Assembly: GCA_963796455.1 (NCBI GenBank)
Contig: CAWCLO010000010.1
Coordinates: forward strand, 704,001-768,000
DNA length: 64,000 nucleotides
Reading direction: 5' to 3'
DNA from: Candidatus Sulfomarinibacteraceae bacterium
Lineage (GTDB): Bacteria > Acidobacteriota > Thermoanaerobaculia > Thermoanaerobaculales > Sulfomarinibacteraceae
The notes under the pieces are model-generated. The model was not told where the DNA came from. It did no database searches and saw nothing but the letters and a program-made list of their open reading frames with translations. Of this stretch, positions 1 through 64,000 are shown in pieces (position 1 is the stretch's first letter; the number at the start of each line of letters is the position of its first letter). The translations under genes were made by a program, and so were the position numbers.

Positions 1-32
1 CGTCGCCTGCGGAGTCCCGGCTTCTCGAATGG

Positions 33-2558
33 TTGGTGACAACCGAAGCCAGGTTGGCCCGAGATCTGCTCGCAGAAGCTGTCGAGCAGGATCCCCAGTT
101 GGTCTGGGCGCGTCTCGAGCTGGCCGAGTGGCTGGCTGATCGGAATCTTTTCGAACAAGCGCACGCGATCCTGGAGGGTTTTGATTCCGACGAGCCCAGT
201 ATTTCGATCGCAAAGCTCGATCTCGACGCCATGATGTGGGGCCCCGTGATGATTCCCGAAATGGCCGCTCTTGCCCGCGCTTGGCCGCGATGCCTGGTTG
301 CCAATATGAGCCTCGCCGACGGCGCGATGGATGGACGGCGTTGGGATCTGGCGGAGGAGGCCATCGCCCGCTTGACCGAATTCGCGCCGGGACTGGGCCC
401 GGTCTTTGATCTGCGTGCCGAGATGGCTGAAAGCTGTGGTGATGGCACGACCCTCCGGGAAATCTACGGTTCCCGGCTCCGGCGCGATCCGAATCAACCC
501 GACGTCCGGCTGCGAATGGCGAGGTTGCAGGCGGCGGATAACGATCTCGATGGTGCCCGCACCCTTCTCGATGACGGTTTGCGGCGCTCACCGACCGATG
601 TGGATCTCTTGATGGAACTCGCGAGCATCGAACATCTGGCAGGTGATGAAGCGCGTACAACCGAGATCGCCCGGGAAGTACTTTCCATCCGACCGCAGAA
701 TCGGCGGGCGCAGCGCCTGTTGGAACTCCTCGGCGAGGGTGGCGAGGATTTTGACTGGTTGCGATCTCCCGAGGAGCTCTGGGCAATGGTCGATGCGGCG
801 TCGCCCGCCCGGACGGCTCAGGTGATTGTCGATCGAAGGGAGGTGGAGTTTCTGCCTTCGAATCTCATCGAAGAGCGCGTTCAACAGGCCATCTACATCA
901 CCGAGGCCGACCGCGCGAACGATTTGTTGTCCCACCACATCCCCTTTGTCGCCGAGAAGGAACGATTGCGGATTCTGCGGGCCCGGATTCTGCGCCGTGA
1001 TGGCTCGGAGGTCGGTGCGCGCCAGGGCGACACGCCGCGTCTGTCCGAGCCCGAGTTCAACCTTTTTTACGACACCCGATTGCGTGTGCTGCAGTTCACC
1101 GAGTTTGAAGACGGCGATCTCGTCGAGATAGCCTATGTCCTGAGCCAGACTGGAGAGGCCAACGACACCGGACCGTACAACGGCGGTCTGATCCCTCTCG
1201 GCAGGGCCCTCCCGGTGGCGTTGATGGAAGTCGAGCTCAGCGGCCCCTCAGAGCTCCTGCCGGCATGGGAGTTGATTCACATCGAAGGCGAGCCCAATGA
1301 AGAAGTGGATTCGGCGGGCCGGCGGTCGCTGCGTTGGCAATGGCGCGATATCGAGGCCGTGCCGAACGATGTGCCGGCAGCTCCCCAGTTGATGGTCACG
1401 CCCTACATGGTCTACTCGAACCACCCTGAGTGGGAGGATCTGACGGACTGGTACCTGCGGCACATCGAACCAAGGGTACGGGTATCGACTCAGGTCGAGG
1501 AGACTGCAAATCGACTGGTGGTTGGCATTGAAGACCGTCTCGAGCGGATTCAACGGATCTATCGTTTTGTCACCAACGAAATCAAATATGTCGGTCTGGA
1601 ATTCGGCGAACATCGTTTTCGGCCTTTCTCGGCCGACTGGGTGCTGCACCACGAAATTGGTGACTGCAAGGACAAGGCGGCGCTGCTGGTGGCCTTGTTC
1701 GATGTGATCGGGATCCCGGCTCACATGGTGATGGTCCGAACCTCGGATCTCGGTCCCGTTGGACACGAGATGGCGTTGCTCGAAACCTTCAATCACGCCA
1801 TCGTTTACCTCCCCGAGGACGATCTGTGGCTCGATGGCACCGCCACCGGCCACCCGGTCTTCCCGCCGCCGGATCTCGATCAGGATGCGCTGGTGCTGGT
1901 GGCCGGCGGCGAGCTCGGCCGGCCGCAGACAACACCGACCGTCGGCGCCGGTCTGGCGCAACACCGGTTCGTGCTTTCCGCCGAACAAAACGGCAATGTG
2001 GAGATCGAGATCCGGGCCCGAGAAACCGGTGGTGCGGCGGATCGACGGCGAGCGCGCTTCGCGGGAAGCCGCGATCCGCAGCGATTTGCACGATGGTTGC
2101 AGGAACAGTTCCCCGGCGCTCAGCTCACCGGCGAACCGACGCTGCAGATCATTTCAAGCCGCGATCCCACAATTGTCGAGATCACCGGTTTGATCGCGAG
2201 CTCGTCGTTGAAGAGTACCGGCGGCATCAAGATCTATCCGGGCGACCTCGGGTGGGCGGCGAGCATGGTCCCGGGTGGCGAACGAAGCGGTCCGCTGATG
2301 ATCGTGACCCGTCCGGACCTCGAATGGAGCGTCGAGGTCGATCTCGGGAGGCCGCCATTGACGCTCCCCGATCCGATCGATCTCGAGACCCGTTTCGGAA
2401 CGCTCCGGGTGGAGCTTGCATCGGAATCCTCAGGCTATCGGGTGGATGGTTTCTTTCATTTCCGACCGGGTCTGACGGCGGCTGAAGATGTGGGCGAGCT
2501 GAGAGACTTCCTGGTGGAGGTCGAACGCCAACTCGAACGAAGGTTGGAGTCGCCATGA
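33..2558 (+). CDS. TPR + DUF3857-like + transglutaminase-core protein (probably 5'-truncated by the window)
   Basis: 841-aa ORF with N-terminal TPR-like helices and the transglutaminase triad motifs GDCKDKA, FNHAI and WLD. Its stop overlaps the next ATG (ATGA). Confidence 0.8.
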   Translation: MVTTEARLARDLLAEAVEQDPQLVWARLELAEWLADRNLFEQAHAILEGFDSDEPSISIAKLDLDAMMWGPVMIPEMAALARAWPRCLVANMSLADGAMDGRRWDLAEEAIARLTEFAPGLGPVFDLRAEMAESCGDGTTLREIYGSRLRRDPNQPDVRLRMARLQAADNDLDGARTLLDDGLRRSPTDVDLLMELASIEHLAGDEARTTEIAREVLSIRPQNRRAQRLLELLGEGGEDFDWLRSPEELWAMVDAASPARTAQVIVDRREVEFLPSNLIEERVQQAIYITEADRANDLLSHHIPFVAEKERLRILRARILRRDGSEVGARQGDTPRLSEPEFNLFYDTRLRVLQFTEFEDGDLVEIAYVLSQTGEANDTGPYNGGLIPLGRALPVALMEVELSGPSELLPAWELIHIEGEPNEEVDSAGRRSLRWQWRDIEAVPNDVPAAPQLMVTPYMVYSNHPEWEDLTDWYLRHIEPRVRVSTQVEETANRLVVGIEDRLERIQRIYRFVTNEIKYVGLEFGEHRFRPFSADWVLHHEIGDCKDKAALLVALFDVIGIPAHMVMVRTSDLGPVGHEMALLETFNHAIVYLPEDDLWLDGTATGHPVFPPPDLDQDALVLVAGGELGRPQTTPTVGAGLAQHRFVLSAEQNGNVEIEIRARETGGAADRRRARFAGSRDPQRFARWLQEQFPGAQLTGEPTLQIISSRDPTIVEITGLIASSSLKSTGGIKIYPGDLGWAASMVPGGERSGPLMIVTRPDLEWSVEVDLGRPPLTLPDPIDLETRFGTLRVELASESSGYRVDGFFHFRPGLTAAEDVGELRDFLVEVERQLERRLESP

Positions 2559-5500
2559 GCATTCAGAGGCAGTGTGCTCTGTTCCTGATTGTTTTGATCC
2601 TGGCGGCCTCGCCCGCAGCGGCGGGCTGGCACGAAGTGCGCCGTGCGGACATGGCATTTGATCTCCCGGCGGCGCGTGCGGAGGCGCTTCAAACCATATC
2701 CAATGCCCCGGCGAGTATGGATGCGATCGCGGCCGCCACCTGGTGGCTGGCGAATATCGAAGACATCTCCGACCCCGAAGAAGTCCTCGCGGTTGACGCC
2801 ACCGAGCGCGATCCGGAACTCGGGTTCATCCTCGGATTGATCGAACACCGCCTTCGTTTCGAACCGCCCCCCGGGGCGCTGAACGATGCCGAACTGGCCG
2901 GAGCCTTCGGGGTGTTCACCATCCTCGATCTCGAGCGCCATGTTGTACCTCCGGATGGTGCCCTACCGGCTCCCGGAACTCGATGGACCGATCCATCAAG
3001 GCCGGTGCGTCTGCCGATGCGAACTCCTGACGGGCGTTTCGGGCCGCCGCGGTCGATGGCGATCGACGGCATCTACCTCGTGGCATGGAATCTGAAGGCA
3101 ACCGCCCCGGCCACCGGTTGGCTGGTGGTGGAGGCGGCGGGCGGCTTCAATCTCGAAGTCGACGGCGTCGAGATCGATCGGCGTCGCCATTGCGGACGCA
3201 CGGAACCGGAGATCACCTGGTACCGCGTTCGACTGGATGAGGGAAACCATCGGGTACGTGTGGAGATCGGAGCCACCGAAGAGCCCCAGGTGCGGCTGAC
3301 TCTTCTTGACGATCTCGGGGCCCCCATGACGACGGTGTCCACCGTTGACGAGCAGGCGACGGAATTGGCCACCTCGGAGATCGAACGTGCCGAGCCCCCG
3401 GCCGCGCGGGACTTCCGGGTGTTACTCGAGGGCGACAAGGTGTCGATCGATGAACTTCTCCTGGCCGCTCAGATCGAGCGTGGTCGTGGTGACCCCGTCG
3501 CCACCTACCGGTTTCTCGAGCGGGCGCGGGCTATCGATCCCTTGGATCCCTGGCCGGCCCTGGCCCTGGGCGAACACCTCATCCTGGATGGCAACAGCGG
3601 CCGCGCGCCTGAAACAAGCCGCCGGATCGTGCAGCACCTCCGGGTCGCTCGAAAGATTCCGGGCACTTCGATTTTCGATCGGCTCCTGGCCGAACGCGAG
3701 GGGCGCGCCGAAGATGCAGAACGCCTGCTCGATTCGATGATGAATGACCACGGCGACGATGTCAGGGTGCTTCGGATCTGGGTTCGGGAGGCAGTGAATC
3801 GTGGATGGGCGCGCGAAGCTGAAGACGGGCTGGGGCGTCTCGAATCCGCCCTCCCCGGATCGCTGAGTGTCACCGGGCTTCGCCTGGAAGTGCTGGCCTC
3901 TCTCGAGCGCTGGCGGGAGCGCGAGGAGCTGCTCCGTGCGCTGGCATCGGCGACTCCGGTGGAGTACCGCTGGATCGGCCAGATGGCATCGAGCTGTCTG
4001 GTCGACGAAGCGATTGCCGCGAGTCGCGCGCTCCATCAAGAAGTGGACAATCCGGATTTTGACATTCCGATGATTCGACTTCAGCTCGAGAGTTCCCACT
4101 TCGATGTCGCACGTGCCGAGCTTGATCGCACGCGGGCACAATGGGGGGATCTGCCGATATTCGACGAACTGGAGCTGATTCTGTCCGGCGACGATTCCGA
4201 GGAACTCAGTCGCGCCCTTGACGCCGCCCTCGAGCGAAACCCATCGAATCTGGAATTGCTGGTCCTTTCATGGCGACTTGGCGCCGAGCCGTTTTTTGCC
4301 CCCTTCCGTGTGAACGGAGACGATTTTGCGGCCGAGTACGAGGATCTGGGCAAGGACGCCGATGTGGTGTTGCTGCTCGATCAAGCGGTCGAACGCATCT
4401 TTCCCGATGGCTCGAGCCTGTACTACTACCACGGTCTGTCACGCGCCAATACGCCGGTCGGTGCGCGACGCGCGTCGCAACTCCAGCCTCTGGCCGATTC
4501 CCACCAGATCATGGTGCGCATCATCAAGCCGGATGGGCGGGTGGTGGTTCCGGTCGATGTTCAAGGCGGTCAGGCGGTGGCCAATCTCTCGGAGGTCGAG
4601 GCCGGAGATCTGGTCGAAGAGGAGTATGTGTCCCGAGTCGCAGCCACCGGCGCTTCCCGCCGCGGTCATCTGCCGCCCTATATCTATCGCTTTGCGGACC
4701 CTGATCGCGCCTTTGGTCTCTCCGAATACGTACTCCTGGTGCCCAATGAAATCGACGTCCAGGTGGATGGAAATCTGGAAGGCCTGGATCGAGAAGAGAG
4801 CGACTGGCGTGGCCTCCGGCTTCTGCGGTGGCGCAACGAAAATGTGCCGGCTGTCGCTACAGAGCCGTTTTCTCCTCCGGCTGCGGAGCTGATGCCGTGG
4901 CTCAACTACGGCTTCGGGGTCAGCTGGAATGATGTGGGTGACGCGGTGAGGGATCGGGTACTGCCGGTGCTGCGGACCTCGCCGGATCTCCAGGCGTGGG
5001 CTGAAAGGGTGATGCAGGGCAAAACGGCGGCGGTTCGGCTCGAGGCCCTTGTCGGTGCGCTGGTTGACGAGGTCCAGCCGGGGAATACCGAAATCGCCAT
5101 CGGTTTTGCAGCGGGTGAGACCTTTGCCTACCGTCGTGGAAATCGTCTGGGCATCCTCGCCTCGGTCCTGGCGGATCAAGGATGGACCGTCGACCTTGTC
5201 CTGACCCGTCCGACGACAGATCGCGACCAGAGGCTCGAACTTCCGACTCTCGATGCCTTTCCGGTGACGCTGCTTCGTGTCGCCGATGGTGATGAAGAGT
5301 TCTGGATCGATATGCGAGAGGAAGAACGGGGAGTTGATCACATCAACCCCTTTTTCCAGGGCAGTGACGGTTTGGTCCTTCCCCTGACCCGACCGGAACT
5401 CGCAGTGAGCAGGATCGACGAATTGCCCATCTATGAAAATCCCGAGCTCGAGGAACATGTGAATGTGCGCGCCGAGGTCAACCCGGATGGCAGCGCGCGG

Positions 5501-6073
5501 CTTGCGTTCCGCATGCACCTTCGCGGGAATCAGGCGGAGCGTCTTTTGGAGCAAATCGAAAGCGTACCCGAGGACCAGATTCCGATGGTCTATCGCCAGA
5601 TCGCGGTTTCGATGTTTCCGGGGGCGAGCGGAGTCGAGGGCCGGATCGATTCCGTCGAAGACGACTCGATCATCGAGCTCTTGATGACCCTGCCCGCTGC
5701 CTGCGATGTCGTTCCGACAAAGATCGAGTGCCGATCTCTGATCCTCTCGAACCCGCTGGTGCCGGTTCTCGCCGCTCTTCCCGAACGGAGATACCCGCTG
5801 CTGCTGCAGATGCCCATCATCCGCCGCCTCGAGCTCGAGATCATCGAGCCCTCAGGGTGGGTTCTCGAAGATCGGCCGCCGCGCCGCCTCGACACCCAAT
5901 GGGGATCGGTGAGCGAAGATCTCGACCGCGGGGCAGGGAGCCTTCGTTCGGTGCTTTCGATTTCGGTGCCGTCTCAGAAAGTGGCCACCGAGGACTATCG
6001 AGCCTTCGCGCGCTTCTGTCAGGCAATTGATGAAATCTCCACGCGGCCGCCGACGCTGGTGCCGGTCAGGTAG
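2555..6073 (+). CDS. Secreted TPR/DUF3857-like transglutaminase-fold protein, catalytic Cys apparently absent
   Basis: 1172 aa with a signal peptide (ending SPAAA). Architecture parallels the upstream gene, with RRGNRLGIL at the position where GDC is expected. Confidence 0.65.
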   Translation: MSIQRQCALFLIVLILAASPAAAGWHEVRRADMAFDLPAARAEALQTISNAPASMDAIAAATWWLANIEDISDPEEVLAVDATERDPELGFILGLIEHRLRFEPPPGALNDAELAGAFGVFTILDLERHVVPPDGALPAPGTRWTDPSRPVRLPMRTPDGRFGPPRSMAIDGIYLVAWNLKATAPATGWLVVEAAGGFNLEVDGVEIDRRRHCGRTEPEITWYRVRLDEGNHRVRVEIGATEEPQVRLTLLDDLGAPMTTVSTVDEQATELATSEIERAEPPAARDFRVLLEGDKVSIDELLLAAQIERGRGDPVATYRFLERARAIDPLDPWPALALGEHLILDGNSGRAPETSRRIVQHLRVARKIPGTSIFDRLLAEREGRAEDAERLLDSMMNDHGDDVRVLRIWVREAVNRGWAREAEDGLGRLESALPGSLSVTGLRLEVLASLERWREREELLRALASATPVEYRWIGQMASSCLVDEAIAASRALHQEVDNPDFDIPMIRLQLESSHFDVARAELDRTRAQWGDLPIFDELELILSGDDSEELSRALDAALERNPSNLELLVLSWRLGAEPFFAPFRVNGDDFAAEYEDLGKDADVVLLLDQAVERIFPDGSSLYYYHGLSRANTPVGARRASQLQPLADSHQIMVRIIKPDGRVVVPVDVQGGQAVANLSEVEAGDLVEEEYVSRVAATGASRRGHLPPYIYRFADPDRAFGLSEYVLLVPNEIDVQVDGNLEGLDREESDWRGLRLLRWRNENVPAVATEPFSPPAAELMPWLNYGFGVSWNDVGDAVRDRVLPVLRTSPDLQAWAERVMQGKTAAVRLEALVGALVDEVQPGNTEIAIGFAAGETFAYRRGNRLGILASVLADQGWTVDLVLTRPTTDRDQRLELPTLDAFPVTLLRVADGDEEFWIDMREEERGVDHINPFFQGSDGLVLPLTRPELAVSRIDELPIYENPELEEHVNVRAEVNPDGSARLAFRMHLRGNQAERLLEQIESVPEDQIPMVYRQIAVSMFPGASGVEGRIDSVEDDSIIELLMTLPAACDVVPTKIECRSLILSNPLVPVLAALPERRYPLLLQMPIIRRLELEIIEPSGWVLEDRPPRRLDTQWGSVSEDLDRGAGSLRSVLSISVPSQKVATEDYRAFARFCQAIDEISTRPPTLVPVR

Positions 6074-6214
6074 AAGAGAACCGCAAAGGGTGCAGGGTGC
6101 GGTGCCGGGCCGAAGAGGGTCTGGGCCTCAACTCTCGCCATTTCCCTGGTCGCTGGGTTCTTGAATTCCTGCGCGGACAGGAATCGGACCTTCTTCGTTA
6201 TACTCTCCGCCGTC

Positions 6215-7123
6215 ATGGAAATGGTTGAAGGCACCGTCATCGCGATGCACGGACCACTGGTCCGGGTGCAGGTGGTCGAGCAGACCCTGGTGGTGGCATC
6301 ACGGCGGAGACTCAACTGGGAGGGCGGTACGCCGCCGGCGGCCCGATTGGTGGTCGGTGACCGGGTGACGCTGGAGATGCGTGGCGAGGACGGGGTGATC
6401 GTGGCGGTCCACGCCCGCCGCAACAGCCTGCTCCGCAAGGCACCGTCGAAGAACCGGGCTCAGATCCTGGCGGCAAATGTCGATCATGCGCTGCTGGTCT
6501 TTGCCGCCCGTGAGCCCGAGCCAAAACCCGGCTTGTTGGATCGCTTCCTCGTCGCCTGCCATCTGGCCGGCATCGAGGCCGTTATTACCATCAACAAGAT
6601 CGATCAAGGCATCGAAGACGTCAAACGATGGCTGCCGATCTATCAGGCCCTCGGCTATGACGTGCGGCTGGTGTCGGCGCGCAGCGGATGGGGTCTCGGG
6701 AGCGTGAAGCGAATGCTCATCGATCGCACGACCTTGTTCTGCGGCCCCTCCGGAGCCGGTAAGTCTTCATTGCTCAACGCGGTCTACCCCGGCTTTCGCC
6801 TCAAGGTGGGCGAGCTCTCCGATAGTTCCGGCAAGGGGCGCCACACGACCTCTCTGGCCGAGCTGATGCCCTTGCCCTACGGTGGTTTTGTCGTCGATAC
6901 ACCCGGGCTCAAGGAGTTCGGAGTTTGGGATGTCAGCATCGAGGAATTGGCCGCCGCGTTCCCGGATATCAGCGAACACACCGACCAGTGTCGGTATTCG
7001 AACTGTACCCACCAGGAGGAGCCCGATTGCGCCGTCCTCGAGGCGGTCGAAGAGGGTGAGATCCATCCCGGGCGTCTCGCGAGCTATCGCAAGATCCTCG
7101 AGGAGGCGCTGGAGTCGAGCTAG
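6215..7123 (+). CDS. rsgA: Ribosome small subunit-dependent GTPase A
   Basis: Circularly permuted GTPase (NKID, GPSGAGKSS, GRHTT, DTPG) with C-terminal Zn site CRYSNCTHQEEPDC. Start placed at ATG 6215. Confidence 0.95.
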   Translation: MEMVEGTVIAMHGPLVRVQVVEQTLVVASRRRLNWEGGTPPAARLVVGDRVTLEMRGEDGVIVAVHARRNSLLRKAPSKNRAQILAANVDHALLVFAAREPEPKPGLLDRFLVACHLAGIEAVITINKIDQGIEDVKRWLPIYQALGYDVRLVSARSGWGLGSVKRMLIDRTTLFCGPSGAGKSSLLNAVYPGFRLKVGELSDSSGKGRHTTSLAELMPLPYGGFVVDTPGLKEFGVWDVSIEELAAAFPDISEHTDQCRYSNCTHQEEPDCAVLEAVEEGEIHPGRLASYRKILEEALESS

Positions 7124-7304
7124 CTTCCTGCCACATTTTGGTGCCACTGACTATCAGGAGCCTCTTTTCGCATGGTTGGCACTTCTGATCGTCATGCCTC
7201 GGGGACAACCGCGGTGGTCCCGCCGGATTCGAGATAGATTCCTCGGTCAACCGGGTTTCAATCCGTAATCAGCAAAGACTCGGCCGTTTCCCGCAACCTT
7301 TTTT

Positions 7305-7405
7305 GAACCGCAAAGAGCGCAAAGAGCGCAAAGAAAGTCTCTTTGTTCGCGAGACGCAAAGGGTCCTTTGCGATGTCTTTGCGTTCTTCGCGGTCTTAGC
7401 GGTTC
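7305..7405. repeat. Inverted pair of 9-mer tandem-repeat arms (CGCAAAGAG / CTTTGCG), empty element
   Basis: Arm 7305-7333 matches the reverse complement of 7377-7405 at 25/29 positions. Both outer ends are GAACCGC. Confidence 0.85.
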
Positions 7406-7521
7406 CATTGGGCATTCGAAATTCGGATCGCTCTGCATTGAGAGGCGACGGGCGGGGGTCAACTTCACCTTCCGATCGCATGAAATCCTCAGGGGATGGG
7501 TTGATCCCCTACCTTGAGTAC

Positions 7522-9840
7522 TCAGCCGAGCGCTCGGTGCGGGGCGGCGAGGAAGCAGGCGAGGTAGCCGGCCCGTCCGCGCAGCGTCGGCAGCGGTGTT
7601 GCCAGTCCCGGGTCCTGACGGCGAAGACCGTCATACATCTTCGCCAGCTCGAATCGGTTGCGGAAGAGCCACATCTCCATCGGTTCTCCCGGGTTGAGTT
7701 CGGGAGTCTGGATCGGGACCTGGATGGCGTGGAGCAGGACGTCGTCGGACTCCCGGTACTCGCCAAAGATCCACTTTCGCCGGCCGTCCTCGATCAGATA
7801 GGTGATGACCAGGAGATTGGTGCCGATGCTCTTGGTGACGAAGCCGTCACCGGCGTCCTCCGGATCCTCGCCCTGACTGAGGCGACGCAGCAGGCTGAAC
7901 ATGGGTCGCTCGAAAGGGACCACTTCGGCATCTTCCGGAACTTCGGTCCACACCGCCGCCTCGGCCAGTTCCTGTGCAGGAAGCCCCTTGAGACGGGCGA
8001 CCCCGAGGTGACGCAGACCGACGTAGAGAGTATCCGGGAGGCCGGAGTCGACCGGAAGCAGCAACCAACGATGGTTGTCCATCGTCACGACCCAAAGATG
8101 TTCGAGATCGAGCTCCATTCCGAGTTCTTCGATGAAGGGCAGGGCCACGACAATTCCTTCGTTGAACAGCTCGCCGTGGCTGTCGAGGGTCGCAGCATAA
8201 GGTCGGGTCGAAACCTGCTCGCCGCCGCCCCTGGCCGTAGCAAGTGGTGAGAGAAAGCTATCGACCTCAGCCGGGTTGTAGCCGGAGTGGATCAGAAATT
8301 CAGCGATGTCCGCAACTTCGCGGGCGCTCTTGCCGGTGGTCATTCGTGCCAGTTCGACGATGCCGTGGCCGAAGAACTCGAAGCGTTTGGCCTGGGGGCC
8401 GGGGTTGAGCATCGGCAGCAGACGATAGACCCCGAAGTTGATGGCAATGCGAATACCGTTGTTGAATGGAAAACCGACGCTTCGCAGCTGCTCGTATACA
8501 CGCTGGATTTCGCAAGCTGCCGCGATCACCCGGAGACCGCGCCGCGAGGTGTAGAAGGCGCCATCACCGAGGAATTTTTCGAAGGTGAGGCGGCGGCGGA
8601 GCCGAATCGCCTCGAGACGATTCTGGAATACGTACATGAACTGGAGGGCCCGTTCCTCCGCCATGCGACCCGCCTTGCGGACCTCCTCGAGGACCGTGGT
8701 GAAATTCGAGAGGTCGTAAATCAACCCGAAACGTCGGACGGCCGAATCGACCACGCCAGGGGCAGTGAAATCGTAAGGGCGGGTCGTCTTGGCGATCGGG
8801 GTCGCCGCCGAGCTCCCGACGAGCACCAGGGTCGTTCCCTGCCGCTGCATCGGCAGGATCCGGCGTCGTAGGGCGGCCAGCAGCTCGAATGTCTTGAGCC
8901 GCAGCCCGAGATCGCGGAGCAGGTCCATCTGCATCATCGACAGCTCGAGGGTTTCGGCGAGCCCGCCGCTGTGGATCGCATCGAGAAGCCTCGGTTCGAG
9001 CAGGCTCTCGATGCGATCCAGCTTGAGACTCGAGCCGACGGCCAGCCGCAGCAGATTGCCGACCTCGGGCCGCCGCTCGACAAGATCGACGAGACGATCG
9101 AGCACGTTGCGGTTGGCGACGGTGAGGGCACTGGCGCTTTGTCGGAATCGTGCCTGCAAAAAACCACTCAATTGAATAAATTGGGTCGGCGGACGGTTTT
9201 CGGTGAGAAGCAATTGATCCTGGCAGATGATGCCGAGGAGAGGAGTCAGTGCCGGCGTGACCTGGACCTCAGCCAGTTGCCTGAGGTGATCGGTGGCGTC
9301 GATTGCGGCGCGTCGGAGGAGATCGGCGATGACGCCGGCGATAGCCTGGCGGATGTCTTCGCCACCGCGGTTTTCGGCGGTGGTTTTCGGGACTTTGGAC
9401 AGGGCGCGGTAGATCTCCCCGGAGTGGAAGAGCAGGAAGAGATCGACCAGGCCCCGGTGATAGTCGTTCATGACGACGTTTTCCATCGTTGCCGAGACTG
9501 ATTTCTGATAGCGATCGCGACAGCTTCGCACCTGTCGTTTATCTTCGTCATTACGATCCCGGCTCCGAACGCGATAGTCGAACTCCGCCTTGACCAGTCC
9601 ATCGAGGTCCCGCCGGAGTTTGAGCACGCCATCGGACAAGAGAATCGGGAAACCCCAGGTCATGACCCGTTCTTCGTCGCGGCCAAAAATCGGGAACGGC
9701 GCCGGCAGCGATGCGGCGAGGGCGGGGAAAAGCTCACACCACCGTCCACCGACCTCCTCCGGTGTCAGGTAGGTCGGATGCTGGAGGTCTTCAGACAGAA
9801 CCTGAGCGAAGGCCTCCATGGACTTCTCGTCGCGCGTCAT
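7522..9840 (-). CDS. Large protein with a divergent class III (adenylate/guanylate) nucleotide cyclase domain
   Basis: Motifs LIYDLSNFT, EKFLGDGAFY, IRIAINFG and FFGHGIVELARM follow the class III cyclase order. The N- and C-terminal flanks are unrecognised. Confidence 0.7.
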   Translation of the reverse strand: MTRDEKSMEAFAQVLSEDLQHPTYLTPEEVGGRWCELFPALAASLPAPFPIFGRDEERVMTWGFPILLSDGVLKLRRDLDGLVKAEFDYRVRSRDRNDEDKRQVRSCRDRYQKSVSATMENVVMNDYHRGLVDLFLLFHSGEIYRALSKVPKTTAENRGGEDIRQAIAGVIADLLRRAAIDATDHLRQLAEVQVTPALTPLLGIICQDQLLLTENRPPTQFIQLSGFLQARFRQSASALTVANRNVLDRLVDLVERRPEVGNLLRLAVGSSLKLDRIESLLEPRLLDAIHSGGLAETLELSMMQMDLLRDLGLRLKTFELLAALRRRILPMQRQGTTLVLVGSSAATPIAKTTRPYDFTAPGVVDSAVRRFGLIYDLSNFTTVLEEVRKAGRMAEERALQFMYVFQNRLEAIRLRRRLTFEKFLGDGAFYTSRRGLRVIAAACEIQRVYEQLRSVGFPFNNGIRIAINFGVYRLLPMLNPGPQAKRFEFFGHGIVELARMTTGKSAREVADIAEFLIHSGYNPAEVDSFLSPLATARGGGEQVSTRPYAATLDSHGELFNEGIVVALPFIEELGMELDLEHLWVVTMDNHRWLLLPVDSGLPDTLYVGLRHLGVARLKGLPAQELAEAAVWTEVPEDAEVVPFERPMFSLLRRLSQGEDPEDAGDGFVTKSIGTNLLVITYLIEDGRRKWIFGEYRESDDVLLHAIQVPIQTPELNPGEPMEMWLFRNRFELAKMYDGLRRQDPGLATPLPTLRGRAGYLACFLAAPHRALG

Positions 9841-9966
9841 CACCCCATTGTATCCGCAAGCCCGCCGAGCATGAACTGATGTGGAAAAATGGATCTGAAC
9901 ACCAGATTAAAAGGAACTGTTGTCCAGATCATCTACATACGAAACAATCTGTGATAAACCATTTAT

Positions 9967-11004
9967 ATGCTGTTCGAGTACCTGGTACGCGTGATCGGGG
10001 AAAGCCCGTTCTTTCAGGGCATGGCCGCTGAGGAGCAAATGTCGCTGGCCCGCCTGGGGGGTGTGGACGTTCACCCGGCGGGTGGGGTCCTTTTCAGCCC
10101 CGGTGATGTGCCGTCGGCGCTCTATCTGGTGCTCGACGGGGTGGCGGAGGTCTGTCGAGAGGAGAGCCCGGCGCTCGGAGTTCAACCGGTCGCATATCTT
10201 GGCGTCGGTTCGACCCTGTGCGAGAGCAAAGTTCTGACCGGCACCACCCTCAACGCGCTCGCTCATTTTCCCGAGGGCGGCACGACCTTGCAGTGGCCGC
10301 GTCCGATCCTTCTTCGCCAGCTCTACTCGTCGCGGGCCCTCGGGCTGCAATATCTGCAGAGCCTGGCCCGCAGGCTCGAGGGAACCGTCGCCAATCTGGG
10401 CCAACACAGCGGATCGAATCTGCGCGGCAAACTCGAACAATTCGATCTCCCCGCCATCCTGCAGACGGTAGTTGATTCGGGTGCCTGTGGTGTTCTCGAG
10501 ATCGTCGACGCGGATGGCCAGCCCTTTGGCAATATCCATACCCGGAACAAGCTCATCGGCACCATGGCATGCCGCAGCCTCGATGGCACCGCGGCCTTTC
10601 TCGAAATCCTCAATTCTCCCCCTCACGGTGGAAGCTTCAGATTTACCAACGTGGATGTTCCGTTTGAAGACCAACAATTCCGCCCGCTGCAGCCGCTTCT
10701 GATGGAAGCGGCCCGGGTTCAGGATGAGTTCACACACTTTGCCGCGACGGTCGCGCCGACTGCTTTTCTGCAGCCGTCCTCGAGACAGCTCGATTTTGTC
10801 GGTGATGCCGATCCGGTGTTGGTGGACGCCATCTGGCATCAACTGTCTGCCCAGTCGTGTGGCTGGGGTGTGTTGATCGAGCTCCTGCCCTTCAGCAAGG
10901 GCCAGATAGCTCTGGCGGTGCGGGACATGCTTCTCGCCGGTGTCATTGTTGTGGATCGCGGTTTTGAAGCGGGTGAAGCGGGGGTTGCCGAGGGTTGGTC
11001 CTGA
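9967..11004 (+). CDS. cNMP-binding-fold + DUF4388 (PatA-N-like) protein
   Basis: N-terminal LFSPGD..LYLVLDG.AEV Crp-like barrel, followed by LRGKLEQFDLPAILQ..GVLEI and LLMEAARVQDE typical of DUF4388. Confidence 0.8.
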   Translation: MLFEYLVRVIGESPFFQGMAAEEQMSLARLGGVDVHPAGGVLFSPGDVPSALYLVLDGVAEVCREESPALGVQPVAYLGVGSTLCESKVLTGTTLNALAHFPEGGTTLQWPRPILLRQLYSSRALGLQYLQSLARRLEGTVANLGQHSGSNLRGKLEQFDLPAILQTVVDSGACGVLEIVDADGQPFGNIHTRNKLIGTMACRSLDGTAAFLEILNSPPHGGSFRFTNVDVPFEDQQFRPLQPLLMEAARVQDEFTHFAATVAPTAFLQPSSRQLDFVGDADPVLVDAIWHQLSAQSCGWGVLIELLPFSKGQIALAVRDMLLAGVIVVDRGFEAGEAGVAEGWS

Positions 11005-11017
11005 GGGGGGCGAGGTC

Positions 11018-13693
11018 ATGAGACGTCGCCGCGTCGTGCTGACCATTGTGACGATTCTGGTGATTGCTGGGGCAGGCAGCTCCGTGATTCGGACGGTGCG
11101 GAGTTTCTACCGTCTCGATTTTCCGGTCTCGTGGGTCGAACAGGGTCTCGTGGTCAATTCCGTTCCCTCGGGCTCGAGCGCCGAGATGGCAGGTCTTGCT
11201 GAAGGTGATCTGGTGGTCAGCATCGATGGAATTCCCATCGAGCGGCTTGAAGATCCGGCCTTCGTTCTCGCCGGTGGTCAGGAGCATGTTCTGGATGTCC
11301 ATCGTCCGGAGGGGGAAGTGGCTGAAATTCGGCTGCAGTCGCCGCCGCCAACTATCAACTCCGTCTATCTCGTTCGAACCGCGGTGGCTTTCTTCAGCCT
11401 GGGGTGCGCGCTCTATGCCTTGTGGAACACCCGCCGGAGGGAGGCGGCCACCTTCCTCGTGCTTGCCGCTGCCGCGTTGGTCATCGGCGCTGTGCCCGCG
11501 CGCACGGCTTCAACCGAACTTGGTCTGGCCATCCTCAGACGGACCGCCGGTGCCGCCCTGCCGTTTTTGATAGTCCGCTTCTTCACGGTTTTTCCCGCCA
11601 GCAAACGATCGATGCGGCTTTGGGACTTTTTGACCGTGGTGGCGGCCGTCGCATCCGGGCTGACCGCTCTTTTCCCGAGCGCAGGGGCCTGGTGGCAGGT
11701 GGTCATGTCGCTGCTGCGGGTGCTTTTCAACGCCTCCCTCCTGTACGGGATCGTTCTCCAGGTCATGCGTTGGCGGTCGGCTGCCCAGGACCTCCGAATC
11801 CGGCGCCAGATCGAATGGGCGGCTCTGGGTCTTTTTGTCGGCCTGGCGCCGTTTTTCATGCTGGTGTTGGTGCCCGGGTGGCTGGGTTTTGAATTCGTGC
11901 CGTTTTCGTGGCTCGCAATACTCCCGATGAGCGCCATCCCGATCGGCGTCGCCGCCGCGCTGCATGAATATCGACTCTGGGATCTCGAGCCGATCACCCG
12001 CGATCTGATGTCGGCGACGTTGGTTGTGGTTGCCGGGGGGCTCATTTTCGCCCTGACAAACCACCTGCTTCTGAGATACACAGGTGGACTGGGTTCCCTC
12101 CGCAACCTTTTCGCCTTTGCCACCGGGGTGCTGCTGGTCGTGCTTTTGCAGCCGGTGCGGCTTCGGGTCGAACGTTTTCTTGATGAGTGGCTCTACCAGG
12201 GCCGACCGGCGCCGCGCTCACTGCTCACCGGCGCCTCCCGGGAACTCGCCCGGCTCACCGATCCCCGCGAGCTTTTGGTCCAGCTGTCCAAGACCCTCAC
12301 CGAAGGCATGGAAATCGATCTCGTCGCCACCTATCTCCAGATCGACGCCGACACATTCGGCCGGATCACCGGCGACGGCGGCAGTATTGCGGACCGGCTT
12401 CCTCACGAGGTCCTCGATGAGGACTATCCCTCCGAGGACGAGGACTCCCTCGCCCTCGCGGGCTATGCCGTGAGAATACCGCTCGAACGTGTGGGTATCG
12501 TTCACGGTTTGCTCTATCTCGGCCTCAGGCGGGGAGTTTTTCCTCTCGGCAGCGAAGGAGAAGAAGTGGTGGCCTCCTTTGCCGCCCAGGCGGCGCTGGC
12601 TCTGGAGAGCGCCCGCTACCTCGACGATCTTCGCCAGCAGGCGGAGGAGTATCGCATCCTTCACACCAACACCCAACGGATCATCGAGTCCTCGGCGGCG
12701 GCGATCCTGGTTTGTGACGCCGCGGCTCATATCCTGTCGGCAAATCGGCAGGCCGCGGGCCTTTTCGAACGCGAGGCGCAGGAACTCGTCGGGCTCGACC
12801 TCGGTTCACTGGTAGACCTTCCCGAAGCCTGGCGCATCGAGGTGCCGCCGCACGCGCTGAACACCGAGGCACGCACCTTTACCAACCCACCGCGACGGGT
12901 CATTCTGGCGGTGTCGGTCCTCGAGCTCGACAGCGGAAGCTTCAACGGCCGCGTGGTCGTGCTGCAGGATGTGACCGAACTCAGAAACCTGCAAGATCGC
13001 ATGCGGGAACAGGAACGTCTGGCCGGTCTCGGTCGACTGGCCTCGGGTCTTGCCCACGAGATCAACACGCCCCTGACCGGGATCTCGTCCTTTGCCCAGA
13101 TGCTCGGCGAAATGACACCCGAGGACGATCCGCGGTCGAACCTGGTCACCAAACTGGTCGATCAGAGCTTCAGGGTCTCACGGATCGTCTCCAACCTTCG
13201 CGCCATGGTGCGCGGCTCGAGCGACAGCCGCATGGTGCTCGAGGTCGGTGGGGTCGTCGTTCGGGCGGCCCAGGAGGCGGCCCGTTCTCTCGGCGCCGAG
13301 GAGGCCCTCCAAATCGAGGCCGCAGAGGAACCGGTCATGGTGTGGGCCTCGGTGGCGCCGCTTGAACTGGCGGTGGGCAATCTCGTTCGCAACGCGATCG
13401 AAGCTTCTCCACCCGGAGCTCCTGTTCGCTTTTCGGTCGTGGTCTTTCCCGAATGGGCGGAAATCGTCGTCGAAGACTCGGGCCCGGGGCTTCCAGAAGA
13501 CCGTGCCGACAAGATCTTCGAACCGTTCTTCACCACCAAAACCGATCGCGGCGGCACCGGGCTGGGTCTCGCGATCACCCGTGATATGATCTCCCAACTC
13601 GGCGGCGAAGTCTCCCTCGACGATACTGATGGAGGCGGTGCGCGCGCCACGATCAGGTTACAAAGATGGCAGGAACCGGAACAGTCCTCGTAA
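11018..13693 (+). CDS. Membrane sensor histidine kinase (PDZ, multi-TM, GAF-like, PAS, HisKA, HATPase)
   Basis: PDZ motif SAEMAGLAEGDLVVSIDG; H-box LAHEINTPL; N-box NLVRNAIEA; G-boxes DSGPG and GTGLGL. RBS GAGG precedes ATG 11018. Confidence 0.92.
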   Translation: MRRRRVVLTIVTILVIAGAGSSVIRTVRSFYRLDFPVSWVEQGLVVNSVPSGSSAEMAGLAEGDLVVSIDGIPIERLEDPAFVLAGGQEHVLDVHRPEGEVAEIRLQSPPPTINSVYLVRTAVAFFSLGCALYALWNTRRREAATFLVLAAAALVIGAVPARTASTELGLAILRRTAGAALPFLIVRFFTVFPASKRSMRLWDFLTVVAAVASGLTALFPSAGAWWQVVMSLLRVLFNASLLYGIVLQVMRWRSAAQDLRIRRQIEWAALGLFVGLAPFFMLVLVPGWLGFEFVPFSWLAILPMSAIPIGVAAALHEYRLWDLEPITRDLMSATLVVVAGGLIFALTNHLLLRYTGGLGSLRNLFAFATGVLLVVLLQPVRLRVERFLDEWLYQGRPAPRSLLTGASRELARLTDPRELLVQLSKTLTEGMEIDLVATYLQIDADTFGRITGDGGSIADRLPHEVLDEDYPSEDEDSLALAGYAVRIPLERVGIVHGLLYLGLRRGVFPLGSEGEEVVASFAAQAALALESARYLDDLRQQAEEYRILHTNTQRIIESSAAAILVCDAAAHILSANRQAAGLFEREAQELVGLDLGSLVDLPEAWRIEVPPHALNTEARTFTNPPRRVILAVSVLELDSGSFNGRVVVLQDVTELRNLQDRMREQERLAGLGRLASGLAHEINTPLTGISSFAQMLGEMTPEDDPRSNLVTKLVDQSFRVSRIVSNLRAMVRGSSDSRMVLEVGGVVVRAAQEAARSLGAEEALQIEAAEEPVMVWASVAPLELAVGNLVRNAIEASPPGAPVRFSVVVFPEWAEIVVEDSGPGLPEDRADKIFEPFFTTKTDRGGTGLGLAITRDMISQLGGEVSLDDTDGGGARATIRLQRWQEPEQSS

Positions 13694-15042
13694 TTGACGA
13701 CGAGCCCGTCCTTCAGGATGTGCTGAGCGCGCTCCTGCGTGGCGATGGCTATGAATGCCACCAGGCGACCACCGCCGCTGACGGCATGCGGATACTCCGT
13801 GAAGAGGAGATCGATGTCGTTCTTCTCGATCTGATGCTTCCCGACCGCCCGGGGCTCGAGATCCTGCCCGAGATCAAGGCCTTCGATCCGCAGCTGCCGG
13901 TGGTGGTCATCACCGCCTACTCTTCGGTTGAGTCGGCCATCGAGGCCATGCGGGGCGGCGCATTTCACTACGTTCCCAAACCCTTCAAAAATGAAGAGGT
14001 TCTATCGCTGGTGCGGCGGGCTGCCGAGCGCCGATCGCTCATGGTGGAAAACGTCCAGCTCCGAAGCCGGCTCGATGGCATGGGAGAGATCGTCGGCACT
14101 AGCCGCCGCATGGAAGAGATCTTCGAACTCATGCGGCGGGCTGCGCCCGCCCGTTCGACCATCCTCATCAACGGCGAGTCGGGCACCGGCAAAGAACTGG
14201 TGGCGCGGGCCATCCATCGCCTCAGTCCACGCGGCGACCGGCCCTTTGTTCCCGTTCATACAACCGCCATCCCGGCCGACCTTCTCGAGTCGACCCTCTT
14301 CGGTCACGTCAAGGGTGCGTTCACCGGCGCCATCAACAACCGGAAGGGACTCTTTGAGGCCGCCCACCATGGCACGCTCTTTTTGGACGAAGTCGGTACC
14401 ATTACGGGTGAGACGCAGACGAAGCTGTTGCGGGTGATTCAGGAGCGCGAGATCCGCCGCGTCGGCAGTGTCGAGTCGACGGCCGTTGACACCCGCCTGG
14501 TTGCCGCCACCAACACGAATCTCTGGCAAGAGGTCCAGGATGGCAACTTCCGCGAAGATCTCTACTATCGACTCAACGTCATCACCCTCGAGCTGCCGCC
14601 CCTGCGCGACCGTCAGGATGATATCCCCTTGTTGGCGACTCATTTTCTGAGCGCCTTCGCCGAGGAGAACAAGCGCGAGATCGAGGGCTTCTCATCCGAT
14701 GCGATGGATGCAATGACGAGCTATCACTGGCCCGGCAATGTGCGCGAGCTCGAAAATGCGGTCGAGCGCGCGGTGGTTCTGTGCCGGGCCGAGACGATCG
14801 AGGTCGACGAGCTCCCGCAGTCGCTGCGGGGAGATGCTCCGACGCCCGTGTTGGCATCGGCCTTTCCACCGGAAGGGCTCGATTTCCGCAAGGCGGTTGC
14901 CAATTATCAGGAAACGCTCATACGCGAAGCCCTTAACCGTGGTGACCGGGTGCAACGGCGCGCTGCGGGGCTGCTCAAGCTCAGTCCGACCACATTGAAC
15001 GAGATGATCCACCGGCTCGGGATCGATCTCGACGAGGACTGA
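13666..15042 (+). CDS. Sigma54-dependent NtrC-family response regulator
   Basis: Receiver domain, Walker A GESGTGKE, GAFTGA loop, WPGNVRELEN and C-terminal HTH. Overlaps the kinase stop. Confidence 0.95.
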   Translation: MAGTGTVLVIDDEPVLQDVLSALLRGDGYECHQATTAADGMRILREEEIDVVLLDLMLPDRPGLEILPEIKAFDPQLPVVVITAYSSVESAIEAMRGGAFHYVPKPFKNEEVLSLVRRAAERRSLMVENVQLRSRLDGMGEIVGTSRRMEEIFELMRRAAPARSTILINGESGTGKELVARAIHRLSPRGDRPFVPVHTTAIPADLLESTLFGHVKGAFTGAINNRKGLFEAAHHGTLFLDEVGTITGETQTKLLRVIQEREIRRVGSVESTAVDTRLVAATNTNLWQEVQDGNFREDLYYRLNVITLELPPLRDRQDDIPLLATHFLSAFAEENKREIEGFSSDAMDAMTSYHWPGNVRELENAVERAVVLCRAETIEVDELPQSLRGDAPTPVLASAFPPEGLDFRKAVANYQETLIREALNRGDRVQRRAAGLLKLSPTTLNEMIHRLGIDLDED

Positions 15043-15049
15043 ACCGCCC

Positions 15050-15525
15050 ACCTGGATACGGGATCCAGGTCACAGGATTCATCGCACACCGTCCTCCCTC
15101 TCCGATCCCGCTCCCGAAAGGGTGCATGGGAGAAAGGGGGAAAGGGAGAACGCCCGCAACACGATGCTCGGTACTCGATGCTGGATCACTCTTTTCCAAG
15201 AGAGAGCCTCGGACAGCGTACAGGGACAGGGAACGGCTGACAGCGACAACGAACAGGAGTCAGCGGCAGCATTCAGTCATCAGCGGCTGTCTTCAGCGAC
15301 AGCGTCCAGTCGACCGGTATGGAGAGCTGAAATCAAGACTTTGGTCGAGCAAACGGCAGGTCATCGCACGGACCTGATCGCTGCCCCTGATCTCTGCCTC
15401 TGAACACTGATCCCTGTCGCTGACGCTGGACAATGTCCCTGCCGCTGCAATTCCTGCACAGAGACGGAAACAGAGAAGGGCGCCTGGAAGCTTTTGCGAC
15501 ATCCAGCGTCCAGCATCCAGGTGGT
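15050..15525. repeat. Nested low-complexity inverted repeat arms (7-mer GATGCTG, 6-mer CAGCGA/CAGGGA, 8-mer GGGAGAAA)
   Basis: GATGCTG-type arm ~15163-15186 mirrors 15501-15520. CAG-hexamer arm ~15213-15310 mirrors the CTG-hexamer arm ~15373-15448. Confidence 0.7.
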
Positions 15526-15628
15526 TGGGTGGCACACACGCCGACGGCCCCGTGTGTTTGGGGGATACGGGGCCGCCGGCAGAAAGGAGGTTGTGATGCA
15601 ATTGAAATTACGAATCATTCACAAAAAG

Positions 15629-15645
15629 GTTTCAATGATTGAAAC
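15629..15645. promoter_or_regulatory. Perfect palindrome GTTTCAAT-G-ATTGAAAC in an AT-rich island (possible transcription-factor operator)
   Basis: 8-bp arms read directly from the sequence. They lie in the AT-rich stretch 15591-15645. Confidence 0.5.
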
Positions 15646-15745
15646 TGGTCCGCTCGGAGGAACCACAGATCACGCAGATGAGCGCAGATAACGGGCCCAA
15701 AGTTTGCCTGATGATCCAGGCAGACGCCTGAGATGCAGACTTGGT

Positions 15746-15794
15746 GAAATCCGAAATCCGAAATCCGAAATCCGAAATCCGAAATCCGAAATTC
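15746..15794. repeat. Heptamer tandem array (GAAATCC)x6 plus one degenerate unit
   Basis: Six perfect copies at 15746-15787, immediately downstream of the mnmA stop. Confidence 0.97.
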
Positions 15795-15802
15795 CTAATT
15801 CA

Positions 15803-16858
15803 TCACTCCATGACCCCACCCCCCAGACACTCCTCGCCGTCGTAGAGCACCGCGAATTGTCCGGGTGCGATTCCCGGGTCGGAAGCATCCAAGAGATCCA
15901 CCACCAGCCCGCCATAGGCGCATTCGCTGACCGTGCAGCGGTCGATCCTCTCACCGTGTCGGAGTCGGACCAGGAGGCCGGTCTGTTGGGGCGACTCGGC
16001 GATCCAGTGGGGCTTCTTGATCTGAAAACTCGTCCGGGCACGATTCTCGAGCTTGTCGCCGTGAATCACCTCGATGACGTTGGCCTCGGGATCCTTGGCG
16101 ACCACGTACCACGGGCCGCCTGAAAGCCCGAGACCGCGGCGCTGACCGATGGTGTGGAACCAGGTGCCGTGGTGTTCACCCAACACCCGGCTGCTTTCGG
16201 TCTCACGGATTTCTCCGGGTCGTTCGCCGAGGTGGTGGCCGACAAAATCGTTGAAAGGGACGCGGCCGAGAAAACATATGCCCTGACTGTCGGGACGGGC
16301 GGCGTTGGGCAATTCGAGCCTGCTGGCCTCTTCGCGGACTTCGGCCTTCATCAGATGGCCGATCGGAAAAACGGCGCGAGCGATCTGATCCTGGGTCATC
16401 TGGGAAAGAAAATAGGTCTGGTCCTTGCGCGGGTCGGCCGCCCGAAGAAGTCGCGTCAGGCCATCGCGCTTTTTGGTGCGGGCGTAGTGGCCCGAGGCGA
16501 CCGCGTCGAATCCGTCGTCGATTCGATCCACGAATGCTCCGAACTTGATCATCCGGTTGCACATGACGTCCGGACTCGGGGTATGGCCTGCTTCAAGATC
16601 GGCCAGCGCATAGGCCACGACGGTGTCGAGGTATTCACGCTGCAGCGGGATGATTTCGAGTGGCACCCCGGCCCTTTCGCAGACGGAATTCGCGTTCTCG
16701 AGATCCTCCTCCCAGGGACAAGAGCCGAGAAAGGCCATCTCGTCCTCGAGCCAGATCTTCAGGTAAAAGGCCGTCAGCTCGTGCACACCCTCCTCGGCCA
16801 GTCGCATGAGAGCAACAGAGGAGTCCACACCACCCGAGGCGAGAACCGCGATCTTCAC
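15803..16858 (-). CDS. mnmA: tRNA-specific 2-thiouridylase
   Basis: PP-loop SGGVDSS, TPSPDVMCN, SGHYA, KDQTYFL, DSQGICF and PGQFAVLYDG..CLGGG. Confidence 0.97.
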   Translation of the reverse strand: MKIAVLASGGVDSSVALMRLAEEGVHELTAFYLKIWLEDEMAFLGSCPWEEDLENANSVCERAGVPLEIIPLQREYLDTVVAYALADLEAGHTPSPDVMCNRMIKFGAFVDRIDDGFDAVASGHYARTKKRDGLTRLLRAADPRKDQTYFLSQMTQDQIARAVFPIGHLMKAEVREEASRLELPNAARPDSQGICFLGRVPFNDFVGHHLGERPGEIRETESSRVLGEHHGTWFHTIGQRRGLGLSGGPWYVVAKDPEANVIEVIHGDKLENRARTSFQIKKPHWIAESPQQTGLLVRLRHGERIDRCTVSECAYGGLVVDLLDASDPGIAPGQFAVLYDGEECLGGGVME

Positions 16859-16873
16859 CGGTACAGGATACTC

Positions 16874-16976
16874 AATTTCAGATTTGGAATTTCGGAATTC
16901 GGATTGACCGTCCTCCGCCCCCGTTTCCCAGAGAGGGTGGGCGGAAATTCGAAATCCAAAATCCGCAATCCCAAAT
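16874..16976. repeat. Inverted pair of degenerate GAAATCC heptamer arms around a GC stem
   Basis: ATTTCGG-type arm 16875-16905 and AAATCCG-type arm 16945-16975, with inner TCCGCCC...GGGCGGA. Confidence 0.8.
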
Positions 16977-17004
16977 ATTCTCAGGCGTTGGAGAATGGCT
17001 GAGT

Positions 17005-17403
17005 TCAGCGCATGTACTTGTTGTGCACCATGTGCTCGAGATAGCGGTCAGTGTGGATCCCGTAGTCCTTGAGCAGGCCTTCGGCCGAGACGTGAAAGGT
17101 CGCCTCCTCGCCGGCGACCCGGGAAAAGTACACGCGGTACGTCTCGCTGCCCCGATGGACATCGAGCGCATTGAGGTCCTCGGAGAGATCCGAAGTCAGG
17201 CTGTGTTCGCAGACCGGACAAAAAAGCTCCCAAAGGGTGCCAGGTGGCATCTCCTCACCCGGCGGCAGCTCCACCTCGTAGTTGCCGGGCTGTGGGTGAA
17301 AACCGGCCAGAAATCGATGGTCGCCGCGTTCGGCGCGAAGCACCACCCGGTCTTCCGGGTTGAGCATCGATTGGCAGTGGGGGCACGAGTAGGTCCAGTG
17401 CAT
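17005..17403 (-). CDS. Hypothetical protein with two CxxC motifs (possible Zn ribbon)
   Basis: 132 aa containing CPHC and CPVC. RBS AGGAG upstream. Confidence 0.75.
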   Translation of the reverse strand: MHWTYSCPHCQSMLNPEDRVVLRAERGDHRFLAGFHPQPGNYEVELPPGEEMPPGTLWELFCPVCEHSLTSDLSEDLNALDVHRGSETYRVYFSRVAGEEATFHVSAEGLLKDYGIHTDRYLEHMVHNKYMR

Positions 17404-17464
17404 GACTTCTCCTGGTGGAAGAATATCTCAGAATCTCTTTGTCTGGGGAATCGACGTCTCGATC

Positions 17465-18178
17465 TCAGGGCAGGGCCACACCCAACTCTCGCAATTGGGC
17501 GGTAGCTTGCTCGGCCCATCCCCTGTTGGCGGCCGGGCTGGCCGGGCTGGGGTGGAGTATCCGGCCGATGCGGACCCCGGTCCCATCGAGTGCGTGCTGT
17601 GCTCGTTGCTCGGCGAAGACGCCGACTCCAACTACAAGAGCGGGCCGGAGACAATCGACAGTCTGTCGCAGCGCGCGGTCGCAGGCAGCAAACAACGGTT
17701 CCCGCTCCGCCGCAGGCAGCTTGTCCGGGGTCCGGTTGCGGCTCGATGCCTCCATGAATGAGAGCGGACAGTAGTTACCGACAAAAAAGCGCTCGAAGAA
17801 CCGATCTGGGGTGGCGAAGATATCCTTCGCCCATCCCCATATTCTCGCGCCGGAAACCTCCGAGCGACCACAGGCGAGCCCATCGATCAGGCGTTTGGGG
17901 TGTTCGTTGGCCGGTTTGCCGATGGCGGCGTCTATCTCGAGCCAGTCGCGCACCGCGGCCACCTCGCCAAAAGGCACTCCAGTCTGCGCCATCCCCCACG
18001 GTCCGGGATTCATGCCGAGGAAGAGCGCCTCCTTGGGCGCAGAACCGAAGCGCTCCAGGTATTGCGCGTGCGCCTCCCAGGCGTAGTCGAGCGGGTTGTA
18101 GACGTGGGTTACCGGTGGTTTGAAGGCGAGTCCCTCGACCTCGATAGTTAAGTTTCTGGCAATCTCAACGAGGCTCAA
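17465..18178 (-). CDS. SMUG1-family single-strand selective uracil-DNA glycosylase
   Basis: Motifs YNPLDYA, GMNPGPWGMAQTGVPFG, NYCPL and HPSPASP. TTG start with GAGG RBS. Confidence 0.93.
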   Translation of the reverse strand: MSLVEIARNLTIEVEGLAFKPPVTHVYNPLDYAWEAHAQYLERFGSAPKEALFLGMNPGPWGMAQTGVPFGEVAAVRDWLEIDAAIGKPANEHPKRLIDGLACGRSEVSGARIWGWAKDIFATPDRFFERFFVGNYCPLSFMEASSRNRTPDKLPAAEREPLFAACDRALRQTVDCLRPALVVGVGVFAEQRAQHALDGTGVRIGRILHPSPASPAANRGWAEQATAQLRELGVALP

Positions 18179-18267
18179 AGCGATTTCCTCTGCCGGGAAT
18201 GGTATCAGTTTGCTCAACACTCCACGGGAAGGGAGGCGGCAGGTTAATATGACAAGCGGAGGTCGCC

Positions 18268-19965
18268 ATGCGCCGAATTCTTGTCGTTGTTCTCGTCCTT
18301 GTCTCAACATCTCTGGGTATGGCTGCGGACCGGCCGGAGGGTCAGACTTTCGCAACCCGTTCGGTGACCTATGCCGAAAACGGCATGGTGGCCGCCGCCC
18401 ACCCGCTGGCAGTTCAGATCGGACTCGATGTCTTGAAGGCGGGCGGTTCGGCGGTTGACGCCGCAATTGCGGTCAACGCGGCGCTGGGGTTTCTGGAACC
18501 CACGGCCAATGGCATGGGTGGCGATCTCTTTGCCATGGTTTGGGACCCGAAGACGCAGAAGCTTTATGGCCTCAATGCCTCCGGCCGCGCCCCGGCGGCG
18601 CTGACCATCGACAAGGTGCCCGCCGAGGAGAACGGCACCATCCCGGTCTATTCGCCGTATTCGTGGACGGTACCGGGCTGCGCCGATGGCTGGTTCGAGC
18701 TGCACGGGAAGTTCGGCACGTTGCCGTTGCAAGACGTTCTCGCGCCGGCGGCCAGGATCGCGCGCGAGGGTGCGCCGGTGCCGCAGGTGATTGCCGGCGG
18801 TTGGGCGCGGAGCATTTCGCGTTTCAAGGACAAACCCGGTTTTGCCGAGGTTTTCATGCCGAACGGGCGCGCCCCGATGGAAGGGGAGGTCTTTGCCAAC
18901 CCGGCGCTGGCCGACACCCTGGAGTTGGTGGCCGCGGGCGGGCGCAAGGCTTTTTATGAGGGTGAGATCGCCAAGGAGATCGTGGCTTTCTCGGACAAAG
19001 TGGGCGGGTTCTTCTCGCTGGAGGACTTTGCCAACCACACCTCAGAGTGGGTGGAGCCCATCTCCACCACCTATCGCGGATTGACGGTGTGGGAACTGCC
19101 GCCCAATCCGCAGGGGCTCGCGGCGCTGCAGATGCTCAATATTCTCGAGGGCTTCGACGTGGCGACACTCGGTCGCGACAGCACCGATTTCTGGCACCTC
19201 ATGGTGGAGGCCAAAAAGCTGGCCTATGAGGATCGGGCGAAGTACTACGCGGACATGTCTTTTGCCGAGGTCCCGGTGGAGGCGCTGCTCGACAAGGGTT
19301 ATGCCGCTAAACGGGCCCGGCTGATCGATATGAAGAAAGCGGCCCGCAGCATCGTCCCCGGCAACCCGGCCCTCGACCACGGCGACACGACCTTTCTCGT
19401 GACCGCCGACTCCAATGGGATGCTGGTTTCGCTGATCCAATCGAACTACACCGGTTTTGGGTCGGGCTATGTGGTGCCGTCGCTCGGAATCGGCATCCAG
19501 GATCGTGGCGCGCTCTTCAGCCTCGACCCCGACCACGCCAATGCGCTCGAGCCCGGCAAGCGGCCTTTTCACACCATCATTCCGGCCTTCATGGGGTGGG
19601 ATGGCAAACCCGACACAGCCTTTGGTCTGATGGGCGGTGGCATGCAGCCCCAGGGCCACGTCCAGATCGTGGTCAACCTGGTGGACTTCGGGATGAACCT
19701 GCAGGAGGCGGGGGACGCGCCGCGTTTCTACCACACCGGTTCGTCGCAACCGACCGGGACGGTGATGAAATCCGGTGGCGTGCTCCACCTCGAGTCGGGG
19801 CTGCCGCAGGAGGTCTATCGCGACCTCAACAAACGGGGCCACCGGATCCAGGAAACCAACCCGGTGGTCTTTGGTGGTTACCAGGCGATCCATCGCGATC
19901 CGAAAACGGGTGTGCTCGCGGGGGCCACCGAGTCGCGCAAGGATGGGATGGCGGCAGGGTATTAG
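18268..19965 (+). CDS. ggt: Gamma-glutamyltransferase (secreted)
   Basis: Signal peptide; GGSAVDAAIA; autoprocessing site GD|TT; PGKRPFHTIIP; GGGMQPQGH. Confidence 0.95.
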   Translation: MRRILVVVLVLVSTSLGMAADRPEGQTFATRSVTYAENGMVAAAHPLAVQIGLDVLKAGGSAVDAAIAVNAALGFLEPTANGMGGDLFAMVWDPKTQKLYGLNASGRAPAALTIDKVPAEENGTIPVYSPYSWTVPGCADGWFELHGKFGTLPLQDVLAPAARIAREGAPVPQVIAGGWARSISRFKDKPGFAEVFMPNGRAPMEGEVFANPALADTLELVAAGGRKAFYEGEIAKEIVAFSDKVGGFFSLEDFANHTSEWVEPISTTYRGLTVWELPPNPQGLAALQMLNILEGFDVATLGRDSTDFWHLMVEAKKLAYEDRAKYYADMSFAEVPVEALLDKGYAAKRARLIDMKKAARSIVPGNPALDHGDTTFLVTADSNGMLVSLIQSNYTGFGSGYVVPSLGIGIQDRGALFSLDPDHANALEPGKRPFHTIIPAFMGWDGKPDTAFGLMGGGMQPQGHVQIVVNLVDFGMNLQEAGDAPRFYHTGSSQPTGTVMKSGGVLHLESGLPQEVYRDLNKRGHRIQETNPVVFGGYQAIHRDPKTGVLAGATESRKDGMAAGY

Positions 19966-20067
19966 GCTCGAGGCTTGGGGCATGAGACTTGAGGTCGTGC
20001 CGGCTTGAAATATTGACACCAAGTGGGTGGGTGGGCGCGCAAGCCCCAGGTCCCAGGTCCCAAGCCC
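19965..20067. repeat. Imperfect inverted pair of 7-mer arms (GGCTTGA-like / CCCAGGT-CCAAGCC-like)
   Basis: ggctcga ggcttgg ggcatga gacttga ... caagccc caggtcc caggtcc caagccc. Confidence 0.6.
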
Positions 20068-20094
20068 TTCTGTTCGCGCTAATATAGCGGCACA

Positions 20095-21822
20095 ATGCTG
20101 GACCCAATTCTCACTGCTGAACAAAAGGATCTTCTCGACTCCGAGCGCGCGCTCCTGGCCGAGGTGACGGCGGGGCTCGAACGCGGTGAGGTTTCTGCCG
20201 ACGATCTCCGGGCGCTGGCCGATTCGGTGCGCCAGCTCGACGAGCTCTTCCTGCTCGTGGTGGTGGGTGAATTCAACGCCGGCAAGAGCGCGCTCATCAA
20301 TGCGCTGCTCGGCGAAAAAGTTCTGGCCGAAGGCGTGACGCCGACGACCGCCAAGATCCACCACATCACCTTTGGCGAGGCTGTGGAGCGGGAGCCGATG
20401 GGTGCGGTGGGTGAACGGGTCACCGCGCCGGTCGAGACGCTGCGCCAGTTGACGATCGTGGACACTCCGGGCACCAACGCCCTCGACCGCGCCCACGAGG
20501 CGCTGACCACCGACTATGTACCGCGTGCCGATCTGGTGCTCTTTGTGACCTCCGCCGATCGCCCGTTGTCCGAGAGCGAGCGGGTCTTTCTCGAGACCAT
20601 CCGCCGCTGGGGCAAGAAGGTCGCCATGGTGATCAACAAGGTGGATATCATCCGCACCGAGGATGAGCGCGAAGAGGTTCAGAGCTATGTCACCTCCAAC
20701 GCGACGCGTCTGCTCGGAGTCGAACCAGCGGTCTTTCCAGTCTCGGCTCTGCTCGCGGCCGAGGCGAAGAGTGTGGAGGCCCGTGAGGCGAGCGGTCTGC
20801 CGGCGGTGGAGAGTTACCTCCATCAAACCCTCGAGAGCGGGGAGTTGTTGCGGCTCAAGCTCTCGAACCCCCTTGGGGTCGCCTCCCACCTGCTCGGTAC
20901 TTCACTCGAGACTCTCGATGCACGCCTCGCCCTGCTGGATGATGACCTGAAGACCCTCGACGACATCGAGGCCCAGACCGACACCTGGGCATCGGATGTC
21001 CGCCGCGAGTTCGAATTGCGGCTGTCGGATATCGACAATGTGCTGCACGGTATAGAGCAGCGGGGCACCCAGTTCTTCGATGACACGGTGCGGATCAATC
21101 GCCTGCCAAAGCTCTTCGACAAATCGGAGCTCAAACAGCGCTTCGAATCGGAGGTGGTCGCCAAGGCCCCCGACGATGTCGAGACAAAGGTCGATTCGCT
21201 GATCGACTGGCTGGTGGATTCGGAACTCGGTCACTGGCAGAACGTGGTCAATCATGTCAATCGCCGCGCCTCGGCCCACTCCGACCGCATGGTGGGTGAG
21301 GTGGGTGGGCGATTCGAGACCGACCGCTCTCGATTGCTCGAGACCGTCGGCCGTGCCGCACGCGAAGGCCTGGCCTCCTACGACCGGGTCGCCGAGGCAC
21401 GAAGGATGGCGGAGGATCTGCAGCGGGCGGTCACCTCGACGGCGGTCCTCGAAGTCGGCGCGGTGGGTCTCGGCGCCGCGGTGGCGCTGGCGGCAAGCTC
21501 GACGGCCGCCGATATCACCGGTCTGACCGCGGCCGGGTTGATGGCCGCTCTCGGGCTCTTTGTCCTGCCCCACCGTCGGCGCAAGGCCAAAGCGGAGCTC
21601 AAAGAGAAGATCGCGGCGCTGCGCTCGGAACTCATGACTGCTCTTACCACCCACTTCGACACCGAAGCCGTGCGCGGCCGTCACCGGCTCGTTGAAACCA
21701 TCGCGCCCTACACCCGCTTCGTACGCTCGGAGTCCGAACGTCTCGCCGGCGAACGCGATGGGTTGAAGGGGCTCTCCGAACGCGTCGGCGAGATGACGGC
21801 GCGGGTGGAGAGTCTGGCCTGA
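20095..21822 (+). CDS. Bacterial dynamin-like GTPase (FZL/mitofusin-like)
   Basis: G1 GEFNAGKS, G2 GVTPTT, G3 DTPG, G4 NKVD; helical stalk; hydrophobic hairpin near the C-terminus. Confidence 0.88.
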   Translation: MLDPILTAEQKDLLDSERALLAEVTAGLERGEVSADDLRALADSVRQLDELFLLVVVGEFNAGKSALINALLGEKVLAEGVTPTTAKIHHITFGEAVEREPMGAVGERVTAPVETLRQLTIVDTPGTNALDRAHEALTTDYVPRADLVLFVTSADRPLSESERVFLETIRRWGKKVAMVINKVDIIRTEDEREEVQSYVTSNATRLLGVEPAVFPVSALLAAEAKSVEAREASGLPAVESYLHQTLESGELLRLKLSNPLGVASHLLGTSLETLDARLALLDDDLKTLDDIEAQTDTWASDVRREFELRLSDIDNVLHGIEQRGTQFFDDTVRINRLPKLFDKSELKQRFESEVVAKAPDDVETKVDSLIDWLVDSELGHWQNVVNHVNRRASAHSDRMVGEVGGRFETDRSRLLETVGRAAREGLASYDRVAEARRMAEDLQRAVTSTAVLEVGAVGLGAAVALAASSTAADITGLTAAGLMAALGLFVLPHRRRKAKAELKEKIAALRSELMTALTTHFDTEAVRGRHRLVETIAPYTRFVRSESERLAGERDGLKGLSERVGEMTARVESLA

Positions 21823-21840
21823 ACCATCGAACACGGGACA

Positions 21841-21994
21841 AACCACCAAGACACCAAGTTCACCAAGGGGAGCCAGCTGAGTTTCTCTGTCTCGTTTGAG
21901 GCCGACCCCCTTCACGGTGCGACGTACGAGATCTGTATGGCATCACCTGTGTGATGACGTGGGAGAATCTTGGTGTTCTTGGCGTCTTGGTGGT
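21841..21994. repeat. Inverted pair of CACCAAG-type arms enclosing ~100 nt
   Basis: accaccaagacaccaagttcaccaag matches the reverse complement of 21969-21994 at 23/26 positions. Confidence 0.85.
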
Positions 21995-22009
21995 GAGTCG
22001 AAAACGCCG

Positions 22010-22040
22010 AAAAAACGGGGCGGGGATGAACCCCGCCCCT
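22010..22040 (-). terminator. Intrinsic terminator of the VPS10/BNR gene
   Basis: GGGGCGGGG-atgaa-CCCCGCCCC stem, followed by a U-tract on the minus strand. Confidence 0.65.
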
Positions 22041-22062
22041 AGAACATTCAGGTCGACGCTTT

Positions 22063-25000
22063 CTAATTCACGCTCGGCAGCGGCCTGCCCGGCGTCCACG
22101 GAACACCGGCGTCGTCGAACTTGCCTTCGAGGCCCGGGAGCGCGGTTTCGAGGATTTGGCGCAGTTTGGGCTCGATGGCCGCAAACTGCTCTTCGGCGAT
22201 CTCGAAGGCCCGCTGGTGCATGGCTGTGGGGCCGTAGTCCGAACGGCCGTCGGTTCCGCCGGCCACCCGCAGCCTTCTCGAGATGCTCGGGGTGGTGGGC
22301 TCGCCGATTCCGCTGATGGAGCGATTGCCGTTGAGTGCCATGTCGATGTCAAAGAGTTCCTGTTTGAGCGCCTCGAGCTCCTCATCGAGCGTGCCCGGGG
22401 CCGCAGTGGATCGTTTGAGCGCCTTTTCGAGGTGCTCGATCCTGGAGAAGGCCAGGGCCATCGCCTGCGATGCGGCACTGACGCCGCGTTGGAGGTCGGC
22501 CACCTGCTGCATGAAGGCGGCTGTGTCTTCGGGCGCCATGCCCTCGAGGGAACCCTCGAAGGTGCGCACCACCTCGAAGTCCACCGGGCCGCCGAGCTCG
22601 GTGACCACACCGTCCACCCGCTTGGAAAGGGTGACCGAGTAGGAGCCCGGAGGCACCAGGAAACCGGCATCGGCATCACCACTCGGCGCCCCGCGTCGGC
22701 CGCCCCCGGAGGAGGTGCGGATGGCCGAGGTGGTGGGTGAGGTGAGATTCCAGGCCACCCGGTGAAAGCCCTTCTTGGTGGGGCCGGTGATGGTCCGAAC
22801 GATGTCACCCCCGGCGTCCTTGATGGTGAGCAGGATGGCGGCATCCGGTTGACGCCGTTCCTTCTCGAGCTCATCAAAGCTCACGAATGGCGTGTCCTGC
22901 CACTCCTTCTCGAGTTTCTTCTCGGCCTTGCGGCGGCTGTCCTCGAGGGACGAGATGCCGTCGCCGAGGTGATAGGTGAAGACGGCGCCGAAGGGTGGAT
23001 TGTCGGCGATGTAGAAGGACGTACCCTGCGAGGCCTGACCCGAACCACCGAGAGGCCGCTGCTCCATATACCACGGGGTCTCGCGGACCGGGAAGAGAGT
23101 GGCCTCCTTCTCGAGCGCTGCCTCGGAGACCTCGCGCAGCGGGCTGTAGTCGTCAAAGACGTAGAAACCGCGGCCGAAGGAGGCTCCCACCAGATCGTTG
23201 TCGCGGCGCTGAATGGCAAGGTCGCGGAAAGAGATCGTGGGCACGCCGCCGGAGAGCTTGGTCCAGGCATCGCCCCCATCGACGGAGAAGAAGATGCCGA
23301 ACTCGGTGGCGAGGAAGAGCAGTTCCTTCTTCACGTGGTCCTGGACCAGGCGCCAGACCAGATGGCGGTCGGGGAGACTGCCGGCGATGGATGTCCAGGT
23401 GACGCCGCGGTCGGTGGTCTTCAGCACATAGGGTTTGAAGTCGCCGTACTTGTGGTTGTCGAGACACACATAGGCAGTGTCGGCGTCAAAAAGATCGGCC
23501 TTGATGTCGTTGACGAAGGCGGTGTCCGGGACTCCCGGCAGATCACCCACCGGAATCGCCTGCCAACTCTCACCGCCGTTGGAGCTCACCTGAAGCAGGC
23601 CGTCGTCGGTGCCGGCCCACAGGAGGCCCTCCTGCTTGGGCGACTCGGCGAGTGAGGTGATGGTGTTGTAGTTGGACATGGCGTAGAGGTCCCAGGGGGC
23701 GGTGGCACTCCACTGTCGACCCATCACCGGTATCAACAGCCGATTCTCGTTCTTGGTCAGATCGTCCGAAACCGGAGTCCAGCTGTCGCCCCGGTTGTCC
23801 GACCGCCACACCCGCTGCGATGCGAAGTAGACCCGGGTCGGTGCGTGCGGGCTGACGAGGATGGGCGAGTCCCAGTTGAAGCGCTCCGGCGGGTCGCCGG
23901 GCTCGGGCTGGGGCTGAATGTAGACCACGGTGCCGTTGCTTCGATCGACTCGGTGCAAGACCCCGTTCTGCGACTCCGAATAGACGATGTCGGGGTTCCC
24001 GGGCTCGGTGGCCGGCTGGTGGCCGTCGCCGCCGAGGTTGATGAACCAGTCGCGGTTCATGATGCCGTTGACGTTGGTGGTGCGCGCGGGCCCACCCTGG
24101 GTGCTGTTGTCCTGGGTGCCGCCGTACACGTTGTAAAACGGCTCGGAGTCATCCAACGCCAGCTTGTAGAACTGGGTCACCGGGAGGTTGGCCACGAAGC
24201 GCCAGGTCTCGGCCAGATCGAAGCTCTCGTAGAGCCCACCGTCGGTGCCCACCAGCAGATAGTCGGGGTCGTCCGGACGGAAGGCCAGCGCATGGTTGTC
24301 CGAGTGCTTGGTCCTCTCGTTCATGATCCGGAAGGTCTTGCCGCCGTCGTCGGAAATCTGCATGCGCACATCGATGATGTAGATGCGGTCGAATGCGTGC
24401 GGGCTGGCTTCGAGTTCCTGGTAATAGTGGGGACCCGTGCCGCCGGACACCGCGTCGGACATCTTCTTCCAGCTGGCGCCGCGGTTGGCGGAGCGCCAGG
24501 TGCCGCCTTCGCGGTTGTCGAGCTCGATTACTGCATAGACCACATCGGGGTTCTGGGGTGAAATCGTCATCCCGATTTTACCCAGGTTGCCCTTGGGGAG
24601 GCCGGTCTTGAGGCGGGTCCAATTGTCGCCGCCGTCGGTGGTCTTATAAAGCCCGCTCTCCGGACCGCCGTCGATTACAGCGGCCACTGTGCGGTGGTGC
24701 TGCCAGGTGGCGGCGTAGAGCACATCGGGGTCGCGTGGGTCGATGACCATATCGGTGACGCCGGTCCACTCGCCGTCGGAGAGAACGTTGGCCCAGGTCT
24801 CGCCGCCGTCGGTGGTCTTGAAAAGACCACGTTCGCCGCCCGGTGCCCACAAGGGCCCCTGGGACGCCACCCAGACCGTGTCGGAGTCTCCGGGGTGAAC
24901 AATGATCTCCGAGATGTGTTCGGATTCTTTCAGACCCATGTTCTTCCAGGTCTTGCCGCCGTCGTTGCTGCGGTAGACGCCGTCTCCGAAGCCCACGTGG

Positions 25001-25356
25001 CGCCCGCCGACGTTTTCGCCGGTGCCGACCCACACGATCTCGGGGTTGGAGGGGTCGAGAACGACGCACCCGATGGAGTAGGAATCCTCGCCGTCGAAGA
25101 TCGGGTTCCAGGTCGTGCCCGAGTTGCTGGTCTTCCAAACGCCGCCCGAACCCACAGCCACGTACCAGGTGCTGTAATCGGTCGGGTGGATCGCGATGTC
25201 CGCGATCCGCCCGGACATCAACGCCGGCCCGATGGCGCGGAATTCGAGGCCCGAAAATGCCTTGGCCGAGAGGCCCTTTTCTTCCGTATCTTCTTCGGCG
25301 GCCCCGAGCGGCAGCGCCAGGGCGATGATCACCAACGCGAGCAATGCTTTTCTCAT
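22063..25356 (-). CDS. Secreted VPS10/BNR (Asp-box) repeat glycosyl-hydrolase-like protein
   Basis: Signal peptide MRKALLAL...; many SxDGGxTW Asp-boxes; IGPALMSGRIADI; YGGTQDN. Confidence 0.9.
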   Translation of the reverse strand: MRKALLALVIIALALPLGAAEEDTEEKGLSAKAFSGLEFRAIGPALMSGRIADIAIHPTDYSTWYVAVGSGGVWKTSNSGTTWNPIFDGEDSYSIGCVVLDPSNPEIVWVGTGENVGGRHVGFGDGVYRSNDGGKTWKNMGLKESEHISEIIVHPGDSDTVWVASQGPLWAPGGERGLFKTTDGGETWANVLSDGEWTGVTDMVIDPRDPDVLYAATWQHHRTVAAVIDGGPESGLYKTTDGGDNWTRLKTGLPKGNLGKIGMTISPQNPDVVYAVIELDNREGGTWRSANRGASWKKMSDAVSGGTGPHYYQELEASPHAFDRIYIIDVRMQISDDGGKTFRIMNERTKHSDNHALAFRPDDPDYLLVGTDGGLYESFDLAETWRFVANLPVTQFYKLALDDSEPFYNVYGGTQDNSTQGGPARTTNVNGIMNRDWFINLGGDGHQPATEPGNPDIVYSESQNGVLHRVDRSNGTVVYIQPQPEPGDPPERFNWDSPILVSPHAPTRVYFASQRVWRSDNRGDSWTPVSDDLTKNENRLLIPVMGRQWSATAPWDLYAMSNYNTITSLAESPKQEGLLWAGTDDGLLQVSSNGGESWQAIPVGDLPGVPDTAFVNDIKADLFDADTAYVCLDNHKYGDFKPYVLKTTDRGVTWTSIAGSLPDRHLVWRLVQDHVKKELLFLATEFGIFFSVDGGDAWTKLSGGVPTISFRDLAIQRRDNDLVGASFGRGFYVFDDYSPLREVSEAALEKEATLFPVRETPWYMEQRPLGGSGQASQGTSFYIADNPPFGAVFTYHLGDGISSLEDSRRKAEKKLEKEWQDTPFVSFDELEKERRQPDAAILLTIKDAGGDIVRTITGPTKKGFHRVAWNLTSPTTSAIRTSSGGGRRGAPSGDADAGFLVPPGSYSVTLSKRVDGVVTELGGPVDFEVVRTFEGSLEGMAPEDTAAFMQQVADLQRGVSAASQAMALAFSRIEHLEKALKRSTAAPGTLDEELEALKQELFDIDMALNGNRSISGIGEPTTPSISRRLRVAGGTDGRSDYGPTAMHQRAFEIAEEQFAAIEPKLRQILETALPGLEGKFDDAGVPWTPGRPLPSVN

Positions 25357-25443
25357 GTTCCCCCCGTCCTCAAAGACTTCCACGACAGCTGCAACTTTAA
25401 CAAGGACGGGCGTTCTGTGGAGAGGAAAGGGACCCCGGTTTCT

Positions 25444-26496
25444 TTATTTTTGTTGAGCCGCGAACATGGGGAATGAGGGAAAAAGTCGAGTTTGCGTTGA
25501 GGTGATCAACCCATTCCGAACGAGACTCCGACTAAGGAGCACGAATGCGAGGGGAAAAGCCCACCGCGAGAATCGGTTGAACCCGGCCGCGCGCTCCTCG
25601 GTCATGGAGCTCGTCAACGCCACCTGGATCAGAGCGACAAAGACCATGATGGTTGCACCGAGGAGAAAGTAGTCGAGGCGGGTGAGGTAAGAGACCGGTG
25701 GCAACGATTGTCCGAGGAGGAAGCGGTAGGCGATGAGAGTCAGCATCGAGGTCACCGCGACACTCAAGCGGGGACCGATGTTTTCGGCGCTGAGCCAGAA
25801 GACCACCCAGGACATGAAAACGATGATGGCGACCGAGATAAAAGCCTTGCCGACATAAAAGCCGAGATGCCGGCGAGCCTCGAAGAAACCCTCCACACCG
25901 GGGATTTCCCGTCCTCCGGGAACGATTGAGTACGGATTCTGCCGCATCAAGAATGAACCGATCGACCAGTCGGGCACCGTCATGGTGGGTGATTGAATGT
26001 CCTTGAAGCCCACGGTGGACGGAGCCATTTCGATCTCGGCCGGAAGATAGCCTGGAATCACCACCTGGAGCGCGAATCGGTGCCGGTCGAGGGGGAAATC
26101 TCGCAGATTGAGGGGCGAGGCGAACTGTCCGTAAAAGCGCTGGCGATAGATGACCGTGCCGTCCGGAGCGATGTCGACCTTTTCGTCAAAGGTCTTCCAC
26201 AAGCGGCGTTGGTTGATGATCTGGACCCGCGGGTTCCAGATGCTGTCGAGTGCTTGTCTGCGGACCCCTTTGATGTCGGCGGCCAGGCGATCGTCCTTCC
26301 ACCGCAACATCATGAAGACATCAGCGGTAAAGCTCTGGTCGGCGCCGTCGATCTTCGAGACATCCAGAAGTACCAATGTGGTATCGACCCGGAGCGGCGT
26401 GCCCTCCTCGCCCGGTCGTGTGCCCGTGAGGTTTTCGGAAGGCGCAGAAACCGAGGCAACCGACATCACAAAGAGCAGAATGAGCAATCGCCGCAT
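25444..26496 (-). CDS. Prokaryotic pentameric ligand-gated ion channel (GLIC/ELIC-like)
   Basis: Signal peptide; WKDDRL, IWNPRV and Pro-loop LRDFPLDRH; four TM helices with LPPVSYLTRLD. The extreme C-terminus may be frameshifted. Confidence 0.88.
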   Translation of the reverse strand: MRRLLILLFVMSVASVSAPSENLTGTRPGEEGTPLRVDTTLVLLDVSKIDGADQSFTADVFMMLRWKDDRLAADIKGVRRQALDSIWNPRVQIINQRRLWKTFDEKVDIAPDGTVIYRQRFYGQFASPLNLRDFPLDRHRFALQVVIPGYLPAEIEMAPSTVGFKDIQSPTMTVPDWSIGSFLMRQNPYSIVPGGREIPGVEGFFEARRHLGFYVGKAFISVAIIVFMSWVVFWLSAENIGPRLSVAVTSMLTLIAYRFLLGQSLPPVSYLTRLDYFLLGATIMVFVALIQVALTSSMTEERAAGFNRFSRWAFPLAFVLLSRSLVRNGLITSTQTRLFPSFPMFAAQQK

Positions 26497-26622
26497 ATAC
26501 GAATCTCCCTTGTTGCGCTATTCTACAGGCCGCTTGTGCGGGGGGAATCCCCGATTCACCACAGATGTTCAATAAAGGGGCCTCGGAAAATGCCGGCCCG
26601 ACCCACACCAAGGAGGAGATTC

Positions 26623-27435
26623 ATGAAACGTACGTTTGTCATTTTCGCTATTGCTTTGCTCGCGCTGGTCAGCGCCCCGAGCGACGTTCAGGCCGCAGAC
26701 AATGCGCCGATTTTGAGCCGGATCGTCGAAAGCGGGACCTTCCGCGTCGGTATGTCCGGGACCCAGCCGCCATTCACGGTGATGTCCAAAGCGGGCAATC
26801 TGATCGGCTACGAAGTTGATCTCGCCAATGTGCTCGCCGATGCCATGGGCGTCAAGGCCGAGTTTGTCCAGATGCCCTTCGGCGATCTGCTCGACGCACT
26901 CGAGGCCGGCAAGATCGACGCCATCATGTCGGGTATGACCATGACCCCCCGGCGCAACCTTCGCGCGGCCTTCGTCGGTCCCTATATCGTTTCCGGTAAG
27001 TCGATTCTGACCACTTCGAGCGCCCTGGCCGCCCTCCAGGATGCCGAGGAGATCGATCGTTCGACGATCAAGATCACCGCCCTCAAGGGCTCCACCAGCG
27101 AGAAGTTCGTCAAGACGGTGCTCGAAAAGACGACCTTTATCGGCGTCGATGACTATGATGCCGGTGTCCAGATGGTGCTCGACGGCAAGGCGGACGCCCT
27201 GGTGGCTGATTACCCGATCTGTGCATTGTCCTTGATGCGCTTCCCCGATGCCGGCCTCGCGACGCTGTCCGAGCCGATGACCATCGAGCCGATCGGTATT
27301 GCTCTCGCCCCCGGCGACTCGCTCTACGTCAACATGGTCACCAACTACCTCGGCGCCCTCGAAGGCCTCGGTCTGCTCGAGCTGCTCGAGGAGAAGTGGT
27401 TCGATGACGGCGGTTGGCTGATCCAACTTCCCTAA
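26623..27435 (+). CDS. Amino-acid ABC-type substrate-binding protein (family 3), orphan
   Basis: RBS AGGAGG; signal peptide; PPF..GYEVDLA, GKIDAIMSGMTMTPRR, GSTSE, EKWF. Confidence 0.9.
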   Translation: MKRTFVIFAIALLALVSAPSDVQAADNAPILSRIVESGTFRVGMSGTQPPFTVMSKAGNLIGYEVDLANVLADAMGVKAEFVQMPFGDLLDALEAGKIDAIMSGMTMTPRRNLRAAFVGPYIVSGKSILTTSSALAALQDAEEIDRSTIKITALKGSTSEKFVKTVLEKTTFIGVDDYDAGVQMVLDGKADALVADYPICALSLMRFPDAGLATLSEPMTIEPIGIALAPGDSLYVNMVTNYLGALEGLGLLELLEEKWFDDGGWLIQLP

Positions 27436-27551
27436 CAGTTTCCTCGAAGCCAAGCGCTTCAAACGAATCGCTGAAAAGCTGAATTGAGGTGGTGCAGTCG
27501 CACCACCTTTTTCTTGGGTTAAGATTCTCGGACCCAGGCAGGAGGAAGTTG

Positions 27552-28880
27552 ATGATGTCAAAGAATCGGGCGGGCGGATTTCAAGGTTATTTCGAGTGGT
27601 TCGTCCGCTCCGAGGTCACGGGCAGTGTGCTGCTGCTGGCGTGCACTGTGGTGGCCCTCGTATGGGCCAACTCGCCCTGGGCCGACACCTACTTCGACCT
27701 CCTCCACACATATGTCGGCGTTTCATGGGGCGATGCGGTCTTCAAGTTGTCGCTCCACCACTGGATCAACGACGGCCTGATGGTCATCTTCTTCTTTGTC
27801 GTCGGTCTCGAGATCAAGCGCGAGTTGGTGGTCGGCGAACTGTCGTCGATCGAAAAGGCGAGCCTGCCTGTGGCGGCGGCCATCGGCGGCATGGTGGTGC
27901 CGGCGGCACTGTTCTTCTTCATCAACGCCGGGAGCGAGGGTGCACGGGGTTGGGGCATCCCGATGGCCACCGACATCGCGTTTGCGCTCGGCGTGCTGGC
28001 CATTTTCGGCTCCAGGGCACCGCTCGGGCTCAAGGTTTTTCTTACCGCCCTCGCCATCGCCGATGATCTCGGTGCGGTGGCGGTGATCGCGATTTTCTAT
28101 ACCGAAAAGATCAACATCGCCGCCCTCGGCGTCGGGTTCGTTCTGCTGGTACTGCTCTTTGCTGCAGTCCAACTCAACATTCGTCGCAGGGGATTCATCT
28201 ATCTGTTGATGATCGGCGTGTGGCTCGCGGTCTTTGCCTCTGGGATTCACGCCACGGTTGCTGGAATCCTGATGGCGATGATCATCCCGGTCCGACCGCG
28301 GATCGACCCGCACAGCTTTATCGACTCGACCGAAGCGCGGTTGGATCGCTTCAAACAGAAGGAACTCTCGCGAGAAAGCCTGATCAGCGATTACGAACAA
28401 TTGGAAATCGTCGAGGGCATCCACAGACGAGCCGAAGACACATTGCCTACCGGTCTGGTCCTGGAGCACTACCTGCATCCGATTCAGGTGTGGCTGATTC
28501 TGCCGCTCTTTGCCCTCGCCAACGCCGGTGTGGCCATCGGCGGTGATCTGATGGCGGTGCTGTCGAACCCGCTCGCTCTCGGCGTCATCGTCGGTCTGGT
28601 GGTCGGCAAACCGGTCGGTATCGGCCTGCTGAGTTGGCTGGCGGTGAAAAGCGGTCGCGGCGCGTTGCCGGAGGGGGTGACCTGGCTTCAGGTCGTAGGT
28701 GCCGGTTGTCTTGCCGGCATCGGATTCACCATGTCGCTCTTCATAGCCGACCTCGCTTTTGACAACGAAACGCTCATCGCCACCGCCAAGATCGGGATCA
28801 TCGCGGCGTCGCTCGTTTCGGGGGTCTTGGGATTCGTGATTTTGTCAAAATCTCTGCCGAAGGCTCCCGACTCAAAATGA
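27552..28880 (+). CDS. nhaA: Na+/H+ antiporter NhaA
   Basis: WINDGLM, GLEIKRE, GWGIPMATDIAF, LAIADDLGA and AGIGFTMSLFI. Confidence 0.96.
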   Translation: MMSKNRAGGFQGYFEWFVRSEVTGSVLLLACTVVALVWANSPWADTYFDLLHTYVGVSWGDAVFKLSLHHWINDGLMVIFFFVVGLEIKRELVVGELSSIEKASLPVAAAIGGMVVPAALFFFINAGSEGARGWGIPMATDIAFALGVLAIFGSRAPLGLKVFLTALAIADDLGAVAVIAIFYTEKINIAALGVGFVLLVLLFAAVQLNIRRRGFIYLLMIGVWLAVFASGIHATVAGILMAMIIPVRPRIDPHSFIDSTEARLDRFKQKELSRESLISDYEQLEIVEGIHRRAEDTLPTGLVLEHYLHPIQVWLILPLFALANAGVAIGGDLMAVLSNPLALGVIVGLVVGKPVGIGLLSWLAVKSGRGALPEGVTWLQVVGAGCLAGIGFTMSLFIADLAFDNETLIATAKIGIIAASLVSGVLGFVILSKSLPKAPDSK

Positions 28881-28893
28881 CCGACCCGGTTCA

Positions 28894-29436
28894 ATCGCTA
28901 TCGCTATCGGAATCGCTATCGCTATCGAACTTGTACTTGAATCAGGTGCAGAGTAGGTCAGCACGGTTTGGTTCTCGAGGAGGAGCTCGTGGTATTCGCG
29001 CATGAAAGCCTGGATGTGTACCGGTTAGCCTTGGAGTACGTGGGTTTCGTGTTTGAGCTCTCTGATCGGCTCGAGGGGTCGGTACGCCATGCGCGAGATC
29101 AACTCCTGCGTGCGTCGCAGTCGATTCCACTCAACATCGCGGAGGGCAATGGAAAGGCGTCCGATGGCGACCGACGGAGATTTTTTGAGATTGCTCGTGG
29201 TTCAACTCTCGAGTGCGCTGCGATACAGGATGTGTTGCAGGTTCAGGGCATCCTGAGTGCGAATGAAAATCAGGTCGCCAAGGAGACGCTTGATCGTATC
29301 GCGGCGATGTTGACGAGGCTTGGCGGAAGAGGTTACTCGGTTGGGGAAGAGATCGACGGGTACGGTGACGCAAAGGACTGACCAAACGCCCTGCCATTCG
29401 ATCCGATAGCGATAGCGATAGCGATTCCGATAGCGA
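28894..29436. mobile_element. Candidate element: four-helix-bundle gene enclosed by inverted ATCGCT hexamer arrays
   Basis: 28901-28927 is the exact reverse complement of 29410-29436 (27 bp), including the variant ATCGGA unit. Mobility is inferred, not shown. Confidence 0.6.
28989..29381 (+). CDS. Four helix bundle protein (23S rRNA-IVS protein / bAvd-like family)
   Basis: FAHESLDVY..A, DQLLRASQSIPLNIAEG and FFEIARGSTLEC. RBS GAGGAGGAG precedes GTG 28989. Confidence 0.92.
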   Translation: MVFAHESLDVYRLALEYVGFVFELSDRLEGSVRHARDQLLRASQSIPLNIAEGNGKASDGDRRRFFEIARGSTLECAAIQDVLQVQGILSANENQVAKETLDRIAAMLTRLGGRGYSVGEEIDGYGDAKD

Positions 29437-29505
29437 AGCGCCCGCACATTGCTGCGCGGGCTATGAATGCGCGAAGAGGAGTGATGCCGTGACTGGAATC
29501 GGTTG

Positions 29506-30159
29506 TTACCAGCGGAAACCTACGTTGATCGGCATGAATGTCGAGGTGGACTCGGTTCCCACCCAGTGGTACTTGGCCTCGAGGTAGATCACCGAGTCGC
29601 TCTCGAGCCTGAAGGTGATCGCCGCGCCGATGGTGTAGCCGAAGTCGATCGACGACACGGAATCGTCGACCACGGCGCCAGGGGTGCACCCCCACCAACA
29701 CCACCAGGGATAATGGGGGTCGTAATTCGGTCCGCAGGTATAACCCGGCTCGGTCAGCTGGCCCTGGCTGTAGTAGGCGCCGAACCCTGCCTGGACGTTG
29801 AAGCCGACACGACCACCGGTCTTGAGTGCCCAGATTCCGCCCGCGGTCAGCGACCAGATCGACGCATCGCCCCCCGAAGACTCGTAAAAGTCGAGGGCGT
29901 CCCGGGTGATGCCGAAATCGTTGTATCCCAGTTCCATGACGATGCCGAGGGGCCAGTCATTTGGTTTGTAGGTCGCGCCGCCGCTGATGTTCCAGCCGCC
30001 CGAGAGAATATTGCCGGTGTCGCCCTGGGGCGACGAATAACCTGCTGCGATGTGGCCGAACCATTGTTGCCAGCTCTTGTCGAACTGGGCGTCAGCGGTT
30101 GCCGGGACCAGCACCAGCCCGAAAATCACGGCCAGAATCGGCAGACGTTTCAGATTCAT
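29506..30159 (-). CDS. Outer-membrane beta-barrel protein (OmpA-like 8-stranded) with a Cys/Trp-rich loop
   Basis: Signal peptide, alternating beta strands, C-terminal VGFRW. Confidence 0.8.
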   Translation of the reverse strand: MNLKRLPILAVIFGLVLVPATADAQFDKSWQQWFGHIAAGYSSPQGDTGNILSGGWNISGGATYKPNDWPLGIVMELGYNDFGITRDALDFYESSGGDASIWSLTAGGIWALKTGGRVGFNVQAGFGAYYSQGQLTEPGYTCGPNYDPHYPWWCWWGCTPGAVVDDSVSSIDFGYTIGAAITFRLESDSVIYLEAKYHWVGTESTSTFMPINVGFRW

Positions 30160-30366
30160 CGATGCGTCCCTCCCTGTGCCAGTTCAATTCGAATTCTCGC
30201 TGATTTGGTGTCGCGAATGCAACTTCCGGCCGGGTCTGGCGGGGTGTCGCCGGGCCATGGAATCACAGGGCGCTGGCTTTTGGCTGTAATTGTGCGATAA
30301 TGTCTCGACTTTTCCACGCTCGGCAGGGACAAAATTCTGCACGAGCCTGGGGGGAGAGATAGAGAT

Positions 30367-30708
30367 ATGGAAATCACCAAGCGCACTGTAGGCGACGTCA
30401 CAATTTTGGATCTCAACGGAAAGCTCACCATCGGCAAGGGGGACGTGGTCCTCCGCGATGCACTGGTAGCGGAACTCGAGGGGGGCAGCAAGGCCATTCT
30501 GATCAACCTCGATACGGTGAACACCATCGACTCATCAGGTCTTGGTGAGTTGATCCGCTGCAGGGTGACCTCGAAGTCTCACGAGGCGGAGGTCAAACTG
30601 CTCAACGTCAACATCAAAGCCCGTAAACTTCTGACCATGGCCCAGCTGGTCGGGGTCTTCGAGATGTTTGATGACGAAGAGCTGGCGGTGGCCTCTTTTT
30701 CTGCATAG
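30367..30708 (+). CDS. STAS-domain anti-sigma factor antagonist
   Basis: ILDLNGKLTIG...IDSSGLGEL with the phosphoacceptor Ser. Confidence 0.92.
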   Translation: MEITKRTVGDVTILDLNGKLTIGKGDVVLRDALVAELEGGSKAILINLDTVNTIDSSGLGELIRCRVTSKSHEAEVKLLNVNIKARKLLTMAQLVGVFEMFDDEELAVASFSA

Positions 30709-30726
30709 TTTCTCGATTTCGTGATC

Positions 30727-30751
30727 AAAAGCGGGGGTCAGCCCCGCTTTT
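30727..30751. terminator. Bidirectional intrinsic terminator
   Basis: AAAAGCGGGG-gtcag-CCCCGCTTTT, located between convergent genes. Confidence 0.8.
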
Positions 30752-30773
30752 CTTGTGACCCGATGAAAACTCC

Positions 30774-30957
30774 GCCTTTGCGTCTTTGCGTTTCTGTTTC
30801 AAACTGAAAATCGAACACTCCTGAAGCACTCGGTGCTTCAGTGGACGATGCAGGGATATCCGCGTCAATCTGCGTAATCTGCGGGAAAATGCAGGAGAAA
30901 CACACGCTACGAGCGCAGCCCTCGACACCGCCGGCACCATTTGGTTCTTTCGTGGTT
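30774..30957. repeat. Three solitary repeat arms (CTTTGCGT, ATCTGCGTA, TTCGTGGTT types)
   Basis: Arms at ~30774-30793, ~30858-30885 and ~30941-30957. Confidence 0.55.
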
Positions 30958-31037
30958 GCGACGAGGTGGGCTGCCAACCTGGAATGAAAAGGCGCGCCCG
31001 GAAGGACGCGCCTGGATATTCTGGACTGAGACGTAGG

Positions 31038-34000
31038 CTAGCGGAGGTCGAGTTCGGCCGGTGCGCCTTCGTAGACCTCGATCGTTCCCTGGCGGGGACC
31101 GGCGGCGGTGCCGATCGAGATGACATACGAGTCTGCCTGCAAGGGCCCGATCCGAAGACCACCCGCGGTGGGCTGCGGCGGGCTGGCCATGAAGAGAAGG
31201 CTCGAGAGATCGACCCCATCCGTTGTCATGACGCGCACCGTCGGCATGCTTTTGGCGTTTCCATACAGCACGTCGATATAACCGCCGACGCCGAGGTCGA
31301 GGCTCGCCTGGAGTTGATCGCCGTCGTCGACGAGAAGTTCGGGGCCGCACCCGGTGGCGCCGCCGTAGGCAAATCCGCACGGCCGGTAGGCCCCGGCAGT
31401 GATGCCCGAGAAGGTGGCATGCCCGCCGGTGTCGGTGAAGCCGGTGGAGGTCTCCGGGCCCACGAGGTAGACCGGCGCGCCGCCGGCCGAACCGGCGATC
31501 GCGTTAACCGCCAACATGACGTTGCCGCCGTCAGGGGGCAGAAGCTCGAGCACGATCGGACCTTCGTTGCTACCATCGCGCAGATCGAACTCCGAGGGAA
31601 TCGAGGGTGCGAACTCGGTGTGGTCAGCGGTCAGAACGAGCTTGCCCGGTTCGAGACCGCGAACCGTGAACCGTCCTTCGCCGTCGGTGAATGCCGTGGC
31701 TTCCTGAATGCCATCGCCTGCAAGGGCGACGACCGAAGCTCCGGCCACTGCGAGGCCGTCGTCGTCAACCACAACACCTGAGACCGCCGCATCGGCGTAT
31801 TGGATGGTGCACTGGAATGTGTCGACATGAGGCACATCGAGGGGCTTTGTGACCGGTGCAGAACCACCGCCGGCTGGGGTGTAGGACACATAGTATCGAC
31901 CGGGAGTGAGCCCGGATCCCGCAAAGCGGCCGTCCGAGTTGACTGCAAAGGTCATCGGCTGCTGGTCGATGCCGAAGAACTGGCGATCGGCGGTGACCCG
32001 CTGCATCATGACCACCACACCCGGGGCCTGTGAGTTTTCGGTCGTCAGGATGACGGAGCCGCCGGGCGCTCTCGAATCGCCGAGCCAGACCTCGCCCTCG
32101 ATGCGCATTCCGCCGAGCATCATCTCGACGTCGACGGTCTCTCTCTCGCGACCCTCGACTCTTTCGCGTGCTTTCTCGTTGCCTCGGGTGGCCGTCAGAG
32201 ACCACTTACCGACCGGCAGACGTTCGGCACGGAACCAGCCCTCGTTGTTGGTGCGAACGGTGGTCTCGGCGAAATAGGCATAGGATGCGTCTTCGGTGAT
32301 TTCCACCGCGACACCGGTGATCCCACGACCGCCGCGATCGACGACCTGACCGACGATGGTCATCCCGGCGTCCATCTCCACATCGCCGATGTCTTTGCCG
32401 ATGTCATCGGGCTCGACACCGTCGAGTCGCCAGGTGGCGAAGTTCGAGGCGCGAACGATGGCCCGGCAGGAGCCTTTGTCGAGCCCCTCGAGGAGGAAGA
32501 GCCCGTCGGCGTCGGTCAGGACATCGGGTACGTTTTCCACCAGGTGCGGGGCGCGAAAAACGGTTGGTGATCCGGGCTCACAACTGACCTGTGCTCCGGG
32601 GATCGGCTGCAGGGTCTCGGCGTCGAGCACGCGACCCGCAATAGCCAGCCCGCGGTCCGGAACGATCGGCGCCAGCACGATCTCCTCGCCGGTTGAAATC
32701 TCGACCCGCTCGCTGGTCATGGTGGCGGTCCCTGGAAGCCTCACCGACAATGCGTAGGTGCCGGATTCGAGGCCGCCGGCGCGGGCGACGCCACGCTCGG
32801 CATCCCATTCGCCCTTGCCCGATTTTCCTTCACGACCATTGGGGTGATATGCCTGCCAACGCACCATGACCTCGTCGGAGCCAAAGCGTCGCGCGCTCAG
32901 CACCTGCTGTTCGATCACCGCGCCGCCGGGAACGGTGATAACGACCACGTTGCGGTCGGCAGTGAAGCTGCCCTCCCACATCCCGAAGCCACCGCCGAAG
33001 ATCTGGAGCGCAACGCTCTCGCGGTTGACCAGGCCCTCGAGTTTGAGTTGACCCTGGGCGTCGGTCTCGTAAATGCGGTCGTTGGAAATGACGATGGCCT
33101 TCTGGATCCGTTCGCCGACTTCGTTCTGAACCATCATCATCACGTCTCTTCCGCGCGGCAGGTTCAGCTCGATGGGCGGTGCGGGCTCTTCCGGTTGCAG
33201 ATCGACCTTGAACTCGGAACACGCAAATCCATCGGCGCAGGCGCGGACACGAATCTCTCCCGGGAGCAGACCGCTGAGACTGAAAGTGCCCTCCGCCGAG
33301 GTGGTGTCGGTCTGGGTATAACGAAAGCTGTCGAGTTCGACGATCTTGCCAAGGGCCTCGACCCTTGCTCCGGCCAGGGCTTGACCATCGGCATCCTTGA
33401 CCACGCCCGCAACGGCGAGTCCGTCGGCCAAGGAGAGAGACAGTTCCTTCGGCAGACCCTGGAAGGTACCGACGATCGGCTCCTTTCCATCTGCAGCAAT
33501 CAGACCGACATAGGTGGCCTCACGATCCAGATCGTGGACCGCGATCACCCCGTCATCTTCGATTTCATACTTCTCGGCCACGTTCATGAACAAGGTCGTC
33601 ACGTTGACCCGGTCTTCACGGGCGAGCCAGACCCTTCCGGGGGCGGCGGGTTCGAGGGTGACGGTGAGTGTTCCCTGGGGATCGAGCAATACCGTATGGC
33701 GCCGGCCGTCGGCCACGACCCGCAGATCGGCATTGGCATATCCGGGTGCAAAGACCATGAGTCTTTCCCCACCGAGGCACGCGAGATCGAGACGTCCGTT
33801 CGCCGAGACCCATTCCTCTTCGAGCAACTCTTCGGGTGCGCCAGGAACCGCCCAGCGCAGACGACCGGCGGTGATCGCCTCGCCCGAAATCGAATCCAGC
33901 ACCAGAAGCTGGGTGAGCTCGAGTTGCGGCAAGCTGAGGCTTTCACCATCAAAGGCCAGTGCTGTTACCGGAGCTCCCGCTCCGACCCGTGCCCACTGCG

Positions 34001-34133
34001 TGCCATTGTCGGCGCGTGAAGTGACGGCGTTGGCGACAATCGATCCGTCCGGCGCGGTCACAGTCGGCGCCGCGGCTGCGATCGATACAGCCATCGCGAG
34101 TGCTGCGAAGATGACAGGCGTTATGCGTCTCAT
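31038..34133 (-). CDS. Large secreted protein of tandem carboxypeptidase-regulatory-like (transthyretin-fold) domains
   Basis: Signal peptide; repeated GxVxDxxGxPxxGAxV...TDxxGxF..GL.PG motifs. Confidence 0.85.
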   Translation of the reverse strand: MRRITPVIFAALAMAVSIAAAAPTVTAPDGSIVANAVTSRADNGTQWARVGAGAPVTALAFDGESLSLPQLELTQLLVLDSISGEAITAGRLRWAVPGAPEELLEEEWVSANGRLDLACLGGERLMVFAPGYANADLRVVADGRRHTVLLDPQGTLTVTLEPAAPGRVWLAREDRVNVTTLFMNVAEKYEIEDDGVIAVHDLDREATYVGLIAADGKEPIVGTFQGLPKELSLSLADGLAVAGVVKDADGQALAGARVEALGKIVELDSFRYTQTDTTSAEGTFSLSGLLPGEIRVRACADGFACSEFKVDLQPEEPAPPIELNLPRGRDVMMMVQNEVGERIQKAIVISNDRIYETDAQGQLKLEGLVNRESVALQIFGGGFGMWEGSFTADRNVVVITVPGGAVIEQQVLSARRFGSDEVMVRWQAYHPNGREGKSGKGEWDAERGVARAGGLESGTYALSVRLPGTATMTSERVEISTGEEIVLAPIVPDRGLAIAGRVLDAETLQPIPGAQVSCEPGSPTVFRAPHLVENVPDVLTDADGLFLLEGLDKGSCRAIVRASNFATWRLDGVEPDDIGKDIGDVEMDAGMTIVGQVVDRGGRGITGVAVEITEDASYAYFAETTVRTNNEGWFRAERLPVGKWSLTATRGNEKARERVEGRERETVDVEMMLGGMRIEGEVWLGDSRAPGGSVILTTENSQAPGVVVMMQRVTADRQFFGIDQQPMTFAVNSDGRFAGSGLTPGRYYVSYTPAGGGSAPVTKPLDVPHVDTFQCTIQYADAAVSGVVVDDDGLAVAGASVVALAGDGIQEATAFTDGEGRFTVRGLEPGKLVLTADHTEFAPSIPSEFDLRDGSNEGPIVLELLPPDGGNVMLAVNAIAGSAGGAPVYLVGPETSTGFTDTGGHATFSGITAGAYRPCGFAYGGATGCGPELLVDDGDQLQASLDLGVGGYIDVLYGNAKSMPTVRVMTTDGVDLSSLLFMASPPQPTAGGLRIGPLQADSYVISIGTAAGPRQGTIEVYEGAPAELDLR

Positions 34134-35213
34134 GACGACTCCTCGATCTGCTCCACCTTTGGCACTTCCACCTGCCAGACGGTCGTCTTGGCCGATGGTT
34201 CCCAGGTTTCCTGGCCAATGAGAACCAGACGACCGTTGTCGGCGTCGGCGGCGACCAGACGGCCGGCCTGGACCCCGGGAATCGGCAATCCGATCGCCAC
34301 CGGTTCTCCGCTCAACCGGTACAGGTCGAGCTCATGGCGCTGTTGCAGGGTGCCGTCGGGTATCCCGACGACGAATGCCAGAAGGTCCTCGCCAAGCACA
34401 ACCGGTCGTTTGACCAGCGGTTGCGATAACTGCCACCGTGAATAACCTTCACGTCCGGAAGCATCGTGCACCTCGGGCGCTGCGGCCCAGTTCGGTGCGC
34501 GGAAGCGAGGATTGATGCCACGCCACGCCTTGGTCAGGCGGTCGCGACTGTCAAAAACATAGACTGAATAGCTGCGCGGATCGACGAAAGACCCACCCAC
34601 CGTCGGGGAGGGCGGCCAATCCGCCGCTGATGATGCCCGAAAACTGGATACGTTTCACGACCTCCGGGATCGGCATGCTCCCGGGGTACTCCTGAAGCGG
34701 TACGACCGATCCGTCGTCATATTGAACGTAGAGATAGGAGGTCCCGCTCGATGACGCCTCGGACCGGGCGACTCCGAAAACCACGATGCGGTCATCGAAG
34801 ACCAGCGGCTGGCCGCTCGCCGTACTGGTGAAGCCCGGGTATTCGTTGAGAAAGCGCCAGCTGCTGTCGAAAAAGACCCAGAAGTAGCGATCGCCGAAGA
34901 CGACACACCGTTCCGATCCGCAACCGAGATGCTGCGGACCGGTGACCTCGCCACGCTGATTTCCGATCGGCAGGATCGAACGGCGATCTTTGCCGGTCCG
35001 GAGATCCACCTCACGCAGACCGCTGGTCCAGTCGGGCAGCAGGAGCGTGTCGCCGCGCACCACTGCGTCGACGATCATAATGGCGGGTTTTTCGAGGTTC
35101 AGAGCTTGTGCAGACAGGATGCTCATGGGGCTGTCGGCGGGCGCCGCCAACACCCCGGCGCAGATCAACACAGCACCAGCAACGTACACAAGCACTCTAT
35201 GAGTGCGTCTCAT
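34130..35213 (-). CDS. Secreted probable beta-propeller protein (frameshift near 34590)
   Basis: ORFs 34551..35213 and 34130..34600 join into one ~360-aa protein. It has a signal peptide and an IGNQRGEVTGP motif resembling the G.GPGE..P blade of 6-bladed/NHL propellers. Confidence 0.6.
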
Positions 35214-35259
35214 CGATCCAACCTGGCGAGACCGTCAGAACAGGTCTGACGGACCGCGA

Positions 35260-35460
35260 TCAGGGGCCGTCTGGGTAGACGAAGACGACGTAGCAGTCGT
35301 ACGGCAGCGGGGCGCAGCCGTTGGGGTGGTTCGGCGTGTAGACCATCCATCCGATCATATGGACTTCCGCCTCGGCCACACTGGGAGCGATCAGGGCCGG
35401 CAACAAAGCGCCGAACACCATCACCGCAAGTACTAGGACACCAATTTTCCTTTTTGACAT
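35260..35460 (-). CDS. Small secreted peptide (66 aa; signal peptide + 35-aa mature region with 2 Cys)
   Basis: GGAGG RBS; MSKRKIGVLVLAV...AEA|EVHMIGWMVYTPNHPNGCAPLPYDCYVVFVYPDGP. Confidence 0.8.
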   Translation of the reverse strand: MSKRKIGVLVLAVMVFGALLPALIAPSVAEAEVHMIGWMVYTPNHPNGCAPLPYDCYVVFVYPDGP

Positions 35461-35491
35461 GACTTTGCCCTCCATCATGTTAGTTAGGGTT

Positions 35492-35520
35492 AACGTATTG
35501 GCCATCGACACCATTGTCAA
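35492..35520 (-). promoter_or_regulatory. Sigma70 promoter TTGACA-N17-TACGTT
   Basis: Consensus -35 at 35520-35515, 17-nt spacer, -10 at 35497-35492, directly upstream of the peptide gene. Confidence 0.75.
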
Positions 35521-35778
35521 GTGCTTGTCTCGATTTCACCTCCCCAAATGATCCGATCACACTCCGCCGCCATGTCGCGTGCGGCGTCGAATGACTGATT
35601 GATTTTGGCTGGGTCACAACTAGGGATCCGCCTTTGGAGGCGATTTTCTCATACCGGATCCCGCGATTATGTGACCTAGCGCACACGGCCCCATGGATTG
35701 TTGTCAGCTTACCCTGAGGCTTCTGCGCCTCGGTCTCAAAATGATGATCGTGTTATCTTCGCGTCCGAGGAGGCCGTC

Positions 35779-36276
35779 ATGTCCCGTCGCATCCCGTTCG
35801 TGATGATTCTTGTTGTCTTGCTGGCCGCATCAACTGCTGCCTCCGTCGATTTGAATCTGGCTCTCGGGGCCAATTTCAATGGTGATTTCGATCTCGGCGA
35901 TATCAGTTTCGGTTCCGACACCGGCTACACCCTCGGTCTGGAGGTAGCAGTCGATATCCCGGTCATCGAACTGGGTGCGGGCCTCGAGTACGGTTTCTCG
36001 CGGGAAGCAAGCGAAGTGGACCTCAAAGCCAGCTACTATCTGCTCTACGCGATCGGCAGGTTCTATTTCGGTCCGGTCTATATCGCCGCCCGTTTTGGTT
36101 ATAACGATATTTCGGTGTCCAGCGCCCTCGAAGGAGATTTTGGCGGCGGAGGCAGCTGGGCGGTCGGAGGCGGGATCGAACTCTTTCAGAAACTCAAGTT
36201 CGAACTCCTCTTCAACCGGCTCGGTGGGGACCTCAGCTACGAAAGCTGGAATCTGCGCGCCCTCTATACCTTTTGA
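35779..36276 (+). CDS. Small outer-membrane beta-barrel protein
   Basis: RBS GAGGAGG, signal peptide, alternating strands, C-terminal YTF. Confidence 0.8.
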   Translation: MSRRIPFVMILVVLLAASTAASVDLNLALGANFNGDFDLGDISFGSDTGYTLGLEVAVDIPVIELGAGLEYGFSREASEVDLKASYYLLYAIGRFYFGPVYIAARFGYNDISVSSALEGDFGGGGSWAVGGGIELFQKLKFELLFNRLGGDLSYESWNLRALYTF

Positions 36277-36283
36277 GTTGCGG

Positions 36284-37132
36284 TTAGAACGGAAATCCGA
36301 AGCTGAGTCGAACGCCGCGAACGTTTTTACCCCAGCGATAACCGAGGCCGATTCTCGGTAGCTTCATAACCCACAGTTTGATCTTCGGATCGGTGCCAAA
36401 GGTCAGACCGATTTCGTGATTCGCCTCGAGGGTGAGCGGTTCGGCATCGGGCCGGTCGATGCGGGCGTCAAAATAATACCGGTAGATGTAGTAAAGGCTG
36501 AGGTTCGCCTCATTACCGGCAATTGTGAACCCGAGGGGGTGGTTGGCGTCACCACCAATTTCGAACTCGCCAAAGCGATCCTCGAGACCGAGGTCTGATT
36601 TGATGACCGACAGGAAGCCGAGCCTGGTGCCGACACTCAGATCGAATTTGTGAACCGGGTATTCGGCCAGGGTTCTGATGCCGACACCCCAGAGCCCGAA
36701 CCCGAGTTGGTCGTCAAAATCCCGGATATAACCGCCCTCGGCATAAGGTTTGAGGAGCCACTCGTCGCCCACCGGGAGTAGGAATTCACCACCCAAGGTT
36801 CCGCCAAAAGAAGCAAACCTGAGCTGGTCGACGATGATGTCGTTATCGACGAAGAGATCGTAGACGCCTGCGTAGAGGGTCACCTTGAGCCGCAGCCCCC
36901 AGGAGCGGTCGTCCAACTTGAGGATCGGGACATAGAACTGAATCCGCACGTCATTGACATCGGCGTTCGCGTTACTGATGCCCCCGTTGCCGGGACCGAA
37001 GGCCAATGGGTGAAACGTGAGCGGCGATGATGAATCTCCACTCTGTGCGGCGCAGAGACCGCTCCATGCCGAAATCACTACGGCGAAAATGATGGCGGTG
37101 CGGAGCAGAGAAGCGTTTGCAGAAGAGGCCAC
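36284..37132 (-). CDS. Hypothetical outer-membrane beta-barrel protein
   Basis: Signal peptide from GTG 37132, amphipathic strands, C-terminal FGFPF. Confidence 0.7.
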   Translation of the reverse strand: MASSANASLLRTAIIFAVVISAWSGLCAAQSGDSSSPLTFHPLAFGPGNGGISNANADVNDVRIQFYVPILKLDDRSWGLRLKVTLYAGVYDLFVDNDIIVDQLRFASFGGTLGGEFLLPVGDEWLLKPYAEGGYIRDFDDQLGFGLWGVGIRTLAEYPVHKFDLSVGTRLGFLSVIKSDLGLEDRFGEFEIGGDANHPLGFTIAGNEANLSLYYIYRYYFDARIDRPDAEPLTLEANHEIGLTFGTDPKIKLWVMKLPRIGLGYRWGKNVRGVRLSFGFPF

Positions 37133-37199
37133 CTGGGGAGTATATAGCGGCGGCGTTACGCCTCCCCAGGGTCGACCACGGTCGCGGGCTGGCGGGTTC

Positions 37200-38630
37200 C
37201 TACCGGGTGCTCGGTTTGAAATCGACGCGACGGTTCTTGGCCCGCCCTTCGGCGGTGGTATTCGGAGCGATGGGCTCGTGCGGCCCAAAGCCCTTGGTCG
37301 TCAGCCGATTCGCCGCGACGCCGTTGGTGACCAGGTATTTTTTGACCGCATCGGCCCGCTTCTGCGAAAGGTCCATATTCCACGCCATCGAACCGGTGCT
37401 GTCGGTATTGCCCTGGATCTCGACCGTGAACCGTTGGTTCTTGGCGAGGAAGTTGGCGATCTTGAGTAATACCTCGGCGGCCTCGGGTCTGATGGTCGCG
37501 CGGTTGGTCTCGAAGAGGACCCGGCCCTGGACCGACCACTCGTCACCCGCCACGACGATGCCGGCGACGGGACAGCCGTTCTTCGTGACCGGAACACCCG
37601 ACGGGGTCCCCGGACACTTGTCGAGGTGATCCGGCACACCGTCACCATCGGAGTCGAGCGGGCAGCCTGAAGCGTCGACTGCAACTCCCCTTGGGGTTTC
37701 AGGGCATTTGTCGAGGTGGTCCGGTACGCCGTCGCCATCGGAATCGATCGGGCAACCTGAAGCATCGACTCTCACGCCGCTCGGGGTGTCCGGACACTTG
37801 TCGAGGTAATCGGGCACCCCGTCGTTGTCGGAATCGATCGGGCAACCGACGGCGTCGACTTCAACGCCAAGTGGCGTGTCGGGACACTTGTCGAGGTGGT
37901 TGGCCACGCCGTCGGAGTCGTCGTCGGGCCACAGGAAGGCGTCAATCACGAGTTCGGACATGGCCTCAGCCGTGGTCAGAGTATTTGCCGATCTGACATA
38001 ACCGCCGCCGCCGGCAGCAACCAAATCTTCGAGGAGGGCTCGACCGCGTTTGTCACCACCGATTTGAATCGCATAGATGTCGAAGTCTTCGCCAAATGTG
38101 TTTTTCAACGCTGTGGCGGCGGCCACTTCCTTTTTGCCCATGTGGAGACCGTCACTGACGACGATCACGACCGACGGAGACTGGTGGTCCGCCATATCGA
38201 CGGCGGAGGCGTCGAGAGCAAGGTTGAGCGGCGAGCTGCCGTTGGCACACTGAAAACGTGCGATCCCGTCTTCGAATGTGGCACCGATGTGTTCTCCGAG
38301 GTCGATGATCGACACCGTTCGGCCCGTGCTCCCGCACAGACCGCGCCCGAACGTGCGCAACGCCCCCTGAAAGTCGAGCTCGGGAATCGTCTGGTTGAGG
38401 CTGATCAGGGCATCTTCTGCGACGCTCAATTTTCGGTGCCCACGGCTTCGGTCGGCCATCGAGAGCGAGCCGTCGGTGATCACGACGAACTGATCGACCT
38501 TTCGAACATATTTGGCGGCATCAATTGAGCCAGGCTCGAAAACCAAGGTGTCGCGCGACGAGGCACAGGCGGTTGAGAAGGTTAAAGCAACGACCACCAT
38601 GAGCGTGTTCAGGGCGAATCTCTTCATCAC
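37200..38630 (-). CDS. OmpA-family lipoprotein with vWA domain and thrombospondin type-3 repeats
   Basis: Lipobox-like TAC; MIDAS-like DGSLS; four DSDGDGVPDxLDKCP repeats; OmpA C-domain GNTDSTG...NRRVD. Confidence 0.9.
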   Translation of the reverse strand: MMKRFALNTLMVVVALTFSTACASSRDTLVFEPGSIDAAKYVRKVDQFVVITDGSLSMADRSRGHRKLSVAEDALISLNQTIPELDFQGALRTFGRGLCGSTGRTVSIIDLGEHIGATFEDGIARFQCANGSSPLNLALDASAVDMADHQSPSVVIVVSDGLHMGKKEVAAATALKNTFGEDFDIYAIQIGGDKRGRALLEDLVAAGGGGYVRSANTLTTAEAMSELVIDAFLWPDDDSDGVANHLDKCPDTPLGVEVDAVGCPIDSDNDGVPDYLDKCPDTPSGVRVDASGCPIDSDGDGVPDHLDKCPETPRGVAVDASGCPLDSDGDGVPDHLDKCPGTPSGVPVTKNGCPVAGIVVAGDEWSVQGRVLFETNRATIRPEAAEVLLKIANFLAKNQRFTVEIQGNTDSTGSMAWNMDLSQKRADAVKKYLVTNGVAANRLTTKGFGPHEPIAPNTTAEGRAKNRRVDFKPSTR

Positions 38631-38835
38631 TCCTCCTCGGTTGCGGTACCTGTTTGGTTTTCATTTTCGACCAGTGCGTCTCGACCCTTCACGATGCTTT
38701 GATGCGACCGGAGTCTGTCACAAACGATTTCCTCGTGCAACACGGTTCAAGCTCCTCGGGAGGGATGAAGAGAATGACTGGGGAGCCGGGGCGGATGGCC
38801 TCTTTGTGAGGCCCCGGGTCTGTATGCTGTCGATC

Positions 38836-39513
38836 ATGAAGCAAGAATCCTACCGTGGTGTGCGGCTCGATTTTGACCGCCTCGGGGAAGACCAGATGCT
38901 CCAACGCGGCAGGTCCTTTCTCGATCGTCTGTCCGGGCGGCGATCGGTCAGACAATTTTCATCCGATCCTGTGCCTCGCGAGTTGATCGAGATCGCGGTC
39001 TCAGCTGCCAACACCGCCCCGTCAGGCGCCAACCGGCAGCCGTGGCATTTCGCAGCCGTATCCGATCCGCTCGTCAAGGCGGAGATCCGTCGGGCTGCGG
39101 AGGCCGAAGAAAAGGAGTTCTACGAGGGGGGGCGGGCGGGTGCCGAGTGGCTCAAAGCACTGCAACCGCTCGGAACCGAGTGGCGCAAACCTTTTCTCGA
39201 GACCGCACCGTGGTTGGTTGCCGTTTTCAAGCAGATATACCAACCGGGCGAGGACGGCTCGAAGAACACCAACTACTACGTCAATGAGAGCGTCGGGATC
39301 GCCTGCGGGATGTTCATCACGGCGCTCAACGAGATGGGCCTCGCCACGCTCACTCATACGCCGCAACCAATGCGGTTTCTGACCAAGATCCTCGAGCGGC
39401 CGGCAGCTGAGAGACCCTTCATTCTGTTTCCGGTGGGATACCCCGCGGCCGACTGCGAGGTGCCGGCGATTCGTAAGAAGGGGCTCGATGAGGTGAGTAG
39501 CTGGTTCGAGTGA
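38836..39513 (+). CDS. Iodotyrosine deiodinase-like flavoprotein (nitroreductase superfamily)
   Basis: RRSVRQFS, APSGANRQPW, lid EKEFY...WRKPFL, YYVNESVGIACG, LTHTP. Confidence 0.85.
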   Translation: MKQESYRGVRLDFDRLGEDQMLQRGRSFLDRLSGRRSVRQFSSDPVPRELIEIAVSAANTAPSGANRQPWHFAAVSDPLVKAEIRRAAEAEEKEFYEGGRAGAEWLKALQPLGTEWRKPFLETAPWLVAVFKQIYQPGEDGSKNTNYYVNESVGIACGMFITALNEMGLATLTHTPQPMRFLTKILERPAAERPFILFPVGYPAADCEVPAIRKKGLDEVSSWFE

Positions 39514-39518
39514 GAAAG

Positions 39519-39622
39519 GGAGCAGAGGAGCAGAGGAGCAGAGGAGCAGAGGAGCAGAGGAGCAGAGGAGCAGAGGAGCAGAGGAGCAGAGGAGCAGAGG
39601 AGCAGAGGAGCAGAGGAGCAGA
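39519..39622 (+). repeat. Octamer tandem array (GGAGCAGA)x13
   Basis: 13 perfect copies counted, starting 5 nt after the upstream stop. A pyrimidine-rich counterpart lies at 39662-39700. Confidence 0.97.
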
Positions 39623-39726
39623 GGAGACCTGCTCCTTATCACGTACAGAGCTTCCGGTACGGTTCTCCCTTTCCCCTCTTTCTCCCTTTCTCCCTTTCGG
39701 GAACGGGAATCGGAACTGTCGTTCAA

Positions 39727-39847
39727 GATGTCATCCTGAGCGAAGCGCCTTCGGCGCGCAGTCGAAGGATCTGCGGACAGGTGAGCTTCGGTTCATCTCA
39801 TAGATCCTTCGACTACGCCCCTGTGGGGCTGCGCTCAGGATGACATC
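39727..39847. repeat. REP-like branched palindrome (GTCATCCTGAGCG...CGCTCAGGATGAC)
   Basis: 16-bp terminal inverted repeat, inner 13-bp IR AGTCGAAGGATCT/AGATCCTTCGACT, and two side hairpins. A partial second copy lies at 39937-39959. Confidence 0.85.
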
Positions 39848-40044
39848 GGGAGGCGAGACTCCCATACAGGAGAAGTCGGTGACGGGTGGTTCTCCCTCTC
39901 ACCCTTTCTCCCTTTCGGGAACGGGATCGGAACTGTCGCTCAGGATGACATCGGGAGGCAACATTCGCAGACGTGCGAAATCAGTACCGAATGGTTTTCC
40001 TTTCTCCCTCTGCCCCTCTGCAACAACAAGGCGTTAGATGATGT

Positions 40045-40988
40045 TTAAGGGCGTTCCTCGAACAGGAGCGTCACGAGCCCCTCGTCGGTTTCGCACGTGA
40101 TCGCCAGGCGATTGGGAAAGAACCGATAGGCCACGGCGCCGCTGAGCGCAGCGAGGTATTTCTGCTCGGTCTCCATGAGCTCTTCCGGGCAGGCCATCAT
40201 GGTGGTGCCGAAGTCACTGATGTTGATCCCGCTCGGCCCGGCTTCTTGGATCCCGCCGAAGTAGGAGTTGCACCCAGCCGTGCCTGTCACGCGGTCGCCC
40301 AGTACCGTCAGCGTGATGTTCGTGTCCCCAACCAACCCGTGGTCTCTCCCGAGCTCCACCAGGATCCACTCGGGGCCCTCGAGATCGGCGAGCGAAAGAA
40401 CCCCGAGCTCCTCCACCGAGCTTTGCTGCAGGCCGCCGCTGTTCATCACGAAGCTCATCGAGGCCCGATGGGTCGGACAGCACGCGGCGTCATCGCCTTC
40501 CTGGCGCACGACCTCGATCACGATACGGCCGTCCTCTGATGGCCCCCGAACGGACCTGGACCCGGTCTCCGATCAGCATGGTTCCGGTATTGACGACCCC
40601 TTCTTCCCCGCGCTGGGCCACCGCCAAGTAGAGCCGCGTCCCGGATCCGCCTGAGCTTTCCCAGAGGAGGACGGCCGTTTCCTTCAAACCATCTCCATCG
40701 AGATCGCCGGTCAGCGAAAAATTCTCCACCAGTCCGACGGATGGACGCGAGGCGCCACCTGCAACATGGGGATCACCTTCCCACCGCCCACCGTTCAGCG
40801 CGACAGGATGGTCGAGAATTCCGTAGAAGCTCGTCTCGGCCAGCTCTGCCCTGGTTGGCGGCAGGGCCGGATCCTTCGCGGTGTGCTGGGTCTCGGAAGG
40901 CGTGGTGGCGCGCTTGGCGGCCGGGCCGCAGCCCTTGCAGCGAGACCGCCAAGATGATCAGTAGCAACGGAACGAGTCTCGTGGCCAT
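40045..40988 (-). CDS. META-domain (HslJ-like) lipoprotein, split by frameshifts
   Basis: Signal MATRLVPLLLIILAVSLQG; middle fragment GDLDGDG..GGSG; C-terminal META motif GTAGCNSY...TTMMACP. Found in three or four frame segments. Confidence 0.7.
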
Positions 40989-40999
40989 CGGAGAGGCCA

Positions 41000-42620
41000 C
41001 TATTCTACCGCCTCCATTTCCGATGGGTCGATCATCTTCCGATGCCTCGATGATGGCCTCCACCCGTGTCATCTGCTCGGCCAACTCTCGGTAATCCTCC
41101 TCGGTAAACGAAAATATGTTGCCTCCTTCGAACCATCGCATGGCGAACTCGATTTCCGCCTTGGCCCGAGGGTAGTCCCTTATTTCCATGTGATCCTGGA
41201 TGTTGTCTTGAATCGACCGTCTGACGATCGCGCGTGCTCGGTTGTCGGAGGAGTCGAGGGTGAAACCGGTGATGGCGAGGGCCAGGGCCATCCGCTCCTC
41301 CTCGGCCATGTCGTGTTGGGCTTCGAGTCCGGCAATGCGACTATCGAGTCGCAGACGGGCCGACCCTTCGGGCAGCGTTTCTCGAATCTCGATGAGTTCA
41401 ACCAGGTCGTCCTGAATGCCCGTAACCCTCTCTTCAACCTGCTCGATGTATTTATAGCCTTCGGCGACTCGTTGGTTCTCCAGCGAGGCCTGAAGACCGG
41501 CGCCAAACATCAGCGCCAGTGCGACCGCCGCCAGGGTGGTCATGGCTGCCGCCAAACCCGGGTTGTGGTGGCTCCAGTTCCAGAGCTGTTCGGCGGCGGT
41601 TGGTTGGGCCGCCGAGACCGGCAGGAACTCACGGTATTTGCGGACATCCTCGGCCAACTCATTGGCGGATCGATAGCGACGGAACGGGTCCTTGTCGAGG
41701 GCCTTCATGGTGATGGCGGAGACGATTCGGTTGACCCTGGGGTTGAGCTTTTTGGGAGGCTCGGGGTTGTGGTACATGACCCCCTTCATGGACTCGACGA
41801 CGGTTTCACCGCGAAAGGGGTTCACACCGGTGAGGATTTCGTACAGGATGATGCCGAGAGAGAAAACATCCGCCTGCCGGTCGGATGTGGCGGAGTGGCC
41901 GGAAGCCTGTTCGGGCGCCATATAGGCGGGAGTCCCCATGACCGAGCCGACTTGAGTTCGTCCGGAGTCCGACTGATTTACATCGTCGTCCTCCACCAGC
42001 ATCTTTGCCAGCCCCCAGTCCATGACGTAGACCACCCCGAGCCCATCGACCATGATGTTGTCCGGTTTGAGATCGCGATGGATCACGCCCTGGTTGTGGG
42101 CCGCGGCGACCGCCTGGCAGGCGCGGATGAAGATGTCGATGAAGTGGGCGCGGTGCGAGCGATCTTTGATATCTGCCGGATCGCGGGCGTCAAGCAGTTC
42201 GCGTAGGGTCTGACCGCTGACCTTTTTCATCGCATAGAAGCTCTCGCCCTCCGGAAGCACCCCGGCCTCGAAGACCGGGGTCGTGCCCGGGTGATCGAGG
42301 CAGGCCAGAATCTCGGCCTCGTTGAAGAAGCGCTGACGGATTTCGTCCTTGTGGGTGAGCTCGGAGCGCAAACACTTCACGGCCACCGACCGGTTGAGAT
42401 TGACATCGGCTGCCTGATGCACAACTGCCATGCCGCCTTCGCCCAGGGTTTCGCCGAGAACATATCGGTGACCGCTCGGCGAATCCTCGACTCGTTGCTG
42501 TGGCTCGACCCATTCAGGGTCGAGGTCTGCGGGTTCGTGGCTGTCGAGAAATTCGGTGACATCGGTGTTGTCAACGCTGTCGTTGCGCCGATCGCCCCGA
42601 CCAGGGTCGTCGGTTGTCAT
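41000..42620 (-). CDS. Hanks-type Ser/Thr protein kinase with a TM helix
   Basis: LGEGGMAVV, VAVK, HRDLKPDN, DWGLAK, GTPAYMAPEQ. The ORF as given reads on to 40773; the true stop is probably TAG at 41000 after a frameshift. Confidence 0.88.
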
Positions 42621-42828
42621 GTGACCTCCAGGGTCTGTAGCCGATCCTATAACTGTGGCCGACCTTTTGAGGGGTCGTTGCAGCGCGATCGGTCGTTGAC
42701 CGTGATTGTGCGGATTGTATCAGGGGGGCCTGGCCGAAGTGGTTTGTCAGAATGGCTTCGCTTGACGTTGGTCGGGGCGGCGGCATAGGCTCGCGACAAG
42801 AACCGGCTCGCGAAAGGATGAATGCACG

Positions 42829-44061
42829 ATGGAGAAGATGGGTCAGATTTTCCAGAATATGAAAGAGTTGGCGACCAGCATCGAGTTCGCCAACCCTCTG
42901 GTGGGCGTCATTGCATCGCTGATCACTGCCGTGATTGCATTCATTCTGTATCGGATCGTGGCTGCCATCGCCCGGCGCTCGATGGCGCGGATCGAGAGCT
43001 GGCAGGGGACTCGGATCAAGTCACTTCAGGTCCAGGAACAAGAGATTCTCTCGGCGGACGAGATCGTCGGGTTGATGACGATCATCGCCAGGGCGGTGCG
43101 GGTGATTGTGTTGGCGGCGATCGTCGTCGGCGCCGCCGAGCTGATCTTGAGTTTCTTCTCCTGGACGCGCGAGTTGGCGGCCGCGGGGTGGGGCCTTTTG
43201 CTTTCGGCGCTCCTGGATGCCGGCCGGGCGGTCGTTGGCTATATCCCGAATCTTCTCTTGGTGGTGGTCATCGCCGCCATCGCCTGGTACCTCATCCGGC
43301 TGGCGCGGCTGGTCTTCAACGGGATCGAAACCGAGCGGATCCGGTTGCGCAGCTTCTATCCCGAGTGGGCGATGCCGACCTTCAATATCGTTCGTATCCT
43401 GATCTTCGTCTTCGCCCTCGTGATGGCCTTCCCCTATCTTCCGGGAGCCGGGTCGCCCGCCTTTCGCGGTGTGTCGATCTTCGTCGGTGTGCTCTTTTCC
43501 CTCGGCTCCACCAGTGCCGTCGCCAACATGGTGGCCGGTATCGTCATCACCTACACCCGGGCCTTCAAGATCGGAGATCGGGTCAGGATCGACGAGATCG
43601 ATGGCATCGTCGTCGAGCGCAGCCTTTTCGTGACCCGGCTGAGAACCCGCCGAAACGTGGAGATCGCAGCCCCGAACTCCAAGGTTCTGTCCAACCCCAT
43701 CATCAACTACAGCGCCATGGCGAGAACGAAGTACCTTTTCCTCCACACCTCGGTTGGAATCGGCTACGATGTCGATTGGCGAAAGGTCCACGAACTCATG
43801 CTCGGGGCGGCGCGCGAAACCAAGGGCATCGCCGAGGAACCGGAAGCCTTTGTCTTGCAGAGCGAGCTCGGAGATTTTGCCGTGGTCTACGAGCTCAACG
43901 CACCCATCAACCACCCGCACAAGATGGCAGCCATCACTTCCGAGCTCAACGCCAACATCCTCGACCAGTTCCATCGCGCCGGCGTCGAGATCATGTCACC
44001 GGAGTACACCGCGCTGCGTCGAGGCAACAAACCCGCCATCCCATCCGCCGAACCGGGATAG
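42829..44061 (+). CDS. MscS-family mechanosensitive channel
   Basis: TM helices; ANMVAGIVI..RAFKIGDRV; PNSKVLSNPIINYS; GIGYD. Confidence 0.9.
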   Translation: MEKMGQIFQNMKELATSIEFANPLVGVIASLITAVIAFILYRIVAAIARRSMARIESWQGTRIKSLQVQEQEILSADEIVGLMTIIARAVRVIVLAAIVVGAAELILSFFSWTRELAAAGWGLLLSALLDAGRAVVGYIPNLLLVVVIAAIAWYLIRLARLVFNGIETERIRLRSFYPEWAMPTFNIVRILIFVFALVMAFPYLPGAGSPAFRGVSIFVGVLFSLGSTSAVANMVAGIVITYTRAFKIGDRVRIDEIDGIVVERSLFVTRLRTRRNVEIAAPNSKVLSNPIINYSAMARTKYLFLHTSVGIGYDVDWRKVHELMLGAARETKGIAEEPEAFVLQSELGDFAVVYELNAPINHPHKMAAITSELNANILDQFHRAGVEIMSPEYTALRRGNKPAIPSAEPG

Positions 44062-44103
44062 CAAGCTCTCGGCGATCGCCAGTGGCTTCGCCGGGCTTCG
44101 AAT

Positions 44104-44358
44104 TAGGAGAAAGCGAGGCGAAAGGGCGAAAGGGGGAAGGGAGACCAGTCACGCTCCCGCACAAATGCGGAGTCGTTCTCCCTTTCTTCCCTGCTCCCTT
44201 TCACCGATTCTCGGCTCTACTCCCCGGATCCATCTTCGTTAGGACCGTGCTGGGGCTCACGCCCCAGGGGCCCCCTACGGGGTTCCATCGATTCCGAGCT
44301 CCAAAGCCCCATAGCCTCAACGCCTCACGACCTCACCGCCCCATAGCCCCATAGCCAA
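44104..44358. repeat. Inverted octamer purine/pyrimidine arms, a REP-like core and a GCCCCATA-type array
   Basis: GAAAGGGC-type arm 44104-44145 and CTCCCTTT-type arm 44176-44225; CTGGGGCTCACGCCCCAG at ~44250; GCCCCATA-type units 44305-44356. Confidence 0.7.
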
Positions 44359-44410
44359 CGAACCCATTCGAAACTTGCGTCACCCTCACGACCGCGTTAG
44401 CTTCGAGCGG

Positions 44411-45800
44411 ATGAAGGACGCGGCCAAGAACAGCGACGAACGATCCGGCGTGGTGGTCCGGATCTGGCGTTCGATCTTTCCCCGCCCGATCATTCCGCGG
44501 ACCGATAAAGATCGCCGTCGCGTCATCCTCGACTTTTTCGTGCTGCATATGCGGCCGGTACGGGTTCGCCGGAGCACCATCGGCTACACCCATACCTTCG
44601 GTCTCGGTGGCAGTTCGCTGGTTCTGATTGCTCGTCATGATCGCCACCGGGGTCCTGCTCATGCTGTCCTACGAGCCGACACCGGCTCGCGCCTACTCGT
44701 CCATCGTCGATATCCGGGATGGCATGCTCTTTGGCGGGCTGGTGCGAAACATCCACTACTGGAGCGCCAATCTACTGGTGGCGGTGGTTCTCCTCCACCT
44801 GCTCCGGGTCATGTTCACCGGCGCTTTTCACGGAACTCGAAGATTCAACTGGGTGATCGGTTTGGCTTTGCTGGGCGCTGTTTTGGCCTCCAATTTTACC
44901 GGTTATCTTCTGCCCTGGGACCAACTCGCCTACTGGGCCGTCACCATCGTGACCGGCATGCTTTCCTATGTGCCGTGGATCGGTGAGTGGCTGCAGGGGG
45001 TGGCTCGCGGAGGAGCGGAGATCGGACCGGCGACCCTGGTCATTTTCTACTCCTTCCACACGACCCTGCTTCCGGTCTTCCTGGTAGTGCTCATGGGCTT
45101 CCATTTCTGGCGGGTGCGCAAGGCCGGTGGTGTGGTCGACCCGAGGCCGGTGGAAACGATCGACCAGGACAAGCCGGAGTACGTCTCGACCTTGCCCGCG
45201 CTCCTGATGCGCGAGTTGGCTGCGGCCCTTGCATTGATCGCGATCGTGGTCGTGTTGGCGACGTTTTTCGATGCGCCCCTGGGCGCCCCGGCCAATGCCG
45301 GAATGAGCACCAACCCGGCCAAGGCGCCGTGGTACTTCGTCGGTTTCCAGGAGCTCCAGCTGCACTTTCATCCGATTTTCGCGGTGGTGGTGATCCCGCT
45401 GTTGGCAGTGATTGGTCTGGCGGCGATTCCGTATTTTCGTTACAAGCCTGAAAAGGCCGGTCCCTGGTTCCTGTCCGAGACCGGGCGCCGGTCGTCGACC
45501 ATCTCGTTCCTGGTGGGTGTATTCGTTACGACACTTCTCGTTGTGGTCGATGAGCTCCTGCTCCAGCCGGGCGCAGGGCTTCCCACCGCAATCGGCCGCG
45601 GTCTGGTGCCGGTGGCGATGTTCGCAGCGGCGGTGGCGGCCTTCCGGTGGCTGATGGTGCGTCGATTCGGTCTTTCGAAATCTGAAATCGTGCAGGCCCT
45701 CTTCGTGCTCTTTTTCTCGTCCTTGGTCATCCTGACGGTCATCGGTGTCTGGTTCCGAGGCCCCGGTATGGCGCTCGTCTGGCCGTGGGGTGTCGGATGA
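44411..45800 (+). CDS. Cytochrome b (fused b6 + subunit IV-like), frameshift near 44630
   Basis: FGLGG; heme His in RNIHYW, LHLLR, FHT and [23 protein letters not shown] at the PEWY position. Confidence 0.88.
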
Positions 45801-46342
45801 GAAAGGGAGAAAGGGAGAGAGGGAGCAGGGGAGAAGGGGAGAGAGGGAGAGCCCCCCTCGAACCGACACGCCGAGGATTCTTGGGTCGCCTGTGGCTCCT
45901 CCTGGGTGGGGCTGCGGTGGCGGAGGCGGTGTGGGTTGTGAGCGACTTCATCAAGCCCCGTCGGCGAGGCGCGACGCCAATCGACGATGCGACGGTGATC
46001 ATCGCCGGGCCGGTAGATCGCTTTGCGCCGGGGACGGTCACCGCCTTTCCTGAAGGCCGTTTTTACCTCGCTCGTCTTGATGACGGCGGCTTCCTCGCCC
46101 TCGACCGAGAATGCACCCACCTCGGGTGTACGGTGCCGTGGGTTGCCGACGAGGGTCGGTTTGTTTGCCCCTGCCACGCTTCGGCATTCGATATAACCGG
46201 GAATGTCTTGAGCCCGCCGGCGCCCCGTCCGCTCGACATTTACCCGGTGCGCATCGAAAACCAGATCGTCAAGGTCGATACCGGCAACCGGGTTCGGCGC
46301 CGTACCGCCGACTCGGCACAGGGTGAAATCCATGACGGTTGA
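45797..46342 (+). CDS. Rieske 2Fe-2S protein (Tat-exported)
   Basis: TRRGFL Tat motif; CTHLGC and CPCHAS boxes; ATGA overlap with the cytochrome b stop. Confidence 0.92.
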
Positions 46343-48437
46343 TCCTCTCGATCGCTGGCGGGTCATCGGGGTTCTTTCGACCGCGGTGATCGTGCTCTGT
46401 GTGCCGGTCTGGCTCCTCCGCCACGGACAGGCGGGCACGGCCAGCAACGACGCTGCCGGCGACGCCACATTCACCGGCCGCGAGGTCTGTCGCCCCTGCC
46501 ACGAGATTGAGTATTCGACTTTTCAAGGTTCGGATCACGATCTCGCCATGGATGTGGCCGATGAGACGACCGTGCTGGGGGATTTTGACGACGCCGTCTT
46601 CACCTCGAAGGGCATCGAGTCTCGGTTTTTTCGCCGCGATGGCGGGTTCTATGTCCGCACCGAGGGCCCGAGCGGAGATCTGGAAGACTTCGAGATCACC
46701 CATGTATTCGGATACGATCCGCTGCAGCAGTATCTGATCCCCTTCCCGGGGGGGCGCCTGCAATGCCTGAACATCTCCTGGGACTCTGAGCGTGGGCAGT
46801 GGTTCGACCTCGCTCAGGATCAGGTGATACCGCCAACCGACTGGTTGCATTGGACCCGTGCGGCGCAGAACTGGAACGGCATGTGCGCCGAGTGCCACTC
46901 GACCAATCTTCAGAAGAACTTCGACGCAACGACAAATTCATACGACACCACCTGGTCGGAGATCGATGTCAGCTGCGAGACCTGCCACGGCCCGGGCTCG
47001 CGGCATGTGGACTGGGCGGAGATCCAGCCGATGGCGCGACCGTTGATTGAAAACTTCGGTCTGGTTGTTCGCACCGGCGGCATCACATCGACCGAACAGG
47101 TCGAGCTCTGCGCTCCATGTCATTCCAGGCGGTCTGAGCTTGGGGATTGGGACCACAGCGGACCGGCTCTGATCCACAGCCAGCTCCCATCCCTGCTTCA
47201 GGAGGGCCTGTACCACGCCGATGGACAGATCCTGGACGAGGTCTACGTGTGGGGCTCCTTCACCCAGTCGAAGATGTATGCCAACGACGTCCGCTGCTCC
47301 GATTGCCACGATGTCCACAGCGGCAGGCTCAAATTCGAAGGCAATGATCTGTGTCTGCAGTGCCACCGCGCCGATGCCTACGACACGCGCGACCACCATT
47401 TCCACAAGAAGATCTCCGAGGGGGAGCCCTCGGCGGGTGCTTTGTGCGTGTCCTGCCACATGCCGCAACAGCCCTACATGGTGATCGACGAGAGGGCCGA
47501 CCACAGCCTGCGGGTACCACGGCCGGATCTGAGCCAGAGTCTGGGAACGCCCAACGCCTGTTCCCAGGGCGGCTGCCACGGCGACAAGCCCCTGAGCTGG
47601 TCGGTAGACGCTTTCAACCGGTGGTACGGCCTGGCGAAGAAACCGCACTATGGGCCGACCCTGGCGGCCGGTCGTGAAGGAAGACCGGAGGCGCTCGACG
47701 AGCTCATCCGTCTCGCCGGCGACGAGCTCTACCCGGCCATCGTCCGCGCCACCGCGCTGTCCTTGCTCGGGAGATACCAGGGTGAGACGAGCACGCGGGC
47801 CTTTGCGACGGCGCTTGCCGACCCGGAACCGTTGCTGCGCCACACCGCGGTTTCGAACGTAGTCGCCGCCACGCCCGAAGAGCTGGTGGAACTGGTGGCG
47901 CCTCTTCTTCTCGATCCGATGCGGGCGGTGCGCATGCAGGCGGCCGTGCAACTCGCTGATATCCCGGATCGACTGCTCAAGCCCTACCAGCGGGAGGCGC
48001 TGGCAACAGCTCTGAGTGAATACCGCAAGGCCATGGAACACTCGCTGGACTTCGCCTTTGCCGGTCACAACCTCGGCAACCTCGCAGCCCGCCTCGGCGA
48101 TGCCGCCGATGCCGAAAAGTACTACCGGGCCGCGATCTCCATCGACGATCTCTTCATTCCGGCCACGGCCAACCTGGCGGTGATCCTCAACTCCCAGGGC
48201 CGCAACGACGAGGCCGAGGTCCTGCTGAGGTCGGTGCTCGACGCCTATCCCGAACAATACGAGACTGCCTATTCGCTGGGCCTCCTGTTGGCCGAAATGG
48301 GGCGCTACCCGGAGGCTGAGACCTATCTGGCGCGGGCAGCGACGGGCATGCCGGATCATCCGGGCGCGGCGCGCAACCTGCGGGCGGTTCGCGAATATCT
48401 CGTTCAGATCGGCGCAGGATCCGTCACTCCGGGGTGA
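46332..48437 (+). CDS. Multiheme cytochrome c (7 CxxCH + 1 CX4CH) with HEAT and TPR repeats
   Basis: CRPCH, CAECH, CETCH, CAPCH, CSDCH, CLQCH, CVSCH and CSQGGCH; N-terminal TM; C-terminal HEAT/TPR. Confidence 0.88.
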
Positions 48438-48593
48438 ACCACCTGTTAGGAATCGCGTATCACCATCGAGGGAAAGCGTGAATTTTCACTTGGAGGTCCC
48501 TCGTCATCGCGTGGTATATTTTCGCTTCAATGCGTTTTCACAGAAATATGAGAGTCCCAAACACTGTTTATTAGAATGAAAAAGGAGTCAGAG

Positions 48594-49161
48594 ATGAAGA
48601 AAACACTTGGATTGATTTTTGTACTCGCCCTGATGGCGACCCCCGTGATGGCGCAGAAGGTCACCATCGACTACGCCCACGATTTTGATTTCGAATCGGT
48701 CAAGACATTCACATACGTCGACACCGAAGATACAAACGTCAAGGGCAATGATCTGATGGCCGGCCGTGTTTCGAGCATGATTCGCCAGGAGTTGATCCAG
48801 GGCGGTCTCAAAGAAGTCAAAGAAGGCGGCGATCTCTACGTGACCTATCACTTCTCATCTCAGGACAATACCGTCTACAACACCACCAACTTCGGCTACG
48901 GTGGATACGGTAGGCGGCTGGGGTGGCTGGGGTTACGGCGGTGGCATGGGCATGGGCTCGTCGACCACCACCGCATCCACTTACACCGAGGGCACACTGG
49001 TGATCGATGCCTACGACAAGACCGATAAAAAGATGGTGTGGCGCGGTTCGGGCACAGTGACGGTCAAAGCCAAACCCGAAAAGCAGACCAAGCAGGTCCA
49101 GAATATTCTCAAAAAGCTCGGCGACAAGTGGGACAAAATCCTCGCCGGCCAGGGCAAGTAA
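48594..49161 (+). CDS. DUF4136-like secreted protein (frameshift near 48910)
   Basis: Signal peptide; DYAHDFDFESVKTF; Gly-rich loop; YTEGTLVID...MVWRG. Confidence 0.8.
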
Positions 49162-49184
49162 ACATTCTCGCAGTAACGTTCATC

Positions 49185-49215
49185 CGCCCGGCCGAAAACG
49201 GCCGGGCGTTTTTTT
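49185..49215 (+). terminator. Intrinsic terminator
   Basis: CGCCCGGCCG-AAAA-CGGCCGGGCG followed by T7. Confidence 0.92.
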
Positions 49216-49363
49216 GTGCCCCCCCGCCAAAACCCTTGACCTTTTTGAGTTGATACTGTATCTCAGGTGTAGGTTCCCCACAGTTGAAGCCCGAATATCC
49301 CCCGGCTGAGGATGTGGGAAATCGATCACGGGAGGGTCTATCCCTCCCTCTCGGAGGGCAACA

Positions 49364-51037
49364 ATGACGAAGGTGGCGATTCTTGGTGGTGGCGTTGGAG
49401 GTATGTCCGCGGCTCATGAACTCGCGGAGCGGGGCTTCGAGGTGGAGATCTATGAACGCAACGTCCTGTGGGGCGGCAAGGCACGCTCCATGGGGGTGCC
49501 GCACACGGCCAAAGACGGCAAAAAACCCCTTCCCGGTGAGCACGGTTTCCGCTTTTTTCCAGGTTTTTATAAGCACGTGACCAATACGCTCGAGAGGATC
49601 CCCTTTCCGGGCAACGAAAACGGGTGCCTCGACAACCTGGTCCCGACCTCGCAGATCGCGCTCTACCGCGAGGATGGCGAACCGATCGTCATGCCGTCTC
49701 ACTTCCCGAAAAACATCGGCGAGTGGAAGGAGGCCTTGCACGCCGCCTTTGGCAGCCATCTCGGGATCTCCAAGAAATCCGCCGGGTTCTTTGTCCACCA
49801 GCTGCTCAAGCTGGCCACCAGTTGCGAGGAGCGCATGGTGGGTGAGTACGAGTACATCCCATGGTGGGTCTATTTGCGGGCCGAGGGCAAGAGCGACGCC
49901 TACCAACGGATGCTCGCCGAAGGTCTGACCCGGTCGCTGGTGGCCATGAAGGCCGAGATCGCCAGCACCCGAACCGTCGGCACCATGCTGCTCCAGATGC
50001 TCTACAACATGATGACCCCAGGGGTGCAGATCGATCGCGTTCTCAATGGGCCCACCAACGAGGTGTGGATCAAGCCCTGGCGCGACTATCTCGAGGGCGA
50101 ACTTAAAGTGAAGATGCATTTGAAGTCCACCGTCAAGGACTTCACCATGGACGATGGTCGGATCTCGTCGGTGACGGTGGATGTGGATGGTTCGGAGCGG
50201 GAGGTGGTGGCCGATCACTACATCTGCGCCCTGCCGGTGGAGAAGCTCGTCAAGCTTCTGACACCGGAGATGAAGGCGGCGAGCCGATCGCTGTCGCACA
50301 TCCACAAGCTCGAGGTGGAATGGATGAACGGCATCCAGTTCTATATCGATCGCGATCTCCCGCTCATCCACGGCCACGCCATCTACGTGGATTCGAAGTG
50401 GGCCCTGACCTCGGTTTCGCAACACCAGTTCTGGAAGGGTGTCGATCTGTCCGAGTACGGGGACGGCAAGGTCAAGGGGATCATCTCGCTCGACCTCTCT
50501 GACTGGACGACCCCGGGGAACAAGGTGGTCTTCAAAGCGGCTGAGGATTGTTCGCCCGAAGAGATCAAGGACGAGTGCCTGGCCCAGCTCAAGGCGCACC
50601 TCGACGAGGAGAGCCGGAAGGCGCTCGAGGGCACCCACCTGATCGCCTGGCACCTCGACCCCGACATCGTCTTTCCGCGCGCCGACAACAAAAACGACCA
50701 CAATATGGAACCGCTTCTGATCAACAAGTCCGGCTCGCTCAAGTATCGGCCTTCGGCCGGCACCGAGATTCCGAATCTCTATCTGGCCTCGGACTACGTG
50801 CACACGGTCACCGACCTCGCCTGTATGGAAGGCGCCAACGAGGCGGCGCGGCGTGCGGTGAACGCCCTGCTCGACCGCGAGGGTTCCAAAGCTGATCGTT
50901 GCAAGCTGTGGCCGTGGGATGTGCCGAAGGTGCTAAGGCTCCTGCAGAAATACGATGAACACAAGTGGCATCACGGCCACCCCCAACACACCGACTTCGA
51001 CAATATGCCCGACGATCTCGAAGAGAAGATCTCGTGA
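49364..51037 (+). CDS. FAD-dependent oxidoreductase (amine oxidase / carotenoid-squalene desaturase-like)
   Basis: ILGGGVGGMSAAHEL, GGKARS, GEHGFRFFPGFY, NLYLASDY..MEGANEAAR. Confidence 0.85.
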   Translation: MTKVAILGGGVGGMSAAHELAERGFEVEIYERNVLWGGKARSMGVPHTAKDGKKPLPGEHGFRFFPGFYKHVTNTLERIPFPGNENGCLDNLVPTSQIALYREDGEPIVMPSHFPKNIGEWKEALHAAFGSHLGISKKSAGFFVHQLLKLATSCEERMVGEYEYIPWWVYLRAEGKSDAYQRMLAEGLTRSLVAMKAEIASTRTVGTMLLQMLYNMMTPGVQIDRVLNGPTNEVWIKPWRDYLEGELKVKMHLKSTVKDFTMDDGRISSVTVDVDGSEREVVADHYICALPVEKLVKLLTPEMKAASRSLSHIHKLEVEWMNGIQFYIDRDLPLIHGHAIYVDSKWALTSVSQHQFWKGVDLSEYGDGKVKGIISLDLSDWTTPGNKVVFKAAEDCSPEEIKDECLAQLKAHLDEESRKALEGTHLIAWHLDPDIVFPRADNKNDHNMEPLLINKSGSLKYRPSAGTEIPNLYLASDYVHTVTDLACMEGANEAARRAVNALLDREGSKADRCKLWPWDVPKVLRLLQKYDEHKWHHGHPQHTDFDNMPDDLEEKIS

Positions 51038-51883
51038 CCACCGAAGCGGTCATCGAGTACTACGACAGCTGCCACGTGGACTACAAGATCCTGTGGCGGT
51101 CGCACCGCAATTTGTGCATCCACTTCGGCTATTTCGACAACGAGCACGACAACCACCACGAGGCTCTTCCCAATATGAATCGGGTGCTCGCCGACCGGGC
51201 CGGGATCAGCTCCTCGGACACGGTGCTCGATGCCGGATGCGGTGTCGGTGGAAGTTCGATGTGGCTGGCCGAGAACCGCGGTGCGACGGCGTGCGGGATC
51301 AACATCCAACCACTCCACCTCAAGCTCGCTCGCGAGGAAGCCGCCCGGCGCGGTCTCGACCACCTGGTTCGATTCGAGGAGCGCAACTACTGCGATTCCG
51401 GTCTCCCGGCAGGATCCTTCGATGTGGTCTGGGGTCTGGAGAGCATCTGTCACTGCGAAGACAAACAGGCTTTCATCAACGAGGCCTTCCGGGTTCTCAA
51501 ACCCGGCGGGCGGATCATGGTGGCTGATTTTTTCCAGTTCAAACCCGAAATGGACGCCGACGAAACACTCGAGGATGCAGCTGTGGCTCGACGGCTGGGC
51601 CCTGCCCAATCTCGCGCAGGTGGATGACTTCGAAACAGGCCTGAAAAGTGCCGGCTTTGAGTCAGTCGGTCAGGAGGACATCACCGCCAACGTGCTGCGT
51701 TCTTCGCGCCGGATCTGGAAGGCGAGCCTGATCATGATGCCGCTGTCGAAGCCGCTCGAGCTGATCGGCGTCAGCACCAAGCGGCAAACCGCCAACGTGG
51801 TGGCGTCGTATCACCAGTACACGACGATTCGTGAGGGGCTGTGGGGTTATTCGGTGTTCACGGCGACGAAGCCCGCGAACTGA
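51034..51883 (+). CDS. SAM-dependent methyltransferase, tocopherol/sterol-C-methyltransferase-like (frameshift near 51560)
   Basis: IHFGYFD, VLDAGCGVGG, FDVVWGLESICH, RVLKPGG; GTGA overlap with the upstream stop. Confidence 0.85.
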
Positions 51884-51892
51884 CGTCGGCAG

Positions 51893-52212
51893 ATCTGTCG
51901 CCCCTCCGGGGCTTATCAGATATTTGACCCTCGTCTCCTGGGGCTCACGCCCCACGCTACGGAGCTTTCGCAGCTCCGCGGCTTCTTGTGGTCGAGGTTC
52001 CCAGTCCGCTGACGACGCGGTCCGTCTGCCTACTCATTGAAATCTCTGTGTCCTTCTCCGTGCCTCTGTGTCTCTGTGGTTGTCCGGATGGATGCTTTGC
52101 GGGAACTCGCCGGAACGACGAAACCCCGAAGGGGTGACAGATCATGAGCCTGGGGCGTGAGCCCAGGTTCACGGATCCACTGCAAATTCCGAGCCCCGGA
52201 GAGGCGACAGAA
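51893..52212. repeat. REPIN-like inverted doublet of REP-like units with a nested CTCTGTG arm
   Basis: TCTGTCGCCCCTCCGGGGCT mirrors AGCCCCGGAGAGGCGACAGA; CTGGGGCTCACGCCCCA mirrors TGGGGCGTGAGCCCAG; CTCTGTG array at 52044-52081. Confidence 0.75.
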
Positions 52213-52302
52213 ATCGTGGGCAGGAAGGAAAGGGGGACCACCAACCCTCCCGTGAGTTCGAGGGCTCGATCTCCCTTTCTCCCTCTGCTCCCCTTCTCCC
52301 TT

Positions 52303-55300
52303 TCACCCTACCTCGAACCCCGGCGCATTGACCGCAACCATGGCCTCGAGGTTCTGAACCCGTTGTTCACGGGCCCAGCGCTCCACCGGCGCGATGAGCT
52401 CGCGGCCTTCGTCGCCGCCGATGAGGTGGCCAAGCCTGAAACGTGCGCAGTTCGCATACAGGCCCAAACGGTCGGATTCGAACTCGCGGACCGCTTTTTC
52501 GAGCTCGCTTACGGCGCGCACAGCGTTTCGCTCGCGGTGGGCCAGGGCGGCGCGGATGAAATGACCGCCGCCCCGGGCGAAATGGGGTTTCATGCGAGAA
52601 AGGATCCGGGCGCTCCTGCGAGCCTGATCGAGAGCCTCCTCTGCCCGGCCGGCCTGGGACGCCGTTGCCAAGGCGGCGCGGCCGCGAAGAAAGTTCATAT
52701 AGACCCGGACGATCTCCACGTGGAGCAGCAGAGCCCGCCGCAGCAGCGGCCACTCGGTTGTGACGGACTCCAGGGCGTCGGACGATCGTCCCTCGTAGAG
52801 GGCGATCTCGCTCTTCGCGCTCAGCAGGGTGAAGTGGTAGACCTGGTACTCCACATCCCGCCAGTGATCCTCGACGTCGGCGATGGCCTCCCGGGCACCT
52901 TGAGGGTCGTCTGCGGCGAGCCAGACAAAGGGCCCGCCAAAGGTCGTGAGCTGGCTCTCGGCCAGCACCGCACCACGCTCGCGGGTGGTGGCGAGAAGCG
53001 AGTCCTGACGGTCGGCGAGTTCGGCGAGGTCGCCCATGTAGTAACAGTCCCAGTAGGGGAACGAGTGGCTCTGGTCCAGCTCCCACGCCGCACCGATGCA
53101 CTCGTCGCGAAAGATCCTTGCTGCGGCATCACCGTGGCGCCGCGAGGTCTCGAAGTCGCAGAGGAAGAATGCCGCGACGCTGCGCGCCAGATCCACCGTG
53201 CCCCGTGCCATGGGCTCATCGAGCTCGCGCGCGAGTTGGCCGGCCTTGTCGAGCAGGCGGTCAACCGTCCCTCGAAATCGTTGACCCACCATGGCCACGT
53301 GCGAGGCCTCCCACGCAAGGGCGCGGGAAATCCGAAAGGGTTCGCCCGCCTTGAGCGAAAGGAGCAGATTGTGGTTCTGCAGATCGGCGGCAGGAATGGG
53401 GTCGATCATGGTGATGCCGCCGGCAACCTCCCACGACAAATCGATGCGGTCGAGCTTCTCCTGCGGGATCTGTGTCGGCTCTCGGCGGCGAAAGCGGGTG
53501 CCGCGGAGCATGAGGGCAAAGCGCCTGCGGATCAGCGAAAAGAGAGCGGCCCGCCGGGTCGGGGGCAGCTTGAGCCCGATGTGATCGAGCACCCCGCGAA
53601 AGGCCTGGCGCCCCTCGTCGATATGACCGGCGACGCAATACTGATAGCCGGCCCGTTCGAGCAGCCGGAAGGCCTCGTCACCCTCGATCCCCTCGGCGGC
53701 CTCGAGATACTCCCTGGCCGCCTCGGCTCCGCGCCCGGCGTTGGCCAGGGCGTCGGCGAGCTTGCTGCGGAGCCTTCGCTCTTCGTCCGGGCCGAGATCG
53801 CGAAGCGCGATCGTCTCGCGATACAGGGTTGCCGCCCGGTCGAAGGCCAGGGCCCTGGCGGCCTGTTCCGCCGCCTGCTCGTAGAAACCACCGGCCAGAG
53901 CCAGTTCGCCGGCCCCGTGGTAGTGGTTCGCGATGGTTTCAGGGTCTGCCTTGCCTATGGCCTCGAGAGAACGTGCCAGACCCAGGTGGTGTCGGCGGCG
54001 GGTCACCTCGTCGAGATGCTCGACCACGCTCTCGCGGATCCGGTCGTGGAAGGCCTCGATGTCGTCGTTCAGCCCGGGACCGGTTCGACGAATGAGATGA
54101 CCGGCGCGGAGGGTGGCGATTCCCGGCTGGCCCGATGCATTGATGCCTGAAGCGTCGTAGGCGTGGCGCAGCGGCATCGGTCGGCCGGCGACGGCGATCA
54201 CCTCGAGCATTCGGCGGGGAGTTTCCGGCAATCGTTGAACCCGCGCCCACAGGGCCTCGTCGAGATCGACCTGGCTGAGAGCGGTGTCGCCGCCGTCGTG
54301 TTGGAGATCCAAGCGGGCCTGGCTGGTCAACTCGTAGACGAAATAGGGGTTGCCGCCGGACTCGCGCGCAATCGATTCGGCGCGTCCGCGGATGTTGTCG
54401 CCGGTGTCCCCGAGGAGGTCGACGGCGAGCGCCAGGGAATCCTCTGCCGACAAAGGCCCAACCTCGATCTCGTCGATCACGACCTTTTCGTTGTCAGATG
54501 ATCCGGGTGAAGGCAGCGCCAGAAGGCAGGGGCTCGTCTCTCGATACTCGCTGCGATAGCTGGCGAGAAAGAGCAGGCGCGGTGGAAACCGCGCCTGGAC
54601 GGCGTCTCTGAGAAAAACCGCGCTGTCGGCGTCGCCCCACTGGAGATCATCGATGTAGACCACCAGTCGTTTCCGTTCGCCGATTCGGCGCAGCAATTCC
54701 GCCAGGGCGTCAAAAGCGACTCTCCGAAGCTCAAAAGGATCGGGGATGTTGCGCGGCGGCGCGAGCCTGACCCCATCGACGCGTTCGAGAACCGGGAAAA
54801 TGCGAGCCAGGGCGGCGACGTCGGAAGGCAGGACCTCGCGACTCTCATGATCGGGCAACGGTGAGCAGGAGACGGCTCAGCGAATCGATCAGGCTGTCGA
54901 GTGCTTTGTAGGGAACCGATTCCTGTTCGTAGCACCGGCCTGCGAGGACGACGGTGTCATCCGCTTCCTCGACGCTGGTCAGGAAGCGGTTGATCAGTGC
55001 GCTCTTGCCGGCGCCCGAACGGCCGTGGATGTGGAGCATGTGAGCCATGGCCGTCGTGCACCTCGGCCATCGCGCGGTGCAGGGTGTCGAGTTGATGCTG
55101 GCGGCCGATAAACGGCAGCCTGACTCTCGGTATCGGTGCCTTCGGCCTCCACATCGGGCATCTCGACGCGCAGAGCCTCCAGCAGTTCGTCGCCCGAGGG
55201 GCGGTCTTCCGGTTCGCGGGAGAGCAGGGCGGAACAGATTCGGGCCAGGTCCTCCGGGAGCTTCGGCACCAGATCTGTCGGTCGGGGCGGGTCCTTTTTC

Positions 55301-56070
55301 TGCTTGCCCAGCAGCACTTCTTCGGCGGTGCCGTTGAACGGTCGGCTGCCGGTCAGTGCCTCGAAGAGCACCACCCCGACGGCGTACCAGTCCGAGGCTT
55401 CAGTCAGCGTGCCGCCGGCCGCCTGTTCGGGCGCCATGTAGGGAATCGAGCCCACGACCCGCCCATCTGTTGCGATGGATTCCATGTAGTAATCGGTGCC
55501 GAGGTAGTCGCGAATGTCGCGGTCCTTGGATTCGGTGTCATCGGCAAGGTCTTTGACGAGGCCGAAATCGAGCAGCAAGACCCGCCCATCGCCGCGGACC
55601 AGGACGTTGGAAGGCTTGATGTCGCGGTGGAGCTTGCCCCGTCGATGGAGGGTGTGAACTCCCTCGACGAGCTGAAACGTTGCCTTCCGCAGGCGTTCAT
55701 AGTCCATGATGTCGCCGAGAGAATCAGCCCGAATCGACATGGTCGGGTCGTCCTCGACCACATCGATTTCCGGCATCGGGCGGACGTGGGCGAGAAAGTC
55801 CTGACCATCGACCAACTCCATCGTGTAGAACCACTCGCGACCGTCGGAGACCAGTTCATAGAGGCGGATGAGATTCGGGTGGACGATATTGGCGAGCGAC
55901 CGGAATTCCTGTTTGAAACGATAAAGCTCGAGCGGCCGCAGACGTTGCATCGTTTTGAGGGCGACCCGGGTGTCCTGTTCGAGATCGACCGCCTCGAAGA
56001 CCACACCCATCCCACCGGCGCCGATCTCGCGCACGATCTCAAAACGTTCGCTGCCTTCGAATCCGGACAT
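52303..56070 (-). CDS. Ser/Thr kinase fused to an AAA/STAND-like ATPase and helical repeats (split by ~3 frameshifts)
   Basis: Kinase [25 protein letters not shown]; Walker A GRSGAGKS; Walker [16 protein letters not shown]. Confidence 0.85.
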
Positions 56071-56276
56071 GAACGAGCGGTGCCCCCCATCAGTTCTTTT
56101 CTTATCGCGAGTCGATGCCTCTCAATGTATTGCCGGTCGCAACTGAAATCAAGTATCAAGCTCAACTATTGCAACATCCGAGGGGCGATCGATAATCCCG
56201 ACGACCGTGGGCTCTGGTGTATCGTGACGGGAACAGATCATGGTGGTTCGAGGCCCCGGAGAGAAAGGTCGATCTC

Positions 56277-56804
56277 ATGAGCGCACGGCAGAAACTGATC
56301 CACGAACTCATCGATATGACGGTCCTTTGGCTCTACTTTGTCGTCTGGATCGGTGTTTTCATTGTGCTCAAGAAGCTGATTCTGCGCGAGTACCACATCG
56401 AGTTCACCGGGCTTTCCGCGGTGATCATCGGTGCCCTCATTCTCGCCAAGGTCGTGCTGATCCTCCGTAACGTCCCGCTCGGCAGGTGGACCACCAACCG
56501 GCCGGCCTGGGTGGATGTGGTTTTGCGGACCGCCCTGTATGGGATCGGGGTTCTGATCATGCTCCTCCTCGAAAAGGGATTCGAAGGCCGGCACGAGTAC
56601 GGTGGTTTTGCGGCCTCTCTGAAATCGGTCTTTCAACATGCGGATATCGGGCATGTCTGGGCAAATGCCATCTGCATCACCGCATCGTTGTTGGTTTACA
56701 ACGCGTTCTCGGTGGTCAGCGAACAGCTCGGCGAGGGCGGGCTACGGCGATTGTTTCTCGAGCCCCTTCCCGAGGCCGTTGACGAGGAGCACGAAACCGC
56801 CTGA
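56277..56804 (+). CDS. Hypothetical 4-TM membrane protein
   Basis: Four hydrophobic segments (ALILAKVVLI motif); RBS AAGG. Confidence 0.75.
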   Translation: MSARQKLIHELIDMTVLWLYFVVWIGVFIVLKKLILREYHIEFTGLSAVIIGALILAKVVLILRNVPLGRWTTNRPAWVDVVLRTALYGIGVLIMLLLEKGFEGRHEYGGFAASLKSVFQHADIGHVWANAICITASLLVYNAFSVVSEQLGEGGLRRLFLEPLPEAVDEEHETA

Positions 56805-56837
56805 TCCGGTCGATTGAGGTCGTGAGAGAATGACCCG

Positions 56838-58811
56838 ATGACGACCCGCACGACAAACGTGACGCCTGATCTGCAGGAACGACTGCGTTTCGAGACGATG
56901 CTCTCGGACCTTTCGTCGCGGTTCGTCAATTTCGAGCCGGGCGATGTGGATCGCGAAATCGAGCAGGCTCAGCGGCGAGTCTGCGAGTGCCTGGACCTGG
57001 ACATCGCAGCGCTCTGGCAGCTTTCGCCCGACGAGCCCGGTGTCATGAGAATGACCCACATCTACCGCAGATTTGACGGGCCGCCGGTTCCCGAGGATTT
57101 CGATGCGCGGGAGTACAACCCGTGGGCGATCGGACGGGTGTTTTCGGGAGACGTGGTCGCGCTTCCACGGATCGAAGACTCGCCGGGCGAGGCGGCGGTG
57201 GATCGAGAGACCTGGCGGTACTTCGACATCAAATCGGTGTATCTCTTTCCGCTTGCCACCGGGGGAGTACCGGTCTTCGGCGCCATGAGCTTTCACGCCG
57301 TCCGCAACGAGGCTCGGTACTCCGACGACATCGTTCAGAGGCTGCAGCTGGTCTGTCAGATCTTCTCCAACGCCCTGCTCAGGAAACGTTCGGACGCCGC
57401 ATTGCGGGAGAGCCAGGAACGGCTGGAGCTGGCGGCGGACGCCGGTGAGGTCGGAATCTGGGTGCTCGAGCTCGAGCATCGGCGGTTCTGGGCCACCCAC
57501 CGGGCACGAGAGATCTTCGGCTACGAGGCGGATTTAGAAATCACCTTCGAACGGTTCATGGATTCGCTGCACCCAAGATGCCGGGAGACCGTCGCCGAGG
57601 CCGTGCGGCGGTCGGTCGAAGAGGGGCACGAGATCGATATCGAGTACCGGATCGTGCACGCCGGTGGCGGCGAGCGATGGGTCCATTCGCGAGGGAGGAT
57701 GCAGGGGCCGTCGGCCACCGCGCCCGAGCGAATACTCGGTGCGACGATCGACATCACCACGCAGAAACGGGCGTTCAAAGAGGTTCAGAGACTCCGGGAT
57801 CAGCTCGAGCTCGAGAACGCCTATCTCAAGCGTGAACACCGGCTTCAGCACGGACAGGGTCGGATCGTCGGCGAGAGTCCGGCCATTTTGGAACTCCTCG
57901 AGGTGGTCGAGCAGGTGGCTCCGGAGAAGACGACCGTCCTGATCGAGGGCGAGACCGGAACCGGCAAGGAGTTGATTGCCCAACGGCTTCATGAATTGAG
58001 CGCCCAGCATGACCGGCCCATGGTCAAGGTCAACTGCGCCGCGTTGCCCTCGACCCTGGTCGAAAGCGAGCTCTTCGGACGTGAAAAGGGCGCATACACC
58101 GGGGCCATTTCGCGGGAACCCGGGCGCTTCGAGGTGGCCAACGGTTCAACACTCTTTCTCGACGAAATCGCCGAGTTGCCATTCCAACTCCAGGCAAAGC
58201 TGCTCCGCGTGCTCGAGGAGGGTCAATACGAACGGGTGGGCAGCTCACGGACGCTGACGACCGACGTCCGGGTGATCGCCGCCACCAACCGAGACCTCGA
58301 GGCCGAGGTGAAAGCGGGACGTTTCCGTCAAGACCTCTTCTTCCGTCTCGCTGTCTTTCCCATCACGGTACCGCCGCTGCGTGAGCGCAGGGGCGACGTG
58401 CCCCTCCTCGTCTGGTCGATCGTTCAGGAGCTCAGCGTCGGCATGAACAAGTCGGTTGAGACCATCCGGCGGCAGGACATGGAGAGGCTCCAGGGCTATG
58501 GCTGGCCGGGCAACGTGCGAGAGCTTCGCAATGTGGTCGAACGCGCGATGATTCTCTGCACCGGGCCGGTTTTGCGGGTCCAGCCGCCGTCCGGTTCGGC
58601 GGGCGAAGCCGGCGACGAAGGTGGGCCGCTTTCCATGGATGAGGTCCAGCGGCGTCACATCCTCAAGGTGCTCGAGATGGCTGGGGGGCAAATCCGCGGC
58701 TCCGGTGGAGCAGCCGAGATGTTGGGTCTCAAACCCACCACCCTGCGGTCGAGGATGCAGCGACTCGGGATCGACCCACGACGATTGCGGGACGACCGAT
58801 CGTCCATGTGA
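56838..58811 (+). CDS. Sigma54 enhancer-binding protein with GAF and PAS domains (FhlA-like)
   Basis: GETGTGKE, ESELFG..KGAYTGA, WPGNVRELRN, HTH AAEMLGLKPTTL. Confidence 0.93.
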   Translation: MTTRTTNVTPDLQERLRFETMLSDLSSRFVNFEPGDVDREIEQAQRRVCECLDLDIAALWQLSPDEPGVMRMTHIYRRFDGPPVPEDFDAREYNPWAIGRVFSGDVVALPRIEDSPGEAAVDRETWRYFDIKSVYLFPLATGGVPVFGAMSFHAVRNEARYSDDIVQRLQLVCQIFSNALLRKRSDAALRESQERLELAADAGEVGIWVLELEHRRFWATHRAREIFGYEADLEITFERFMDSLHPRCRETVAEAVRRSVEEGHEIDIEYRIVHAGGGERWVHSRGRMQGPSATAPERILGATIDITTQKRAFKEVQRLRDQLELENAYLKREHRLQHGQGRIVGESPAILELLEVVEQVAPEKTTVLIEGETGTGKELIAQRLHELSAQHDRPMVKVNCAALPSTLVESELFGREKGAYTGAISREPGRFEVANGSTLFLDEIAELPFQLQAKLLRVLEEGQYERVGSSRTLTTDVRVIAATNRDLEAEVKAGRFRQDLFFRLAVFPITVPPLRERRGDVPLLVWSIVQELSVGMNKSVETIRRQDMERLQGYGWPGNVRELRNVVERAMILCTGPVLRVQPPSGSAGEAGDEGGPLSMDEVQRRHILKVLEMAGGQIRGSGGAAEMLGLKPTTLRSRMQRLGIDPRRLRDDRSSM

Positions 58812-58823
58812 CGATATTTCGTC
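58810..58823. promoter_or_regulatory. Candidate upstream activator site GACGA-tatt-TCGTC
   Basis: Palindrome ~100 nt upstream of the sigma54 motif. Confidence 0.45.
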
Positions 58824-58922
58824 TCCGGCGAGGCACCCTTTTCGGAATCGTTGTCTGAATTGACGGCATCGATTCCCCAAAAACCCAACAACAACACAAC
58901 AAACCCGATGGGCACGACGTGG

Positions 58923-58938
58923 TGGCACGCGTTGTGCA
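58923..58938 (+). promoter_or_regulatory. Sigma54 -24/-12 promoter TGGCACgcgttGTGCA
   Basis: GG-N10-GC spacing is exact. It lies between the activator gene and the DUF2092 operon. Confidence 0.78.
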
Positions 58939-59041
58939 ATCCGCTTCGTCATCTTGACCCGTGGCCCGGGAGACGAATGGTTCGCATTCGGACCCTGTCC
59001 GAAGGGCTCGGGCCGATTCGAAACATCATAAGGAGGCAACG

Positions 59042-59879
59042 ATGTTGAGTTCAGATTCGTGGTTTGCTCGAGGAAAACCCGCAGTCCGGACGATGGCGGG
59101 CATCGGAGGTATCGCGATGGTCCTGGCCGTCGTGCTCGCTTCGGCGGCGCCGGTCGCCGCGGGCGAGGGCCAGACGGCCGGAAAATGGGGTGGTCCCATC
59201 GACCCCGAGGCCTTGCAGATTCTCAAAGGCATGACGGATTACATGGGCAGCCTGCAAAAGTTTTCCATGCACACCGAGAACACCTACGAGGACGTTCTGG
59301 CGACCGGCCAGAAGATTCAGTTCCAGTTCTCCTCGAGCATCGTCGCCCAACGGCCCAACAAGATTCGCGCGAAACGCTCGGACGGAATGGTGAAGACGCT
59401 TTTTGTATACGACGGTGAGACGCTTCACCATGTACGACGGAGGGAGCGACTTCTATTCATTCATCGCTGTTCCGGACAACATCGATGATTTCCTGCATTT
59501 CGCCCGCGATACGCTGGATCTCGTTCCGCCGGCGGGAGACATGGTTTTCACCAACGCCTTCGAGTTGCTGACCGCCTCCGTCACTTCGGGTTTTGTGGTT
59601 GGCCCGGCGGTCATCGACGGCGTCAGCTGCCACCATCTCGCCTTCACGACGCCGGTCGTTGATTGGCAGGTTTGGATCGCCGACGGCGACCAACCGCTCC
59701 CCTACAAGTATGTGCTGACCACCAGGGACGATCCGGCTCAGCCGCAGTTCGTGACCATGATCAGCAACTGGAATACCGAGCCGAAGATCGACGCAAAAAC
59801 CTTCGAGTTCGAGGCACCGGAGACCGCGATGGAGATCGATTTCGTCCTCGCCGGGGCCGGCGCCGCGGCGGCTCAGTGA
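59042..59879 (+). CDS. DUF2092-like periplasmic protein 1 (frameshift near 59425)
   Basis: LKGMTDYM..RPNKIR..YDG; CHHLAF..DWQVWI..GDQPLP; F.F..P. Confidence 0.8.
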
Positions 59880-59898
59880 ACGGAGAGGGAGGTACATC

Positions 59899-60345
59899 AT
59901 GAAGTTATTTGTCAGGATCCTCGGGGTAGCAGCAGTTTTTGCTCTCCTTTTCGTTTTCGATATCATTTCTCTTGGCCTCGTACCCGAGGCTGACGCGATC
60001 GCCGGTGTTCGGCGCAGGACGGCCCGCCGGACCGCCGTCGTAGTAGGAAGCGCTTCCGCCTCACAGAACGCCGCCGCCCAACAGCAGGTCGCCACCGCCA
60101 ATGCGGAGACTGCGGCCGCCCAACAGGAGGCTGCCGCAGCCAACGCCGAGGCTGAGGCCTATAAGCAACAGGCCGCGGCCACTCAACAACAGGCTGCCGC
60201 ACCGGCGCCCGCGCCGACGGCGATGGTCGCCTCACTGCCGGCAGGTTGTGTTTCGGCAGGCGCCGTCTTCCAATGCGGAAACGTCTACTACAAGCCCTTT
60301 ATGTCGGGCTCCCAGGTTGTCTACGGCGTCGTACCGGGACCGTAG
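59899..60345 (+). CDS. Secreted Ala/Gln-rich hypothetical protein with RRRTARRT motif and a C-terminal Cys pair
   Basis: RBS GGAGG; signal ending ADA; LPAGC..FQCGNVYY.P. Confidence 0.78.
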   Translation: MKLFVRILGVAAVFALLFVFDIISLGLVPEADAIAGVRRRTARRTAVVVGSASASQNAAAQQQVATANAETAAAQQEAAAANAEAEAYKQQAAATQQQAAAPAPAPTAMVASLPAGCVSAGAVFQCGNVYYKPFMSGSQVVYGVVPGP

Positions 60346-60422
60346 GAGCTCCGGGAACACGCGGATTCGGGTTCGTCATTTGCTTTCGGTACGACACGAG
60401 ATGACAACGGGAGGAGTGTGCC

Positions 60423-61247
60423 GTGTTTTCAAATAGAGAAACGCTGTCGATTTCGACAGGCTGTCGCCCAAGTGCCCTTTTGCTTCCCACCGCGCTGATG
60501 GTGGTGATGGCTCTTGGGGCGGTCGGTGCGGGTGCTGAGGAACCGCTCGACGATGCGTATTTGATCCTCAGGGCAATGTCAGAGTACGTCGCCGGCCAAC
60601 AGACCATCGAGCTGACCTTTGACAGCGACATCGAGGTCATCACGCCCGAGCTCGAGAAGATCCAGTTCACCAACTCGGGGGGAGCGTTGTTAAGCCGACC
60701 GGACAAGCTGTACGCACACCGGGTGGGCGGCTTTTCGGAGGTTGAGCTTTACTTCGATGGCACCACCGCCGGCATCAACGGCAAGAGCGTCAACGGCTAC
60801 GTGAAGATCGATGCCGTCGGAACGGTCGACGATCTGATCCACGCGCTCAGGGACGGCCACGGAGTGGCGCTGCCCGGAGCGGATTTGCTGCTGTCGAACT
60901 CGTATGAAGTTCTGATCAAGGATGTCCTCGAAGCCAAGCACCTCGGAACGGGCGTGATCGGTGGGGTGGAGTGCGAACACCTCGCCTTCCGAAACTTCGA
61001 GACCGACTGGCAGCTCTGGGTGGAGGTCGGTGACCGACCGATCCCCCGCAAAATGGTGATCACCAGCAAAACCGTGAACAGCGCGCCGCAGTACACCATT
61101 CGCATTACCGGTTGGAACACCGACGTCGAGCCGAACGCGGACGCGTTTTCGTTCACCCCACCGGAAGGTGCGGAAGAACTCCACCCGCACGCGCTCATCG
61201 ACCTCGATGAGCTGCCGCAAGAGCTCCCGATTGGAGGCAAGCAATGA
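60423..61247 (+). CDS. DUF2092-like periplasmic protein 2
   Basis: RPDKL, LPGADLL, CEHLAFR..DWQLWV..G.RPIP. The start codon is uncertain. Confidence 0.82.
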   Translation: MFSNRETLSISTGCRPSALLLPTALMVVMALGAVGAGAEEPLDDAYLILRAMSEYVAGQQTIELTFDSDIEVITPELEKIQFTNSGGALLSRPDKLYAHRVGGFSEVELYFDGTTAGINGKSVNGYVKIDAVGTVDDLIHALRDGHGVALPGADLLLSNSYEVLIKDVLEAKHLGTGVIGGVECEHLAFRNFETDWQLWVEVGDRPIPRKMVITSKTVNSAPQYTIRITGWNTDVEPNADAFSFTPPEGAEELHPHALIDLDELPQELPIGGKQ

Positions 61248-61637
61248 AACGCTTTACGAACCGGTGGCTGATCGTTTTTGGATTCACCGCAGTCGGATTG
61301 ATTTGTTTCGGCGCCGCCGTCGCTGAGGCACGAGGTTACGCGGGGGTCGCCCGCCGGAGCACCGTGGGCGCCGGAGCACCCGGGGCCGGAGTCGCGAACG
61401 CCGGGTGTGGGAGCACCCGGAGTAGGTGCGACGCCGGGTGTCGGTGTGGGAGCCCCGGGTGCGGGAGCGGCCCCTGGTGTCGGAACTCCCGGCGTCGGAG
61501 CGGGAGCTCCTGGCGCGGGAGCGGCCCCTGGTGTCGGAACTCCCGGCGCTGGAGCGGGCGCCCCGGGTGTAGGCGTCACACCCACGGCCGGTGTGAACGC
61601 CGGTGGACCGGTCAACCGGGTCGGGGTGCGGCGCTGA
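61244..61637 (+). CDS. Secreted Gly/Pro/Ala/Val-rich repeat protein (frameshift near 61405)
   Basis: Signal ending AEA; GAPGVG/GAPGAG repeats; 54-nt DNA repeat period (61461 and 61515). Confidence 0.72.
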
Positions 61638-61655
61638 GGCAGGAGAGCTGAAGCT

Positions 61656-62831
61656 ATGACCGATCGAGGCACAGGACCCCCGGAACCCGATCTCGAGGCG
61701 TTGTTCGCTCTGGGTGGAGGCCGGGTTACCCGGGGATTGGAGCGGCTGCAGCTTGCACGCGATGCCCGACTTCGTGTAGGGCGGATAGCGCTGTTGTTGG
61801 CGGCTGCCACGTGGCTTCCTCTGCTGGTCCTGGCGGCCATCGAAGGTGTCGCCTGGGGCAACGCGGTGCAAGTGCCTCTGGTGCGTGATTACCTGCCCTA
61901 TGGGCAGCTTCTGATCGCGATTCCGGTCCTCGTTCTCGGCGAGCTCATCGTCGGGCGCAACCTCTTGCGTGCGGTGACGGAACTGCGGACCTCCGAGGTC
62001 CTCGATACGAAGGACTCACCGATGCTGGAAGAGGTCCTTGCGACGACGGTCCAGCGCTGGCGCGGTCGAAGCGTCAACGTCGTGTTGATATTCTTGACCT
62101 GTGCCGCCAGCGTGGTTTCGTTGTGGGGTGCGAAGGAATGGCTCACCGGCGGGTGGCAGGTAGCCGGGGACGAAATGACGGTGGCGGGGTGGTGGTACAT
62201 GCTGGTCAGTCTGCCGGTGATGCGCTTCCTGGCCCTGCGTTGGTTGTGGCGGATGCTGCTGTGGGCGTGGGTATTGTGGAAGGTCTCACGCCTCGAGCTG
62301 CATCCACGGCCCGCCCATCCCGACCGCGCGGGTGGGCTTGCCTTTCTGGGAGGGACGCAGGCGGCTTTCGGAATCGTCGTCTTCGCATTCGGGGTGCAGC
62401 TTTCGTGCCTTGCGGCCGATGCGGTGCATTTCCGGGGAGCGGAACTGACAGCCTTCCGCGGGGAGATGATTGCCTTTGTCGTGATCGCGGTGATGGCGTT
62501 ACTGCTGCCGTTGGTGGTCTTCGCACCGAAGCTTGTCCGGGCGCGCGAGGAGTATCTGCTTTTTTTGAGTGGCAGCGCCCACCGCGGGGCGGGCGACCTT
62601 GAGCGGAAATTGCGTTCGAATCAAGACGGAGAGCTGCCGGCGGATGCGGTTTCGGGGCTCTCCGATTTCGGCACCCTGTACGAGAACGCCCGCCTCATGA
62701 GACCGGTGCCGATGGAGATGCAGCACGTGCTGGGATTGGTGTTGGCTGCGGCGGTGCCTTTCCTGCCTCTGGTCTTCCTGGTCATGCCGGCGCGCGAGGT
62801 GTTGCGCACCTTGGCAAGGTTGCTCATATGA
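61656..62831 (+). CDS. Hypothetical multi-TM membrane protein (HPDRAGGL motif)
   Basis: 391 aa with ~7 hydrophobic segments. Confidence 0.78.
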   Translation: MTDRGTGPPEPDLEALFALGGGRVTRGLERLQLARDARLRVGRIALLLAAATWLPLLVLAAIEGVAWGNAVQVPLVRDYLPYGQLLIAIPVLVLGELIVGRNLLRAVTELRTSEVLDTKDSPMLEEVLATTVQRWRGRSVNVVLIFLTCAASVVSLWGAKEWLTGGWQVAGDEMTVAGWWYMLVSLPVMRFLALRWLWRMLLWAWVLWKVSRLELHPRPAHPDRAGGLAFLGGTQAAFGIVVFAFGVQLSCLAADAVHFRGAELTAFRGEMIAFVVIAVMALLLPLVVFAPKLVRAREEYLLFLSGSAHRGAGDLERKLRSNQDGELPADAVSGLSDFGTLYENARLMRPVPMEMQHVLGLVLAAAVPFLPLVFLVMPAREVLRTLARLLI

Positions 62832-62904
62832 CGGGCACGAACCGTGCTCCGGGAACGATTCCGCTTCGATCGACCGATTTTGATGATTTCGAGGAGGTAC
62901 GGAA

Positions 62905-63667
62905 ATGAAGACCAGGTTGCTTGCGGCTTTGTTCGCCGCAGTCTTTGTCATTTTGGCCGCGCCCCAGGCGGCGGCCCAATCGAGCTCGAATGAATGGCAG
63001 TTCGCCATCGCGCCTTATGTGTGGTTGGCGGGTATGGACGGCTCCCTGACCATCGGGGGGCACGAGGCGGGAGATGGCAGTGTCGACTTCGACAACATCA
63101 TCGACAGCCTGGACTTCGCCTTCATGGGTCACTTCGACATGCGGAACGAGCACTGGGTGATTTCGTCGGATCTCCTATTCATGGATCTGGGTGGAAGCAG
63201 GGATTACACCGAAGGAGATGACATCGACGGCACGGTGTCGGCGGGCTTCGACGCGACCCTCTTCGAGCTCGTCGGCGGCTACCGCGTTTCGCCGGCTGTG
63301 ACCCTCCTCGCCGGCGCCCGCTTTGTCGACATGGGCGTGAGCATCGCCTGGGACGGAACCCTGGAGGACCGGCGACTCGATGCGAACAAGAGTTTTGTTG
63401 ATCCGCTTGGTGGGCGTGCACGTTTTTGCGCCCCTCTCGGAGAAATGGTGGTTCGGCTTCCGTGGAGACGTGGGTGGCTTCGGCGTGGGCTCGGAGCTGA
63501 CCTGGCAGGCCTACGCCGACATCGGATTCCGGATCTCGCACGTCGTGTCCATTCTGGCCGGCTACCACGTTCTCGACATGGACTACGAATCCGGGGTGGA
63601 TGTGGTCACTGTCGACCTCAACGTGATGGTCTCGGGTCCGCAGCTCGCCGTGGCCTTTACCTTCTGA
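62905..63667 (+). CDS. Outer-membrane beta-barrel protein (frameshift near 63410)
   Basis: WQFAIAPYVWL; DPL.G joins to RGDVGGFG..LTWQ; ends AFTF. Confidence 0.8.
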
Positions 63668-63707
63668 GGCCTTTCGGAAGCGCAGAGCAGAAAGGAGGCG
63701 CTGCGAC

Positions 63708-64000
63708 ATGCTCACCTTTCGGTTGCACATGGAGTTCACGCCGCACACCTTTGAGGAGGCTGCAGCGGTTCTCCGCTCCCTCGTCGGGCCGGTTCGGTCC
63801 GAGCCCGGTTGCAGCGCAACGAGGCTGTTGAAGGACACCGAGGACGGTTCGAGGCTCACCTGGGTCGAGGAATGGCGTGCTGTCGAGGACTTCGAGAGGC
63901 ACCTTCGCGCGGCGGCCTTTCGTCAGATCCTGGCGGTCATCGAGCTGGCTTCCGGTCCGCCTCAGGTCGAGGTCGACGACGTCAACTCACGGAAAGGATT
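63708..64000 (+). CDS. ABM / putative quinol monooxygenase family protein (3'-truncated, not in the ORF track)
   Basis: RBS AAAGGAGG; MLTFRLHMEF...VRSEPGC...WVEEW...FERHL. Confidence 0.78.
   Translation, partial: MLTFRLHMEFTPHTFEEAAAVLRSLVGPVRSEPGCSATRLLKDTEDGSRLTWVEEWRAVEDFERHLRAAAFRQILAVIELASGPPQVEVDDVNSRKG

Follow-up and report, generated by a model that had tools for sequence, protein, structure and literature searches.

A four-helix-bundle gene between mirrored hexamer arrays belongs to a widespread, free-standing family of repeat-armed cassettes

The window, the 64,000-nt stretch of DNA analysed here, carries behind its nhaA gene an intact member of a widespread, repeat-armed and free-standing cassette family. 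In this family, the gene and its arms travel together across unrelated neighbourhoods and phyla, the repeat unit follows the protein lineage, and gene-less arms are dispersed through genomes. Our preferred reading, to which we assign a probability of about 0.5, is that the cassette is a promoterless selfish element whose predicted pentameric product binds arms of five or six units and aids spread, while borrowed enzymes move the cassette.

The cassette and its slot behind nhaA

The cassette at the nhaA junction was confirmed as real and comprises a hexamer arm, a four-helix-bundle ORF and a mirrored hexamer arm, laid out as follows.

27489..28880, + strand: host nhaA Na+/H+ antiporter gene (profile match)
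28894..28929, + strand: left arm, six ATCGNN hexamers with an RTCG core, period 6
28930..28988, + strand: leader with a probable ribosome-binding site (GGAGG at about 28979-28983, by inspection)
28989..29381, + strand: four-helix-bundle gene, 130 aa (TIGR02436 / PF05635; fold of Xcc0516, BT_0352 and bAvd)
29402..29437, - strand: right arm, six mirrored hexamers
29438..29495, strand not given: host G+C hairpin and downstream segment, right edge of the nhaA slot
29506..30159, - strand: convergent host gene, 217 aa, without a Pfam match

The initial annotation had seen six ATCGCT-type hexamers before the gene and a mirrored array after it. Both arrays have six units at these positions, and those of the left arm read, in order, ATCGCT, ATCGCT, ATCGGA, ATCGCT, ATCGCT and ATCGAA. 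The perfect pairing that it reported was also found, 28901-28927 being 100% complementary to 29410-29436 over 27 nt (88% for the arms over 33 nt). RNA folding predicts a stem in which the two arms enclose the ORF (z -3.6), in agreement with the stem that it had proposed. As described there, the left arm starts 13 nt after the nhaA stop codon (28878-28880), and the cassette lies opposite a convergent gene that ends at 29506. The product of this gene is a probable outer-membrane beta-barrel, and a 47% homolog of it adjoins nhaA in the same-genus genome G011.

The GTG at 28989, behind the GGAGG, is likely the start codon of the four-helix-bundle gene. The 59-nt leader (28930..28988) exceeds that of most relatives; the arm ends at most 10 nt from the aligned start in 38 of 58 loci. 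The GC3 of the gene is 0.62, compared with 0.76 and 0.80 for its neighbours. No sigma-70-type promoter was found in 28700-29700, and nhaA is the probable source of read-through transcription of the cassette. An Rfam scan of the cassette gave no match. The initial annotation had noted neither a transposase nor a reverse transcriptase (RT) in the window, and neither domain was found in its 43 further ORFs at E<=1e-5. Elsewhere in the window, 25447-26496 (- strand) encodes a bacterial homolog of pentameric ligand-gated ion channels (Pfam Neur_chan_LBD, Neur_chan_memb).

The nhaA loci of 19 same-genus genomes were compared; two were cut by contig ends, leaving 17 that could be scored. The cassette occupies the slot in two of them, this genome (G000) and G018, where the protein is 72% identical and the arms are shorter. 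In G011 the junction of nhaA with the barrel gene is the same, but a degenerate hairpin without a gene lies there; five slots hold other repeat arrays, and nine hold none (one of the nine with a flank of about 65 nt). The hairpin 3' of the right arm and the segment downstream of it (29438..29495) are kept after nhaA in G003, G006 and G016, each of which has a different array in the slot; this hairpin is terminator-like in those three genomes and is not called a terminator in this one. By nhaA, G000 and G018 are not sisters, whereas the cassette proteins of the two group as sisters within the sample (support 0.85; pN 0.21, pS 0.86); the G016 row was left out of the dN/dS comparison because of misalignment. 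These relationships could reflect one old insertion with many losses or repeated use of one slot.

Alignment of this junction had been proposed earlier as a check for an empty site or a target duplication. No target duplication or flanking direct repeat was found at the cassette locus, and no clean empty allele among the 17. A syntenic gene inherited vertically across relatives without arms, which would have spoken against the proposal, was not seen: the gene is at this site in two of the 17 genomes, and both have the arms. Candidates for an empty nhaA allele in contigs of four DNA runs were rejected; they are arm-to-arm joints with 19-36 other bases and unlike flanks, that is, gene-less hairpins of other loci or organisms.

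Relatives, dispersed arrays and paralogs

For comparison across phyla, GTDB contigs offered 540 relatives, of which the best 80 (56-73% identity) were taken and five dropped because of short flanks. The scored relatives come from Verrucomicrobiota, Desulfobacterota, Acidobacteriota, Gammaproteobacteria and others. An RTCGNN array lies upstream in 67 of the 75 and a mirrored array downstream in 68, with both arms in 63, compared with 13 of 1525 control windows that have one. The downstream arm starts within the ORF in 57 of 68 relatives, and arm length peaks at five or six units. By crude ORF calls, 61 upstream neighbours fall into 60 clusters, and the upstream neighbour is co-directional with the cassette gene in 49 of 61 cases and the downstream neighbour in 36 of 63. 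The both-armed relatives, these neighbour clusters and the presence of the gene in two of 17 nhaA slots bear out the earlier proposal of an insertable gene-plus-arms cassette. The case for a fixed distance from the upstream stop codon proved weak, as 14 of 48 fall in the range of -10 to 30 nt. No relative of the gene was found in viral contigs.

Arms were compared at 58 loci, after removal of five same-genome copies. Cognate arms share a mean of 15.7 nt in their longest match, versus 10.6 nt for swapped arms (0 of 10000 permutations, in which kin are not independent). The long perfect stem of the initial annotation holds at this locus, with its 27 nt, but is imperfect in most relatives, the match being at least 27 nt at 3 of 58 loci; even when the arms are placed in their best register, mismatches affect 177 of 486 spacer positions. 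Such a stem is at the heart of the main rival to our reading, RNA-level insulation or regulation, which we regard as unlikely: RNase III would free the gene from host transcripts, as in 23S rRNA intervening sequences, and the protein would tune the stability or translation of repeat-bearing RNAs, both its own and those with dispersed host arrays, with benefit to the host and passive spread. [quoted passage not shown] An RNase III gene is present in the genome, the arms pair in predicted folds, 49 of 61 upstream neighbours are co-directional, and most Xanthomonas repeats are reported to be transcribed (PMC4692102). The mismatched spacers, however, indicate that pairing is not optimised, and the relaxed selection on private changes of the resident 66-copy family (see below) is left unexplained.

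This genome holds 76 arrays of at least four ATCGNN units. Because the exact 27-mer of the arms occurs 11 times in the genome and 360 of 2850 pairs of these arrays have at least 27 nt in common, the 27-bp perfect match shows no special link between the left and right arms; both are consensus members of a dispersed ATCGNN family. The initial annotation had taken the ATCGGA unit in both arms as a sign that they are not independent slippage products. That argument fails, as ATCGGA belongs to the genome-wide family consensus (31 of 76 arrays contain it), and the shared variant was rejected as proof of co-ancestry of the two arms. The family as a whole does not look like slippage products, because 55 of the 76 arrays have five or six units. 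An inward-facing partner lies within 700 nt of 21 of the 76 arrays, and an outward-facing partner of one. A preference of gene-less arrays for convergent gaps was looked for among the 76 and was not found. A crude gene caller placed 22 of the 76 inside ORFs, versus 6 under a stricter test.

The variable dinucleotides of the units hold 1.6 of 4 bits in this genome (219 of 310 are CT) and 2.7 of 4 bits across relatives. That the arms might act as a VIPR-like guide, with RTCG as scaffold and the NN pairs spelling a target, seems to us extremely unlikely. The fixed core with a variable dinucleotide does resemble the GGYNN units of vrRNA (10.64898/2026.10.15.759431), and 67 arrays have 57 distinct NN strings; however, the NN set is small by both measures, there are five or six units rather than 10-12, the arrays are mirrored around the gene, and the protein fold differs.

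PF05635 matches 70 times in the genome, in four single genes and in about 66 copies of one element. Each of the four single genes has its own inverted 6-, 7- or 8-mer arms, and their repeats form dispersed families of 76, 69, 23 and 41-67 arrays; reversed-pattern controls gave 0 for three of the families and, since an uninterrupted ATCGCT run is a mirror repeat, 15 for ATCG. Across the genus, same-period arrays stand on both sides of 27 of 32 scored loci (33 given) and of 3 of 600 ordinary control genes. Together with the 63 of 75 relatives, these counts confirm the enrichment of inverted tandem arms at paralogs that had been proposed as a check. The unit changes with protein identity, from ATCG above about 56% to CTCG at 55%, CCCG at 40-46%, and heptamers or octamers lower. 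The likelihood that an ordinary gene of vertical descent has come to lie between two copies of an abundant repeat by chance is negligible: the genome does hold 76 arrays, and a periodic array of some kind lies upstream of 58 of 600 control genes, but the explanation is refuted by both arms in 63 of 75 relatives of other phyla, by same-period arrays on both sides in only 3 of 600 control genes, and by the lack of the gene at the nhaA site in 15 of 17 genomes.

Further clusters of 7-8-nt repeats (GGAGCAGA, GGGAGAAA, GAAATCC) lie in intergenic parts of the window, at 39519-39916, 15116-15150, 15746-15792, 45799-45850 and 52270-52309. Genome-wide, 7-8-nt arrays form nested composites with conserved spacers, and for several such families the cognate four-helix-bundle gene was found in another place within the genus. 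One composite cluster adjoins a partial integron-integrase-like match with an internal stop (G000:C4:878636-878941, L197). Several units have self-complementary cores (CG, TTAA, AGCT, AATT, GTNAC; loci L131-L138, L003, L147-L152), so both arms could present an identical core on one strand.

The protein, its predicted ligand and spread

The 130-aa protein matches TIGR02436 (67.3 bits against a cut-off of 24, E 1e-18) and PF05635 (75.2 bits against 33.8, E 6e-21) and is 34% identical to Xcc0516 (2GSC, five chains), from which we infer a homopentamer. A single-sequence model (pLDDT 69) has the pentamers 2GSC and 2RLD as top fold matches and also matches bAvd (8UB7, 4DWL); Foldseek gave a probability of 0.99 and a TM of about 0.56 against 8UB7, at 8-11% identity, in agreement with the fold shared with bAvd that the initial annotation gave as established. 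A four-copy complex prediction scored 0.27 against a mark of 0.32 and was not counted as evidence. In the complex of a diversity-generating retroelement (DGR), a single stem-loop is touched by all five Avd protomers, and flipped-out bases sit in crevices where equivalent residues of the different protomers bind them (10.1101/2023.10.23.563531). By analogy, five crevices would fit arms of five or six units.

Residues R41, N49, N54, K56, R62, E67, S72, C76, Q80, D81 and R103 are conserved in 80 of 80 close relatives, and D9 is present in 77. In the sister (CCCG) clade, from which 80 metagenome loci were taken and 62 scored, the two arms of a locus change in step, also where the unit has become CCCTTG, GTCCCC or reversed. 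When all alignment columns of this clade were scanned, those best predicting the CG share of the units were the Asp of the LDVY motif and a helix-4 Arg, which are D9 and R103 here; the two columns were thus chosen after the scan. The helix-4 Arg is lost in two lineages, and CG makes up at most 40% of the units at all nine of their loci, compared with a mean of 86% at the 53 Arg-bearing loci. At 6 of the 53, in four lineages, CG is lost and the Arg kept. A one-to-one Arg-to-CG rule over all lineages was rejected, since distant proteins with an Arg at the R103 position carry units without CG, and so was the notion that CG is invariant in the hexamer clade, since several loci use CCCTTG-type units. 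D9 and R103 are candidate repeat-reading residues, a lead rather than a code. A reversed-orientation unit (GGCACG) was also seen at sister-clade loci L223, L244, L246, L268, L269 and L278; at L223 both arms were seen, and both are flipped.

Under our preferred mechanism, the cassette would lack a promoter of its own and be transcribed by read-through from the upstream gene. The arm-arm stem would bracket the ORF, exposing it to RNase III, and in most relatives would also cover the ribosome-binding site. Each subunit crevice of the ring would accept roughly one repeat unit, much as bAvd accommodates flipped-out bases, and D9 and R103 would read the CG core. DNA cutting and joining would probably be left to borrowed host or element enzymes, and ring-bound arms may favour capture into attC cassettes, into IS4-type ends or, by recombination, into gene-less arrays already present. 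The gene-less arrays would be non-autonomous remnants, in the role that REPINs play with RAYTs.

The 66-copy element, which has terminal inverted ends, offers a view of selection during spread. Sixty-three copies are near full length, at a mean of 90% identity to one copy, and no two are identical; similar expansions were found in G006 (55 matches), G004 (42) and G008 (23). The genome has one IS4-family transposase gene. An internally deleted copy lies at 15166-15520 of the window, nested among other repeat arrays, and keeps its ends and arms but only the 3' end of the ORF. The selection test used the 58 of 61 copies that were colinear. Shared changes comprise 132 synonymous and 56 non-synonymous (omega 0.14-0.19), whereas private changes comprise 38 and 64 (omega 0.57-0.75; Fisher p 7e-8) and are still slightly purified. 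Recombination is heavy, with four gametes at 956 of 1378 site pairs. A spread-aiding protein would leave shared changes purified and private changes relaxed, and the contrast is as expected were a functional protein required for a copy to have descendants. It could also reflect import of already-purified variants, and this element belongs to a different subfamily from the nhaA cassette.

Selection at propagation in this family would also suit a catalytic mobiliser, a new recombinase or nuclease acting on its own arms as a RAYT equivalent with a non-HUH fold. Many polar residues are invariant (80 of 80), a separate dispersed repeat family goes with each of the four single-copy paralogs, and none of the six Y1 transposase genes of the genome is flanked by ATCGNN arrays, a finding on which a RAYT as mobiliser in cis was rejected. 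We nevertheless consider catalysis quite improbable: bAvd, the only homolog with a known role, sits at a distance of about 40 A from the active site and is regarded as non-catalytic (10.1101/2023.10.23.563531), the nhaA locus has no target duplications or fixed ends, and cassettes occur inside the ends of other elements. Very unlikely, in our estimate, is a retro-cassette, in which the ring would recruit an RT in trans to arm-bearing RNA as bAvd does. The fold in common with bAvd speaks for it, as do the few relatives flanked by diverged duplications of the start of a neighbouring gene (83 nt at L067, 31 nt at L100). On the other hand, no RT (PF00078) was found in the genome, which is 90.5% complete, and the 58 copies show no adenine bias (variable sites A 0.54, C 0.65, G 0.51, T 0.45); a route through an RT and adenine mutagenesis was rejected on these two results.

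Vehicles of the cassette were seen in several relatives, in line with our preferred reading. In the relative G251, an ATCG cassette and internally deleted copies start with GTT and end attC-like at dispersed loci, and a GTT...attC-type signature was found in 8 of 63 other relatives. Among these G251 loci (L175-L181), the deleted copies share one internal deletion; the cassette and the copies are attC-bounded at dispersed chromosomal sites and occur also within an array beside genes that by inspection are toxin-antitoxin-like. At L067, L072, L100, L051 and L126, the cassette is flanked by diverged duplications of 25-130 nt, which repeat either the start of a neighbouring gene or the cassette flank and hint that homeologous recombination was the way in. 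The vehicles of the cassette thus vary.

The attC array membership beside toxin-antitoxin-like cassettes also bears on a type III-like addiction module, in which repeat RNA would sequester a toxic ring and gene-less arrays would immunise the host. A tandem-repeat array does lie directly upstream of the gene, and the family has been reported in cas loci (PMC3936711) and immune contexts (PMC10053308). Such a module is nonetheless highly improbable, as PADLOC gave no match for the cassette, the promoter/terminator scan of the locus found no promoter-array-terminator layout, the mirrored downstream arm is left unexplained, and homologs were presumably made in quantity for crystals.

Gene and array abundance are linked loosely. 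In a 201-genome tally (which takes in G063, on whose sequence no claim rests), the five gene-bearing genomes are among the seven with most pattern matches, four of them from one family. Within the family, the gene was found in 3 of the 9 genomes rich in arrays and in 3 of the 68 poor in them, at a threshold set after the fact. With the query used, the gene was not found in the richest and third-richest genomes of the phylum sample, G090 (1420 RTCGNN pattern matches in 5.7 Mb) and G057 (143).

Significance and comparison with known systems

If a protein that binds repeats and aids their spread is confirmed, it would explain short repeats across bacterial genomes that have had no explanation. 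The cassette links three loose ends: the role of S23p/IVP proteins, the spread of ORF-bearing rRNA IVSs and the origin of 6-9-nt arrays. For every protein lineage, the arms of its own cassette are the predicted ligand. With pentamer structures available and two residues proposed to set specificity, a single binding assay could test the idea. A ring protein with a changeable short-repeat specificity could serve as an RNA- or DNA-binding module. More tentatively, S23p/IVP genes may be a very large, undescribed class of selfish elements, in which the ring reads its repeat by a residue-to-base code and spreads itself and gene-less arms; the class would then have given rise to the 6-9-nt repeat families between bacterial genes (among them GGGAATC of Xanthomonas), to rRNA IVSs with an ORF and probably to the DGR accessory protein Avd.

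By the features tested, the cassette is not a member of the IVS, IS, DGR or VIPR classes. It resembles 23S rRNA IVSs in protein family, in a terminal stem of about 28 bp around an S23p-type ORF, in short tandem repeats before the start and in patchy distribution. It differs in lying between protein-coding genes and not inside an rRNA gene, in its hexamer arms and in its genome-wide gene-less arms. ORF-driven mobility of the Coxiella IVS is cited as a hypothesis (PMC4990558), and homology of the family to Avd and its occurrence in cas loci have been described (PMC10053308, PMC3936711). The initial annotation had called the family undescribed; a free-standing cassette outside rRNA had no description in the literature searched, whose scope ended short of subscription journals and preprint supplements.

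With the DGR protein bAvd, the cassette protein shares a fold, and the bAvd pentamer binds RNA with equivalent crevices (10.1101/2023.10.23.563531); in contrast, identity is 8-11%, and the cassette comes without RT, template repeat, variable repeat or adenine-biased change, no PF00078 having been found in the genome and no A bias among the 58 copies of the 66-copy element. VIPR likewise has tandem units with a fixed core and variable dinucleotide beside a small gene, but it is viral, with 10-12 GGYNN units, information-rich NN and a Vipr protein (10.64898/2026.10.15.759431), whereas the cassette is cellular and has low-information spacers, five or six units, mirrored arms and another protein. 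Integron attC cassettes and mobile insertion cassettes with IS4 ends are vehicles for some relatives and not the defining unit; the copy behind nhaA uses neither, and by inspection its locus has no GTTRRRY start with an attC end. As to IS elements and MITEs, the window has no transposase domain and the locus no flanking direct repeat.

The heptamer arrays of Xanthomonas and Nostoc come close in being dispersed and intergenic, with a fixed unit number and often in convergent inverted pairs, but they are described as quadruplex-forming and without a cognate gene (PMC4692102). Xanthomonas campestris has 186 GGGAATC arrays, mostly of four units and often in inverted pairs (PMC4692102). Its array 15, for which PMC4692102 S2 Table A gives no inverted partner, runs over the XCC0516 start codon, and the product of that gene is Xcc0516, the solved pentamer 2GSC; the main text of PMC4692102 makes no mention of xcc0516, S23 or a helix bundle.

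A working analogy is the REPtron (PMC3116915, PMC3733652), in which a gene lies between inverted repeats that are also dispersed intergenically, with lineage-specific pairing and loose co-occurrence. The cassette has such a dispersed repeat (76 arrays), but PF05635 stands in place of the HUH Y1 tyrosine transposase, the arms are tandem 6-mers rather than palindromic REPs, and most arrays stand singly rather than as doublets, 21 of 76 being paired. By this analogy, the cassette would work like a REPtron without the transposase, yet it is no member of the REPtron family.
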